From positions 95,623,158 through 95,687,157 of the forward strand of contig NC_057718.1 of the NCBI RefSeq assembly GCF_004010195.1: a stretch of 64,000 nt of DNA, read 5' to 3'. The notes beneath the pieces are model-generated. The model worked only from the letters and a program-made list of their open reading frames with translations. It was not told the origin of the DNA and searched no databases. The DNA is from Chiloscyllium plagiosum. Lineage: Eukaryota. Each line of letters begins with the position of its first letter. Position 1 is the stretch's first letter. The position numbers and the translations under genes are program-made. Positions 1 to 64,000 of this stretch are shown here, one piece after another.

Positions 1-920
1 AATGACTTGGAAGAGGGAGTCGTAGGGTGGGTCAGTAATTTTGCAGATGATACGAAGATAGGTGGAGTTGTGGACAGTGAGGAGGGCTGTTGTTGGCTGC
101 AGAGGGACTTAGATATGATGCAGAGCTGGGCTGAGGAGTGGCAGATGGAGTTCAACCCTGCCAAGTGTGAGGTTGTCCATTTTGGAAGAACAAATAAGTA
201 TGCGGAATACAGGGTTAATGGTAGGGTTCTTAGTGAGGTTGAGGAACAGAGGGATCTTGGGGTCTATGTACATAGATCTTTGAAGGTTGCCACTCAGGTG
301 GATAGAGTTTGTAAGAAGGCCTATGGAGTATTATCGTTCATTAGCAGAGGGATTGAATTCAAGAGTCGTGAAGTGATGTTGCAGCTGTACAGGACTTTGG
401 TTAGGCCACGTTTGGAGTACTGTGTGCAGTTCTGGTCGCCTCACTTTAGGAAAGATGTGGAAGCTTTGGAGAGGGTGCAGAGAAGATTTACCAGGATGTT
501 GCCTGGAATGGAGAGGAAGTCGTACGAGGATCGGTTGAGAGTTCTCGGCCTTTTCTCGTTGGAACGGCGAAGGATGAGGGGTGACTTGATCGAGGTTTAT
601 AAGATGATCAGAGGAATAGATAGAGTAGACAGTCAGAAACGTTTTCCCCGGGTGCAACAGAGTTTTACAAGGGGACATAAATTTAAGGTGAAGGGTGGAA
701 GGTATAGGGGAGATGTCAGGGGTGGGTTCTTTACCTAGAGAGTGGTGGGGGCATGGAATGCGCTGCCTGTGGGAGTGGCAGAGTCAGAATCATTGGCAAC
801 CTTTAAGTGGCAATTGGATAGGTACATGGATGGGTGCTTAAGCTAGGACAAATGTTCGGCACAACATCGTGGGCCGAAGGGCCTGTTCTGTGCTGTATTG
901 TTCTATGTTCTATGTTCTAA
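1..920 (+). mobile_element. CR1/HER1-type LINE, 3' part of ORF2 (RT C-terminus) and tail; runs off window start
   Basis: ORF 7-738 has FADDTK and LEYCVQFWSP motifs; TAG at 736-738 replaces the Q of FTQRVV and the frame continues RVVGAWNALP to TAG 844-846; 3' tail gggccgaagggcctgt...(gttctat)n. Confidence 0.95.
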
Positions 921-1482
921 TTTTACACTGAACTTTTCCTATATTAGCCCTGCTTTGAAAAGGCTGGCAGATGATGCAAAGTTTCATTTTCCATTTACCA
1001 GCACTGATCTCTACAAACAAAAACGACATTTTCGGTGATATAAAATGATGCAGGTAATCAATTCACTCCCACTTAATTGTCCCTTGGTACTATTGATCAA
1101 TGTAAGTTCTTTACATTTGCAGATCCATCTAACTTTCTCGCATATCATTTTAAGCAGATGAATTGGTGGATAAAGATGCAGAACTCAGTCACAGAAAGGT
1201 TTCTGTTTTCTGCATCAGCAGCAAGACTTACGTGTAATGAACACATGCGCAGTACAGCATATATCCCTTCTAAGCTTTCCTCCATTGTAGCTCAAACTAA
1301 TACTCTTCAAATGAACAGTTACTCTTTTAACATTGTCATACATCCATATCTGCATGTACCCAGTCTCATCTCCTCTAGGTGAATCTGCCAACTAATGCTG
1401 TATCACAAGTAGTTTGACCTTTGTGAGCTTCGTCTTACTGAACCTCACTTCACTGAGGACCCTTATGATTGCAGAAGACTTG

Positions 1483-1790
1483 TTTATTCATTCATAGGAT
1501 ATGGCTAGATCAGCATTTATTGCCATTTCTTAATTACCCAGGAAGTGGAATAGAGTTACATGTAGGCCAGATCAGTTAAGGATAGCAAACTCATTCCCTA
1601 AGAGGCATTAATGAACCAGATGGAGTTTTCCTGACAATCATTTCACGTTCATCATCAGACCCTTAATTCCAGATTTTTATTGAATTCAGATTCCACTACT
1701 GCAGGATTCGAACCTGAGTTCACAGAACATCACTTGGATCTCTGATTTAATAGTCCAGCAATCACACCATGAGGCCGTCACCACCTCCTA
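1483..1790 (-). mobile_element. tRNA-derived SINE, second family ('SINE-B')
   Basis: Matches copies at 12800, 18925, 33095, 41590, 49805; minus-strand tRNA-like head and atgaataaa tail. Confidence 0.75.
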
Positions 1791-1980
1791 GAGGACCTAG
1801 AGGATATCTTCTGCACAAAACAACAAAGGCTATCCTCTGGTATATTTTTGGATGACTTCCATTGTCACAATGTTTATGTCCGGCAAATGTTAGCCACCTC
1901 TGAATGGTCAACATAATCAAAAGAACAGAAATCCCTATCACCAGTGAACCTGTCTGGATTTTCCTATACTCTAATTATTC

Positions 1981-2470
1981 ATAGAGTCATACAGCACTGA
2001 AACAGACCCTTCAGTCCAACCAGTCCATGCCGAACATAATCCCAAACTAAATTAGTCCCACCTGCCTGCTCCTGGCCCATATCCCTCCACACCTTTCCTA
2101 TTCATATACTTATCCAAATGTCTTATAAACATTGTAACTGTGCGCACATCCACCACTTCCTCAGGAAGTTCATTCCACATGCGAATCACCCTCTGTTAAA
2201 ACATTTGCCTCTTATGTCTGTCTTTTTTATTGCGTCAGTTGTATATGGTAGAAATGACAAATAAAATCCACTCTACTCTTCGCTTTAAATCTCTGGCGTC
2301 TCGCCTTAAAAATGTGCCCCTTAGACTTGAAATTCCCCAACTTAGAGAAGACAACTACCATCAAGTCTATCCATACCTCTCATCATTTTACAAACTTCTT
2401 TCAAGACACCTCTCAATCTTCTATGCTCCAGTGAAAAAAGTCCCAGCCTTCCTTTATAACTCAAACCTTA
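1981..2470 (-). mobile_element. HER1/CR1 LINE 3' fragment, interrupted at ~2215-2280 by a Rex1-like 3' tail
   Basis: Reverse complement of CR1 3' end (atagagtcatacagc...); insert matches 39465-39520 (cagttgtatat..tagaaatgacaaataaa). Confidence 0.8.
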
Positions 2471-2843
2471 TGCAGTGAGAACTCCGGAACACAGATTGAG
2501 CTGCCGCTGGAGTCTACAAATATGAAGGTGAGTTTTAATGGCTTCAAGCGTAAAACATTTCTCCACCCTCACCCACTGCAGTGAAAGGTAAAACTTCCAA
2601 TCTTGAAGTACACGACAAGATTAGTTGTTATAGAGGGTACACAGAGAAAATGCAATTTTAAATAGTCACAAATTGCAAAGCTGTGAATGCAATGAGCTAA
2701 AGTATCATTCAATGTACTGGCATTGAGTGGCAGTAACTGTAAATTTTCTTCAATCATTTGTTTACATTGTACATGAAGTGAAACATTCTCTGAAATCACA
2801 TTGCAATCACATTGCATTGGCAGACCAGGCTACAAAAAGCAGA

Positions 2844-3075
2844 AAAGTGAGGACGACAGATGCTGGAAACCAGAGTTTAGATCAGAGTGGTGCTGGAAAA
2901 GCACAGCAGGTCAGGCAGCATCCGAGGAGCAGAAGAATCGACGTTTCGGGCAAAAGCCCTTCATCAGGACCTTCATCATTCCTGACGAAGGGCTTTTGCC
3001 CGAAACGTCGATTTTCCTGCTCCTCGGATGCTGCCTGACCTGCTGTGCTTTTCCAGCACCACTCTGATCTAAACA
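2844..3075. mobile_element. Penelope-like (family P1) fold-back mini-element
   Basis: Two inverted copies of the P1 terminus; TSD ctacaaaaagcaga 2830-2843 / ctaaaaaaagcaga 3076-3089. Confidence 0.85.
2982..3009 (+). ncRNA. Minimal hammerhead-ribozyme-like motif (P1); mirror copy on minus strand at 2940-2967
   Basis: CTGACGA-A-GGGC-TTTT-GCCC-GAAA-CGT-C; palindromic ACGT stem III; stem I weak. Confidence 0.6.
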
Positions 3076-3182
3076 CTAAAAAAAGCAGAGGTAGAGTCAT
3101 CCATAGCTCTGAGAATGAATGAACGCTCATTGTGGCAGAGCTGGCTACAAAGACATTAGGAAAAAATAATAACCAAGCTAAC

Positions 3183-3266
3183 CTCATCTTCCTCTCCATA
3201 ATTATGGAAAGGTGTAGCACGTGCTTCCAGTGCGGAATGTGCAAGTGGAACTTCATCACTTGTATG
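3183..3266 (-). CDS. Candidate internal coding exon (84 nt, HTSDEVPLAHSALEARATPFHNYGEEDE), gene unidentified
   Basis: Poly-T acceptor ...tttttag|, donor gag|gttagc, open phase 0-0 frame, non-repeat sequence. Confidence 0.45.
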
Positions 3267-4121
3267 CTAAAAAAAGGTAAATGCAAATTCTCTTTAACTC
3301 CACCTATTGAAAACTATGACTTTTGCAGCTTTATCCTCGTTCAACAGATCAACAGGGTATAAAGTTACCTCTTTCTACACACCCAATGCATTATTGGAAA
3401 TTTATAAACAGATGAAAGACTCAGTACACCACAATAATTTGAGTTCTGATGAATGATTTGGGGAGTCTCTGAGCTTTTCTGCAGCTTGTTTGCAACAATC
3501 TTGCAATATGTTTTGACTTCCTCTCAGTCAGAGCTGCCTTGTGCATTATTACAGAGCTGTCAGTCTCATGGTATCGAAGATTTTTTTTTCTAACTCTGAC
3601 ATCACTTCCTCATGCCTCCCAAGTAGACATCAGCCTACTTCTGTACTCTAACAGAACACAAATAGGAGCAGAGGCATCTCAATTCTGGCAATTACACCCA
3701 CAAAAACCAGATGGCTGTACATCTGGTTATCTGGATGGCCTCAATATAAATGCTTGGCTGAGTTCCAAGAACTCACTAATGGTTTATATGTTTACATAGA
3801 CTGCAATGGAGTCCAGGTTTTGATTGATAGAAATCTTAAAAAGTTACAACTTTAAAAATTTTTTTTTCAATATCTTGTACATTTATTTGGGCAAGATTAA
3901 GAGTTGCCAAGTGAGGTAAAGACACTACTTGTGGCATTGTCTAATTGATGCTTTCAACATCAACACTTACGAGCAGCAGTCTTCATCAAAGCAGATTTCT
4001 TAATACAGATGGTTCTCCTAAAACGCATATTGGCTGTAAAGTGATTTGTGATGTGTGGACTTCTTTTTATAATAAAGTGAACTCCCGCTCACTGTTATGT
4101 GATTCCATCCCCGGCACTTAC

Positions 4122-4183
4122 CTGAACAGCAAAACCCAGCCTCAGTAACCTCTGTCTGAAAAATGCAAATTCAGTGTGTTCGG
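4122..4183 (-). CDS. Candidate internal coding exon (62 nt, xEHTEFAFFRQRLLRLGFAVQ), gene unidentified
   Basis: Acceptor ctgattgctttcctgttttag|, donor cag|gtaagt; the only open frame ends in phase 0, compatible with exon 3266-3183. Confidence 0.5.
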
Positions 4184-4624
4184 CTAAAACAGGAAAGCAA
4201 TCAGCTCTGCATGCCTTGAAACTTAGCTTGTAACTGGGAAATCTAGTCTACATTTAGAATGAACTTTATTTCAAACACGGGGAGAATCTTGAGGAGGATA
4301 GGATGTCTGCATCATGTGATCAGTCGGCTTGTGTGCTTTCTGGTGAAGAGTTTTGTGAAAGGTACAGTGCTGTTGTCAGTGATTTTAGTGTGAAAGTATT
4401 AGATTTACTGTATTATTTCATTAAAATATATGATTTAAAGAGTTACTTTGACTGTGCTATCATTTGTGTTAGGCTAACTATTATTTTTGTTTTGATTTTT
4501 ACTGAGTTTTTTGGCTGTTCATCCTGTTTTTCCCATAGGCCCAATTATTTATACTGAACAATTTTCTATAACAGGGTGTTGCACAGGCATGCAAGTACTG
4601 CGTAACAGGAGAACTACCTGCATG

Positions 4625-4818
4625 CACGGTGTTGAACTGGGGAGGAAAAAGTTAAAAATCACACAACACCAGGTTATAGTCCAACAGGTTTATATGGAAG
4701 GACTAGTTTTCAGAATGCTGCTCCTTCATCTAGTTACCTGAAGGAGCAGCGCTCTGAAAGCTAGTACTTCCAAATAAACCTGTTGGACTATAACCTGGTG
4801 TGGTGTGATTTTTAATTT
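4625..4818. mobile_element. Penelope-like (family P2) fold-back mini-element
   Basis: Inverted arms (aaaaatcacacaacaccaggttatagtccaacaggttta / taaacctgttggactataacctggtg); TSD tacctgcatg 4615-4624 and 4819-4828. Confidence 0.85.
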
Positions 4819-5935
4819 TACCTGCATGTAATTATTTTTCATGAGCATTTCAAGGTCTTTCCATCAGATTTGTACGTCGCGTTGGCTCTGAACATACTGC
4901 GTACTGGCCGAGAATACATAGGTAAGATTGTTTACGTGTAATTTCAAATAATTCCTGAGTATGGCCCACAGCTTCTCTGAGGGACTGTGAACCATGAATC
5001 CTTGAGAAGCTGGTCATTCCCCATAAAATGTGAAGGGTTTGGGGTTAGGGGAGGGGACAAGTGGAAATGCAGTACCTATCCCCACAGTGGGACAATCCCC
5101 AAGTCAGGAATTCAGGACGAAAGCGCCCTTCCCACATGTGGCTTTAACCTGGGCCAGTGAAAATTGTCGAAACCCTGAACTGAAGTGTCAATTGGATCAT
5201 GCCCGCCATCTTTAAACACCAGCAAAGACACTTGTCTCCAATGAAAATCTAACTTTTTTTGCTTTTGTATCCAATTTATCAACACGATTCATAATAATGA
5301 ACATTTCTGTTAGGTCACCTCTCAGGTTTCTTTCAAGATGAACAATTCAAGAACAAAGAACAAAGAAAATTACTGCACAAGAATAGGCCCTTCGGCCCTC
5401 CAAGCCTGCGCCGATCTAGATCCTCTATCTAAACCTGTCGCCTATTTTCTAAAGATCTGTATCCTTTTGCTCCCTGCCCATTCATGTATCTGTCTAGATA
5501 CATCTTAAGTGACGCTATCGTGCCCATCTCTATCACCTTTGCTGGCAAAGCATTCCAGTCACCCACCATCCTCTGTGTAAAGAACTTTCCACGCATATCT
5601 CCCCTAAACCTTTCCCATCTCACTTTGAACTTGTGACCCCTAGTAATTGAATCCCCCATTCTGGGAAAAGCTTCTTGCTATCCACCCTGTCTATACCTGT
5701 CATGATTTTGGAGATCTCAATCAGGTCGTCCTTTCTAATGAAAATAATCCTAATCTATTCAACCTCTCTTCATAGTTAGCGCCCTCCATACCAGGCAACA
5801 TCCTGGTGAAACTCCTCTGCACCCTCTCCAAAGCATCCACATCCTTTTGGTAATGTGGCAACCAGAACTGTATGCAGTATTCCAAATGCGGCCAAACCAA
5901 AGTCCTTTCCAACTGTAACATGACCTGCCAACTCA

Positions 5936-6728
5936 CCTGGTAGAAGACAGAGGGTGGTGGTGGACAGTTGTTTTTCAGACTGGAGGACTGTGACCAGTGG
6001 AGTGCCACAAGGATCGGTGCTGGGTCCTCTACTTTTGTCATTTACATAAATGATTTGGATGCAAGCATAAGAGGTACAGTTAGTAAGTTTGCAGATGACA
6101 CCAAAATTGGAGGTGTAGTGGACAGCGAAGAGGGTTACCTCAGATTACAACAGGATCTGGACCAGATGGGCCAATGGGCTGAGAAGTGGCAGATGGAGTT
6201 TAATTCAGATAAATGCGAGGTGCTGCATTTTGGGAAAGAAAAACTTAGCATGACTTATACACTTAATGGTAAGATCCTNNNNNNNNNNNNNNNNNNNNNN
6301 NNNNNNNNNNNNNNNNNNNNNNNNNNNNNNNNNNNNNNNNNNNNNNNNNNNNNNNNNNNNNNNNNNNNNNNNNNNNNNNNNNNNNNNNNNNNNNNNNNNN
6401 NNNNNNNNNNNNNNNNNNNNNNNNNNNNNNNNNNNNNNNNNNNNNNNNNNNNNNNNNNNNNNNNNNNNNNNNNNNNNNNNNNNNNNNNNNNNNNNNNNNN
6501 NNNNNNNNNNNNNAGAGACTTAAGGGGCAACTTTTTCACGCAGAGGGTGATACGTGTATGGAATGAGCTGCCAGAGGATGTGATGGAGGCTGGTACAATT
6601 GCAACATTTAAGAGGCATTTGGATGGGTATATGAATAGGAAGGGTTTGGAGGGATATGGGCCGGGTGCTGGCAGGTGGGGCTAGATTGGGAAGGGTCTGT
6701 TTCCATGCTGTACATCTCTATGACTCTA
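5936..6728 (+). mobile_element. HER1/CR1 LINE fragment nested in the previous element
   Basis: [28 protein letters not shown]; tail ctctatgactcta; flanked by aactc. Confidence 0.9.
6279..6513. other. Assembly gap (N run)
   Basis: 235 Ns. Confidence 1.
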
Positions 6729-8109
6729 ACTCTTGTACTCAATACCCCTTCTTCACCACTTTACTGACCTGTGTTGCCACCTTCAGGGAAAAATGGACCT
6801 GAACACCCAGATCTCTCTGTATATCAATTTTCCCCAGGACTTTTCCATTTACTGTCTAGTTCGCTCTGAACAACATCAAAGGCTTAATGAAATGCTGAGG
6901 GCAATGAGGAACCTTAATGCACCTTGTCAGATAACAACACCAATGATCTCATTCAGTCTTGGGTTTGATGCTGTAGGCAAGGTGGAAGACACAAAAGAAA
7001 GAATTTAACAGACATTGACATGTGCACACCATCAGTTATTGAATTGACATACGTGGACCTAATATGCAGCAGCACGAGAATGGGAGGCTTAACAATCTTA
7101 AGGACTGCAAATGTTTTAGTGTGTAGTGAACCCTCAAATGGTTCTCCCCAAATATCTGCTGCCATCACCCATTATTATTTATCCAAATATCAATCTCCAG
7201 GTAAATCTTAACTTAGTGCTAATTACAGCCGAAACTCAATCCTACCAGCCAGGTCAGTTCAAACGCATTCAGCACTCCCTGACAAAAAAAAATAGCATTG
7301 GAACTAATGTTGATATTTATTGATTTTACACCAAAACCTAGCAAGGTTTCTCACACTTAGATTTTCTCTCCCTTTTTGATATTAATAACAAAAACAATAA
7401 AGCACATTCCGAAAGATATATTTTTTTTAAAAACCTATCAGATATAATAAAGCTGCTGATCGTTAAGTTTCAAGGATTTACCAAGTAATTGTCAAGAATC
7501 AAATTTAGTAAACAACGTCCTCTTTTGTAGCAGGGTTCAAGAAAGCAAAACCAATAGACTGTCTCTCTCTGGTGATTAACTGCTTTTCTTTGCTCTGTTC
7601 CTTCATCAATGGCAGAGTGTGGGTGCCAATACTGTAAGTACAGCTCACTTCTACCTAGCTTTCAAAGTACATCATATTCCACACCAAGTCCCAATATTCA
7701 AATCTTCACTGACACACTCTTCTCCACAATAACATTGTATTAAAAATTGGAATCTTTGTGTTGGCATCCTTTCCCTGTCCAGCTCCAGTAATTAGGCCTT
7801 TTGAGGAATCTCAGACCCTTCTCCTTTGTTTCTGACACTGGTAGCCATCTTACCAGGGTCTTTGCTCTGAAATGTTTACCTAAAATCACTGTGTTCCTTC
7901 GTACGTATCTTGCTTGAGACTCTACTTAACATACACCTCAGTCAGCTTTTTGCGAGCTGTCCCAATACTGTATTATTTGACTCAGTATTCACTTTTTAAA
8001 AAATGACTACATCCGACTAAATCTTGCTGGGGTCTTTTTGGTGATATTCAAATGCAAGTTGGCATTATCGGCACATAAATCTGTCAAAAGAGAAAGTAAA
8101 ATACATTTG

Positions 8110-8420
8110 GGGTGGCACATTGGCTTAGTGGTTAGCACTGCTGCCCCACAGCGCTAGGGACTAGGGTTCAATTCCAACCTTGAAAGATATACGTATAGAG
8201 TTTGCATGTCTGTGTAGGTTTCCTCCGGGTGCTCTGGTTTCCTCCCACAGTCCAAAGATGTGCAGGTTAGGTGGATTGGCCAGGCTAAATTACCCCATTG
8301 CATCTAGGTGGATTAGCCATGGTATTTGCAAGCCCTGGGGGTGGGTCTGGATGGATGCTTTGGAGGGTCGGTGTGGACTCGATGGGCTGAATGGCGTGCT
8401 TCCACACTGTAGGGATTCTA
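8110..8420 (+). mobile_element. HE1-type V-SINE
   Basis: tRNA-like head (tggcttagtggttagc..ggttcaattcc), V-domain ggtttcctccgggtgctctggtttcctcccacagtccaaagatgtgc, LINE-like tail. Confidence 0.9.
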
Positions 8421-9079
8421 TTTGTTGTACGTAAAGACAAAGGGAGGATAAATCAATGATTATTAACTCTCTATTGACAAATAAATTAGAATGTAAGAAT
8501 GGTGCCACACCGAGCAAAGATTTCAAACAATTTGTCGAGACTGAAAGCGGCAAAGTTCAAATTCAAAATCTGGTTATCCCACATTCCTTATGACAATTTT
8601 GCAGACAGAGAAAAAAATGTAATGTAAACTGAACTTTGATAGCACCGGCTGTTCAGCAAGTGGTTACTTGTGTAAAGTATTCTCGGGGCTATAAATACAA
8701 GATTGTTGAAAATATTATCAACCCTTTGGAAACTAGTGAAGTGCATAACAAAGGCTCTATTGAAATGGAAGAAAAATTAAAGGCGTACGTTTATGAACAA
8801 TGCAGTCGGGGAGGGGGGGTGTGGAGGCAATCGAAGGTAGGAATCAAAGACACAAAGGATCGTTTTCTTAAAAATATATGTATAAAGAGAGAGGTCAAAT
8901 AGCCGAGTCAAGAGGCTGAGAGAAATACAAGGGCTTGCACTAAAGGAGTTCCCTTCAAAATTGCAATTCAAGTTGAGTTTGAGAAGTGGACAGAGTGACC
9001 AAAATGTAGCAAGAACTGACAAAAGGGTGTGGGGTCTTTGAGGGATGATAAAACTCTGGGGAAAACGATGAACTAGAAG

Positions 9080-9500
9080 ACATTTCCAACACCAGCCGCC
9101 CTCTCTCGTGTTGTCCCCTCGTGAACCTCTTTCGCCCGCGCCCCTGTCAAATGTCGTCAAGAGACGGGTTTTTTTTTCGCAAGTCACAAAAACACAACAA
9201 CAAAGAAAAGGTGAACTCACCTTTACAGGAGACTCAGGGAAAGAGAGAGGTCATAAAACCAAACCCACTCGACATTCAACTTCGATATAAATCCCTGCTG
9301 CTTGTGCAAAAAAAAACAACATCAAAAGCTGTCCAGTTCTTGTTTTAAAACTCTCTCAGTCCGTTTTGCATTCTGAGCCAATCCTGTCACTGAAACGCGG
9401 CGCTGAGAGTCTGGGAGGAGGTGGAAGGTGAGAGAGATTCCAAACCATCCCCTGAAGGCATGAAGATTTTCAATAACTTCCTGTCAGCAAAGGTATGCTT
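9080..9500. promoter_or_regulatory. Candidate (bidirectional) promoter with divergent first exons
   Basis: Local CpG enrichment, CCAAT at ~9378, minus-strand donor aag|gtgagt at 9221/9220, plus-strand donor aag|gtatgc at 9492/9493. Confidence 0.4.
9460..9492 (+). CDS. Candidate first coding exon MKIFNNFLSAK
   Basis: ggcATG, 11 codons, then aag|gtatgc; no downstream exons identified. Confidence 0.25.
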
Positions 9501-9754
9501 TCTGTAAATCCCGGAACCTCTCAGCTGCACGACACAGCTTCTCCAAAATGTGGAGTGGTGTTGAGTGAATCTTCATCTTTCCCCACCCGCCCGCAATGTG
9601 TTCTTGATGGTTAAGTTGGGAGTACTGCGGTTACAAGTCAAGTGTGACATATCAAGTGAGTTCACAGATCGATAGGGTAAATGCAACTGTACGGGGTACG
9701 GTTCAAACCCCTATTTTAGAAAGAGGAACACAGCAGGACATAGGATTGAACACA

Positions 9755-10230
9755 CAAGATCTCTACAGGGTGGAAGCAGGCAATTCGGCCCATCCAGTCC
9801 ACACTGAACCTCTAAAGAGCATTCTACCCAGATCCACCCCATCCCTGTAACCCTGTAGTCCCCATGGCTAATGCACCTAACCTACACATCCCTGGACACT
9901 TTGAGCAATTTAGCATGGCTAATGCACCTAACCTATACATCCCTGGACACTTTGAGCAATTTAGCATGGCTAATGCACCTAACCTACACATCCCTGGACA
10001 CTTTGAGCAATTTAACATGGCTAATCCACCTAACCTACACATCCCTGGATGCTATGGATTATTTACCATGACTAATGCACCCAACCTCCACATCTATGGA
10101 TGATGGGAGGAAACCAGAGCACCTGGAGGAAATCCTTGAAGACAATGAGCAAACTCCACACAGTCCCCTGAGGGTGGAATCAAACCCAGGTGTCTTGTGC
10201 TGTGAGACAGCAGTGCTAACCACTGATCCA
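9755..10230 (-). mobile_element. HE1 SINE with internal 51-bp tandem expansion
   Basis: HE1 head at ~10180-10225; unit atggctaatgcacctaacctacacatccctggacactttgagcaatttagc at 9864, 9915, 9966, 10017 and partial at 10068. Confidence 0.9.
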
Positions 10231-10557
10231 CAGGGCTGCCCTGTGATGAATTGCACCAACATGTCTCATTAACCAGTTTTACTGTGTTTTCCCTCTGGGA
10301 GAACTTTTTTTGTTTGAAGGATACCTTTCCAAATGGATTAGTAATTGTCAATCTCCATATGAAACTGTTGCATGTAAATAGATGCTTTATTAAAGTATTT
10401 ACTGACGATATCAGGTAGATGAGCCTATTTTTGGCAGGGGAGCTGATAATTAGTAGCAGAGGTGAACATAGAGAACAGGGGGTGGTTGGGAAACACACCA
10501 TGGTGAGAGATCAGTCATGCCAGATCAGTTGTCAATTTTAAATCTGAGATAGGTAAT

Positions 10558-12471
10558 TAAAACAACTGCACTGGGGCTGGTATCCTGTCACCAAGTCACC
10601 CTGTATTTACACATGCACAGTACATGTATTCTGACCAGCCAGCTGAGAGCCAGTCCCTGGATTGAGGAGACTCTCTGATACACCTGTTCATTTCTTTTCC
10701 TTTCTCCCACACTGCTACTGTACAGCAGGAGTGCCTATGTTTCCCCACAACACCCGTGTTGTAAGTGTATATGTCCAGTGATTCAGTAACGACACAATGT
10801 GCAAATAATTTTATTTCAATATTTCCAAACACCCATGTGGCCAGTGAACCAACAACAAGCAAAGCCTGTTAAGGGCAATGCTTTCATGGAGAAAGTGAAG
10901 GGGGGCACGGGGCGGTAGGGATTAAATCAAAATAGAACTGGAGGGGTGAGATTCCTGTTCAATTTTTTTTCCAGCACCCATGTTATGTGTGTGCAGGTGT
11001 AGGACACAGTGAAGAATAAGGGAGCAAATCTTTATTTATATTCCACCAGCAGGAAGAAAGGGAACACCAGAGTGACAAGCAAAGCCCTTCTCATCAGAGG
11101 GCAATGCTGCATGATCAAAAAAGTGAAGGGGAGGGCAGGGATTAAATCAAAATAGAGTGGGAGTAGGAAATAAGACACTCCACTCCCTGAAGTGCCCACC
11201 TCTCCCTGAAAATCTTGAGTGTGTTGGTGGACACTGCGTGCTCCTTCTCCAGGGACATTCTGGGCTTGAATGTAACCTCAGAGGAGGGGCAGGCAATCAG
11301 CCATAATGACCCCCTCCACGGCCCCCTGCCTGGACTTCGAGACTCCTCATCTTTTCTTATTCTTTCTTTTCCTTTTTGTTTCAAAATAATCACAACAAAC
11401 GATAAAGGAAATCAAAAATCAAAAATGTCTACCTGAAACAAGGGCAAGAGAACAAAGCAAACTCTCCTCCTCAGTAGGAAACGCCAACAGCAGTAATAAG
11501 ATACACTGACTGTGTGGTCCAGGCAGTTCAGAGGTCAGTCCCCTCCCTAACACACAAAATGGAGAGTCCCTCACCACTGATCCAGCTCCCTCAGAGCCAG
11601 CTATCAGAGTGGACAGAACCTCTGACGTTTCTGTTTTTTAAATTCGTTTTTTTTCCCCTTTCCCCACACTACCATCTAACAGAGGTAGTGCTTATTTTTC
11701 CCCAGCTCCCATGTCATGTGTGTGCAGCTGTCGAACACAGTGAAGAACAACCAGTTACAAACAATGCCCTTCTCAAAGGGCAATGCTGTGTGATCAAACA
11801 GTGAAGGGGAGGGCAGGGATTAAATCAAAATAGAGTTGGAGGGGGAAATAATGCTCTTCACTCCCTACAGTGCCCACCTCTCCCTGAACAGCTCAAGGGT
11901 GTTGGTGGACACCGCGTGCTCCTTCTTCAGGGACACCTGGGCTCTAACATAACCACGGAGGAGGGGCAGGCAATTGGCCCTAATGACCCCCTCTACGGCC
12001 CCCTGCCTGGACCTGGAGATGCATGTTCATTTTTTTTTCCTCAGAGTCTGCTCTCAGGATGAACAGGATCTCTCACACTCCTGTTTTGTTTTTTCTTTTT
12101 CTTCTTTTTTTTCTCCAGCACTCGTGTTGTGTGTGTGCAGGTGTGAGACACAGTGAAAGACACAAGGTGAGACACATGTTCTTTTTGTTCTTATTCCCCT
12201 GACACTCCTGGTTATTTTTTTTTCTCTCTCCTTTTTCTTTTTTTTCTTCTCTTTTTTTTACCCCCACACTACCGCCTAACTGCGGTAGTGCTTATTTTTT
12301 CCACAGCACCCATGTTGTGTGTGTGCAGATGTGAGACACAGTGAAACACAAGATGAAACACATGTTCATATCTGTTAGCCAGGGCTCCCTGATTGGCCCA
12401 GGTTAACAGTCCCAGTCAGGGATCTAATACTCAGCAAGATCCACCTGACCAACCTCATTCCAATCACTGTA
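10558..12471 (-). mobile_element. Short LTR-like element (halves 10558-10691 and 12358-12471) split at its TATA box by a LINE array
   Basis: Both halves align colinearly with the uninterrupted copy 29352-29587; duplicated junction acacctgttcat 10680-10691 / acacatgttcat 12358-12369. Confidence 0.75.
10692..12357 (-). mobile_element. Head-to-tail array of five truncated Tx1/L1-like LINE ends
   Basis: Units start with poly-T at ~10692, 10962, 11637, 12087, 12215; shared 3'UTR (cagcacccatgttgtgtgtgtgcag..); units 2 and 3 encode an SLEKEHAVSTNTL..FRERWA.QGV-type peptide recalled as Tx1-clade ORF2 C-terminus. Confidence 0.7.
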
Positions 12472-12799
12472 TATCAATATCTTTGTTTGGCAAAGAGGTT
12501 CAGGGAAATGAGCTAAAGGGGGTTACAGTATATAGATTTAGGCCACAAGCTGTTGAGTGCTGGAATGAGCTTGAGGGTCTGAATGAAACACTCTTATTCC
12601 TGTGAGAATGGGAATGTACAAGAGCGTGGTGAGATGGGAGCACACCTTGAGCTTCTGCTCACTTGCTTCCTGTTGACCATTGTGACCTTGGTGATCCAGG
12701 TCACCAAGTAATAGGTAGACCCTGTGCTGCTGACCGGTTTGATGATCACTCCTGTCGAGTGCCTCACTCCCCAAACAAAGCAAATTGCATTTTTGTATC

Positions 12800-13130
12800 T
12801 TCTTTATTCATTCTCGGGATGAGGACATCGCTGGCTACACAGCATTTATTGCCCACAGGGGCAGTTGAGAGTCAACCACATTGCTATGGGTCTGGAGTCA
12901 CAAGTAGGCCATAACAGGTAAGGATTGCACATTTCCTTACCTGAAGGGCATTAATGATAGGTTTTCTGTCAACAATGGATTCATATTCATCATTAGACTC
13001 TTATTTCAGATTTTCTTTGTATTGAGTTCAAATTCCACCATCTACCATGGTGAGTTTTGAACCCATGTCCCCAGAGAATTATCTGAGTCTCTGGATTAAC
13101 AGTCCAGTGATAATAAAACTAGGCCATTAC
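12800..13130 (-). mobile_element. SINE-B
   Basis: tttattcatt..gagtcaaccacattgctatgggtctggagtcaca..aaattccaccatct shared with other copies. Confidence 0.8.
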
Positions 13131-14354
13131 AGCTCGTGGTTCCACGGCCACATGACATTAGGTGGAATGTTCCCATTTGAAGTTAAAGAAGGGAAGCAAC
13201 ATGTTAGATGCCATTGTACCTGCCGTGGTCATGGATGAGTTATCCATCCAAGTGAAAAATTGCATGTGAAGAGGGTGGCAAGTGAGTCTGGCATTCAGGT
13301 GACTGTCTCAGTTGGGCAGCAGTGCCACAGAAGAAGAGTCAGCCTCAGCCACTTCGTGGGAGATAGATGCAGATCTGTGAGAAAGGTCAGACACATTTTG
13401 TATATAATGTGTTATTGAAGGCATGCCTGAGCCCTGAGATCCTGACATCCTTTGCAGTAAAGTTTAATGTTATGCTCACAGAGGGGAGTGCTTCTAAATG
13501 ACTGTTATGCATTAATAAAGGATGTGGAGTGCTGTATAACATTGTTTAGCCCCTGCATATATTACCTCTTTATGTGATGCAGCTGCCAGGAGCCATCTCC
13601 ACCCCTCCTGAAAATGCCCCACACCCAGCATTTCACCTCACTCGTAAAAACATTGCAGGCTTACTGTATTAGTCAGGGAATGGCAGCTGTAATGTAGAGG
13701 CTTCAAATCCTTAGGATTCTGTGGCTTTGGCCTTTTGAGAATATGCTGCCGTATTGCCAAGTGATTTGATACATTTAGAACTATTGAACTGATAGATCAC
13801 AAAGTGTCAGTCAGGGGCACAACACACTTCTATTAAAGACTTCTTCATGACTGGAGGTCTGCATTAAATTGTTTGAAGAATGTTGATGTCTAATTTGAAA
13901 GGCAAGTAGCTATGTTTAATCACTTATATAATTATGAATGCATTGGTCCCTTAGAAGAGCTCAGATTGCAGCCCATCCCTTTTGAAAAACACAATGCTTA
14001 CATTTCCTACTTTGCAAGTGGTTTGTTTCAATTTCAGACCTTACTATGCAGTTGATTTCTGGAACAATATGCTGAGGCTCCAACTTTGGGGGTGCGTGTG
14101 TGCCCTATTGGCTCTGCCTGTGACCCATGTTACACTCGTTCAGCATCTTCCTCTTTCCATTACTATCTCTATGACTCCAATAACCCTTCCCTTGCCCTGT
14201 TTCGGTTGAGTCCCTTTGCACTGCTATTAATGTGTCCAGTTTTCCCCTACCCCTGAATGCTTTTGAGGATCCTAAGACCTTGCTGGCCCTGCATCCCTCA
14301 CCAATTCAAGGCCAGGGTGGCCATGACTTGCCTTGATCTCCCCTTATGTAGAAA

Positions 14355-14664
14355 CAATGCAGAAGCTGCAAACCAGAGTCTAGATTAGAGTGGTGCTGGA
14401 AAAGCACAGCAGTTCAGGCAGCATCCGAGGTGCAGTAAAATCGACGTTTCGGGCAAATGCCCTTCATCAGGAACACAGGCAGAGAGCCTGAAGGGTGGAG
14501 AGATAAGTGAGAGGAGGGTGGGGGTGGGCATAAAATAGCATAGGGTACAATAGGTGAGTGGGGGAGGGGATGAAGGTAATAGGTTAGGGGGGAGGGTGGA
14601 GTGGATAGGTGGAAAAGAAGATAGGCAGGTAGGACAAGTCATGGGGACAGTGCTGAGCTGGAAG
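14355..14664 (-). mobile_element. Penelope-like P1 3' terminal fragment (ends at 10-N gap 14665-14674)
   Basis: Near-identical to 54205-54520 and 36530-36805. Confidence 0.85.
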
Positions 14665-15228
14665 NNNNNNNNNNGTAGTTTGCAGTTTGTATCCATGTAG
14701 TGCAGGTGAACCCACAATACTGTTAAGGAGGGAGTTCCAGAATTTGACCCAGCGACCAGGTTTCCAAGTCAGGATCATTGGTGGCTTGGAGAGGAACTTG
14801 CAGGTTGCGGTGTTCCCAGGTGAACTGAAACCAAGAGGTCATTTATAAGTGAAGCTGATTGGTGTGGACTAATGGGCAGTTATCAATGACCGAGGTCCTT
14901 TGCCAGCCAACAACTGTATGATTGGTCATCAACTAGCTGAACAGCTCGGGCTGCAAAGCAAGACAGAGAGAAGCTAGTTCAGACCAGAAGGGAAAGTAAG
15001 AGGTATGTATCAGCCAAAAACACTCTCTCTCAGTTCTGTCCAGTAAACCACTTTAAACTCAAGAGAAAACCAACCTATCTTTCCTTTAGCAGATGATACA
15101 AGTTGTGATTTTGAATTGGATAAGTAGAGACCTTTCACAGGTAAGCCAGCTCCCCCCCCCCCTACCCCCATTCCTCCCCACCCCTGTCTCTTGCAAACCA
15201 GTGGAAACTTTCAGAAAAAGGGAGAACT

Positions 15229-15451
15229 AACCCAAATGGATCTGTGGAACAAAGACCACAAACTGTTTTTCCAGTTTTCTGTCCACCACATGTTTTTTTA
15301 TCTGCTTTATGATTGTCTGTGTATAAAAGAATGAGTTTAAACCCAAATGGATCTGTGGAACAAAGACCATCAAACTGTTTTTCCAGTTTTCTGTCCACCA
15401 CATGTTTTTTTATCTGCTTTATGATTGTCAGTGTATAAAAGAATGAGTTTA
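15229..15451. repeat. Tandem duplication, 2 x ~111 bp
   Basis: aacccaaatggatctgtggaacaaagacca...gaatgagttta starts at 15229 and 15340. Confidence 0.9.
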
Positions 15452-15989
15452 TTAGGTTTTACAGTTTTAATCTGTAAAGTTTACTTAGTTTGTTTACCCG
15501 TAGCTAAAACTGCCATAAGTAATGACCCTTGTTGAGTATAGGCAAGTGATCTATTTGTCCTACCCCCAGGGTCTGAAAATCAGGTAGTTTGAGGTTTTTG
15601 CGTATTTCATTTGAAAACTTTAATATTTTGTGATGACTATGGGAATCATGGGGCATTGAAGTATGCTACTTCAATGAATCATGACAGTAGGCAATGAGAA
15701 GAGTGTGTGAAAATGGTGTGAGAAATCATACTGGGCCTAATGGAGAGAAGACCTCCAGGAAACTCAGCTAAATTGAACATTTTGGCTGAATTTAACCAAA
15801 ACTTGGGCAAGGGCAGGAGAGTGCCACTAAGGCATAATGCTCATTGGATAGCTGGTGCAGACACAATGGGTCCAATGGGGTCCCTCTGTACCATACACCT
15901 GTATTGCTGTGGTTCATTGTTGATAGGCAGAGGAGGAGATTATTTTGCATCGATTAAGCCGTTAACCTCCAGCCGTGCAATCGTTTTCA

Positions 15990-17170
15990 ATCTAAGCTAT
16001 GAGGAAAGATTGGATAGGCTGGGGTTGTTGAGCAGTGAAAATTGATAGGGGACTTGATAGAGGTGTGTTAGATTGAAGGACATAGATAGGGCAGGTGGGA
16101 AGGTGCACTTTCCATTGTTAGAGGGGTCAATAACCAGGGTGCGTAGTTTTCAGATTAAGAGATAGAAGGCTAAGTGGAGAACTGATGGGAATGTTTTTAT
16201 CACCCACACGGTGAGAGGTGGGAGTCTGGAACTCACTGCCTGAAAGGGTGGTGAAATCAGAGACTCTTGTAACATGGAGACAACATTTAGATATTGACTT
16301 GTGTTGCCATAGTCTCCAACGCTCTGGGCCAAAAACTGGAAAATTGAATTGATGGGCCAGTGGGCTGAGGAGTGGCAGATGGAGTTTATTTTAGATAAAT
16401 GCAAGGTGCTGCATTTTGGGAAAGCAAATCTTAGCAGGACTTATACACTTAATGGTAAGGTCCTAGGGAATGTTGCTGCACAAAGAGACCTTGGAGTGCA
16501 GGTTCATAGCTCCTTGAAAGTGGAGTCGTAGGTAGATTGGATAGTGAACAAGGCGTTTGGTATGCTTTCCATTATCAGTCAGAGTATTGAGTACAGGAGA
16601 TGGGAGGTCATGTTGCGGCTGTACAGGGCATTGGTTAGGCCACTTTTGGAACAATGCATGCAGTTCTGGTCTCCTTCCTATTGGAAAGATGTTGTGAAAC
16701 TTGAAAGGGTTCAGAAAAGATTTACAAGGATTTACAGAAAAGACTTACAAGATCCCCAGCTTGAATAAGCTGTGGCTATTTTCCCTGGAATGTCAGAGGC
16801 TAAGGGGTGACCTTATAGAAATTTATAAAACCATGAAGGGCATGGATAGGATAAATAGACAAAGTCTTTTCCCTGGGGTGGCGAAGTACAGAACTCTAGG
16901 TTTAGGGTAAGAGAGGAAAGATATAAAAGAGACCTACGGGGCAACGTTTTCATACAGAGGATGGTACGTGTGTGGAATGAGGTGCCAGAAAAAGTGGTGG
17001 CAGCTAGTTCAATTGCAAAACTTAAAAGGTGGGTATATGAATAGGAAGGGTTTGGAGGGATATGGGGCGGGTGCAGACAAATGGGACTGGATTGAGTTGG
17101 GATATCTGGTCGACATGGACGGGTTGGACGCAAAGGTCTGTTCCCGTGCTGTACATCTCTATGACTCTAG
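15990..17170 (+). mobile_element. Two adjacent CR1/HER1 LINE 3' fragments (older 15990-16345, younger 16349-17170)
   Basis: SYEERLDRLGL; WAEEWQMEF, LYRALVRPLLE; tail ctctatgactcta. Confidence 0.9.
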
Positions 17171-17939
17171 TATAGTCAGACCTTTGTCAGCCGGCACAGA
17201 CATAATGAGCCAAATGGCCGCCTCCTCTGTGTAGATGTCTATGACACAAACAGTAGCTACTCTAACAAACACATATTCGTATAACTGCAGCAGTGTCATT
17301 ATCTAACATCTTATTATGTAGCTCTGAGTTAGGTAAATTGAGCATGAATTGGAATTATGGGCTATAACAGTCTGTGTGATTAGGGAATTGTGCACAAGTT
17401 AGGCAAATATTAGTGTTGGAAAATCAAATTAGTTAATTTCATTACATTACTCCCAGTTGTGTTTGAAGTAGTCTATCTTATCTGAAAGTTACATTGAACA
17501 GTGAGTAAGCAATCTGTAATCCAAATGAGTTTTTAAATCCAGTAAATAGGCATGCACTTTTAAAACACAAAGCTGCCGAATTTCTGTGAAAGTTCCATTA
17601 ATTCTCTTCCAATGTCAAGAGTTCTTTGTTAGCTTCACAGTGGGTGGAATATGTAGGTTTTCACTTATAAGACTGGAGAGGTGCTATTGGAGGAATCGAC
17701 AGGGTCATTAGCATTTCTAATCTATTGAGTGTAATACTGGGGACCAACAAGACATCATTATCATGTTGGCCTCACAGTCAGACATGAGAATGTCTTGTCA
17801 GAGGATCCAGCTGGATGCCTGAAGAAAGTTTAGTGCATTTTCTTTTTTGAAGAAAATGGTTTTCTTGTGGAGGCAGCTGTAGGTAGCTGGAAGGGTCTTG
17901 TGGAGGGATATGTCAGTCCTGAGATACTTCCTGACTGTG

Positions 17940-18620
17940 TTATTGGGTTGTGATGCTTTGGAATTTCCTTCCTCAAAAGGCATACAATGCAGAATCTTTT
18001 TTAATAGTTTAAAGGCGGAGGTAGATAGATTCTTTAGGAGACAGTCAGGTCTTTTAAAGGCGGAGGTAGATAGATTCTTTAGGAGACAGTCAGGTCTGCA
18101 GATGCTGGAGATCAGAGTCAAGAGTGTATTGCTGGAAAAGCACAGCAGGTCAGGCAGTTGGAGAGGAGAGTGGAGCAGATAAGTGGGAAGGAAGATTGGC
18201 AGGTGGGACAGGTCATGAGGGCAGTGCTGAACTGGAAGTTTGGAACTGGGATAAGGTGGGAGGAAGGGAAATGAGGAAACTGGTGAAGCCCACATTGATG
18301 CCCTGGGGTTGAAGGGTCCTGAGGCGGAAGATAAGGCATTCTTCCTCCAGGCGTCGGGTGGTGAGGGAGTGGGGATGGAGGAGGCCCAGGACCTGCATGT
18401 CCTCGGTAGAGTGGGAGGGGAGTTAATATGTTCACCCACGGGGTGATGGGGTTGGTTGGTGTGGGTATCCCAGAGATGTTCTCTAAAGTGCTCTTGACTA
18501 CCCAAGAAGATGAAGGATTATCAGGGATATGCAGAAACGTAGACTTGAGGTTAAAATCAAATTGACCATGATCTAATGAATGGCAGAGCAAGCTGATAAC
18601 AGCTGAGCGGCCTTATCTTG
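17940..18620 (+). mobile_element. CR1 3' fragment with 45-bp tandem duplication (18008-18097) and nested P1 Penelope fragment (~18096-18495, minus)
   Basis: tttaaaggcggaggtagatagattctttaggagacagtcaggtct x2; nested piece encodes MQVLGLL..RRLEEECLIFRLRTLQPQGIN (PLE GIY-YIG C-terminus). Confidence 0.75.
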
Positions 18621-18924
18621 TTTCTTGTACACATTTGTATGTTGTGACTTCCTCATAATACCACAAATAGTTGCTGCTGGAAGCGCTGGCTGGAATTATC
18701 CAAACATAGCTTCCAGAGCCATGGCTTCTGAACTCTCAAAGCCCTTGTACACTCTAATAAAAGAACATCATTTAGTAAGTTTGGAATTGTTACTCTGCTC
18801 GAGCCAAGTTGGGAGAAGCCAGTGTTTTCTTGAATCACATGTAATGACGTGTTTTCCTTATACACCATTGGGTAGTGACCATGATTTTTACTTTTGGGAT
18901 GTGGACTTTACTTTTTGTCAAGGA

Positions 18925-19600
18925 CAGCACTTATTGGTCAGCTTTAATTGGCCATGAGGAAGTGCAGGTGAGCTCACTTCGTGATATGACTGAGTGACCA
19001 GCTCAGCTATTTCAGCAGGCGATTGAGAGACAACCATCTTGCTGTGAGTCTGGAATCCCATATCTAGGCCCGACCAGGTATGGCTGACAGGTTTCCTTCC
19101 CTAAAGGATATGAGTGAACCAGTTAGACTTTTACAGCAATCAGTAATTGTTTCTTAGAATCCCTATAGTGTGGGAGCAGGCACATCGAATCAACACTGAC
19201 CCTCCAAAGACCATCCCACCAAGACTTGCCCCACAGCCCTATCACCGTAACCCTACATCTCCCATGGATAGTTCGCCTAGACTGCATGTCCCTGGACACT
19301 ATGAGCAACTTAGCACAGCCAATCCGCCTAACCTGCACATTTTTGACAGTGGGAGGAAACCCATGCAGACACAGGAGGAATATGCAAATTCCAAACAGAC
19401 AGACACCTGTGAGTGGAATTGAACCCAGATCTCTGGTGCTGTGAGACAGCAGTACTAACCACTAAGCCACTGTGCCACCATGCCATGGTCACCATTATTG
19501 CCACTAGCTTTGTATTCCAGATGTAGTTAATTAAAGTTAAATTTCCCAGCTGTAGTAGTGTGATTTGAACTCATGCTTCTGGATTGAAATCAATACAATT
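18925..19600 (-). mobile_element. SINE-B with nested HE1 SINE (~19155-19480, minus)
   Basis: SINE-B motifs either side; HE1 head cagcagtactaaccactaagccactgtgcc. Confidence 0.8.
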
Positions 19601-21112
19601 ACTATACTAGCGTATCCCATGCTTCAATTCAATTTTAATTGAAAATCTAAGGAATCATTTTATAGGACTGCCCTTTCTTGCATGTGGTCTTTAAGAAAAC
19701 CAAATCTTGCATCATATTCTTTGTTCTGAACCATGCCCATAGTAACTTCCCAAATGAAATGAAGAGAACCTGCTCAAAAGTTGATGTATCTCCAATCAAG
19801 AGTGCGTCAGTACTTGCTCCAGAGCAAGTTGTTGCTCCACCTTATCTACATTTTTTAGTGCATTAGAAAATTGGCAGTCAGTGACAACAGTAAACAGTGT
19901 CTTCTGTTTATCTTGGAGGTTTGGTTAAAAAAAATAAGATTAGCTTGTACTAAAGAAAGTCATTTGTAAAGCCCAAGTTACACTCGCAAGCAGCAGTTAG
20001 ATCATGTCTGCAGATATCCAAAATCCAAATACATAGGCAAACATAGGAAACTCTCAAACAATTCCCCCTAGCAAAGATCCCCCCCCATTTTAAAATGTAT
20101 CGACTCTGGAATATTGACAGATCAGGTACACAATAGACTAAATATTTGCCAAATTCCTGATGTGATGCCCATCTGCATTTTGTCCCAGCCCCCTCACATT
20201 CTTCTGTCTCTACCTGGCATACCCAGTCAGTATCATATTGCGTGTCAGCATGTTATTTGAAAAAAATAACAAGTTTTTTTTAAGAGCAAGTTTTTGCTAT
20301 GTTGTTATCTAACAGATAGCCAGCCACAGGAAATCCTATTCAGTTTGACAACTAAATAAATGTAAATGCATTAGAACGTGTAATGAACTTTCGAGCAAAT
20401 CGCTATAAACATATTTTAAACACACTGCCTTCAGTCTGCAAGTGCTTTTTTTTGAAGGGTGCTTAACTTGTTTGTGAAATGTAATGTAAGGTCATTGCAA
20501 ATGAGCCTCTGATGCCCTCAAGTGGTGTGGTTAAGCAGGCAGCTCATGCTAATTTACTTCCCTGTTAATTAGGTAAACAGAAAGAGAAGAGGGAAACGAG
20601 AAATTGTGTAATATGTGCAGCCTTTTGGTATGTGGAAAATCAATATGATTTAGGTTAGCTGTGAATTGTTTAAGACCTTGATATTAAACACTTGTGGTTT
20701 ATTACAACTCTCATGACTCCTCTATAGTGGAACAAATTCCAATCCATCAACAAATATACCCTGTGGCTCTATCTGAGGAGCAAGGTACAAACCATTTGAG
20801 CTTGCAGAGCTGTATACCTGGGAGTACTTCCATCACTTGGTATTACAACTAGACCACGGGCAATGTACCCCAGTTTGTTATAGTTTCAGACAGAAAGCCT
20901 CTAATTTGTTAAGCTCATGGGTGAGGAGAGATTAACTCACTATCCTCGGTTTGTTTGCAACAAGGTTAATTTAGAAAGAATCCCTTCCCTTGTGAATATC
21001 TTCCTCCCAAGTACAAATGAACTGGAGTTTTAAAAGGAGTCAATTTAGCCAGGTCTCCTTAAATACGCAAAAGGAGTGAGTTTATTAGTTACTAGATGCA
21101 AAAAGAAACAGT

Positions 21113-21446
21113 TAACACCAGGTTATAGTCCAACAAGTTTATTTGGAAGCACTAGATTTCAAAGCACTGCTTCTTCATCAAGTGGTTGTGAAGCAGGATC
21201 AAAAGACACAGAAATTTTAGCAAAATATTAGAGTGTCATAAAATGATAAACCTAGATTTCAGCTGCATGATGCTGTAACCTTTGGCTATAAATTCTGTGT
21301 CTTATGGTCCTGCTTCACAACCACCTGATGAAGGAGCAGCACTCCGAAAGCTAGTGCTTCCAATTAAACCTGTTGGACTATAACCTGGTGGTGTGTGATT
21401 TTTAACTTTGTCCACCCCAGTCCAACACCGGCTCCTCCACATCAAG
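21113..21446. mobile_element. Penelope-like P2 fold-back mini-element
   Basis: Inverted arms; TSD aagaaacagt 21103-21112 and 21447-21456. Confidence 0.85.
21322..21356 (+). ncRNA. Minimal type I hammerhead ribozyme motif (P2)
   Basis: CAC-CTGATGA-A-GGAG(cagca)CTCC-GAAA-GCT-A-GTG: stem I CAC/GTG, stem II GGAG/CTCC, palindromic AGCT stem III, predicted cut after 21353. Confidence 0.7.
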
Positions 21447-21603
21447 AAGAAACAGTAATAGAACACAAATGCACACAGATTAGAAATAAGAAGTCAATCC
21501 AAAAAAGGTAACAGTAAAATACATTTATCAGTCTCTTAATTGTTGGTGAAGGGAAGATACAAAGATGTTGCAGCCATTAGAGAATGACACCAGTAGTGCT
21601 GAC

Positions 21604-22043
21604 TTTAGTGATTGTAACAAGGTCAGACAGCTGGAACTCATAGAATGAGTTCCCTAATTGGACTAGACTAACAGCCTCAATCAGGGAATCCTGGCTGACA
21701 GATATAAACAGGATTAGAGTAGTGCTGGAAAAGCACAGCAGGTGAGGCAGCATCCGAGGAGCAGGAAAATTGATGTTCCTGATGAAGGGCTTTTGGCCGA
21801 AACGTCGATCTGCTTGGATGCTGCCTGATCTGCTGTGCTTTTCCAGCACCACTCTAATCTGGACTCTAATCTCCAGCACCTGCAGTACCCACTTCGGCCT
21901 AAATATAAACAGGAGTCTCAGGGGCTCTGTTCACTCTGAGGGTTGGCTGTGAGGGAGATGGATCAATGTCAAGGACCTTCCAGGCATAAATAATGATTGT
22001 AAATAAAGGGTGACGGGATGCCAGCCTCTGAGGAGCTTTTTCA
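21604..22043 (+). mobile_element. Short LTR-like element with P1 fold-back inserted at the TATA box
   Basis: tttagtg...caatcaggg...gatataaacagga...aaataaa...tttca; flanks ctgac/gtgac; homologous to 29352-29587. Confidence 0.7.
21714..21902. mobile_element. Penelope-like P1 fold-back mini-element
   Basis: Inverted arms; TSD atataaacagga 21702-21713 and 21903-21914. Confidence 0.85.
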
Positions 22044-23898
22044 GTGACAGCTATTATTCAGTCGATCTTAAGGCTCTTAGATTTGTAAGTTGATTGAAAT
22101 TTCTTCATACTGATACCTTTTGAACTATTTGCCAGCACTCTCACTGAAAGAGAGAGTTTGCACCATTTGTTTTACCTGCAATGCAGGTGTGTTTAAATGG
22201 CTGTTCTCAGAGCTGTGGTCCTCACATCACTCTTGACCACGCACAATAAGGCATGTGGCTAACAACAGACTAATATTGTGGTGAATTTCTAACTTTTTAA
22301 ATAAATTTCTGGATGAGATATAGTCATGTCTGCAAGAGATGGTTTTCTGCTGAAAGGGGGGATGTGCAACCCTTTCATTATCTCTTCTTAAATTTCTCTA
22401 TATTTGAAGTTTCCCTCACTCTTTACAGATGTGACATTCCACAGGCTTAATACAGAACATTGTTGGATAATCATTGAATTTAAGTGTATAGTTTACCTTT
22501 TCTGTAGCAGTCCTTTCTTAAAAAAAATTTTGGAATTAAAAGTAAAAAAAAAGGTTAGGGTTAAATACTTGGCTTTTCAATCCATCGTTGTATTATTTTT
22601 TGGCCAGAATAATCAATGGGTGAAGGCTCAAAAATTAGGTTCGAAGACAGATTGTTTTATGGGGCTGGGGTGGGAAAAACAAAACATGTTTTGAATTGTG
22701 AACTGCATCCAAAGGATTTGGCAAAAGTCTAGCCACAACAAAATATTAGGAGTTAGAACTTTCTCTGAACTGCTCCTTGCTCAGCCATTGTCACTAAGCC
22801 AGATGCCTACAGGCGTGGTTAAGACAGCAAAGGGATAAAGATGAGGAATTTAATCTTCCCACATTTATCTGGATACAAACATGATTAATTCAAGACTCTG
22901 TCTAGATTTTCATGTTGGACTCAAGAAATAAAAGTCTTGCCATTTTCCAACTTCTGAAATATGAAACCATCAACTCTACCTGTCTCCCCTCGATGTGGAA
23001 GGACAGAGTCTTCTGAATCCTGGGAATTTTTGGCAAACTTCCAAAACATTACATTGATGTTTGAAATGCCAGTCTTATAATCTCTGTTTCTCCTGTTTAT
23101 ATAATTGTCCAAATGAAAACAGTTGCTGTGTGCAACAGTGTACATTTGTTTGGGATAATTTTGTTTGGAAAAATGGTGATGATGTGTTGTGCTGTACGAT
23201 CAGTATATTAGTGTGTATCTCACAGACATAAGTGTCAGTATACCTTTAAGAGTCATGTTCACTATATTATCTCTGTGTCATAGCTTGTGATCTGATGATA
23301 TAAAAAGATCACATACTGCATCTTAACTTGAGCCACTTGAAGCATGACATGCTGACGGAAACATACTGCTCTTTATAATCCAATAGCCTAATGTAAACTC
23401 AGGTACTGAAGTGCATCGGATAATAATATTATATATTAGTGAGCTGCAGTAAATCTCTGTTGGATCTTACCCACATCTTGTGTTATGAGTAGTAACATAA
23501 ACATGATCCCTTCAACTAAAGATAGCTTGTTGGAGGACAAAATGTGCATCAGATGCTGGTGCCTGTGCTCCACTCAAGCCCTCTTAAGCTTGTCTGGATT
23601 CCCTTTAATTACTTTTATATTATTTGCTTTAACAACTATCTGTGATGGTGAGTCCTAAATTCCTTCCACTGTTCAGGTAAAAGAAGTTTCTTTTGAATTC
23701 TCCACTAGATTTCTTGGAAGCTATCCTATATTGATGACATCTAGGTAAGCTCTTCTCCACAAGAGGAACATTCCACCTATCCACTATATTAATCTTTCAG
23801 AATTTTGAAGATCTCTTAAATCTCCTGATAAGCTGAAAGGTAGAAGTTAAAATATCCCAGGAAATTTTACTTAGCTCAAAGGTCATATAATCTTAATT

Positions 23899-24225
23899 AT
23901 AGAATTCCTACTGTGTGGAAACAGGCCATTCAACCCATCAAGACCACACCACCCCTCCGAGCAGCATCCCACCCAGACCCACCCACCTTCCCTGTAACCC
24001 GGCATTTCCCCTGGCTTCTCCACATAGCCTGCACATCCCGGGCGCTATGGGCAATTTAGCATGGCCAACCCACCCAGCCTGCACATCTTTGGACTGTGGG
24101 AGGAAACCAGAGCAGCCAGCAGAAATGGAGAGAACATGCAACCTCAATACAGACAGTCACCTGAGGCTGAGATTGAACATGGGACCCTAACAATGTGAGG
24201 CAGCAGTGTTAACCACTGCCATCCG
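23899..24225 (-). mobile_element. HE1 SINE
   Basis: Reverse complement of HE1 head, V-domain and tail. Confidence 0.85.
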
Positions 24226-24594
24226 CTGACCCACTCTGCCACAGCTCTCAGCTTATAATGATTCACCTTTATTTCCCAAGAGAAAAAGGTCACCGCATAT
24301 TTCAAACACGAGCTTTTATAACATTTTGTATTCATGATATGAATTATTATCAATTCATACACAAAAGATGATTATTTTGCTAATCACGTTGGCTTCGGGT
24401 GTTATTCAACCCTGGGCTTTTACCAATGCTAAAATAAAATAAATGCTCTTCCTTATTTGGCTTATGTCATATCCAGGAGCAGTTGAGCTGCAACGTAGTC
24501 ATTTCACTGAGGTACGTTGTTTTCTCTGAAACATTTTTAATCACTTTCTATATACACTTAGATACAGTTTCATTTCTTCAGCAAGCAAAACTCT

Positions 24595-26195
24595 AATAGA
24601 CGCATTGGTAATCATTTTCCAATGTTCGAAAGATTCAGGATCAGTTCCCGTAGATTGGAGGGTGGCTAATGTCCCACTTTTCAAGAAAGGAGGGAGAGAG
24701 AAAACAGAGAATTATAGACCAGTTAGCCTGACATCAGTGCTGGGAAAGATGCTGGAGTCAATTATAAAAGATGAAATTATGACTCGTTTGGATAGCAGTA
24801 ACAGGATAGATCAGAGTCAGCATGGATTTACAAAGGGGAAATCGTGCTTGACTAATTTTTTTGAGGATGTAACTATGAAGATAGACAAGGGAGATCCAGT
24901 GGATGTCGTGTACCTGGACTTTCAGAAAGCTTTTGATGAAGTCCCACTTAGGAGATTAGTGAGCAAATTTACGGCACATGGTACAGGGGGCAAAATACTG
25001 ACTTGGATTGAAAATTGGCTGGCTGACAGGAAGCAAAGATAGTGATAAACGGGTCCCTTTCGGAATGGCAGGTACCAGTGGGGTACCACAAGGTTCGGTG
25101 CTGGGACCGCAGCTGTTTGCAATATACTTTAATGATAGAGATGAAAGTATTAAAAGTAATATTAGCAAATTTGCTGATGACACAAAGCTGGGTGGCAGGG
25201 TGAAATGTGAGGAGGATGTTATGAGAATACAGGGTGATGTGGACAGGCTAGGTGAGTGGACAGATGCATGGCAGATGCAGTTTAATGTGGATAAATGTGT
25301 GTTTATCGACTTTGGTGGCAAGAACAGGAAGGCAGATTACTATCTAAATGGAGTCAGGTTAGGTAAAGGGGAAGTACAAGATCTAGGTATTCTTCCTGAA
25401 GAAGGGCTTATGCCCGAAACGTCGATTCTCCTGTTCCCTGAATGCTGCCTGACCTGCTGCGCTTTTCCAGCAACACATTTTCAGCTCATTCTTGTACATC
25501 AGTCAATGAAAGCAAGCATGCAGGTACAGCAGGCAGTGAAGAAAGCTAATGGTATGCTGGCCTTCATAACAAGAGGAATTGAGTATAGGAGCAGAGAGGT
25601 CCTTCTACAGCTGTACAGGGCCCTGGTGAGACCACACCTGGAGTATTGTGTGCTGTTTTGGTCTCCAAATTTGAGGAAGGACTTTCTAGCTATTGAGGGA
25701 GTGCACCATAGGTTCACAAGGTCAATTCCCGGAATGGCGGGACTATCATATGTTGAAAGATTGGAGCGATTGGGCTTGTATACACTTGAGTTTAGAAGGA
25801 TGAGAGGGGATCTGATTGAGACGTATACGTTTATTAAAAGATTGGACACTCTGGAGGCAGGAAGCATGTTTCTGGTGATGGGTGAGTCCCGAACCAGAGG
25901 ACACAGTTTAAAGATAAGGGGTAGGCCATTTAGAACAGAGTTGAGCGGAAACTTCTTCACCCAGAGAGTGGTGGGTGTATGGAATACTCTGCCCCAGAAG
26001 GCTGTGGAGGCCAAGTCTCTGGATACATTGAAGAAAGAGATGGATAGAGCTCTTAAAGATTATGGAAGCAAGGGTTATGGGGATAAGGCAGGAACAGGAT
26101 ATTGATTGTGGATGATCAGTCATGATCATAATGAATGGAGGTGCTGGCTCGAATGGCCAAAGCCTGCACCTATTGTCTATGGTCTATTGTCTAAT
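24595..26195 (+). mobile_element. CR1 LINE, 5'-truncated degenerate ORF2 (RT) with nested 99-bp PLE insertion
   Basis: ORFs 24605-25042 (NYRPVSLTS, QHGF, YLDFQKAFD) and 25008-26105 ([16 protein letters not shown]); (ctattgt)-like tail. Confidence 0.95.
25395..25487 (+). mobile_element. P1 Penelope terminal fragment with hammerhead-like core
   Basis: cctgaagaagggcttatgcccgaaacgtcg...; TSD attctt 25389-25394 and 25488-25493. Confidence 0.8.
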
Positions 26196-27419
26196 GCAAC
26201 TTGCTAACAAGAGTAAAGTAATTAAGCATGCACAATGAAATATTTTGTAAATGATTATAAAGCAGCCTGAATAGAGGGACTTACATAAACTTTAAAATGC
26301 AGTTGTTGCTGTCGCCAAATGCTTCAATCAATCCCGCAATATACATAAATCAGTAATACAATCACTCATGACTACCTATGACTGTGCGGTAATTAAACTG
26401 AATCTGTAGTTTGCAGTTATCATAACTCCTGAATTTTATGGATTTTGTGTTTTTAGTGGGAGAATATATTAAAGCATAGTTGTGCCAAATTTATCAGCTT
26501 CCATAAATTATCAAATTACAAACTTGATGTTTCAAGTTGCTGTCAACGGGAATTTCTACAAATATTTTCGTAATCTTTTCTGCTGTCTGAAAAACGGATG
26601 ACAGTGCAGAAAAAGAAGGTTACAATGCCCAGCAATTTTCACTTGGCTCAAATTTCCTGAAATGTCTTGGCTTATAATGGTTCACATTTGTGCTAACACT
26701 TCATTCATGAAATACAAGCTGATTTCTCCTCAAACTTTCAGCTCTTCTTTATTTAAGGTGCTGACTCATACTTGGGTACGGTTGAAAGGGGCCCTGGTCC
26801 CCTGACAGTGCCTTACCTTTATGGTCGTTCCTTATGTCGCACCATAGGGAATGTAAGTGAGCCATGCAAACATGGAGTGGTCCTTGCTCTAATTGTTGAT
26901 GCCTTCATTGAAGGATACAGTCATTAGGTTATGGGAATATTGGCTAAATGTTTTTCCACTCCTGCGCTGAGAAGATTGAAGCTGCCCCTCGTCCATGTGT
27001 TAAGTGTTCCATTTTCCATCTCACTCATTCATCATTTTGTTCTTCAAAATGTTTATATCATCATAACATTGACTTGGGCAGTGCATTGGGTAAAATGTTC
27101 CACCTCCGTTAAGTCAGACAGCAATTGCAAATTGTGGAAGTGGTTTGGCGCAAGAGGTATGGAACTGGGGGAAGGTTTTTATTTTTAAAAAACATTCTCT
27201 CATAGGCCATCAATTATTGCTTGTGCCTAATTGTCCTGGAGAGGGGCATGCTGGTTGTTAAATGATGTAGCCTGGAAGGAGTTACAGCCTAATAGAAGCT
27301 GCTGACTGTAGATTTCTGCAGCTAAGAGGAATAGAGGGAATAGGTGTTGGAAAGGTTCAGCGTACAGTATAGAGGATTCATAAAAGGAGCAGTGTATTTA
27401 CACCAACTTCATGATGCAC

Positions 27420-27720
27420 TGCGCCAACTCGCTCTCAGCAGCACATTCCAAATCCATAACCTGTATCAGCTAGCAGGACTAGGGCTCTATATACATGGGA
27501 ACACCACCACCTGCAAGTTCCTTTCCAAGCCACATACCATTGTGTCTCAGATCTTTATCATCTATCCTTTGCTGTTGGTAGGTCAAACCCCTGGACCTTG
27601 ATCCCCAACAACACCATGAACTACATGGACTGCAGCATTTCAAAAGGCTTTCTCTCAAGGACAACTAGGGATGATCAATAAGTATTGCTTTTAGCAGCAA
27701 TATTCACATTGTTGAACAAA
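27420..27720 (+). mobile_element. 3' end of a CR1/L2-group LINE sharing its tail with SINE-B (other pieces ~14675-14820 minus, 30975-31205, 33500-33960, 52885-53075 minus)
   Basis: catgggaacaccaccacctgcaagttc...ctcaagg.caa.tagggat..caataa motif recurring. Confidence 0.6.
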
Positions 27721-29351
27721 ATTTTTAAGAATTGTTTGAAAAGAGTTGCAGGGAAGTAAGGACAGAGTGTGGGAGTAGACTCACTGATGCTTACAGCACT
27801 GAGATAGACCGTTCGGTCCAACATGTCCATGGCAGCCAATAGAGAAGTTTCTGATTTCATTGGCAAGATACTGGGCACCCAGAAGCACCACAGGCAGGAA
27901 AGATATGCAGCCAGGAGCTCATCAGAGAGTGAGGCCTCTCACAACTTCAGCTGCAGCGGCCATCATGAGAGCCTCAACGAGACAGCCCTAGAGGAGTGCT
28001 AATGGGAATGTACCACAAATGCTCAGTGCATCAGGAACCATGCATTTAATGTCAAAAGGCAAGGAGGAATACAAAGCCAACTTGGCACATGGTTTTGGCA
28101 TTGGTTGGAGCCTATTCTTTCCAACATGCAAGTGGTGACCAATTTCATTCCACTATTGAACCCAACGATGCAGCATCTGATGACCAATCTCTGAACTCTT
28201 ATTCAGTGCAGCTGGTAGCCATCCTAGTGAACCACTGTAGTTGTTGTACTATGTCTCATGACCACTAAGAGACACACTCCTGACATCATTGCAGTATCAT
28301 ATGACAGTATAAAGGTCTCATACTCTATCTTATCCAAGTATCACTTGAAGCATAATAAGCTATTGAATGCATATAGCTCTCTTTTGTAGCTTAATTGCTT
28401 CATGTTACCCCAGACATTTAGGTGTCTGAAGTATACTGTTTGTAAATAGTAGTCACTTATATTAAAAATCTGTTGCTGTCCACACCCAGTTAATGTTACA
28501 GGAGGTAACATATGCATTGTCACATTAGGTAAAGTGCTCTGTTGATGGCAAAATCACGTCAGTGGTAAAACCTCAGAATGCATAGCTTGCAAAAGGTCTT
28601 GCTAATAATTGGTCCTTCAACAGAGTTTGCCAAGGTGTTACCACAGTCACTACATGGAACGCAAACATTCTTTCCTTTCTCAGTAAAATACCATTCGTCA
28701 TCCTTCCCTTGCCAATCCACCAGTACCCTGGCCATTGACTCATCATCAGCCTCAGCTGTTCATAAATGTCAAGATGATGCAATGCACGGCCTGACCTAGT
28801 ATCCTGCCTGAGGTCATCTTCCAAGGCCTTCTGTAATCTTCTGTACAGAATATCAGGCACTTTCATCTCTCCATGCTCCAGCCTAGGTTAGTCCTTGTAG
28901 GAACCCTACAACAGGCAGAAGTATAGGAATACTTTTATTTCCAATGGTTTGTGTTGCCCTAACCTTGTGCAGTACGTTGAGCTATCTTGCATTGCTCTCA
29001 GCTCATAGCACAGCTTCTGTAAGGAATCCCCGCATGCTGCTGCATGAAGATCATGTCTAATCAACACGTGAGTGCTCCATCTTTAAGTTTCCGGTTTAGC
29101 CGATAAAATCAAATTATAGTTACCAGCTGTTAGGGCCAACACTGTGCAATGCAATTCCAGACTTTCGAACAGGCATTTCATAATTCCACTGCACCAATTT
29201 AGCATTTGTTTTTACTTTTTGTGCAACATTTGGTATCCCATTCTGAATCAATAAATATAGGTATTATAGTGACTGATCAATTGTGGGGCTAGTCGGGGAT
29301 GTTATAAGTGGGCCCCCATCTTCTGTCTAGGAAGTGATCAAATAAGCCAAA

Positions 29352-29587
29352 TGAAATAACTCCAAGGAGGCTGGAACCCAGTCACCTACTCACCCTTTGT
29401 TTACATGTGTGTAGTACATGACCCTGACCCAGCCAGTTTAGAGCTAGCTCCTAGAGTGAACAGAACCCCTGACAAACTTGTTTATATCTGTCAGCCAGGG
29501 CTCCCTAATTTAACCAGGTTAACAACCCTATTCACAGAACTTGCATCCTATGAGATCCACCTGGCTGACATCATTCCAATCACTACA
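29352..29587 (-). mobile_element. Uninterrupted ~236-bp solo LTR-like element
   Basis: Minus strand starts TGTAGTG, ends TTATTTCA; TATA gatataaac; flanks ccaaa/ccaat (5-bp TSD, one mismatch). Confidence 0.7.
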
Positions 29588-30554
29588 CCAATCTCCTATC
29601 CACCCTGAATTCATCCCTACTTGAGAAACCCAGATTTATGGATACCAAAGGTACTCAGCATTAAGCTTGATTATGAGGTCTCCCACAATCAAACTCAGTG
29701 AATCAAAGGGCTTCTTCTGTACTGTACAATTCTACGATTCTGTGAATATCTTTGATCAGGAACCAAACCACCACTGTACCCACTCTGTACCAGCAGACCA
29801 AGACTGTGGGGAGTACAAGTCACCCTGCAGCAATTTGTCAAAATTTCTTCAGTGGTATCTTCCAGCTTTGACCTGCACCTAATAGTAGCTAGTCACTACC
29901 ACTGTGTGCATGTGCTTCTCCAAGTCTCATAACTTCCTGAATTAGATCTATGCTTTGTGCATTGCTGACACCTGTGAAGATTTTTCCAACTCGATGCAAC
30001 TTTGCTTTGGGATCTTTTAGTTCCAGATGAAGGAGGAATAGGCGGTACAGCAATTCCCAGTTTAGTCCAATGGATCACAGTGAAGTTGGGGCAAGGTGCA
30101 AAAGTCCCTTTTTTTTGTTAAAGGTTCAACTGGGTTAAAAATGACTATGGGTTTAAAAAAATGGATGAGTGAGTGGCTTAGTGGGTCGTCAGGTGTTTGG
30201 GAACAGTTGAGTAGTCAGGGTTTGATCAGGCGTTGGAGGGTGGGGAGGAATTTGGTTGTGAGGGTGTTTAGTAGGTTTGGGAGAGATGATCGGGAATGAG
30301 GAATATCCCTGTCAAGAGATAATTAAGGTGTGGGAAATTGAGTGGATGGATCATTAGGGTCATTGGACTGTTGTTGTGGCAGTGATTTTGTGAGGGCGAG
30401 TGGTGGAGGGAGCATTGTTATGGAGTTACCCAGCGATTAGTCCAAGGTTTTAAACCGTCTAACAATTCCTGGATAACTGTCAAGGTAAGTTGCACACATT
30501 TATCCCAATACTGGGACTCCATCTCTGAGTCAGAGGTATTCACATAGGACCCCA

Positions 30555-30893
30555 TTGTGGCATGGTGGCTCAGTGGTTAGCACTGCTGCCTCACAGCACA
30601 AGGGACCAGGTTTGTTTCTAGCCTCGGGCAACTGACTGTGTGGAGTTTGCCTGTTCTCCCCGATACTCTGGTTACCTTCCACAATCCAGCAATGTGCAGA
30701 TTAGCTGAATTGACCATGCTAAATTACCTATTGTGTTCAGGGATGTGTAGGTTAGGTGCATTAGTCAGGGGAAAATACAAGATAATAGAGTAAGGGGAAT
30801 GGGTCTGGGTGGGCTACTCTTCGGAGGGTCGGTGTGGACTTGTTGGGCTGAAGGGCCTGTTTCCACACTGTAGGGAATCTATGATTCTATGAT
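30555..30893 (+). mobile_element. HE1 SINE
   Basis: ggcatggtggctcagtggttagcactgctgcc head; gggcctgtttccacactgtaggg(aatctatg) tail. Confidence 0.9.
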
Positions 30894-32282
30894 CCCAGGG
30901 AACAAGGAATAATCCTTTTGGAACTTTAAACCTCCGAGGTCATTCCCACTTATATCCACATCTCAGGAACTCTACAGGGTCCTGATGTGCATCTTCCCCA
31001 GTCTGCCAGATTTCTGATTGATTTGGGCTTGTTACACCAATCCTTATTTATTGTTGAGTTAAAATCCCTCCCTAACAAAACTATACGTGTTCCCAAAAGA
31101 CAAAGACTACAGCAATTCAACTCTCCACCACCTTCACAACGGCTATTAGGGATCGGCAATAAATACTGTATTGCCAGTGATTCCAACGTATAAATGAATA
31201 AACTTTAACAAATAAAAAGTCCATTGTTACTCATTGGCACAGTGTATGTCAGGGGTCCAGTCATGGATGAATATTTGAGCACAGCAAAACTGAACCCCTC
31301 TTTTACAACTTTTTTTTTGTCTGCACCTATTCCCCTCCCTATTTGGTTGCTCAAGTTGACCCATTTTAGTGCATTGTTTCAGTACCCTGATCAAACTTAG
31401 AGTTCAGTGTCATTCTCCCAGACTTTATCGCCAGGACCACTTCATTCCAGTTCCCCTACATTGCCAACTTGACTTTGAAAGAAACATTCACGAGTATTTT
31501 AAATGAGCACTGGGACTTAAAGAGATGGAGAAATAACAAAAAAAAGTGGGAGAGGGCCTGTGTTCATAAAGGTGCTTTTAGTGGCTAATCGGAATTCTTT
31601 GGAAAAAATAATATAAGCAAAGAAATGGTTTCGTGCTGTTACAGTGAAGACCAGAAATAGTTTTCCATAACTCATACATGCACTACTGTTCTCCTGCCAT
31701 TCCTACAGAAATCAAATCCTACATCATTGAAGTTCAAATTATAAGGAATAACAGCACTGCAGTTCATTGATGTGAGTTGATCTCAGATGCCTGCCACAAA
31801 CTTATCATCAAAAAAAAGCAAACTTGCTGAATGTGAAATAAAACTGGTTCCATAAACGCCAGCCACATAATAGGATAATACAGGCTACAGTGTGTTTCAA
31901 GTATGCTATGGGACATGTGATCAGATAACACTGATAAACGTATGGAGCCTTTCTGTCATTATTTTTCAATGTCTCAATGTACAACACACTCTGACACCAG
32001 TGCAACGATCCACAATTCTCCACTTTGCAAAGATTTGTCAAGGCCAAAAGAATCGAGGGATTCACGAAGAAACAGATTTGGAACATTACAGAATTTTCAG
32101 TTTTTTGTGGGGCTGAGGTGGGATGGGGAGGTGCGGATTACAGAGCGGTCAAGAGATTTCAACGTGACAGTGTGATCTTAATTTGGAAGTGTTGTGGGGC
32201 TAGGAACTAATGTAGGTTGTGAGGAACAAAGAGTAATAACTGAGCAGGACTTTAGAATGCGGGTAGTAGTTAATGGGGTAAA

Positions 32283-32390
32283 GAGAGAAAGCTGAGTCAA
32301 AAAGTGTGGTGCTGGAAAACACAGCAGGTCAGATAGCAACCAAGGAGCAGGAGAGACAATGTTTCAGGCATAAGCCCTTCATCAGGAATG
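32283..32390 (-). mobile_element. P1 Penelope terminal fragment
   Basis: gtgtggtgctggaaaacacagcaggtcag...gcccttcatcaggaa. Confidence 0.75.
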
Positions 32391-32651
32391 TGTTAGACCA
32401 ACTCGGGGAGGATTTGTGTGTAATTTCAGTCGAGAGTTGACGGAGCATTTGGTCTGAATTTCAGCAGCAAATGTATTGTTGGCACAAGCAAGAGAAGAGG
32501 ATGCTGCAGAGGAATTCATTGTCATGGAGCAGATGTCAGATTGGGTGCTCATCTTGGGTCAAATGGAACATTACAGTTTCATACAGTCAGTTTCACTCTT
32601 ACACAGTGGCTGGTGAGAAGGATGGAATTGTTCATTTGAAATGGGAATCAA

Positions 32652-32889
32652 AGATTAGATGAGATTAGATTACATTGCAGCGTGGAAACAGGCCCTTCGG
32701 CCCAACAAGTCCACACCGACCCGCCGAAGCGCAACCCACCCATGCCCCTACATTTACCCCTTACCTAACACTACGGGCAATTTAGCATGGCCAATTCACC
32801 TGACCTGCACATCTTCCTGAGGCGGGAATTGAATCCGGATCTCAGGCGCTGTGAGGCAGCAGTGCTAACCACTGTGCCACTGTGCCACC
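32652..32889 (-). mobile_element. HE1 SINE with internal deletion
   Basis: Head and tail present, V-domain missing at ~32815. Confidence 0.85.
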
Positions 32890-33384
32890 CACAATGATGA
32901 TGGTCTTGCTCTTCCCACTGAAAGAAATTGTGCTTAATCCAGGGCTGTCTTTTTTTTTTAAAAAAAATCATTTAGAGTGAAGCTGACTGTTTGAAACTGC
33001 AATGCTCAATTTGACCCAGGATGAACACCGTGTCACACATCGTCTTCATGATAAAGTGATGCTACTGGCTATTAATGAGTATTAATTGTTGAACCCTAAT
33101 GCCCAGAGGGCAATGTGGACCAGACCAGGTAAGATCGACAGATTTCCTTCCCTGAAAGATATTAGTGAACCAGATGGGTTTTCACAATGATCAGCCATGG
33201 TTATGTAATTGCCATTAGTTTGTTAAACTCCATATTTTTAATAAATTCAAATTTCACTATCAGCCATGCTGGGATTTGAAACCTTGTCCCATTGATGGAT
33301 AGCAAGTTCATTAATGATATCACTATGCCATTGCTCAGAGCCCAGAATGAGGAGGGTGAGGGTTGCCAATGTACATGACACCCA

Positions 33385-33497
33385 ATTACAAACATAAACG
33401 AAAATAGAAATTGCTGCAAAGTCTCAGCATGGTCTGGCAGCATTTGTGGAGAGAAATCAAAGTTAACATTTTGAGTCTGGTGACTCTTCTTCAGAAT
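33385..33497 (-). mobile_element. Penelope-like terminus, family P4 (another piece at ~56336-56420 plus)
   Basis: Minus strand ttctgaagaagagtcaccagactcaaaatgttaac, a degenerate hammerhead-like core, followed by ...cagatgctgccagacc-like terminus. Confidence 0.55.
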
Positions 33498-34059
33498 GCC
33501 AGGCAATGACCATCTCCACTAAGATGCAATCTAACCACCCATCCCTTGACATTCAATGGCATTACCATCACTGAATCCGCCAGCATTAGTATCTCAGTGA
33601 GTTACCATTGGCCCGAAACCCAACTGCACTTGCCAAATAAATAGAGGGGCTGCAAGAGCAGATCAAAGGGTTGACGGACTAAACTGCCTCCTCCTGTTTC
33701 TATTACTATGAAATACGGCAGTAATTCACCTTCTAACTCCTCAAAGCCTGTCCACCATTGACAAGGTACAAATCAGGAATGTAACGGAATACTCTCTGCT
33801 TACCTGGATGGGTACAGCTGATGGGTACAGCTCCAACAACATCAGTTGCAGCAGTTCAAGAAGGCAGCTCACCACTACCTTCCCAAGGGCAACCAGAAGA
33901 CAGGCAATAAATGCTGATCCAACCAGCAGTGCCCACATCCCATGAGGGAATTAAAAAACTAGCAGTCAGTGTCAGTTCCTTGCAGGAAACATGCATGATC
34001 TTGACACCTGACATGGTGACAGAGTTTGTAGTGCCCATCTTGCAGTTCATGGAGGAATG

Positions 34060-34560
34060 CTTAGATGTCATAGGGAAATCACAACAAACAAAGGAAGCCA
34101 TTTGGTCCATTGAGTATACTCTATCATTCAATGAGCTCATGGCTGATCTGATAATCTTCAACTCTACGTTCTATCTTTTCCCGTAATGCTTGACTCCCTA
34201 AACTGATTAAAAATCTGCCTATCTCAGCTTCAATTGTATTTCATGAGCCATCCGCAACACCCCTCTATGCTTAAAAAAAACTCCACAAATTCCAGTGTCT
34301 TTTGAGAGAATAAATTCTTTCTCATCTCTGTCTGAAATGGGTGATCTCTTATTCTGAGACTCTGCTGTCCAGTCTGAGACTCTCCCACAAGGGGTGAAAC
34401 TTTATTGCTGGAACAGCACAGCAGGTCAGGCAGCATCTAGGGAACAGAAGATTCGACGTTTCGGGCACATGCCCTTCTTTGATCTCCAGCGTCTGCAGAC
34501 CTCACTTTCTCCTCTCCCACAAGGGGATACATCCTTTCTGCATAAACTCTGTCAAACCCC
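34060..34560 (-). mobile_element. CR1 3' fragment with nested P1 mini-element (34395-34511)
   Basis: CR1 C-terminal motifs (PFQTEMRKNLFSQ); 15-bp TSD ctctcccacaagggg 34380-34394 and 34512-34526. Confidence 0.8.
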
Positions 34561-34814
34561 ACGGTAAGTGGTACCTCTTTTGCCTGCTTCTCTGGCAATA
34601 TGCCCAGTAAGCACAGCTGACACCTAAATGGGTAAAACAAAATCAAAGTGGCAGCATGGCTGAATGGGTGAAAAATTCAATGCTTGATTGGATGGAGAGA
34701 ACCACAGAGTTCTGTTGTGTGGGGAATCTGTTACTTTTTTCCAGTGGTATGGACATATCCTGGTGTTGGAGGCTGTCAATTGTCAGCGGTTTCTTAATCT
34801 CCACTTCTTACATT

Positions 34815-35095
34815 TAAGAAGGGTCATAGTCTAAGGATATGGGATAGGCCATTTAGGACTGAGATGCGGAGAAATTTCTTCACGTAGGGAGTGGGAAGCT
34901 TCTGGAATTCTCCACCACAGAAAGTGGTTGAAGCTTAAACATTGAATGTTTTCCAGAAGGAGTTAGATGATAGTACTCCAGGCTAAAGGGATATGCAGAG
35001 AAAACGGGAACAGGGGACTGAGTTGGGTGATCAGCCACGATCATATTGAATGGCAAAACAGGCTTGAAGGGCCGAATGGCCCACTCCTGCACTTT
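34815..35095 (+). mobile_element. CR1 3' end fragment
   Basis: ggccatttaggactgagatg..aatttcttcac..; gaagggccgaatggcc tail. Confidence 0.8.
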
Positions 35096-35261
35096 GTTTC
35101 GAAGTTACACCAAGGATTTCCAGGAGACTTGAATGGAACTCCCTCTATGGGTGAATGCCACAAGTTTATGGGTGAGCCATGCTGACATCAGTCATAAGTA
35201 TCAGTCAGTTGTACTGTGGATATAGTTTGAGGGTGAAGAAACTGTTTGGATATGAGCTTTA

Positions 35262-36490
35262 AGTTCTAGATGTAGGTTTGCTCGCTGAGCTGGGAGGTTC
35301 ATTTCCAGACGATTCGTCACCCTACTAGGTAACAGCTTCAGTGGGCCTCAGGCAAAGCAGTGTACATGATTCCTGCTTTCTATTTATAAGTTTTTGTTTC
35401 TTTGGGTTGGTGATGTCATTTCCTGTGGTGATGTCATTTCCTGTTCTTTTTCTCAGGGTGTGGTAGATGGGGTCTAACTCGATGTGTTTGTTGATAGAGT
35501 TCCGGTTGGAATGCCATCCTTCTAGGAATTCTTGTGTGTCTCTCTGTTTGGCTTGTCCAAAGATGGATGTGTTGTCCCAGTCGAAGTGGTGTCCTTCCTT
35601 GTCTGTATATAAGGATATTAGTGAGAGAGGGTCATGTCGTTTTGTGGCTAGTTGGTATTCATGTATCCTGGTGGTTAGTTTTCTGCCTGTTTATCCAATG
35701 TAGTGTTTGTTACAGTTCTTGCACGGTATTTTGTAAATTGCATTAGTTTTGCTTGCTGTCTGTATAGGGTCTTTCAAGTTCATTCGCTGCAGTTTTAGTG
35801 TGTTGGTGGGTTTGTGGGCTACCATGATGCCAAGGGGTCTGAGTAGTCTGGTAGTCATTTCCGAGATGTCTTTGATGTAGGGGAGAGTGGCTAGGGTTTC
35901 TGGACGTGTTGGGTTTGTTTCTGAGAAATCGGCGGACTGTTCACTGGGTACCTGTTCTTTTTGAATACACGGTATAGGTGATTTTCCCCTGACCTGCGTA
36001 GTTCCTCTGTGCTGCAGTACGTTTGGCTCATTAAAATAATGTCCTGATGCAGCTTCATTTGTGGATGTTGGGATGATTGCTTCTGTAGTTCAGTATTTGG
36101 TCCGTGTGTGCTGTTTTCCTGTAGATGCTGGTTTGAAGTTTCCCATTGGCTGTTCGCTCTATTGTGACATTTAGGAATGGCAGTTTGTTTGTTTTTTCTC
36201 CTCTTTAGTGAATTTTATGCCAGTAAGGGTATTATTGATTGTCTTGAAGGCTTCCTCTAATTTGTTTCATTTAGTGATGACAAAGGTGTCATCCACGTGG
36301 TGGACCCAAAGTTTAGATTGGATGGTTGGCAGAGTTGTTTGTTCGAGTCTTTGCATTACTGCCTCTGCTAAGAACCCTGATATTGGAGATCCCATGGGTG
36401 TTCCATTGGTTTGTCTGTAGGTTTTGTTGTTGAAGGTGAAGTGTGTGGTAAGGCATAGGTCCAGTAGCTTGACGATACTGTCCTTGTTGA
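35262..36490 (-). mobile_element. Penelope-like element (family P3), degenerate RT C-terminus plus GIY-YIG endonuclease and terminus
   Basis: Minus strand encodes GTPMGSPISG, W.H.VDDTFV-like and YKIPCKNC.KHYIG motifs; homologous to 50205-50853. Confidence 0.85.
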
Positions 36491-36517
36491 TCGATCCTTA
36501 CCTAAGTTAATCTGGAG

Positions 36518-36937
36518 GTAAAAACAACTAGGTAAAAATAATGACTGCATATGCTGGAAACCAGATTCTGGATTAGTGGTGCTGGCAAAGCACAGCAATT
36601 CAGGCAGCATCCGAGGAGCAGTAAAATCGACATTTTGGACAAAAGCCCTTCATCAGGAATACAGGCAGAGAGCCTGAAGGGTGGAGAGATAAGTGAGAGG
36701 AGGGTGGGGTTGGGGAGAAAGTAGCATAGAGTACAATAGGTGAGTGGGGGAGGGGATGAAGGTGATAGGTTAGGGGGGACGGTGGAGTGGATAGGTGGAA
36801 AAGAAGTGCGGGTGTCCCGGAGATGTCCCTTAAAGCGCTCTGCTAGGAGGCATCCAGTCTCCCCAATGTAGAGGAGACCACATCGGGAGCGGTCTCCTCT
36901 ACATTGGGGAGACTGGACGCCTCCTAGCAGAGCGCTT
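36518..36937 (-). mobile_element. P1 Penelope fragment with terminal inversion hairpin
   Basis: TSD taagttaatctggag 36503-36517 and 36938-36952; 48-bp inverted arms 36832-36879 / 36891-36938. Confidence 0.85.
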
Positions 36938-37978
36938 TAAGTTAATCTGGAGACTACTCCAAACAGTAATGTAAGTAAGTGGCTGCAGTTGCATCATCGG
37001 TTTCCAGCACTAGACTGCACACAGCAGACCCCAGTGTATACATCAGCTACATGCATGGAGCTCCTCCTAGCAGAGGTAAAAACAATGACTGCAGATGCTG
37101 GAAATCCTGCTGGTGATGTTCAATGCTTGGGAACAAGACAGACTACTATTGTCAGCCTTTATAGAAATGGAAAGTATACAGCAGTGGACCAAAGATTTTC
37201 TTCGTTAATAAGTCAACTAGGATGAACACCTCTCCTCCTTTTGTGATTCTGTCGTCTGCTGCTTTTAGAAGGAGAGGTTTATTATTTTCTGTCAGTACCT
37301 TGACATGCGTTATTGTTTATAGTTTGTGTTCACTTCCTGTAAGTGATCAAATAAAAGCACAGCGTGATACTTTGGAGGGTGAACATTTATTAATTCTTGT
37401 CAACCCTTTTGTTATTTCAGTCAGTCATTTTTTTTTTGGCCGGTTGAAAGCAATTGCTTCTCACATGTTAATAATTAAAATAAATTGCTAAGGCATCTTA
37501 ATAATATTTTAAAAGTCAGTGCTACCAATTTGATCATATTGTTTTATCTATTATCGTACAAGCTTGCAACATTTCTAAACTAAAATGATATTCAAGTTCA
37601 GACTTTGATGATAAAGTGGTTTGGAATTCAAATGGACTGAGAATATCCCAAACAGACTGTCTGTTTTTCCCAACATTTTTACTCATAAAAGTAGCTAGAT
37701 GACAGTTTCCACAGACAAATTGTGTTCCCTCTGAACAGGAATCCCAGGCCTTTAATATCAAAATAAAATAACTGGACACTGGAAATCTGAAATAAAAACA
37801 GGAAGCATTGTAAAGTTTAATCTGTATCTATAAAGTGAAAACACACACAAAGCAACAAGAATCTGTTTTCTTTTTTAAATCTGTTGAGAATTGCTAAAAA
37901 AAGGAAACAATTTGATTTTCATCTTGCATTCATCAGGTCAGTTTGCAAGAATGCCATTACAGTGGGGGGACAATATTT

Positions 37979-38231
37979 TATTCTAGACTAGAGTAGTGCT
38001 GGAAAAGCACAGCAGGTCTGGCAGCATCCGAGGAGCAGGAAAATGGATGTTTCGGGCAAAAGCCCTTCATCAGGAATGAGAAGGAGGCTCCCAGCCTCAT
38101 TCCTGATGAAGGGCTTTTGCCCGAAGTATCAATTTTCCTGCTCCTCGGTTGCTGCCTGACCTGCTGTGTTTTTCTAGCACCACTCTCGTCTAGACTCTGA
38201 TCTCCAGCATCTGCCGTCCTCACTTTTGCGT
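37979..38231. mobile_element. P1 fold-back mini-element
   Basis: Inverted arms; TSD ggacaatattt 37968-37978 and 38232-38242. Confidence 0.85.
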
Positions 38232-38929
38232 GGACAATATTTCATGCTGTATGAGAGAAAGTACTGGTCAAATCAGCAATTCCAGAAAATCATGTGATTT
38301 GAGCTGAATGACTAGACTGTCTATCGGTGAGATAATTGCTGAAGTGTTCACTGAGGTGAGGTTTTACAACCCAGAGAAAGAGAGGCCACAGACCAGAAAC
38401 AGGTTCGGTTCAGGAGATCTATTCTGGCAGACGTGCTGTTTAAAAGCTGAAAAGTGGTCAGTATATAGGAAAAAGTACAGAGATTTTTTTCCTAAGAGTT
38501 CAGTGACAAAGACACTGAGTTAGTCTGTGTCTGTGTGTCTCGGGGTGAGATGGAAATAATCAAAGTGCAAATATTTGTTGAAAGGAAAAGTTTGTGAATT
38601 CCTCAGTTGAAGAAGAAATAAAGAGTGAAGAACAACACTCCCTCTAAGCTGTGCAGCTGCTCAGAGACACTACACTTGCTGATCGACATGACAATGCATT
38701 GCCATTCATGCAATATGGAGATCTGTGCATCTGAGTAAAAAAAATTAGGCGAGCCGGTGAAGATAGGAATGGTATTTCACTGTGGTTGAGTGTCTGTAAA
38801 GGATAGCGCTGGAAAAATTTGTTGCTGTGTATAAAATGTTCCTAATTTGTCTTTTGTAGAAACATATGAGTTTTTTTTGTTTCAATCTTTGTGTTGTAAA
38901 CTGCTGTACTTTCATTAAAGTACAGCCTC

Positions 38930-39520
38930 ATGAGAGTACCCTGAGCAGCTGCATCACTGCCTGGTTCGGGAATTGCACCGTCTCGGATTGTAAAACCCGA
39001 CAACAAATAAGTGAGGACAGCTGAGAAGATCTTCGGGTCTATCTTCCCTCCATTACAGACATTTACATCACACGCTGCATCCGAAAGGCCAACAAGTATT
39101 GTAGAAGACCCCACAAATCCATCATTCAAACTGTTCTCTCTCCTTCCATCTGGCAGAAGATACTAGAGCATTCAGTCTGTCATGACCAGACTGTGCAACA
39201 GTTTCTTCCCCCCGGCCATCAGTCTCCTTAACACAGTGTGATCACACTCTTCAATTCTTTGTATGACTTTTCGAATTGCTACTAAAACAATGGTTTCTTA
39301 ATGATCAGTCATTATTGCACTGTAATTTGTCTTGTCAGGAATTACTGTGCTGTCTTGCGTGTTTTGTACTTTTCCTATGCACTTTATGCTGTCCTGTGTA
39401 TGACTGTACTCTCATGTAATTTGTGTTGTCCATGTAGCACCCTCAGTCCTGGAGGAACGCTGTCCCATTTTTACTGTATCAGTTGTATATTGTAGAAATG
39501 ACAAATAAAGCTACTCTTGT
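38930..39520 (+). mobile_element. Rex1/Babar-clade LINE 3' fragment
   Basis: Frameshifted CITAWFGNC..RTAEKI..LPS..DP..P...LFSLLPSGRR..RLCNSFFP motifs; tail gaaatgacaaataaa. Confidence 0.8.
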
Positions 39521-41212
39521 CTATTGACTCTCGATGTGGATATCTTTAGTGACTGACCATTGTGGAAGCCGATTGGCAAAAATAAGAGTTTTGTTCTGTC
39601 AAGCCAATTTCACTTTCGGATTTGATTTGGATAGTTGGTATCATAACAAGTGTTAATCTTGATGAAGATCATTTTTGACCAAACGGTTCTGAGCAGACAA
39701 TTTCCCCGAAAACAGTAGTTTAGCAGTTTACCATGGGGATAACAATTTGAGTCCAATATTACTCTTCTTCAGAGCTGAAGAGAGGTGGGGCTGTTTTACT
39801 TTGGTTAGCGGAGTGGGGGGTGGGGGCAGGGTGGTCACTGATAAAAGGAAAGGGCAAGGATAGATTAATGGGTGGTTAAACTGCAAAGGCATTATGGCAC
39901 AAAAGAAAAAGGAGAGGCAATGATTAGGTAAGGAAGCAAAGCATTGGTGCAGGGTAAGTGTTGATTGTCAAATAAAGGACCGGTTTGAATGAAAGCAAAA
40001 AAAAAAGATGCTAACAGGGACTTGGCAAAAAATAAGTCAAAATGGAGGTCAGAGTTCACCATCTGAATTTGTTGAATTCAGTGTTGTGTTCTCGCCAAAT
40101 AATTGGAAAATGGGCTGCAGCTGTGGCACCACTTTAAGAACTGAATATGCGAATGGGCCAAGGACCAAGATGATACCACATGACCAGCAGCCATGATGAA
40201 TCTTAGCAGGAGCATGTTAGACTAAGAATGGGTATATATAACTCTGCAATTGTTATAGGCTTTTATTCCCACTTTCACTGGTCCCTCAGTTTTACTTTGG
40301 AAATCAGTAACCCAAGGCACTTCAGACATTGGGATGTACCCATATTCTTTATTAAAGCAAAGTACACTACAAAAGAAACACTGCAAAACTTTTACCCATA
40401 CAATCACAAGTGAATCTGCAAATATGGATGTCTGAGGATCAGACTAACACAGGTAATCAGCCTGCCCTGACCCAACTTCCAGCCACTGATCCAATGACCC
40501 GTCCTGAGCTGGCTATCTGTGCTCTGAGGTGAGCTTTCCTTATACTCTTTCCACAGACAAATTGTGCATCCAAACCTTGACAGTCTCTAGTGAACGATCA
40601 GTTTGACCACAGACAAATATCATGAATGTATTATCTATCATGGTCAGTTTAATCAATTAACTCATTCGGACTTGCTCATGTCTCCTTGGAAAGAAGCATA
40701 ACTCTTGTATTTCACAGCCTTTGATCTCAGGATTGGTTGCTCGTGTTGTGGCTGTCCTTATGTCGTCCAGTCAACCATATGATATTTACATAGCACAGTT
40801 TCATGACAATCTCAAATTGTAAACTGATAAACAGTCTACGTTATCACATCTGATTCACTGTGTCTGATTTAAACAAAACTTCAGCTTTTCCAAAGTTACT
40901 ATGAGAGTCTAGTTCATTACTGCTGAGATAGCACACTGAATCTAAACATGCACACATTCCTTTGAGAAAGCACAGAAACACACTAAAACTAGTGATCTTT
41001 CAAATCATTAGATTGTCAACAGGCTACAAATGTTCTCTTCATCTAACTTCATTTCGGCTAACCCAGCTAATATCAACACTGCAAACTATCAGTTTATTGG
41101 ACCTGTTTGAGATTTTCAAGTCCAATTAACCTACATTTTACCAAACCAATATGAGATAATGGAAACAACTATTATTTGACCTACAACTCAGTGGTTCCTT
41201 AGATCATTTAAT

Positions 41213-41560
41213 CACATAAGAGCTAGGTGCAGGAGTAGGCCATCTGGCCCTTCGAGCCTGCTTCTCCATTCAATAAGATCATGGTTGATCTTTTCATGTC
41301 CTCAGCTCCACTTACCCGCCCTCTCACCGTAACCCTTAATTCTTTCATTGTTCAAAAAAATATCTATCTTAGCTTTAAAAACATTTACTGAAGTAACAGA
41401 AAGTGAGGACTGCAGATGCTGGAGATCAGAGTAGAAGAGTGTGGTGCTGGAAAAGCACAGCAGGTCAGGAAGCATCCAAGGAGCAGGAGAATCGACGATT
41501 CGGGCATAAGCATTTACTGAAGCAGTATCAACTACTTCACTGGGCAAGGAATTCCATAGA
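41213..41560 (-). mobile_element. CR1 3' end with nested P1 fragment (41394-41510)
   Basis: TSD catttactgaag 41382-41393 and 41511-41522. Confidence 0.85.
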
Positions 41561-41849
41561 GGCAGTATTTTGGATTGCGTGGTAGGCAAGCCCTGGGAAG
41601 GATGTCAGAGAACCAAATGGATTTTTACAGCAAGAGATGATATTTTCACAGTCACCATTACTGATACTCTTTAAATTCCACCCGCAGTTTTGGTGAGATT
41701 TGAGTCCTTGTCCTCCATCTATTAGCTTAAATCTGTGGATTACTATTCCAGTGACATTATCACAACAGCACCATCTGCCAATGTTTGGATAATTCCTGAT
41801 CCAAAATGGGTAGTAGTTACCCTGCCCTTTTCTCTTTGCAACAGATAAG

Positions 41850-42120
41850 GTCATAGAGTCATAGAGATGTACAGCATGGAAAGAGACTCTTCAGTCCAAC
41901 TCATCAGTGCCGATCAGAAACTAATCCCATTTGCCAGCATTTGGCCCATATCCCTCTAAGCCCTTCCTATTCATGTACACATCCAGATGCCTTTTAAGTG
42001 CAATTGTACCAGCCTCCACCACTTTCTCTGGTAGCTCATTCTAAACATGCACCACCCTCTGTGTGAAAAAGTTGCCCCTTAGGTCCCTTTTAAATCTTTC
42101 TCCTCTCACCTTAAACCATG
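41850..42120 (-). mobile_element. HER1/CR1 LINE 3' end
   Basis: (catagagt)n tail; GERFKRDLRGNFFTQRVV. Confidence 0.85.
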
Positions 42121-42189
42121 TTCCAATCCAGCCACAAGGGGATAGAATGAAGACTGAGGTAAACATTGATTTTCCTTTTTTGAATGTGG

Positions 42190-42750
42190 AGTCTGTAGAG
42201 TTTGCACATTCTCCCCGTGGCACGGTAGCTCAGTGGTTAGCACTGCTGCCTCACAGCACCAGGGTCCCAGGTTCGATTCTAGCCTTGGTTGTGTATCTGT
42301 GTGGAGTTTGCGTTCTCCCTGTGTCTGCGTGGGTTTTGTCCGGGTGCTCCGGTTTCCTCCCATAGTCCAAAGATGTGCAGGTCAGGTGAATTGGCCATGC
42401 TAAATTGTCCATGTGTTAGGTGCATTAGTCAGAGGGAAGTGGGTTACTCTTTGGAGGGTCAGTGTGGACCTGTTGGGCCGAAGGCCCTGTTTCCACACTG
42501 TAGGGAATCTAATCCCTGTGTCTGTGTGGGTTTGCTCCAGGTGCTCCGGTTTCCTCCCACAATCTAAAGATGTACAGGTTGAGTGAGTTGGCTATTGTGC
42601 TCACAGATGTATAGGTTAGCTCCATTGGTCAGAGGGAAATGTAGAGTAATAGGGGAGGGGAATAGGTCTGGGTGGATTACTCTTTGAAGGGTCAGTGTGG
42701 ACTTGTTGGGCCAGATAGCCCGTTTCCACGCTTTAGAGATTCTTTGTTCT
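42190..42750 (+). mobile_element. HE1 SINE (~42219-42512) nested in another HE1 SINE
   Basis: Outer copy breaks at ttctccccgtg and resumes ccctgtgtctgtgtgggttt. Confidence 0.8.
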
Positions 42751-42869
42751 ATGAATGTGGACAACCACCAGGCTTCAATTTAGTATCCTACTCTGTCATG
42801 TTTGAGATTGTGTTGTGAGGGATCCTGCAGTTCTAGAAAGTTGTTGTACCACATTTTAGCTGTAAACCA

Positions 42870-43480
42870 ATAAGAAACAGGAACAGGAGTAGGCCATTCA
42901 GCTCCTCCAACCTGCCCCACCATTCTATAGGACCATGACTGATCTGACATTCCCCACGTCCACATTTATGTCCATTCCCCATAACCCTTGATTCCTCGAC
43001 TCATCAAGAATCTATCTATCTCAGCCTTAAATATACACAAGGACTCTGCCCCTAAAGCAACTGTGGCGAGGGGTTTCAAAGACTTCCAATTCTCTGAGAG
43101 AAGAAGTTCTTCCTCCTCTCAGTTTTAAATTGGCACCTCTTTATTCGGAGACTATGCCCTCTGGTTATAGCTCTCCCATGAGTGGAAACATCCTCTCAGA
43201 ATTTACCCTGTCAATCCCCTTAAGGACCCTATATGTTTCAATGAGATCACCTCTCATCCTTCCAATTTCCAATAAATTTAAATCTGAATGTTGTTACTGA
43301 AGTAAACTTTTTCACCTTATAACCTTTGCCCATAAGACAATCCCTCCATAGTGAACCTTCTGTGAACTGCCCCCACTGAAAGAATATGCTTTCATAACCA
43401 AGGGGATTAAAACTGCTCACAGTTCTCCAGATGCAGTAAGACTTCCTTACTGTTAAAATCCAACCCCCTTGAAATAACAT
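42870..43480 (-). mobile_element. CR1 LINE 3' fragment
   Basis: aggaacaggagtaggccattcagc tail and degenerate ORF2 C-terminus. Confidence 0.8.
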
Positions 43481-43684
43481 AACAAGTTGAAGTACAATTC
43501 TGTGGCTGGGTAATCATCAATGAAAGTGTTTTTTGTTAGCAAGCATTGTACAGTAACAATGCAATCATGAAATCACATTCCATTTTTAATAAACAATGTA
43601 TATTATAAATTCAATTACATGATGAGCATTTTTTATTCATTTTGAAATTCCTTAACTTACTCTTGAGTCCTCTCATCTCAACGG

Positions 43685-43887
43685 GAATCCGAAAGTGTGG
43701 CGCTGGAAAAGCATAGCAGGTCAGGCACCATCCGAGGAGCAGGAGAGTTGACAGGCAACTTCCTGATGAAGGGCTTACGCCTGAAACATCGACTCTCCTG
43801 CTTCTCGGATGCTGCCTGGCCTGCTGTGTTTTTCCAGCGCCACACTCTTCGACTCTGATCTCCACCATCTGCATACCTCACTTTCAC
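43685..43887. mobile_element. P1 fold-back mini-element
   Basis: Inverted gtgtggcgctggaaaa..gca.agcagg arms; possible TSD ctcatctca/ctcacctca. Confidence 0.8.
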
Positions 43888-44989
43888 CTCACCTCAGCTG
43901 CAAGCCAAGCCCTGTCTTTCAGGCTGACCTAAGAAGGGCATAAGAACTAGAAGCCCCTTGAACCTGCTCCACTACTTGATCATCTCGGCCTCAACTTCAA
44001 GGAGGTGCCGCGTGCTTGCAGAAAGTGTGCACAACTTGGAGTTCATCGACGTGTGATAAATGCCCCAGCTGAAACTCAAAGTGATCCAGTCTATGTGACC
44101 CACCTCAAGGTAGCGTGCAGGCTGTCGTTTTTGGTGGAATTTCAAGGGTGCAGTAAAGTAACACAGCAGATGGCCTGGGATTGAGGGCATTATCTGTGAT
44201 ATGGTAGAGGTATATTCGGGAACGAAGTAGGCAGATGTTAACACTTTGCCAGGGCAGGTGACCATTTATTAGCATGATGTGTGCTACTGTCTGTAAATGA
44301 ACTGCACATTTAGTGAGTGGAATCCTTTCCTGTTGATCTAAATTATGAGATTGATGAAGGGATATCTAAGACTTTGTGGGTGAGCTCAATGATTGCACAT
44401 TGTGAGGAGTCCTGCCCATGTAAGTTAACTATCTACACTTTAAAAATTAATTTTAAATGCTTAACTAGCTGTGAAGTACTTTGGCATATTCTGAAAGGTG
44501 CTACATAACTGTGCAATTTCCTATTTTTCTTTAAAATTGCAGTGCTTTCATGCTGCTGTCAGTTATCCATGAGGAAAGTGATGAACTAACTTGTTTGAGC
44601 CAACAGTACATCTGTGATTTGTTTATGCATCAGTGCCAAGATGATTGAATGTTGTTACTGATGTACCCAGTGCGTTTTCCGGGCTGTGGTGAACTTGACA
44701 GACATTATATTGGGCTGCAGGTCAACTTGCTTCCTTCTGGAACCGCTGTTAGCACCAGGTGGAGGAGAGGTGAATTGACTCCCCTCACTTTGACCTCCTC
44801 ACAACATTATTTTCTAGCACAAGATTGAATCATTTGCAAATAAAAAAATGGTTAATCCATCTCTACTGTCTCAGTAGTGAAACAATTGCAATGTTTTCTT
44901 GAGTGAAAGAATTTGCTATCTGTTGAGCTCAAGAATAGTAATAAAGATGTGACATGAAGCATACATAAGTATAAAATCAAAAGAGACTT

Positions 44990-45193
44990 CAGGAGGTCCC
45001 TGATTTATGAGCGTCCAATTTACAAACGCTTGCACTTACAAATGTTCATTTTAAATTTTAGTAAACCTAATATACGAACATTTGCTGTACTTATGAACAG
45101 TTGCTTTACATTATCCTGCATTGTGTTTTGACTCGTGTAGAAATCGACTTGCAGGTAGAGAACTGAGCCCTTTTGCAACCCAGAAACTGTCTA
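44990..45193. mobile_element. Possible old Tc1/mariner (Tigger-like) MITE
   Basis: Degenerate ends caggaggtccctgatttatga / gcaacccagaaactgtcta; acttac-type internal motifs. Confidence 0.35.
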
Positions 45194-45324
45194 AAATGTA
45201 CAGTACAGAAGGAGGTTGAGAGGAACACGCGGTTTAAAGTTGTGGCCTTGTGCCGTAAGGATTTTAACCTGAGACTAGGTTGTTCAATTGGTGTCTTGAG
45301 TATCAGCACTAGTGAATATTTCAG

Positions 45325-45478
45325 TTATCCTTTTGAGTTCTCTGCATTTTGATGTTTCTTTTTAATCAGTTTAGTCTCTGGGCACTTTTCTTTCATGAGA
45401 GGCTGAGACAGTGCTTTCTCCAGCAGGCTCTGATTGTAGTCAGAAATCCGTCTCCTCATCTCTGTCGAAAGCATTTCC
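45325..45478 (-). CDS. Candidate terminal coding exon (xEMLSTEMRRRISDYNQSLLEKALSQPLMKEKCPETKLIKKKHQNAENSKG*), gene unidentified
   Basis: Acceptor gtttttatttcag|, 50 open codons to TAA, non-repeat, protein-like composition. Confidence 0.55.
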
Positions 45479-46034
45479 CTGAAATAAAAACTTACTTTAT
45501 GTATTCTGTCTGGGGAAAATATGTTTCTTTGGGTTTGCTGAGTGTGGGAGAAAATTCACATAACGTTGTCAGTCAAAATAGGTTTGCTTCACAGCAGACT
45601 TGTCTGTCTAGGTTCAATGTCTTTTCATAAAGTGCTGATTTCACCTCCGATTCCCTTTGTTTATCTCACATTGGTTTCACAGTTTTGCCTCGTTCTGGTC
45701 AAGTGGATGCTGTGGCCTTTTTAAGTCAGTATTTTTCCTTTTCAAAACCATTTCATCCTATGAAAATTCTAAGCATCAAACTAATGTTATTCAGAAATCA
45801 ATAACCCATATTTTCTTACTATTATGACAGTACTGCTACTGGGTCAAATGAAGGTAGAAGTAACATTACAACATATTCTGGAGTAGGTAACAGCAATTGG
45901 ATGATATGCACCTCCTGTATTATCTGACTAGTCCTATACCTTCACCCTAAAAGCAGTGATAAAGATGTATTCCATTGTGCAGAGGCAAAGATGGTAGATG
46001 CACTCTAGAAAACATCTAGGTGAGTGCTGAAGCA

Positions 46035-46305
46035 GTAGAATAGAATGGAATCCCAACAGTGAGAAAGCAGGCCATTCGGCCTATCAAGTCCACAACGACC
46101 CTCCAAACAGCATCCCACCCCAACCTTATTCCCGCAACCCTGAATTTCCCACAGGTAGTCCATTGAGCCTGCACATCCCTAAACACTATGGGGCAATTTA
46201 GCATGGCCAATCCTTCTAACCTGCACACCCTTGGACTGTGAGAGGAAACCAGAGCACCTGGTGGAAACCCACGCAGACATGGGGTGAATGTGCAAACTCC
46301 ACACA
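46035..46305 (-). mobile_element. HE1 SINE, head truncated
   Basis: V-domain and tail reverse complement. Confidence 0.85.
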
Positions 46306-47229
46306 GAGTATTCAGTATTCAGCCCTCTGTCCCCAGCTTCACAGATGGAAAGCAGTTACAAAGTAAGGATTTTACAGAACTTATAAAATGATTTGCTGAG
46401 ACACTTCATAGCCCCTAGTTACACTGGGTACCTGTTTACAGATGTTAAACAGGCCCAGCATAATTAAGACACTAGTGCCACAATATTGTGTTAGTTAGCA
46501 CCTGGGAATAACCACTTCAGTGAGCTACTGGAGGATGGCTGGGGATATGGAAAGGTATGTTGGCATAAGCTTGTAACTTCAGGAAAGCTAAGAAGAAGTT
46601 TGGGAAAAATAATTACATTTGGAATAAAAATCAAAGCGAGGATGTAAGTTCAAAATGTTGGCAATTATTCAATTATGCTAGTGGTCCATTTTGAAGCCTA
46701 TTTAAATGTCTTGTATTTTGGTCCAATCTTGGATACAATTATGACTTTTCTGCTCAGTAATTGCAGTGGTTTCTTTAATCTCAGATATGCATAATCCACT
46801 TTAACTGCAGTTCATTTCCTCTCTAATACAAGGGAATACAACTAAACTATTTTGATTTAATTGAAACAGATGTTTCTAAATAGGATCCTGTCTTCTTATT
46901 TCACTAACCAAACAGGATATGGGGTATTTGACGAACTGGGTTAAAAGTCCAAGTTTATTAAACAACAAGCGCTCATACTGCGCTCCTCATGTGCATCAGA
47001 ACATATTGCATCTAGGAAGACCTGATAGACATTAGGTAGTAGCAGAGTTGGACTAATAATACAAATCATGGTCCTGTAGTATTAGAAGGATGCTAATATT
47101 ATGCATACTTCACCCAGGTGGTCATGGGGATGTGATGAAAAGCTATTTTCATTGGAACTGTGCCACTATACTCCTGGCTGCTTCCCATCTTCCAATCTCT
47201 GTAAACATCCAAAGCTCTACTGCGGATAT

Positions 47230-47660
47230 TCTATCTCACTTCATCCCTATTCTCACTCTAAGCTCACATTGGCTCCCTGTCCAGCAACACTTAGCGAGTT
47301 TAGAATGTTCTTCTTTGTTTTCAGATCCATCCATGCCCTTATCCCACCTTGATTTCTGTAACTATCTCCTGCCCTGAAGCCCTCCAAGATCTGAACTCCT
47401 CCCAGTCAGGCCTCCAGCACCTCTGCTTACTGCTACCCCATTGGTGGCTCGCTGTGCCTTCAGCTGCCTTGGTCCTGAACAAACCTCTCCTTCCTCTTTA
47501 AAATGCCCCCTTAAAAAAAACTCTTTTTGACCAAACTTTGGCTCATCTATCCTTGCATCTCCTTTGTACAGTTCACAGTGTGATAAACCACTCATTTGAG
47601 GACCCACTCTTGTGAAGCATTGGGGGAACAGTTTGCCATGCCAAAGGCAACTGTAGGATT
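47230..47660 (+). mobile_element. L2-clade LINE 3' relic
   Basis: HFIPIL..SHWLPVQQ (L2 H.TP.L..LHWLP motif); tgtgaagcattgggg tail. Confidence 0.55.
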
Positions 47661-48409
47661 GCAGGTCATTGTGGAATGGAGTAACAGGAGTGACCATGAG
47701 ATGTCGGAGCAAATGTTGGTTATTCAGCCCATTCAATCCTCTCTATTATCCAATGAGATCATGGATGATGTCCTAATCCTTAACTCCACCTGGCGTTTAG
47801 GAGGTCACCTGAATTGTAGAATTACTGCGGAACAGAAAGAGACCATTCAGTCCATCATGCCTGCACCAATTCTATCCCCAAGGCTAATCTCATGCCTTTT
47901 CCCTGTGTCCCTACATGCCATTTCTATCCGAATAGGCATCCAATGCCCCCTTAAATGCCATGCTTGCATCCACCTCTATCTCATTTCCAGGCAGTGCATT
48001 CCAGAACTTGGCGAAAGGGAGGACTGCAGACGCTGGAGATCAGAGATGAGAGTGTGGTGCTGGAAAAGGTCAAGCAGCATTCGTGGAGCAGGAAAATCGA
48101 CGTTTCGGGCAAAAGCCCTTCGTTAGGAATGAGCCTTTGAGGCCATTCCACCTTTCATTATGATAATTGTGTCCCTGCTTTACCCTTATATCCTTTGATC
48201 CCTCTAGCCCCAAGTTCTATATCCAACTCCTTCTTGAATCATGCAATGCTTTGGCTTCAGACTGCTGTCACTGGTAGCAAATTCTACGGACTCACCACTC
48301 TCTGGAGTTAAGACATTTAACCAGACAGGTTGACATCAGGAGAGATATCTATCCTTCCCTGACACCTGAGAATTAGAAATTCCTTCTGCGCAAAGGATGA
48401 GGGAGCATC

Positions 48410-48895
48410 TCATTCAAGCTTACATAATACTGAGAGGCCTGGGTAGAGTGGATGTGGAGAAGATGCTACCACTAGTAGAAGAGTTTAGGATGGCACAGCC
48501 TCAGAATGAAGTCACAACCCTTTAGAACTGAGATGAGCAGGAATTTCTTCTGCCAGTCTAATCTCTGGAACTCATTGCCGTAGAGGGCTGTGGAGGCCAA
48601 GTTTAAGATGGCGATGGGGGTAGGTTGTTTATTAATAAAAGGGATCAAGTGTTATGGGGAGAGGGAATGAGAATGGGTTTGATATCAGCCATGATTGAAT
48701 GGTGGGAGACAAAAAAATGGCAGGTGCTGGAATTCAAAGTAGACAAACAGGAGGCTGAAGGAACACAGCAAGCCATGCAGCATCAGGAGGTGGAGAAGTC
48801 GACGTTTCAGGTGTAACCCCTCTTCAGGACTCACGGTCGAATGGTGGAGCAGACTTGGATGGACCGAATGGCCTAATTCTGCTCCTATATCTTAC
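48410..48895 (+). mobile_element. CR1 3' fragment with nested PLE terminal fragment (~48710-48830, minus)
   Basis: ccctttagaactgagatgag..aatttcttc; gtcgacgtttcaggtgtaacccctcttcagga. Confidence 0.65.
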
Positions 48896-49589
48896 GGAAC
48901 ATAAAAGAACCAAAGGCATTGTCAGATAGGCCAGCTTCATGGAGAATTTTAAAATAAAGGAGGGCATAGAAATCTGAGCCAACTGCACAGAGTTTCAGAG
49001 TACTGGAACTTAACAGCTGAACGTCCAAGGCTGAGCAATGAGAATGAAGAATAATTGAGGAAAAGTCTTGTTTTTTTTAAGACCATTTGGGATGAGAAGC
49101 CAAGAGAGGGTCACAGGGCTGGAGAATCGCTTCAAGATGTAACAAAATGCCAATGTTGTACATGGATTGGAGGGACCGAGTGAAATTTGAGAGAGGGGTA
49201 GGGGGTGATGTGAGTGTGGCTGTATGTGCATGCTGTAGTGCTTTAGATTGTAAGAAAAGTGTGATAATTGCAGAAAATGCAAACCATACACAAAACATGC
49301 AATACATTTATGAGCATCCGTTGTACAGAAATCTCTCAAAACCATCATTGATCTTACCGCAATGCCATCTGTTCACGGCTGATAGCAATGTTGTGAAGTT
49401 CCAGCAGATGGTGCAATTGCACCCTTCCTATCACTGGTGAGGTAAAGGTAAACGTTCCCCTCTAATGTCAGTAATACAGTTTCAGTGTATAACACAAGCT
49501 GTGAAACTCAGAAATCACAAATTTTAGAGTGCTAATTGTGATGACTAAGTATATGATTTAGATTATTGCTGTAATTATTCTTTCATATC

Positions 49590-49778
49590 TTGTCTTTCCC
49601 CAATCAATTATCTGACCATTTATGTTATTGCTGCTTGTGGAAACTTGTTGTGTTCAAATTGGCTGCCGGGTTTTTTAATTCACATTACATCAGTGACTAC
49701 ACTCTGAAGAGTTCTTCATTGTTAATGAAGCACTTTGGGATAACCTGAGGTTGTGACAGGTGCTATATAAATGTAAGG
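49590..49778 (+). mobile_element. DeuSINE-type (AmnSINE1/SacSINE1-like) relic
   Basis: attgctgcttgtggaaacttgttgtgttcaaattggctgcc..cattacatcagtgactacact..gcactttggga..ggtgctatataaatg matches recalled Deu-domain and tail. Confidence 0.65.
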
Positions 49779-49804
49779 TCAAGCACTAATGTAACGTAGA
49801 CCTT

Positions 49805-50095
49805 TTCTTTAGCAAATTCATGGGATTAGGGCATCACTGGCTAGACCAGTTTTTATTGCCCAAGCCTAATTGCCGAGAGGGCTGTTCAGAGTTAACCACA
49901 TTGCTGTGGGTCTGGAGTCGCAAGTAGGTCAGACCAGGAGGTGGGCAGATTTCCTTCCCTAAGGGACAATAGACACATGGTCACTATCATTAGATTCTTT
50001 ATTGAATTCAAATTCCACCATCTGCCATTGTGGGATTTGAACCCAGGTCCCCAGAACATTAGCTGAGTTTCTGGATACCATTCGGTCATTGCCTC
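49805..50095 (-). mobile_element. SINE-B
   Basis: Same motifs as 12800-13130. Confidence 0.8.
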
Positions 50096-50204
50096 CCAGT
50101 TGGTTTATGTTGGATACTGACAATCTTTAAACTTTAATTCTTATTTACTACTTTATACTGAGAAGAACTGCAATGTTGAACTTTTAACTTATTTTTTAAT
50201 TTTG

Positions 50205-50853
50205 ACCACGGAACGAGGACATACCACAACCAAAAGGACTAGCCACACTACCATACATCAGGAGCATCTCGGAACTGACAGCCAGACTACTGCGACCCCT
50301 AGGACTCATAACGACACACAAACCAACAGCCACGCTCAGACAACAACTCACCAGAACGAAGGACCCGATACCCAACATGAGCAAAACTAATGTAGTGTAC
50401 AAAATACCATGCAAGGACTGCACAAAACACTATATAGGACAAACAGGAAGACAGCTAACAACCCGCATACATGAACATCAACTAGCCACGAAAAGACACG
50501 ACCAGCTATCCTTAGTAGCCACAAACGCAGACAACAAGCAACATGAATTCAACTGGGACAACACTACTATCATAGGGCAAGCCAGACAGAGAACAGCCAG
50601 GGAATTCCTAGAGGCATGGCATTCATCCACAAACTCCATCAACAAACACATCAACCTGGACCCAATATACCAACCATTACATCGGACAGCTGAAACTGAC
50701 AACCTGAAGCAGCAGGGACAGACCACTATAAACACCGGAGGAAACATCAAAGAAGCGCTTCGCAGGAGGCTCCCAAGCACTGATGATGTCGCCTAGCCAG
50801 GGGACGAATCGTTTGCAACAAAAACTTCCAGCTCGGCGAACAGAACCACAGCA
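50205..50853 (+). mobile_element. Penelope-like P3 3' fragment (GIY-YIG endonuclease and terminus)
   Basis: ORF 50377-50796 NVVYKIPCKDCTKHYIGQTGRQLTTRIHEH..REFLEAWHS; hammerhead-like motif 50777-50816. Confidence 0.9.
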
Positions 50854-52691
50854 ATTTTTACCTCAGATTTTGTGACTGGGTACCTAAGATGGCACAGGGA
50901 ATGGCGATTTTGTCCATTTTTCACTGTACTCCTGTATCCTTGTACTTGAGTACAGTAAAACCTAATTCTAATTCAATTTCTAACCTTCCAGCAGTAATTC
51001 CAAGTAGCTATTTTTACAATGTGAAAGTAGACAGTCAAACCATTCCACTTGTGTCGAAAGAGGAAGGCAATCTCGCTAAACTTGACCTTGTCCTAATCTA
51101 TATCGTACATATTCACACTAATAATTGGGATGAAATGATTCCTGCAAACCTGCCAATGCAAATCAGGAATACCACACCAATTCTAATGTGATTATGCGGC
51201 AGTTAATTCATATTGTTATAATATACAGCTGGGTACTTCTAAACATTGTAGAACTATTGAACCCAAATGTGTGTTCTATGATACTGTTTTCTAACTTGTA
51301 CTGTTGTTCAATATTTGCTGCTCCAAGTGGTTTTCCCACAGTTTTTGAGGTCAGCAAGTGATGACTCTCAGATCCTAGAAAAGTGCTCAAAGGATTGCAT
51401 TTCCTCTGTGCGCACGTGCTCTCACCCTGAAGCCAACATCACAGAAAGACAGGCTCTCTATCCGCCGCCCTACATAAAATCACGCCTGAATTCCGGCTGT
51501 TTCAGAGAATGGGGTCAGAACTCAAAAACTGTCCCATTTCTGAAAATGTTTCCATGAACTTCAGCCCAGCGCATTTGTTCAGGTAGTAGGGAGCCATTTT
51601 CAGGTAAACCCACAAGTACACTGTCTTTTCTAGCCTTCTTCATTGCGATTGCTTGTGGGTTTTGTGGGGAAGAAAACTCATCAAGAGTTTTTGTGTTTCT
51701 TTTCATGTCTTTTTATGGCATAAACCAAATTAAAACCAGAGAACCTACGCTGATAGCAGATTCATGAATGCGTTGTGTTTGATTTGCATGGATAATAGGA
51801 AGAGGTTGAAGCGAAAACAAAGGGTTAAAGTCCTCTTGCAATGCGGCCCCAGATCCACAGCAATGTGGTTGACTGGGAGCAACTTTCTTGGTAATTAGGG
51901 ATGTGCAATCAATGCTGGCCTAGCCAGTGAGGCCCACATCCCGGGAATGAATTTTTTAAAAAAATCCCTGTTGTGTGACACACTCTGGGATGGGCATTTC
52001 ACATTTTCAGCAGGAGTAGGGGGATTTTGTCTAAGCCGGCCTGGCCACTTCAGGTTCGTGAATCAAGTGGCAGGCGGCCAGTTATTGAGGACCAGGAGAA
52101 CTGGGAGCAGGAGTAGACCATTCAGCTCCTCGGGCCTGCTCTGCTGTTCAATGCGATCATGCCTGATCTCATCTCGCCTCAACTCCACTTTCCTGCTTGC
52201 CCCCCTTTACCCTTTGACCCATTGAAAACATCTATCTCTTGTTTAAATTTATTCCGTGTCCCAGCGATCATTGTCCGTCTGGTGAGAATGTTTCTTTTAT
52301 TCATTTGTGGGATGAGCATGTCCCTAACATGCAATACAATATGTTGACTATTTACGAATGAATCTGCTGCACCTTTTGTTGCTCAACTTTAAATTAGAAT
52401 CTAGATGAAGAGCAGGAAGGATCTTAAAGCAGCAGACTAACAGCAGATGGTGCCACTGCCCAGGAGGTGAAAATCTGTAAAGGAATGTTTCACGGTACAC
52501 ACAGCATAAACTGTGGCACAGATGTATTTGTTCAATTTTCACAATCATGGGGTGGATGAACACACAATAGATGCTCTATTAACAAGCAAGACGCTATTGC
52601 AAGGCACTGTACTGCACACTAGTAAAACATTGAGCTATTTCTATTGTTCCTTCATCATCCATATATTTCCTCATAAAGTCTGGGAATTTAC

Positions 52692-52754
52692 CTGAGGTGA
52701 ACAGCAGCTTGACTGCAAGGTAAGGAGGAATCGTAGTGGAAAGCATCCTCACAT
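52692..52754 (-). CDS. Candidate internal exon (63 nt, xCEDAFHYDSSLPCSQAAVHLR in phase 2-2)
   Basis: Acceptor ccttccatgccctctattcccag|, donor cag|gtaaat; phase compatible with exon 45478-45325. Confidence 0.45.
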
Positions 52755-53466
52755 CTGGGAATAGAGGGCATGGAAGGAACCGTGGCCAAAAATGTTGAGA
52801 TAAATAATGTAAAAACTTAAGAAACTCATAAGAGGCAAACATTCCACTAAATCTGTTCTATCCACAGCACAATAGTATTTTAAAAATTAAGTCACAGGAT
52901 GTGGGCTTCGCTGGCTGGGGCAGCATTTATTGCCTGTCCCTAATAGCCCTTGGGAAGGTGATGGTGAGTCACCTTCCTGTGCTACTGCAGACTGTGGGGT
53001 GGAGGTAAACCCACAGTGGGATTTCCAGCATTTTGACCAAGCGACAGTGATGAAGAGACAATGTAGTTTCAAATCCGGGTCAATCCATCATCAACTTTAC
53101 TTCAGCATTCTCAGATCCTGTGGGAAGGATCTCTGTGAAGTAACCTGCATCCCTCAAGGCTTTAAGCAACTTCCAAAGTATCTGTTTGAACTAGAATTCC
53201 TGTTAATCAATCCTGGCCAGATGTGCTTCATGCAAAACAACCTGACAGGCTATTGATTATTTGGATAAATCATTGCTCTGTATGCCTGTTGTGACGTACT
53301 GCTGACATGCACATTATTGGTCAGCGGAATAAATAACATTAGCTTGGTAATAGTTGCAGTTTTAATATTTAACCAAATTTAGATCATCTGAAGGGTAAGT
53401 TACAGTCTAATGCATTTGCTACACAAAGCTATTTCTTAAAGAAAAGATTATGTTCTGTAGTTCAAA

Positions 53467-55858
53467 GTCAAGTCACATGACACCAGGTTATAGAGCAACA
53501 GGTTTATTTGAAATCACAAGCTTTCGGTGCACTGCTCCTTCGTCAGGTATAGTGAGAGAGAAGAGCACACAGACACAAAACTTATAGACGGAGAGATCAA
53601 GAGCAGAGAGATCAAAAGATCAAACAACTGGTGTGAGTGAAGTGTCGAATGATAAGTCCCTCAGTCTCCACTTCTCACCTTCAAACAATGGCCAAACCTT
53701 AAACAGACCATCGTTCGCAGCAAACTACCCAGCCTTCAGGACAATCTCGACTATAACACCACACAACCCTGCCATGGCAACTTCTGCAAGACATCGACAT
53801 GGACACTACCACCACACGTGAGAACACCACCCACTACATGCACAGCAGAGACTCATGTCATTCATCCAATGTCGTCTATCTCAGATGCTGCGGGCAAGGA
53901 TGCCCTGAGACACGGTATATTGGCGAGACCATGCAGATGCTACGACAACGGATGAATGGACTCAGCACAACAATCGCCAGACAGGGATGTTCCCTCCTAT
54001 CCGGGGAACACTTCAGTGGTCAAAGGCATTCAGTGTCCGATCTTCAGGTAAGCATCCTCCAAGGTAGACTTCGAGATACACAACAACACAGAATCAACAT
54101 GCAGAAACTGATAGCCATGCTCTGTAGCCATGAAGATGATCTCAGGTTCATGTCATACTATGTGTGACCCCACTACACCGTTCTGTATTTGTAAAATCTT
54201 CCAGGTAAAAACAAGGACTGCAGATGCTGGAAACCAGAGTCTAAATTAGAGTGGTGCTGGAAAAGCACAGCAGGTCAGGCAGCATCCGAGGAGCAGGAAA
54301 ATTGATGTTTCGGGCAAAAGCCCTTCATCAGGAATAGAGGCAGAGTGCCTGCAGGGTGGAGAGATAAACAAGAGGGGGGTGGGATTGGGGAGAAAGTAGC
54401 ATAGAGTACAATAGGTGAATGGGGGTGGAGGTGATAGGTCAGAGAGGAGGGTGGAGTGAATAGGTGGAAAGGAAGCTAAGCAGGTAGGACAGGTCATGAG
54501 GGCGGTGCTGAGCTGGAAGGCTGGAGCTGGGGTGAGGTGGAGGGAGGGAATAGAGGAAACTGGTGAAATCCACATTGATGCCATGGGGTTGAAGTGTTCT
54601 GAGGTGGAAGATGAGGCATTCTTCCTCCAGGTGTTGGGTGGTGAGGGAGCGGCGGTGAAGGAGGCCCAGGACCTCCATGTCCTTGGCAGAGTGGGAGGAG
54701 GAGTTGAAATGTTGGGCCACAGGGTAGTGGGGTTGATTGGTGCGGGTGTCCCGGAGATGTTCCCTAAAACGCTCTGCTAGGAGGCGTCCAGTCTCCCCAA
54801 TGTAGAGGAGACCGCATCGGGGGCAATGGATACAATAAATGATATTGGTGGATGTGCAGGTAAAACTTTGATGGATGTGGAAGGCTCCTTTGGGGCCTTG
54901 GATGGAGGTGAGGGAGGAGGTGTGGGCACAGGGTTTTCAATTCCTGCGGTGGCAGGGGAGGGTGCCAGGAAGGGAGGGTGGGTTGTTGGGGGACGTGGAC
55001 CTAACCAGGTAGTCACGGAGTGAACTGTCTTTGCGGAAGGTGGAAAGGGGTGGGGAGGGAAATATATCCCTGGTTTTGGGGTCCGTTATGAGGTGACGGA
55101 AATGTCTTCGGATGATTTGGTTTATGCGAAGGTTGGTAGGGTGGAAGGTGAGCACCAGGGGGATTCTGTCCTTGTTACGGTTGGAGGGGTGGGGTTTGAG
55201 GGCGGAGGGCGTGATGTGGATGAGATGCATTGGAGGGCATTTTTAACCACATGGGAAGGGAAATTGCGGTCTCTAAAGAAGGAGGCCATCTGGTGTGTTC
55301 TGTGGTGGAACTGGTAAACTGGATCTGTAAAATCTTCCTTCCTGACCTGTTTGACACCTTCACCTTGATAAATTGTTATGATCTCTCTATCTTCATTAGT
55401 TTGTACAGTTTTGGGTTACTTCATACTTTGGTTAGACCCTCAACATGTGACTCTTATGTCTAATATTTTATTCCAGGTGTTTAGTTTGTCTCCAGCACCA
55501 CTTTATTCTAATTTTTTTAGATTATCTCTCTGCCTCATTGAATCAGATTATAGGTCATCTGTTTGCTTGTTATTCAGCTGTTAACAATTTACTTACACTG
55601 TCTAACACTGTTGGTCACCTGCAGCGACTAATTATTCGACGCTCCACTCACACCAGCTGTATGATTTTCTGATCTCTCTGCCCTTGCTCTCTCTGCCTGT
55701 TAGTTCTGTGTCTGTGTTCACTTCTCTCTCACTACTCCTGACGAAGGGCTCCGAAAGCTTGTGATTTCAAATATAACCTGTTGGACTATAACTTGGTGTC
55801 GTGTGAATTCTGACTTTGTCCATCCCAGTCCAACACCGGCACCTCAGAGACCATGTTC
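53467..55858 (+). mobile_element. Penelope-like P2 element: inverted 5' terminus (53467-53655), GIY-YIG remnant, 3' terminus; hosts a nested P1
   Basis: ORF 53799-54167 SSNVVYL..C.QGCPE.RYIGETMQ.LRQRMN; TSD tagttcaaa 53458-53466 and 55859-55867. Confidence 0.85.
54203..55325 (-). mobile_element. Penelope-like P1 element, 5'-truncated, GIY-YIG domain
   Basis: Minus strand IIYCIHCPRCGLLYIGETGRLLAERFREHL; TSD tgtaaaatcttcc 54190-54202 and 55326-55338. Confidence 0.9.
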
Positions 55859-57279
55859 TAGTTCAAACTGTGTTGCTGGATGAAATGGAAACCCACTGTA
55901 GGATTCAAGCACTTTGCAACTTCAACAAATGGCAGTTGTGGAATTGTGTTTGCAGATGAATCAAGGTAGAGTGCGTGGTGCAGAGTACCTCTACCTCAGA
56001 ATAAGATGATTATAGATTTTGGATAAACCCATATGAGGTTGGAAACACTAAATTGTGCATTGCATTTCCAAACAGGGTTGATTTTTACCACAGTTGGGGA
56101 ATGGGTGATCCGATAAATAATGATGGTGAACCACCAGTTACAGAAACATAGGTCTCATTGCCCTTCTGTTGGAGAGGACTGCAGGGATCAAATGGGTGGC
56201 ACACACAAGAGCCTGACAGGTCCTTAAAGGCCAGTTGCCAATCCCTGGGCTATCCTGCACCTTTGAAGGGAAGGACATTCAATGGGTTGCCTGGCCTCAG
56301 ACAGGTCTTCAATGACATTCCGAGGACAGGTTTTTGAGTTCTGAGGAAGGGTCACTGGACTCTGATTTCCCTCCACAGATGTTGCCAGACCCACTGAGCT
56401 CTTCCAGCAATTTCTATCTTTCCTTCAGTGATGGAGCCTGGTGGAGTTCTTCCCACCCATTAGAAAAAGGTGGAGCTTTGATGTATGGTCTCCTTGACTT
56501 GGCTTTGAGATTCAAACTGAACCATGGAAAGGGGAAGTGCGTCCCTTAGAGATTACTGGATCTTGCTTTTGAAGTCAGCAGCGGCAAAGTCCAAGCCAAA
56601 TTTTCGGCGATTTTAACTTGCGTTCACATCTGCTAGAAGTACGACCAGCCAAAAATTAGATCTGAGTTCACCAAAACATGTTTGCGAACGGAGTGCCACA
56701 TTAGTGAGAATGATGTCTTACAGTGTGTCATTCTGAATTAATGTTACCCTACTGACTTATTGTTTGCTATTTACTGTAATTAACACTGTAAGTCTGATGT
56801 GATCTATTGTTGTTTAAATGATATTGCATAGCTAAATAACCACCCACAAGAATCAGGACACTAATCACTTGAGGATTTTTGAACTGCAGTGATATTTCTA
56901 CAATGTAATGACAGTAACAATTTAGGCCTGAATGTTTGACAAGATGTCACAAATAAATATGATTTGTACTCTGTGCATTTTTGGTTGTCTGTAATGAAAA
57001 CTAACACCTGCCAGCACTTAGATTTTATTGGTGATATAGCAGTACTGAGCGTGACTGAGATGGTATATAGGATGGAGGCAAAATTAAACTCACAGCTGCT
57101 ACTTATCCAGAATAGATTCTGTGTTAGAATTCTGGTTCCTGCATTGTGAACAGCGTTGGAAGAGTACCATCTTGGTTCAAGAGACATTCGGTCTTCCAGG
57201 TTGCGTGCCTGAAAACAGGTTTTCCTTCTGTAAATATCATCATAGTTCCCCTGTCGTACAGAAGAAAAATTTACCTGGG

Positions 57280-57720
57280 CTGGAGTGTTTTAGTTAGGAA
57301 GAGAGATTGGATACACTGGTATTGTTTTCCTTGTAGCAGAGGAAATGGAGAGGTGGACATGACTGTGATATGTAAAATCATGAGGGGCATAGGTAGGGTA
57401 GGAAAGGAATGTTGAGTGGAGAGATCAATGACCAAAGGGCATAGACTTAAGGTAAAGACCAGAAGTTTTAGATGTTGAGAGGAAATTCTTTTTTCACCCA
57501 GAGGATGGTGGCAATGTGGAACTCACTGCCTGTAAGAGTGGTGGAGACCTTCATTGTATTTAAGAAGTACTTCGATGTACACTTGTGATGCCAAGGCATG
57601 CAATGCTATGGGCCAAATTCTGGAAAGTGAGATTAGACTGGTTAGGTGCTTGATTTTGTTTGGTGCAGAATCAATGGATGAAGAAGCCTTTTTCTGTACG
57701 GTAGACTTCTATTACTTAAT
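57280..57720 (+). mobile_element. Old CR1 3' fragment
   Basis: ttttcacccagaggatggtg..tggaactcactgcctg. Confidence 0.7.
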
Positions 57721-58037
57721 GACACTCTGTTTTAGAAAGAGACAATTGCTTATAGATGTAGGGTATCGCTCTACACTAAGTCTGGCTGATCTGGATCATA
57801 CTAGCTATTACTGACTTCCATGGACATGTTTGACTTGATTTGATTTATTATTGTCATATGTCACATCTCAAGCACAGGTGCTGGTATATAACAGATATAA
57901 TATCAGCTCCATGCATTCCACTGTCAAGCTGATCAGCAGTTTTCCAAGTATGAATTGAGACTTTCCATGTGGTGTGATAAAAAATTCTATTTACAGTGTT
58001 TTATAAATGTTTTATTTGCTAGGTGACAGCGTTGTTT

Positions 58038-59450
58038 AGGGCAGCATAGTGGCTCAGTGGTTAACATTGCTGCCTTACAGTATCAGCGATCTGGATTCAA
58101 CTCCATCCTCAGGAGACGGTCGGTATGGAATTTGCACATCCTCCCCATATCTGTGTGGGTTTCCTCCAACTGGTCTGGCTTCCTCCCACAGTCCAAAGGT
58201 GTGCAGGTTAATGTCTCTCTGACAGCTATCTGGATCCCTCTCACAAACTGCCTTTCTACCTATTTTAGTGTCATCTCCAAATCTGGGTATAACACATTTA
58301 CTTCCTTCCTTCAAGTCATAAATATATTTAGTAAAGCGTTGTAGTCCCAGAACTGATCCCTGTGGAACCCCACTGGTTACAAGTTGCCAACCTGAGAAAG
58401 AGACTCTTATCCCCAGCCATTGTTTCCTGCCCATGAGCCAGTTCTCTAACCATGCCAATATACTATCTCCAACGCTGTGACCTCTTATTGTATGCCTTAA
58501 CCTTTTGTGAGGTACCTTGTTGAACACCTTCTGGAAGTCCAACAATAACAACACATCTACTGGCTCCCCTCTATCCTCTCTGGTTGAGACTTCCTTAAGA
58601 AACTCTAATAACTTAGTCAGACACGAATTCTCTTTCGTGAAGCAATGTTAACTCACTTTGATTAGATCATGATTTTCCAGATGTTCTGCTATTACTTCCT
58701 TAATAAGTGATTCCAATATTTTACAACAATAGATGTTCAGCTAATCAGCTTATGGTTATTCACTTTTTGCCTCCCTTTCTTTTTGACTAGGGGGCGTCCC
58801 ATTAGCAGTTTTCCAATCCTGTGGTACTTATTCCAGAATCCAATGATATTTGGAAAATTACAACCAATACATCTCTGTAGCTCCCTCTTTTAGGATCCTA
58901 GCATGCAAGTCCTAGGGCAAGCAGACGTACCTGCCTTTAGTCTTGTTAATTTGTCTAATACGACTTGAGGGATGGTGATGGTACTTTCTTCTCTCCCCTT
59001 CTTCTTTAGTGTTAATGGAATGTTTGAAGTTCTTCCATCGTAAAGGCTGATGCAAAATATCCTGTTTAACTCCTCTATCACTTCCTTGTTTCGCAAAACC
59101 ATCTCCTCAGATTCATTTTCTAAGGGGCTGATATCCACTTTGACGTCTCTCTTCCTTTTTAAAATAGCTCTTATTGTCAGTTTTTATATTCCTCTCTGAT
59201 TTGCCCTCATAGTTTATTTTCTGTATCTGTATTATCTTTTAGGTTCTTTGCTGGATTTTGATTTTTTTGAGGCTATTGCTGAATTTCGCATCCTTATATA
59301 CTTTTTCTTTCATCATAATTCTCCCCTTAACTTCTTTAGTTAGCCATGGTTGGTTTATCCCACTGTTAGAATCTTTCCTACTTACTGGGATGTATTTTTA
59401 GTGAGAGGCATTAATTTCCTCCTTAAATGTCTACCATTGCTTGCTTACTG
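58038..59450 (-). mobile_element. Degenerate CR1 ORF2 fragment (58210-59450, minus) abutting a HE1 5' half (58038-58210, plus)
   Basis: ORF 58075-58554 [30 protein letters not shown]. Confidence 0.85.
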
Positions 59451-60047
59451 AGGTAATTTAATATGAAGCTCTATTGTCAACTTTGTCTTGATTTGCTTAT
59501 ATGCCATGGAATTTATAATCTTGAACTGGGATAACTTACTAAGTACTCGCAAAAGTTGGTTCAGAAGAAAGCTCAATATCACAAGTCAGTTTTTTTCTCT
59601 ACTTTGGGTTCTGCAATTGTTATCGATGCTCCATTTATAGTCCCACTACAAGTGATTGGGTTTCTTTTTTGTTAGGAAAATTCTTAGGAACACTTATTGT
59701 TTTGTGTTAACAACTAAAATATCATGTTCTCTGAATGGAACGGTATGATTTGTTGGAACTAGAAGCTGACCTCGTGATAACTTATCTAATTTCCAGATCT
59801 CTTTTGGTCTCTCACTCATGGTTGATCCAAAAGGGTATCTTACAGTCAAACCTAAGATAAGAACCTGCAAATAGACGTGCAATTATGTGATGCATTCATT
59901 TCAGCTATTTATGTATCTCAGAAGTTTAATTACATCTTAACGGAATCCTTTGAGTTTGGCCTATAGCATTATAAAATAATGCAACACAGGAGAAGAATGT
60001 ACATTTTATTATGTTAACTTCTTGAACACATCTCTTCCAGACTGAAT

Positions 60048-60370
60048 CATTAGATTAGGTTCCCTACAGTATGGAAACAGGCCCTTTGGCCCAACAGGTC
60101 CACACTGACCCTCCAAAGAGTAACCAACCCAGACACATGCCCCTACATTTACCCCTGACTAATGCACCTAACACTATGGACAATTTAGCATGACTAATTC
60201 ACCTAACATGCACATCTTTGGATTGTGGGAAAAAACTGGAGCACCCAGAGGAAACTCACACAGTCACAGGGTGAATGTGCAAACTCCATACTGACAGTTA
60301 CCCGAGGCAGGAATTGAACCCAGGTCCCTGGTGCTGTGAGGCAACAGTGCTAACCACTGAGTCACCGTGC
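60048..60370 (-). mobile_element. HE1 SINE
   Basis: Full head, V-domain, tail. Confidence 0.9.
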
Positions 60371-60371
60371 T

Positions 60372-62285
60372 CAGTTAGGGGGCTTGAGAGTTATAAATTA
60401 GCCAGAAAAGATCGAAAGAGAGGGCTAAGAAGAGCAAGGACAGGGCATGAGAAGTTTTTGGCAGATAGGATCAAGGAAAATCCTAAGGCCTTCTATAGGT
60501 ATATCAGGAATAAAACAATGACTAGAGTAAGATTAGGGCCAATCGATGATAGTTGTGGGAAGTTTTGTGTGGAATTTGAGGACGTGGGGAAGCACTTAAT
60601 AAACACTTTTTATCAGTATTCACACTGGAAAAGGGCAATGTTTGTGAGAATATAGAGATATGGGCTACTAGATTAGATGGGCTTGCGGTTGACAAAGAGG
60701 ACATTTTAGAAATTTTGGAAGATCTGAAAATAGATAAGACCCCTGAGCCAGATGGGATTTATCCTCGGATTCTCTGGGAAGCCAGAGAGGAGATTGCAAA
60801 GCCTTTAGCTTTGATCTTTATTTCTCTTTGTCAACAGGAGTAGTGCCAGAAGACTGGAGGATAGCAAATGTTGTTCCCTTGTTTAAGAAAGGGAGTACGA
60901 ACAACCCTGGTAATTGTAGGCCAGTGAGCCTTACTTCGGTTGTGGCTAAGGTGTTGGAAATGGTTATAAGAGATAGGATTTATAATCAACTGGAAAGGAA
61001 TAACTTGATTAGAGATAGTCAACACGGTTTTGAGAAGGTTAGGTTGTGCCTCACTAACCTTATGGAGTTCTTTAAAAAGGTGACAAAACAGATGGATGAA
61101 GGTAAAGTGGTTGATGTGGTGTATATGGACTTCAGTAAGGTGGTTGATAAGGTTCCACACAGTAGACTATTGCACAAGATACAGCGTTTCGGGATTGAAG
61201 GTGATTTAGCGGTTTGGATCAGAAATTGGCTCGCTGAAAGAAGACAGAGGGTGGTGGTTGATGGGAAATGTTCATCCTGGAGCTCAGTTACCAGTGGTGT
61301 GCCGCAAGGATCTGTTTTGGGGCCACTGCTGTTTGTCATTTTTATAAATGATCTGGATGTGGCTGTAGAAGGATATGTTAGTAAATTTGCGGATGACGCC
61401 AAGGTCGGCAAAGTTGTGGATAGTGCCGAAGGATGTTATTGGTTACAGAGGGACATGGATAAGATGCAGAGCTCGGCTGAGAAGTGGCAAATGGAGTTTA
61501 CTGCGGTAAATTGTGAGGTACTTAACTTTAGAAAAAGTAACTAGAATGCTGAGTACTGGGCTAATGGTAAAATTCTTGGCAGCTTAGATAAACGAGAGAT
61601 CTCGGTGTCCTGGTGCATTAGTCCCTGAAAGTTGCTACCCAGGTTGATAGGATTGTTAAGAAGGCATATGGTGTGTTGGCATTTATTGGTAGGGGGATTG
61701 AGTTTTGGAGCCACAAGGTCATGCTTCAGCTGTACAAGACTCTGGTAAGGCTGCTCCTGGAGTATTGCGTACAGTTCTGGTCACCGCATTATGTGGAAGG
61801 ATGTGGAAGCTTTGGAAAAGATTCAGAGGAGATTTACTAGGATGTTGCCTCATATGGAAAGAAGGTCCTATGAGGAATGGCTGAGGGAGCTGAGGCTGTT
61901 TTCGTTGGAGAGAAGAAGGTTGAGAGGTGACTTAATCAAGATGTAGATGATAATTGGATGGTAATATAGGGGGGACAGTGAGAGCCTTTTTCCTTGGATG
62001 GTCAAGGTTAACACGAGGGGGACATAGCTTTAAATTGAGGGGTGATAGATTTAGGGAAGATATCAGGGATAGTTTCTTTACTCAGAGAGTGGCAGGGGCG
62101 TGGAACAGCCTGCCTGCAACAGTAGTAGACTCGCCAACGTTAAGGGCATTTAAATGGGCATTGGACATATATATGGATAATAATGGAACGGTGTAGGTTA
62201 GATGGGCATCAGATTATTTTCACAGATTGGTGCAACATCGAAGGCCGAAGGGCCTATACCGCGCTGTAACAGTCTATGTTCTATG
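60372..62285 (+). mobile_element. CR1/HER1 LINE, 5'-truncated degenerate ORF2
   Basis: IKENPKAFYRYI; ORF 60828-61544 RT core ([25 protein letters not shown]); tail gtctatgttctatg. Confidence 0.95.
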
Positions 62286-63805
62286 CCAGTAGGTGGAGAA
62301 AATGTATGCATTAGTCTGTTGATTTATTAATGTGGAGTTGTACAACTTTTACTCAGTGCTGAGTGAGGGATTGTCTTTGCTAGAGTTGAATTGACACAAA
62401 TGAAAGAAACTTTTTTTTAACATGCTTGCTGGACAAACTGTTTTTGACTTTCTGGCAAGTGCAATTTAACAGATTGACAATACAGAAGAGTTCAAACTGA
62501 GAAACTGGTTTGTTGATTCCATCCAATGAGTATGACTTGGATCTTGTCAGTACTCCACAGCAGAGATCCATCTCTAATCCTTTCAGTTGGATAATACTGC
62601 ATTGGCAGATCTTTGAATCTGTGAAAAACCATAAAGGAAAGTCACTAAGATAAATAAAGTATTAGTAGAAAAGGAGACGTGCTATTGCAGCTTTTTGTCT
62701 AGTATTCCTCAGGACAGAATTGCAAGAATATCAAATCTCAAACTGCAGCCATTTATTGTGCTTCAGAAAAAGGTGCCAATTATTTGGTAAGTAGGCACTC
62801 ATCATGCAAAGCATTGCAATGAAGAATGCCCCAAGTGGCAGTTAGGCCTCAAACCTTTGCTTAAATTCAAACCAAGGCAGTCAATTCTGATTGGCCAAAT
62901 CATTGTCTTGGACAGCGTAACAGTAGATGTTTGTCCCCCAGTCTTTTATCTATTTAAATAGACTTAATGTTCTTACCATTTGCATGTTTAGTGCATCCTA
63001 GCTGCCCACCATTAAACTGGAAGAGGCATTTTTTTAGATCAAACTCATGTATTCCCAGATATCCAATTGCAAACTATCCAATGAAAATGGTGAGTTGTTG
63101 AAAGCATGCTGAGCTGATCCAGTGTATGCCTCACTGAGGTGTTGTGCTGGAAGTCGAGCCCTGCTATTCCTGGGTCGTTAGAAATGTTAAATAAATTACC
63201 TTCTTTTCAGACCCATGATGATAGAGAATATAGACCAGGTTTCAGTATTTATCAAATAATTAAACCCTAGCTACAGGTAAACAGTTATCCTAGTGGTGGT
63301 AGGCCCGGAGCCTGGATTCTTGGTGATGTCAGAAGGCAGCAGAGCCAGGGTCTCCTGGGGCACTGGCATTGTCATTGCTGTTCCCGGAGGATTAGAATAC
63401 CTTGCAAAGATCTTGCAGAAACTCTGTTGTCGTGCTTGAAACCCAGCTTGAGCAGAAGATAAACTCTTATTTCAGTCATTTTCTTTTGTTCTTTTTGTAG
63501 CTCCAAATGGTTTGTAGCAACAAAACACTTTCCACTGTATCTTCAAGATACATGTGACAATAAAAACATTCATAAATTAATTATGAACCAATGGCATATA
63601 ACCCTACAAATTGAAAGTCTAAATTCCTTATAAACTACGCCTTACACATACCACGGGGTGACAAACACACAGGGAAAAGTAGGTTATGACCAAATGAAAG
63701 CTGGATGACAGTTCAGTGGTTCCTATTCACAGGTTGCTGAGATAATCCTGGTCAGTACGTTGCTTTTCAGTTGTCTTTCTCTGGATGCTTCCACTAGTTT
63801 GCAAG

Positions 63806-63989
63806 ATGTGGAGGTGCCGATATTGGACTGGGGTGGACAAAGTCAGAATTCACATGACACTGGTTAAAGTCTGACAGGTTTATTTGAAACTGCAAGCTTT
63901 TCGAACCCTGCTCCTCAGCCTAACCTGTCTGAGGAAGGAGCTGGACTCTGAAAGCTTGTGGTTCCAAATAAACCTTTTGGACTATAACG
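63806..63989. mobile_element. P2 fold-back mini-element
   Basis: Inverted arms; TSD tagtttgcaag 63795-63805 and 63990-64000. Confidence 0.8.
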
Positions 63990-64000
63990 TAGTTTGCAAG

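Follow-up and report, generated by a model that had tools for sequence, protein, structure and literature searches.

Why should a LINE be accompanied by pieces of the very repeat into which it inserts? The question is raised by a locus on the minus strand of the 64-kb stretch of shark DNA analysed here (the window), where LINE pieces and LTR pieces lie together between the two halves of a solo LTR. The initial annotation proposed that the LINE itself begins with a copy of the LTR region downstream of the TATA box, and that each insertion would thereby recreate a target for the next and possibly come to lie under the LTR promoter. The way in which the stack was built, and the end of the insert on which the LTR pieces are carried, bear directly on this proposal.

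A stack of inserts in the TATA box of a solo LTR

The host belongs to an LTR-like repeat of ~260 nt with three copies in the window, all of them solo (Table 1). The repeat carries CCAAT, TATA, Inr-like and AATAAA motifs, the Inr-like motif lying 29 nt past the first T of the TATA box. In the host, five inserts of a LINE, identified below as Tx1L-related, are set apart by six 15-16-nt target duplications made of host LTR bases. Nine copies of the target can be placed in register. Six are short, their likeness to the LTR extending over 15-16 nt only (at 12369, 12183, 12030, 11353 and 10962, and the host's own at 10691), and three are long, opening the LTR pieces that we call D1 (20 nt), D2 (50 nt) and D3 (64-78 nt). 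Besides the host's own copy at 10691, the initial annotation had overlooked those at 12369, 12183, 12030 and 10962.

Short and long copies differ at two positions of the target. Position 3 is G in all six short copies, as in the host's TATA box, and A in the three long ones; position 13 is G in none of the six and in all of the three. Fisher's test gives p 0.012 for each, the positions having been picked after viewing, and the G at position 3 is possibly derived from an A-tail in two of the six short copies. Three short copies also share a private T, and these bracket D1 and D2, neither of which has it. Because both sit between copies that share a base absent from them, D1 and D2 are not local duplications. 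The diagnostic bases and the private T together therefore identify the six short copies as local duplications flanking the five inserts, and other LTR copies as the source of the long pieces. The same site was hit repeatedly, leaving short duplications and A-tails. An element headed by LTR sequence is not needed to explain the stack, since ordinary 15-16-nt target duplications rebuild the site each time.

Table 1. Features of the stack, in minus-strand order, and the LTR copies of the window
Feature	Position	Strand	Remarks
Host solo LTR, 5' half	12354..12471	-	CCAAT at 12396; TATA-box position 12370, reads TATGAA; ends in target copy 12369-12354; 76% to LTR at 29584-29470
Insertion 1	12184..12353	-	LINE 3' UTR tip with terminal hairpin (z -3.2), A-tail, foreign LTR piece D1 (putative), second A-tail
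D1, putative foreign LTR piece, 20 nt	12215-12196	-	Within insertion 1
Host-type target duplication	12168..12183	-	Private T at position 8, common to copies at 12369 and 12030
Insertion 2	12031..12167	-	LINE 3' UTR piece stopping at internal A-run, A-tail, D2, second A-tail
D2, foreign LTR piece, 50 nt	12088-12039	-	Within insertion 2
Host-type target duplication	12016..12030	-	Register alignment of target copies
Insertion 3, LINE part	11639..12015	-	Last ~65 codons of Tx1L-related ORF2, 3' UTR, hairpin 11692-11662, A-tail
D3, foreign LTR post-TATA piece, ~78 nt	11560..11638	-	Inr-like CCACTCT; lacks host bases at positions 3 and 13
X, moderately repeated sequence	11384..11559	-	T-rich end; join to D3 recurs in other copies
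Second A-tail, closes insertion 3	11354..11383	-	23 A of 33 in 11383-11351; single-locus depth
Decayed host-type target duplication, 16 nt	11338..11353	-	Contains ATG at 11350, not a start codon
Insertion 4	10963..11337	-	ORF2 tail, same start point as insertion 3; 3' UTR ends at internal A-run; 85% over 272 nt
Host-type target duplication	10947..10962	-	Register alignment of target copies
Insertion 5	10692..10946	-	LINE 3' end, more diverged; hairpin and A-tail present
Host LTR, 3' half	10558..10691	-	Opens with target copy; 72% over 137 nt to 29489-29354
Second LTR copy	21603..22025	+	Comparator of the initial annotation; a different repeat splits the LTR at the same TATA site
Third LTR copy	29335..29587	-	Uninterrupted

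Several features of the inserts deserve mention in their own right. Two inserts end at an internal A-run (12113 and 10971, minus strand) without the terminal hairpin, which may therefore be dispensable for copying. Insertions 1 and 2 (12353-12295 and 12167-12107, minus strand) have almost identical starting points in the 3' UTR and are 88% alike; they are possibly a short sub-family transcribed from the LTR, or a local duplication. The ORF2 pieces at 12020 and 11337 (minus strand) begin at the identical point, and in copies elsewhere nt 1-9 of the LTR target are present in the ORF2 codons immediately ahead of this point (a loose end at 11335). The shared start suggests microhomology at the 5' junction, or a LINE hitting its own ORF2.

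The second LTR copy is occupied differently. Within it, at the same TATA site and with ~12 nt duplicated on both sides, lies an abundant inverted-repeat element (21712-21899, plus strand). This element contains a CTGATGA...GAAAC stretch, which we take to be reminiscent of the hammerhead motifs of Penelope-type elements. Rfam returned two matches on 21600-22050, both far below the gathering score, and no hammerhead match. An element of a different class may use the same spot of the LTR.

Identity of the LINE

The inserts hold only the last ~52-65 residues of ORF2. Insertion 3 has one in-frame stop, and its natural stop lies near 11820. A first homologue search with the 52-residue tail yielded none of 11 candidates; at E up to 0.001 the tail finds 33 proteins, and the relatives of the ORF fragment carry Rhincodon, Chiloscyllium and Pristiophorus names. 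The tail is 66% identical to one of them, P0035, which in turn shares 41% identity with Xenopus Tx1L ORF2 across 99% of its length, and in which RVT_1 and zf-RVT score below the cut-off. Aligned directly with the C-terminus of Tx1L (residues 1232-1282), the tail has 19 of 54 positions identical (E 1e-5). Judged by these likenesses the LINE is Tx1L-related, the remainder of its ORF2 being represented here by relatives. In the window, tblastn found no APE endonuclease and no ORF1 of a Tx1L-related LINE. P0035 was confirmed neither in viral contigs (three stretches) nor in bacterial genome contigs (167 stretches), and an atlas search gave a best score of 0.78 and no lead.

Four of the proteins (P0013, P0018, P0027 and P0029) have the ORF2 tail inside unrelated predicted gene models, two of them in named shark records (CutA homolog, golgin-like); these models are probably annotation artefacts or exonised repeats. 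The window also contains decayed reverse transcriptase pieces of other LINE families at 1-831, 5544-6278, 24530-26105, 58075-58647 and 60747-62285 (RVT_1 in 5 of the 11 ORFs scanned), a near-perfect tandem duplication of 111 nt at 15229-15451 (98%), and gaps of N at 6279-6513 and 14665-14674.

The LTR pieces and the sequence beside them

The initial annotation had matched minus-strand positions 11636-11558 to the LTR downstream of the TATA box for ~75 nt, and the match is sound. Between 11636-11560 and 21907-21982, 59 of 77 positions are identical (76.6%, E 3e-9). The score of 62 is the best in the window outside the stack, far above 100 Markov-shuffled versions (27.1 +/- 3.0, maximum 41). The shorter copies reported at 12039-12086 and 12197-12213 exist as well. 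D2 (12086-12039 against 21907) has 35 of 48 positions identical, which alone is weak, a score of 31 being reached by 5 of 100 shuffles; a profile of three LTR copies finds it at E 3.5e-4. D1 (12213-12196) has an ungapped match of 18 of 20 and a profile E of 6.5, and its position in the stack is what marks it as a likely LTR piece. D3 and D2 are closer to other LTR copies than to the host (48 versus 33 matches in ~60 positions for D3; 35 versus 29 of 48 for D2), and are identical to one another at 36 of 48 positions.

Beyond D3 the minus strand enters X, a segment unlike the LTR. To examine it, reads and contigs from two DNA runs (X1 and X9), one RNA run and one possible RNA run, 4 of the 24 runs listed, were mapped on 11250-11750 at 80% likeness. 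The D3/X join is bridged by 8 of 24 listed contig pieces, from both organisms, with at least 31 letters on each side and 12-27 differing letters; the count rests on these 24 pieces among many more (8063 beyond them). X is multi-copy: its depth, which is not equal to copy number, is 74-721 in run X1 and 209-788 in run X9. D3 and the next 140 nt thus form one multi-copy family and not a chance join, and to this extent the link that had been drawn between the LTR piece and its adjoining sequence holds. At the D3/X point the commonest continuation of the LTR is its ordinary end with AATAAA (309 and 279 contigs), so that D3 with X is the rarer family, its peak depth lying ~150-fold below that of the LINE 3' end.

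The 3' ends of this family vary. Depth in X drops toward the 3' end, from 721 to 74 (X1) and from 788 to 209 (X9), the opposite of 5'-truncated LINE bodies. In five joints at other loci X ends at 11527, 11520, 11459, 11405 and 11390; after it come a short stretch that is A-rich in most, then a target copy, then a LINE piece or LTR half. Each joint is one contig per run at 80% likeness, and the five are among the matches listed (37 further joints). Two joints were discounted: 11533-11699 as a short-side alignment, and 11382-11662 because it may be a match between A-tails. Of the pieces listed, seven break off at 11427 or 11421. Two long contigs extend past X, by 1.2 and 3.2 kb and with a depth of 6-7; what lies beyond X in them looks more like unique DNA than the body (ORF1-ORF2) of a shared LINE. 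Upstream of D3 and X, a LINE 3' end is found in one paralogous piece (record 24 of X9) among those listed.

As to what X is, none of the candidates considered fits. It has no notable fold as a structured RNA (z -0.6), and Rfam gave five matches on 10400-12700, all far below the gathering score and none for X. As a diverged LTR end it does not rise above shuffles, of which 309, 207 and 72 of 500 reach its score; as coding sequence it has no match under E 0.1 among 41 proteins. Elsewhere in the window there is no copy (best scores 26 and 28), and no primer-binding site was recognised in X against known tRNA ends. In metagenome contigs an exact 19-mer across the D3/X join occurs at six loci, none matching the stack beyond 19-21 nt, and an 18-mer of X has no match in viral contigs. 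At 11470-11427 (minus strand) X ends in a pyrimidine tract followed by CAG, resembling a splice acceptor, and five listed contig pieces stop exactly at 11427.

On its other side, X had been read as ~200 nt of non-LTR sequence joined to the end of ORF2 in a single element. Between the two, however, lie an A-rich tail (11383-11351) and the decayed 16-nt target copy (11353-11338), and the join is at single-locus depth: 7-18 (X1) and 27-31 (X9) over 11352-11402, against ~1e5 on the ORF2 end. We disregarded the RNA reads at 11352-11387, which match A/T runs. The ATG at 11350 reflects decay of the target copy, because one listed contig of run X9, from a related organism, carries the usual target bases at 11348-11349. 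In run X1, 52 contigs that leave at 11335 go on in normal ORF2 codons, and insertion 3 opens at the same ORF2 point as the 11337 piece with no X ahead of it. The intervening A-tail and target copy, the single-locus depth and the X-free start of insertion 3 together make D3 with X and the ORF2 piece separate inserts. There is no link from X to ORF2 here, and the LTR piece is not the 5' end of the LINE downstream; it sits at the 3' end of its own insertion unit.

Probable read-through copying, its rivals and its parallels

Each of the three long LTR pieces has a LINE 3' end and A-tail ahead of it and a second A-tail behind it, and in three of the five inserts a single pair of local duplications encloses this whole anatomy. 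The mark of 3' transduction is two A stretches together with the 3' target duplication of the source locus (PMC4859970). We consider it fairly probable that D1, D2 and D3 with X are 3' cargo of read-through copying, and that the ORF2 piece at 11337 is a separate insert. A Tx1L-related LINE would nick the LTR inside its TATA box and duplicate 15-16 nt, providing a fresh target on which copies could stack. Source copies elsewhere would likewise sit within LTRs. Their RNA would pass the LINE tail into the downstream half of the LTR and be polyadenylated 20 to 250 nt further on, so that the new copy would land as LINE tail, A-tail, foreign LTR piece and second A-tail. In the source lineage of D3 and X, LTR sequence would yield to X ~78 nt after the target, and the family would have spread by read-through with varied 3' ends. 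The trigger is possibly a poly(A) signal formed where an A-tail meets the first bases of the target; in insertion 1 this join reads AATAAC. The 11337 piece would be 5'-truncated, from an internal target-like spot shared with insertion 3. D1 and D2 end ahead of the LTR's own AATAAA.

The rate that read-through implies, three transductions among five inserts, is high and counts against it. In RNA run X21, of which ~2% was read, 356 reads have a T-run directly beside the LINE hairpin end, and depth reaches 499 on the hairpin and stays under 3 in X. Almost all of these reads are under 95% alike and so come from other copies; the figures suggest that read-through is a minority product.

An unlikely alternative, the idea of the initial annotation taken to the level of the family, is that a full-length Tx1 subfamily has captured the LTR start-site region and that D3 with X forms its 5' head and UTR. 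D3 with X would have come here from an upstream neighbour, by read-through within a head-to-tail array. The sharing of the D3/X join by 8 of 24 pieces would fit such a head, as would a peak depth far below that of the LINE 3' end, which is expected of 5' ends. The Inr-like motif of D3 is in register with intact LTRs, and the seven pieces that leave X at 11427 or 11421 do so into sequence that could be 5' UTR and ORF1. There are precedents, too: Tx1 families with captured heads and a target-derived extension in SINEU-2 have been described (PMC4494074), and L1 lineages swap 5' UTRs, some with T-rich tracts (PMC5381506). Against it, none of the contigs listed links X to an ORF, the depth of X falls 3'-ward with copies ending in tails, and the depth of the long continuations is that of single-copy DNA. 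Nor are D1, D2 and D3 alike enough to be one family leader.

A further-reaching version would have a shark Tx1 subfamily use as its 5' head the region around the start site of the LTR that it targets, the end of the cDNA pairing with the target so that each full-length insertion rebuilds both the TATA-Inr promoter, with its proper spacing, and the target. This we regard as quite unlikely. By simple arithmetic, target positions 17-23 would be missing from a transcript that starts at the Inr. A 16-nt duplication alone cannot restore the spacing, so that homology pairing would be needed. Promoter borrowing as such is geometrically possible: inserts start 18 nt past the start of the TATA box, 11-12 nt ahead of the Inr-like position seen in intact copies, and the LTR promoter could therefore fire into an insert. 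No pile of transcript starts is listed on 11250-11750, where the RNA reads are of the 3'-end type and uninformative on start sites.

Very unlikely, in our estimation, is that D3, X and the A-tail are a short non-coding RNA made from the LTR promoter and inserted alone by the Tx1 enzyme, as a SINE would be, with its LTR part regenerated by pairing with the target. The five other loci, where X ends at varied points with a target copy next, would suit it. D3, however, begins at the target, ~24 nt ahead of the predicted start site, and over its first 16 nt it is foreign and not host-type, with a mean of 7.5 of 14 matches to the short copies, the lowest of the nine. That D3, X and the ORF2 tail are one internally deleted LINE, for which their adjacency in the window and the ATG at 11350 might speak, or that the long pieces are unusually long local duplications, is largely refuted and can be given hardly any credence: that ATG is part of a decayed target copy, depth over the join is that of a single locus, insertion 3 has the identical ORF2 start but no X ahead of it, and D3 and D2 fit other LTRs better than the host.

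Read-through copying thus remains the reading we prefer, and both it and the stacking have parallels. Tx1L of Xenopus laevis inserts at one site of the DNA transposon Tx1D (PMC1950540). Like the shark LINE it uses a fixed site within another repeat, and its ORF2 (the YTX2 record, P0037) is related; the shark target, however, is the TATA box of an LTR and not a DNA transposon, and the shark element is known here from 3' pieces alone. Kojima 2015 (PMC4494074) describes Tx1 families preferring specific LTR retrotransposons, Tx1 families that have captured heads, and a 5' extension derived from the target; the target is also proposed as the origin of transcription. Among them the crocodilian Tx1-8_Crp, Tx1-4_AMi and SINEU-2B_Crp resemble the shark stack in LTR preference and stacked copies. 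Their captured target is the upstream flank and their heads are snRNA-derived, whereas the LTR pieces of the shark stack derive from the downstream flank and sit at the 3' end. In a search of mostly open-access papers, we found no publication on a shark Tx1 family or an LTR-headed Tx1.

A further likeness is to 3' transduction by L1, where the 3' target copy of the source and its flank likewise come to lie between two A stretches (PMC4859970). Unlike L1, the shark LINE is site-specific and its cargo is always the target repeat itself, and for this reason the cargo adds landing sites. The earlier suggestion that LTR pieces bring extra targets is therefore borne out in that sites are imported with the inserts, and, at this locus, mistaken in placing them at the front; they are carried at the tail. 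Other site-specific LINEs also depend on their surroundings. With R2Ol, downstream target in the RNA raises insertion (PMC6795142), and HeT-A uses the promoter of its neighbour (PMC5537684); R2, R2Ol and HeT-A rely on an outside promoter, the first two with co-transcription and read-through, and the shark LINE may do so too. The downstream target of R2 anneals to the DNA (PMC6795142), whereas the LTR flank of the shark element is copied into DNA with a second tail.

As supported here, the building of the stack follows known rules, and the LTR pieces at tail ends correspond to an already known side effect of read-through copying. The locus is a clear record of stacking by a site-specific LINE, in which short duplications renew the site and read-through copies would import spare ones. 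Private base changes in the target copies let local and imported sites be told apart, which is useful for repeat annotation. Should D3 with X prove to head full-length elements, it would answer how the 5' end is retained by a LINE that depends on an RNA polymerase II promoter outside itself: a LINE without a promoter of its own would parasitise that of the LTR, and its 5' end would be kept.

Follow-up and report, generated by a model that had tools for sequence, protein, structure and literature searches.

Repeated insertion of a Tx1-type LINE, probably target-preferring, at the TATA-like box of a solo LTR

The window analysed here is the whole 64-kb stretch of DNA, in which five 5′-truncated LINE 3′ ends, all in the same orientation, interrupt a solo LTR on the minus strand at its TATA-like box. 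The 5′ half of this host LTR (12369..12471, minus strand) is 76% identical to 29470-29584 and carries a CCAAT-like word upstream of the box, and its 3′ half, counted together with the sixth of the target words described below (10558..10690, minus strand), is 72-73% identical to the copy at 29352-29587. This second copy (29352..29587, minus strand) is an intact solo LTR with TG..CA ends and 5-bp flanks alike at 4/5 positions, and it served as the empty-site reference. Matching of both host halves to it bears out the preliminary description of this DNA, which had proposed that an LTR was split at its TATA box. A third copy, of another subfamily, lies on the plus strand at 21606..22043; its 5-bp flanks are likewise alike at four of five positions, it contains AATAAA, and an unrelated element of 190 bp, whose duplication is 11 bp long, splits it at the same box. 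The 190-bp element, putatively Penelope-like, has an internal inverted repeat and occurs at 13 loci in the window. All three LTR copies in the window are solo, and only these three were available for comparison. Comparison with copies 29352 and 21606 placed both host halves in one subfamily (the 5′ half is 73% identical to copy 29352 vs 67% to copy 21606). The assignment as LTRs draws on the TG..CA ends of copy 29352, the near-matching 5-bp flanks of copies 29352 and 21606, and TATA-like and AATAAA-like words; a clear target site duplication was not seen in the flanks of the host copy.

Read along the minus strand, the array leads from the LTR 5′ half through target word 1 (12354..12368, the 5′ junction) into unit A (12215..12353), which consists of the end of the LINE 3′ UTR with a terminal hairpin (~12266-12291) and an A-rich tail (12215-12260), and is followed by a 19-bp LTR piece with a second A-rich run (12183..12214) and by word 2 (12168..12182). 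Unit B (12088..12167) is a short piece of 3′ UTR with a tail, stops short of the hairpin and is 89% identical to A over 64 nt; behind it lie a 49-bp LTR piece with a run of nine A (12030..12087) and word 3 (12015..12029). Unit C (11638..12014) holds the ORF2 C-terminus (frame 12020-11823, with one in-frame TAG), the 3′ UTR, the hairpin and a tail, after which come a 78-bp LTR piece of the other subfamily, a multi-copy stretch of ~180 bp and a 33-nt A-rich run (together 11350..11637), and then word 4 (11339..11349), 3 bases shorter than the rest. Unit D (10962..11338), 86% identical to C, again contains the ORF2 C-terminus, as found by tblastn with the protein P0017, with a frame break near 11260, a 3′ UTR stopping before the hairpin and a short tail that leads straight into word 5 (10947..10961). 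Unit E (10691..10946) comprises the last ORF2 codons, 3′ UTR, hairpin and tail, is 58-70% identical to the other units, and adjoins word 6 and the LTR 3′ half. All these features lie on the minus strand. Taken together, the LINE units display 5′ truncation, A-rich tails and target site duplications, and in B and D the 3′ end is at an internal A-run ahead of the terminal hairpin. The hairpin is found at 12266-12291 (A), 11665-11690 (C) and 10708-10734 (E) with a variable loop; it folds in all three, yet its z-scores were only -0.76 to 0.16 and its covariation was not above that of shuffles. A search of Rfam returned nothing credible in the array or in the 190-bp element of copy 21606-22043.

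Six local copies of a ~15-bp target word thus separate the five units, the duplications beginning (minus strand) at 12368, 12182, 12029, 11349, 10961 and 10690. The TATA-like box of the host (12365-12370) reads TATGAA and continues into the first of these words, and all six carry a G in place of the A of the two other LTR copies, indicating that the host box was already TATGAA before the first insertion. Outside the array, 14-mers with at most four mismatches to the target word occurred at 4.7e-4 per base and strand, compared with eight within the 1.9 kb of the array, and of 42 A-rich runs in the rest of the window not one was followed by a target-like 14-mer. Each of the five motifs at which the preliminary description had placed the junctions was found where it had been reported, next to an A-rich tail on the minus strand; two of them are indeed local junctions, and those at 11630, 12080 and 12207 belong to pieces resembling other LTR copies. 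The same description had held the family to be specific for a core promoter. Of this, the TATA-like position stands, and a promoter requirement is not supported: the host had TATGAA in all six copies and was nevertheless hit five times. An intact TATA box is therefore likely not needed for insertion, and what is recognised is likely a DNA sequence rather than a working promoter.

The LTR pieces behind the tails of units A, B and C (pieces A, B and C) all lack the G variant (0/3), and each ends in a second A-run that is followed by the host's own word. Piece A matches copy 21906 at 16/18 positions vs 13/18 for the host's own 3′ half; for piece B overall identity does not separate the host from copy 21906; piece C is 75% identical to copy 21906, 67% to copy 29352 and 58% to the host 3′ half. 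At diagnostic sites, defined as positions where the host and 29352 agree against 21906, piece C was like 21906 at 9 vs 3 like the host, piece B at 4 vs 2, and piece A at 1 vs 0. Comparison of the three LTR copies thus indicates a foreign origin strongly for piece C, modestly for B and weakly for A. The post-tail pieces are likely 3′ transductions from donor copies at the same site in other LTRs: the 19-bp piece, weak when taken alone, and the 49-bp piece would each be a carried donor flank, and 11350..11637 is likely one long carried donor flank. Transduction of this type is reported for the site-specific LINEs R1Bm and R7Ag in PMC7265360; they are like the window LINE in showing read-through with 3′ transduction by a site-specific element, and differ in belonging to the R1 clade with rDNA targets. 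Within the long flank, a stretch of ~180 bp at 11383-11559 follows piece C. In three organisms its upper part has about 45-70 copies and its lower part 10-20, so that it is a repeat linked to the donor LTR.

The locus was present in public sequencing runs of organisms A, B and C. Over 10400-10988 and 12439-12650, contigs of run X1 matched with 0-1 differences; X5 and X10 (organisms B and C) contain the unit-E junction as well. For the part covered by contigs, no listed piece of which spans the whole array, the locus is no assembly artefact. With single-copy depth set at 0.4-0.6 (0.36 in four bins), depth in run X23 gave rough estimates of 7,000-10,000 copies for the 3′ part of the LINE and of no fewer than 2,000-4,000 copies for the LTR at 80% likeness. 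Read mapping masked the tails of A and B, and the loose ends that would give the share of flanks were dropped; for comparison, a Tx1 family is counted as target-specific in PMC4494074 when >20% of its copies are flanked by one target type. The junction rows are limited to joints with both sides on the reference and hence show position within the LTR, not exclusivity. Among the 12 of 800 junction rows listed, all from X10 (organism C), four LINE junctions are absent from the window locus. In two of these (12288>12363 and 11966>12364) a truncated LINE 5′ end is joined to the LTR 5′ half directly after the word, and a third (11207>11575) consists of an LTR piece, an A-run, the word and the next LINE and is another instance of a carried flank; in the fourth (11812>12138) the spacer is only 8/13 like the target word by a count by eye. 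The word was thus seen in 3/4 of the outside LINE junction rows listed. The same site in the same orientation at independent loci, in line with the preliminary description, is accordingly found in the likely donor of piece C and in these three rows. No host DNA turned up when metagenome, viral and prokaryote contigs were scanned with patterns and proteins.

Only the last 66 residues of ORF2 are represented in the window, and endonuclease or reverse transcriptase (RT) sequence of the LINE family is absent from its 64 kb. The peptide of unit C aligns with the last 64 residues of the alligator protein P0016 (38% identity), up to its very end. P0016 has APE, RT and zf-RVT domains (PF03372, PF00078 and PF13966), and its closest named relatives are 'transposon TX1 149 kDa' or YTX2 proteins; its match to human L1 ORF2 ends at residue 857, ahead of the peptide region. 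Among long homologs the closest is P0017 (58% to the peptide). In a quick tree it grouped with a turtle protein and then with proteins of the alligator, within the clade that contains most of the Tx1-named proteins and separate from the two proteins having an L1 ORF1 domain (SH-aLRT 97-100). The tree included 40 of the 43 proteins chosen, aligned from the RT motif to the C-terminus (three were dropped for absence of the anchor motif), and its Tx1 labels are database names rather than curated Repbase families. The sister of P0017 in the tree, P0067, is a turtle protein cluster of 403 members. The best matches of the peptide include proteins of the whale shark and of Chiloscyllium punctatum, which makes a shark the likely host. 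An HMM search of the representatives with the 52-aa peptide gave 11 hits, two of which (P0010 and P0012) are repetitive chance hits, and E<1e-3 was reached against 2/71 closer and 0/49 more distant proteins; with so few direct hits, the link from the peptide to named Tx1 proteins runs via P0016 and P0017. A word-based protein search, Pfam and the ESM Atlas returned no match for the 52-aa peptide. The Tx1 assignment of the preliminary description is supported in that the peptide matches the end of an APE-RT ORF2 and P0017 groups with Tx1-named proteins, and with P0017 as its proxy in the quick tree the LINE appears to group with Tx1, not L1. Three of the database proteins, P0007, P0011 and P0016, are named CutA, FAM241B and rhombotin-1 and contain or consist of Tx1-type ORF2 sequence; these names are likely gene-model errors. 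Weak RT matches (24-27% identity) at 24569-24988 and 60825-61478 represent other, non-Tx1 LINE fragments.

Units A-E are only 58-89% alike and of unequal length, and the array is therefore not one amplified unit; tandem amplification of a single insertion, which the preliminary description had named as refuting its reading, does not account for it. Unit E is the most diverged and is likely the oldest as judged from its sequence, and unit A is likely the youngest. Read depth peaked on A and C and was least on E (run mapping, with 80% likeness for E), reaching ~4,100 reads at 12303 in unit A (run X23). Words 1-3 have one change in common and words 1-2 a second. Such nested changes are expected if newcomers entered the upstream-most word, and we infer the insertion order E, D, C, B, A; word 6 also has the second change of words 1-2, for which an independent origin is then required. 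A and B begin at the same LINE position, and C and D at almost the same one. Microhomology, or annealing to the preceding unit, may account for these common 5′ break points, and A/B could be one duplicated event.

We consider it likely that the array was built by a target-preferring Tx1 family whose endonuclease recognises LTR sequence and cut the site at the TATA-like box anew each time. The APE endonuclease would nick the bottom strand within the TATA-like box, the T-rich 3′ end at the nick would prime reverse transcription on the A tail of the LINE RNA, and a second cut ~15 bp downstream would give rise to the ~15-bp target duplication. Recognition would include LTR sequence upstream of the cut, and each newcomer would enter the upstream-most word, the sole one that retains this upstream context. 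The donors would have been located at the same site in other LTRs, with transcripts reading past the tail into the LTR, and units A, B and C would thereby have carried in donor LTR stretches of 19, 49 and 78+ bp, each with a second A-run.

A different account, which we regard as unlikely, is that of a general hot spot: the AT-rich, TATA-like box of a very abundant LTR would draw several retroelements, and the LINE would be only loosely selective, with an L1-like T-tract/A junction and many copies elsewhere. The unrelated 190-bp element occupies the same box in copy 21606-22043, the chance being ~0.01 that one of 13 such insertions falls within 8 nt of one of three boxes, and the consensus-type box does contain an L1-like junction (for the L1 consensus as given in PMC1950540). 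However, this element lies at the word in only 1/13 of its window loci and elsewhere in the other 12, and its duplication differs, being 11 bp long and beginning further upstream. The host word, with TGAAC, is moreover a poor L1-type site, yet it took five insertions whose duplications are of constant length, and the donor flanks and three of the four outside junction rows listed show the target word, against a hot spot. Less probable still is that, once one or two insertions had occurred, part of the array grew as DNA, through local duplication or through recombination or conversion with arrays present in other copies of the LTR. Such growth would suit the common start positions within A/B (89% alike) and C/D (86% alike), and recombination could likewise bring in foreign LTR pieces. 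Within both pairs, however, the 3′ ends, tails and following pieces differ; the succession of foreign piece, second A-run and the host's own word is that expected from an RNA intermediate; both host LTR halves are of one subfamily; and DNA-level growth would still require arrays at the same site elsewhere. That newcomers homed on the poly(A) tails left by previous copies is hardly credible: the LTR sequence behind every tail does begin at the same base, but the nested changes place newcomers at the upstream word, with no tail beside it, and the LTR pieces would have to be long, variable target duplications, a candidate that we rejected because piece C is far closer to another subfamily than to the host flank and is without the G variant.

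Relative to known systems, the targeting family that we favour has close counterparts. Among crocodilian Tx1 families, Tx1-8_Crp and Tx1-4_AMi are reported to prefer LTR retrotransposons (Kojima 2015, PMC4494074), so that an LTR target, taken as undescribed in the preliminary description, was already on record. These families share LTR targeting with the window LINE, and the nearest full-length relatives found include an alligator protein; they differ in that their hosts are crocodilian and the host here is shark-type, and the comparison concerns the LTR element as a target. In the same source, SINEU-3 and Tx1-Mar form sequential tandem insertions in Mariner-N4_AMi, sandwiching a 16-bp TSD. 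This resembles the present array as sequential tandem insertion around a TSD inside another transposon, but the target is a DNA transposon, and carried donor flanks are not described in section 14 of PMC4494074. The endonuclease of Tx1L from Xenopus laevis nicks almost exclusively its target (PMC1950540). Tx1L is, like the window LINE, an APE-type element that picks one site in another transposon, Tx1D; unlike the LTR, Tx1D is a piggyBac-type DNA transposon, and specificity is biochemical for Tx1L and read from sequence for the window LINE. In the literature searched (Repbase, Dfam and most subscription journals being outside its scope), no paper was found on a shark Tx1 aiming at LTRs, and no such target is named in passages of PMC3747384, PMC8455134, PMC4640811 and bioRxiv 10.64898/2026.06.26.734816. 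Tx1-like repeats are noted in the whale shark in PMC8455134.

Aiming at mobile elements is thus known from frogs and crocodilians, and the window offers a clean new example of the principle rather than a new principle. The locus adds the carried donor flanks, the insertion order and a sign that an intact TATA box is dispensable, and as a likely shark case with a base-precise site it adds to the small number of LINEs whose targets are other mobile elements. As a record of insertion order and donor flanks, the array opens site recognition (upstream context and tolerance of a changed TATA box) and read-through to study from the sequence by itself. If real, an APE endonuclease with specificity for a 15-bp word would be a further model for the evolution of LINE targeting. 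A broader but doubtful reading is that an old vertebrate Tx1 lineage of sharks, turtles and crocodilians acts as a hyperparasite of LTR promoters: it would insert between the TATA box and the poly(A) signal, borrow the upstream promoter and home to further LTRs via read-through RNA carrying the target sequence, disabling LTRs as it spreads. About five tandem 51-bp repeats lie 450 bp from the array, at 9839-10117, within a copy of an abundant SINE-like family.
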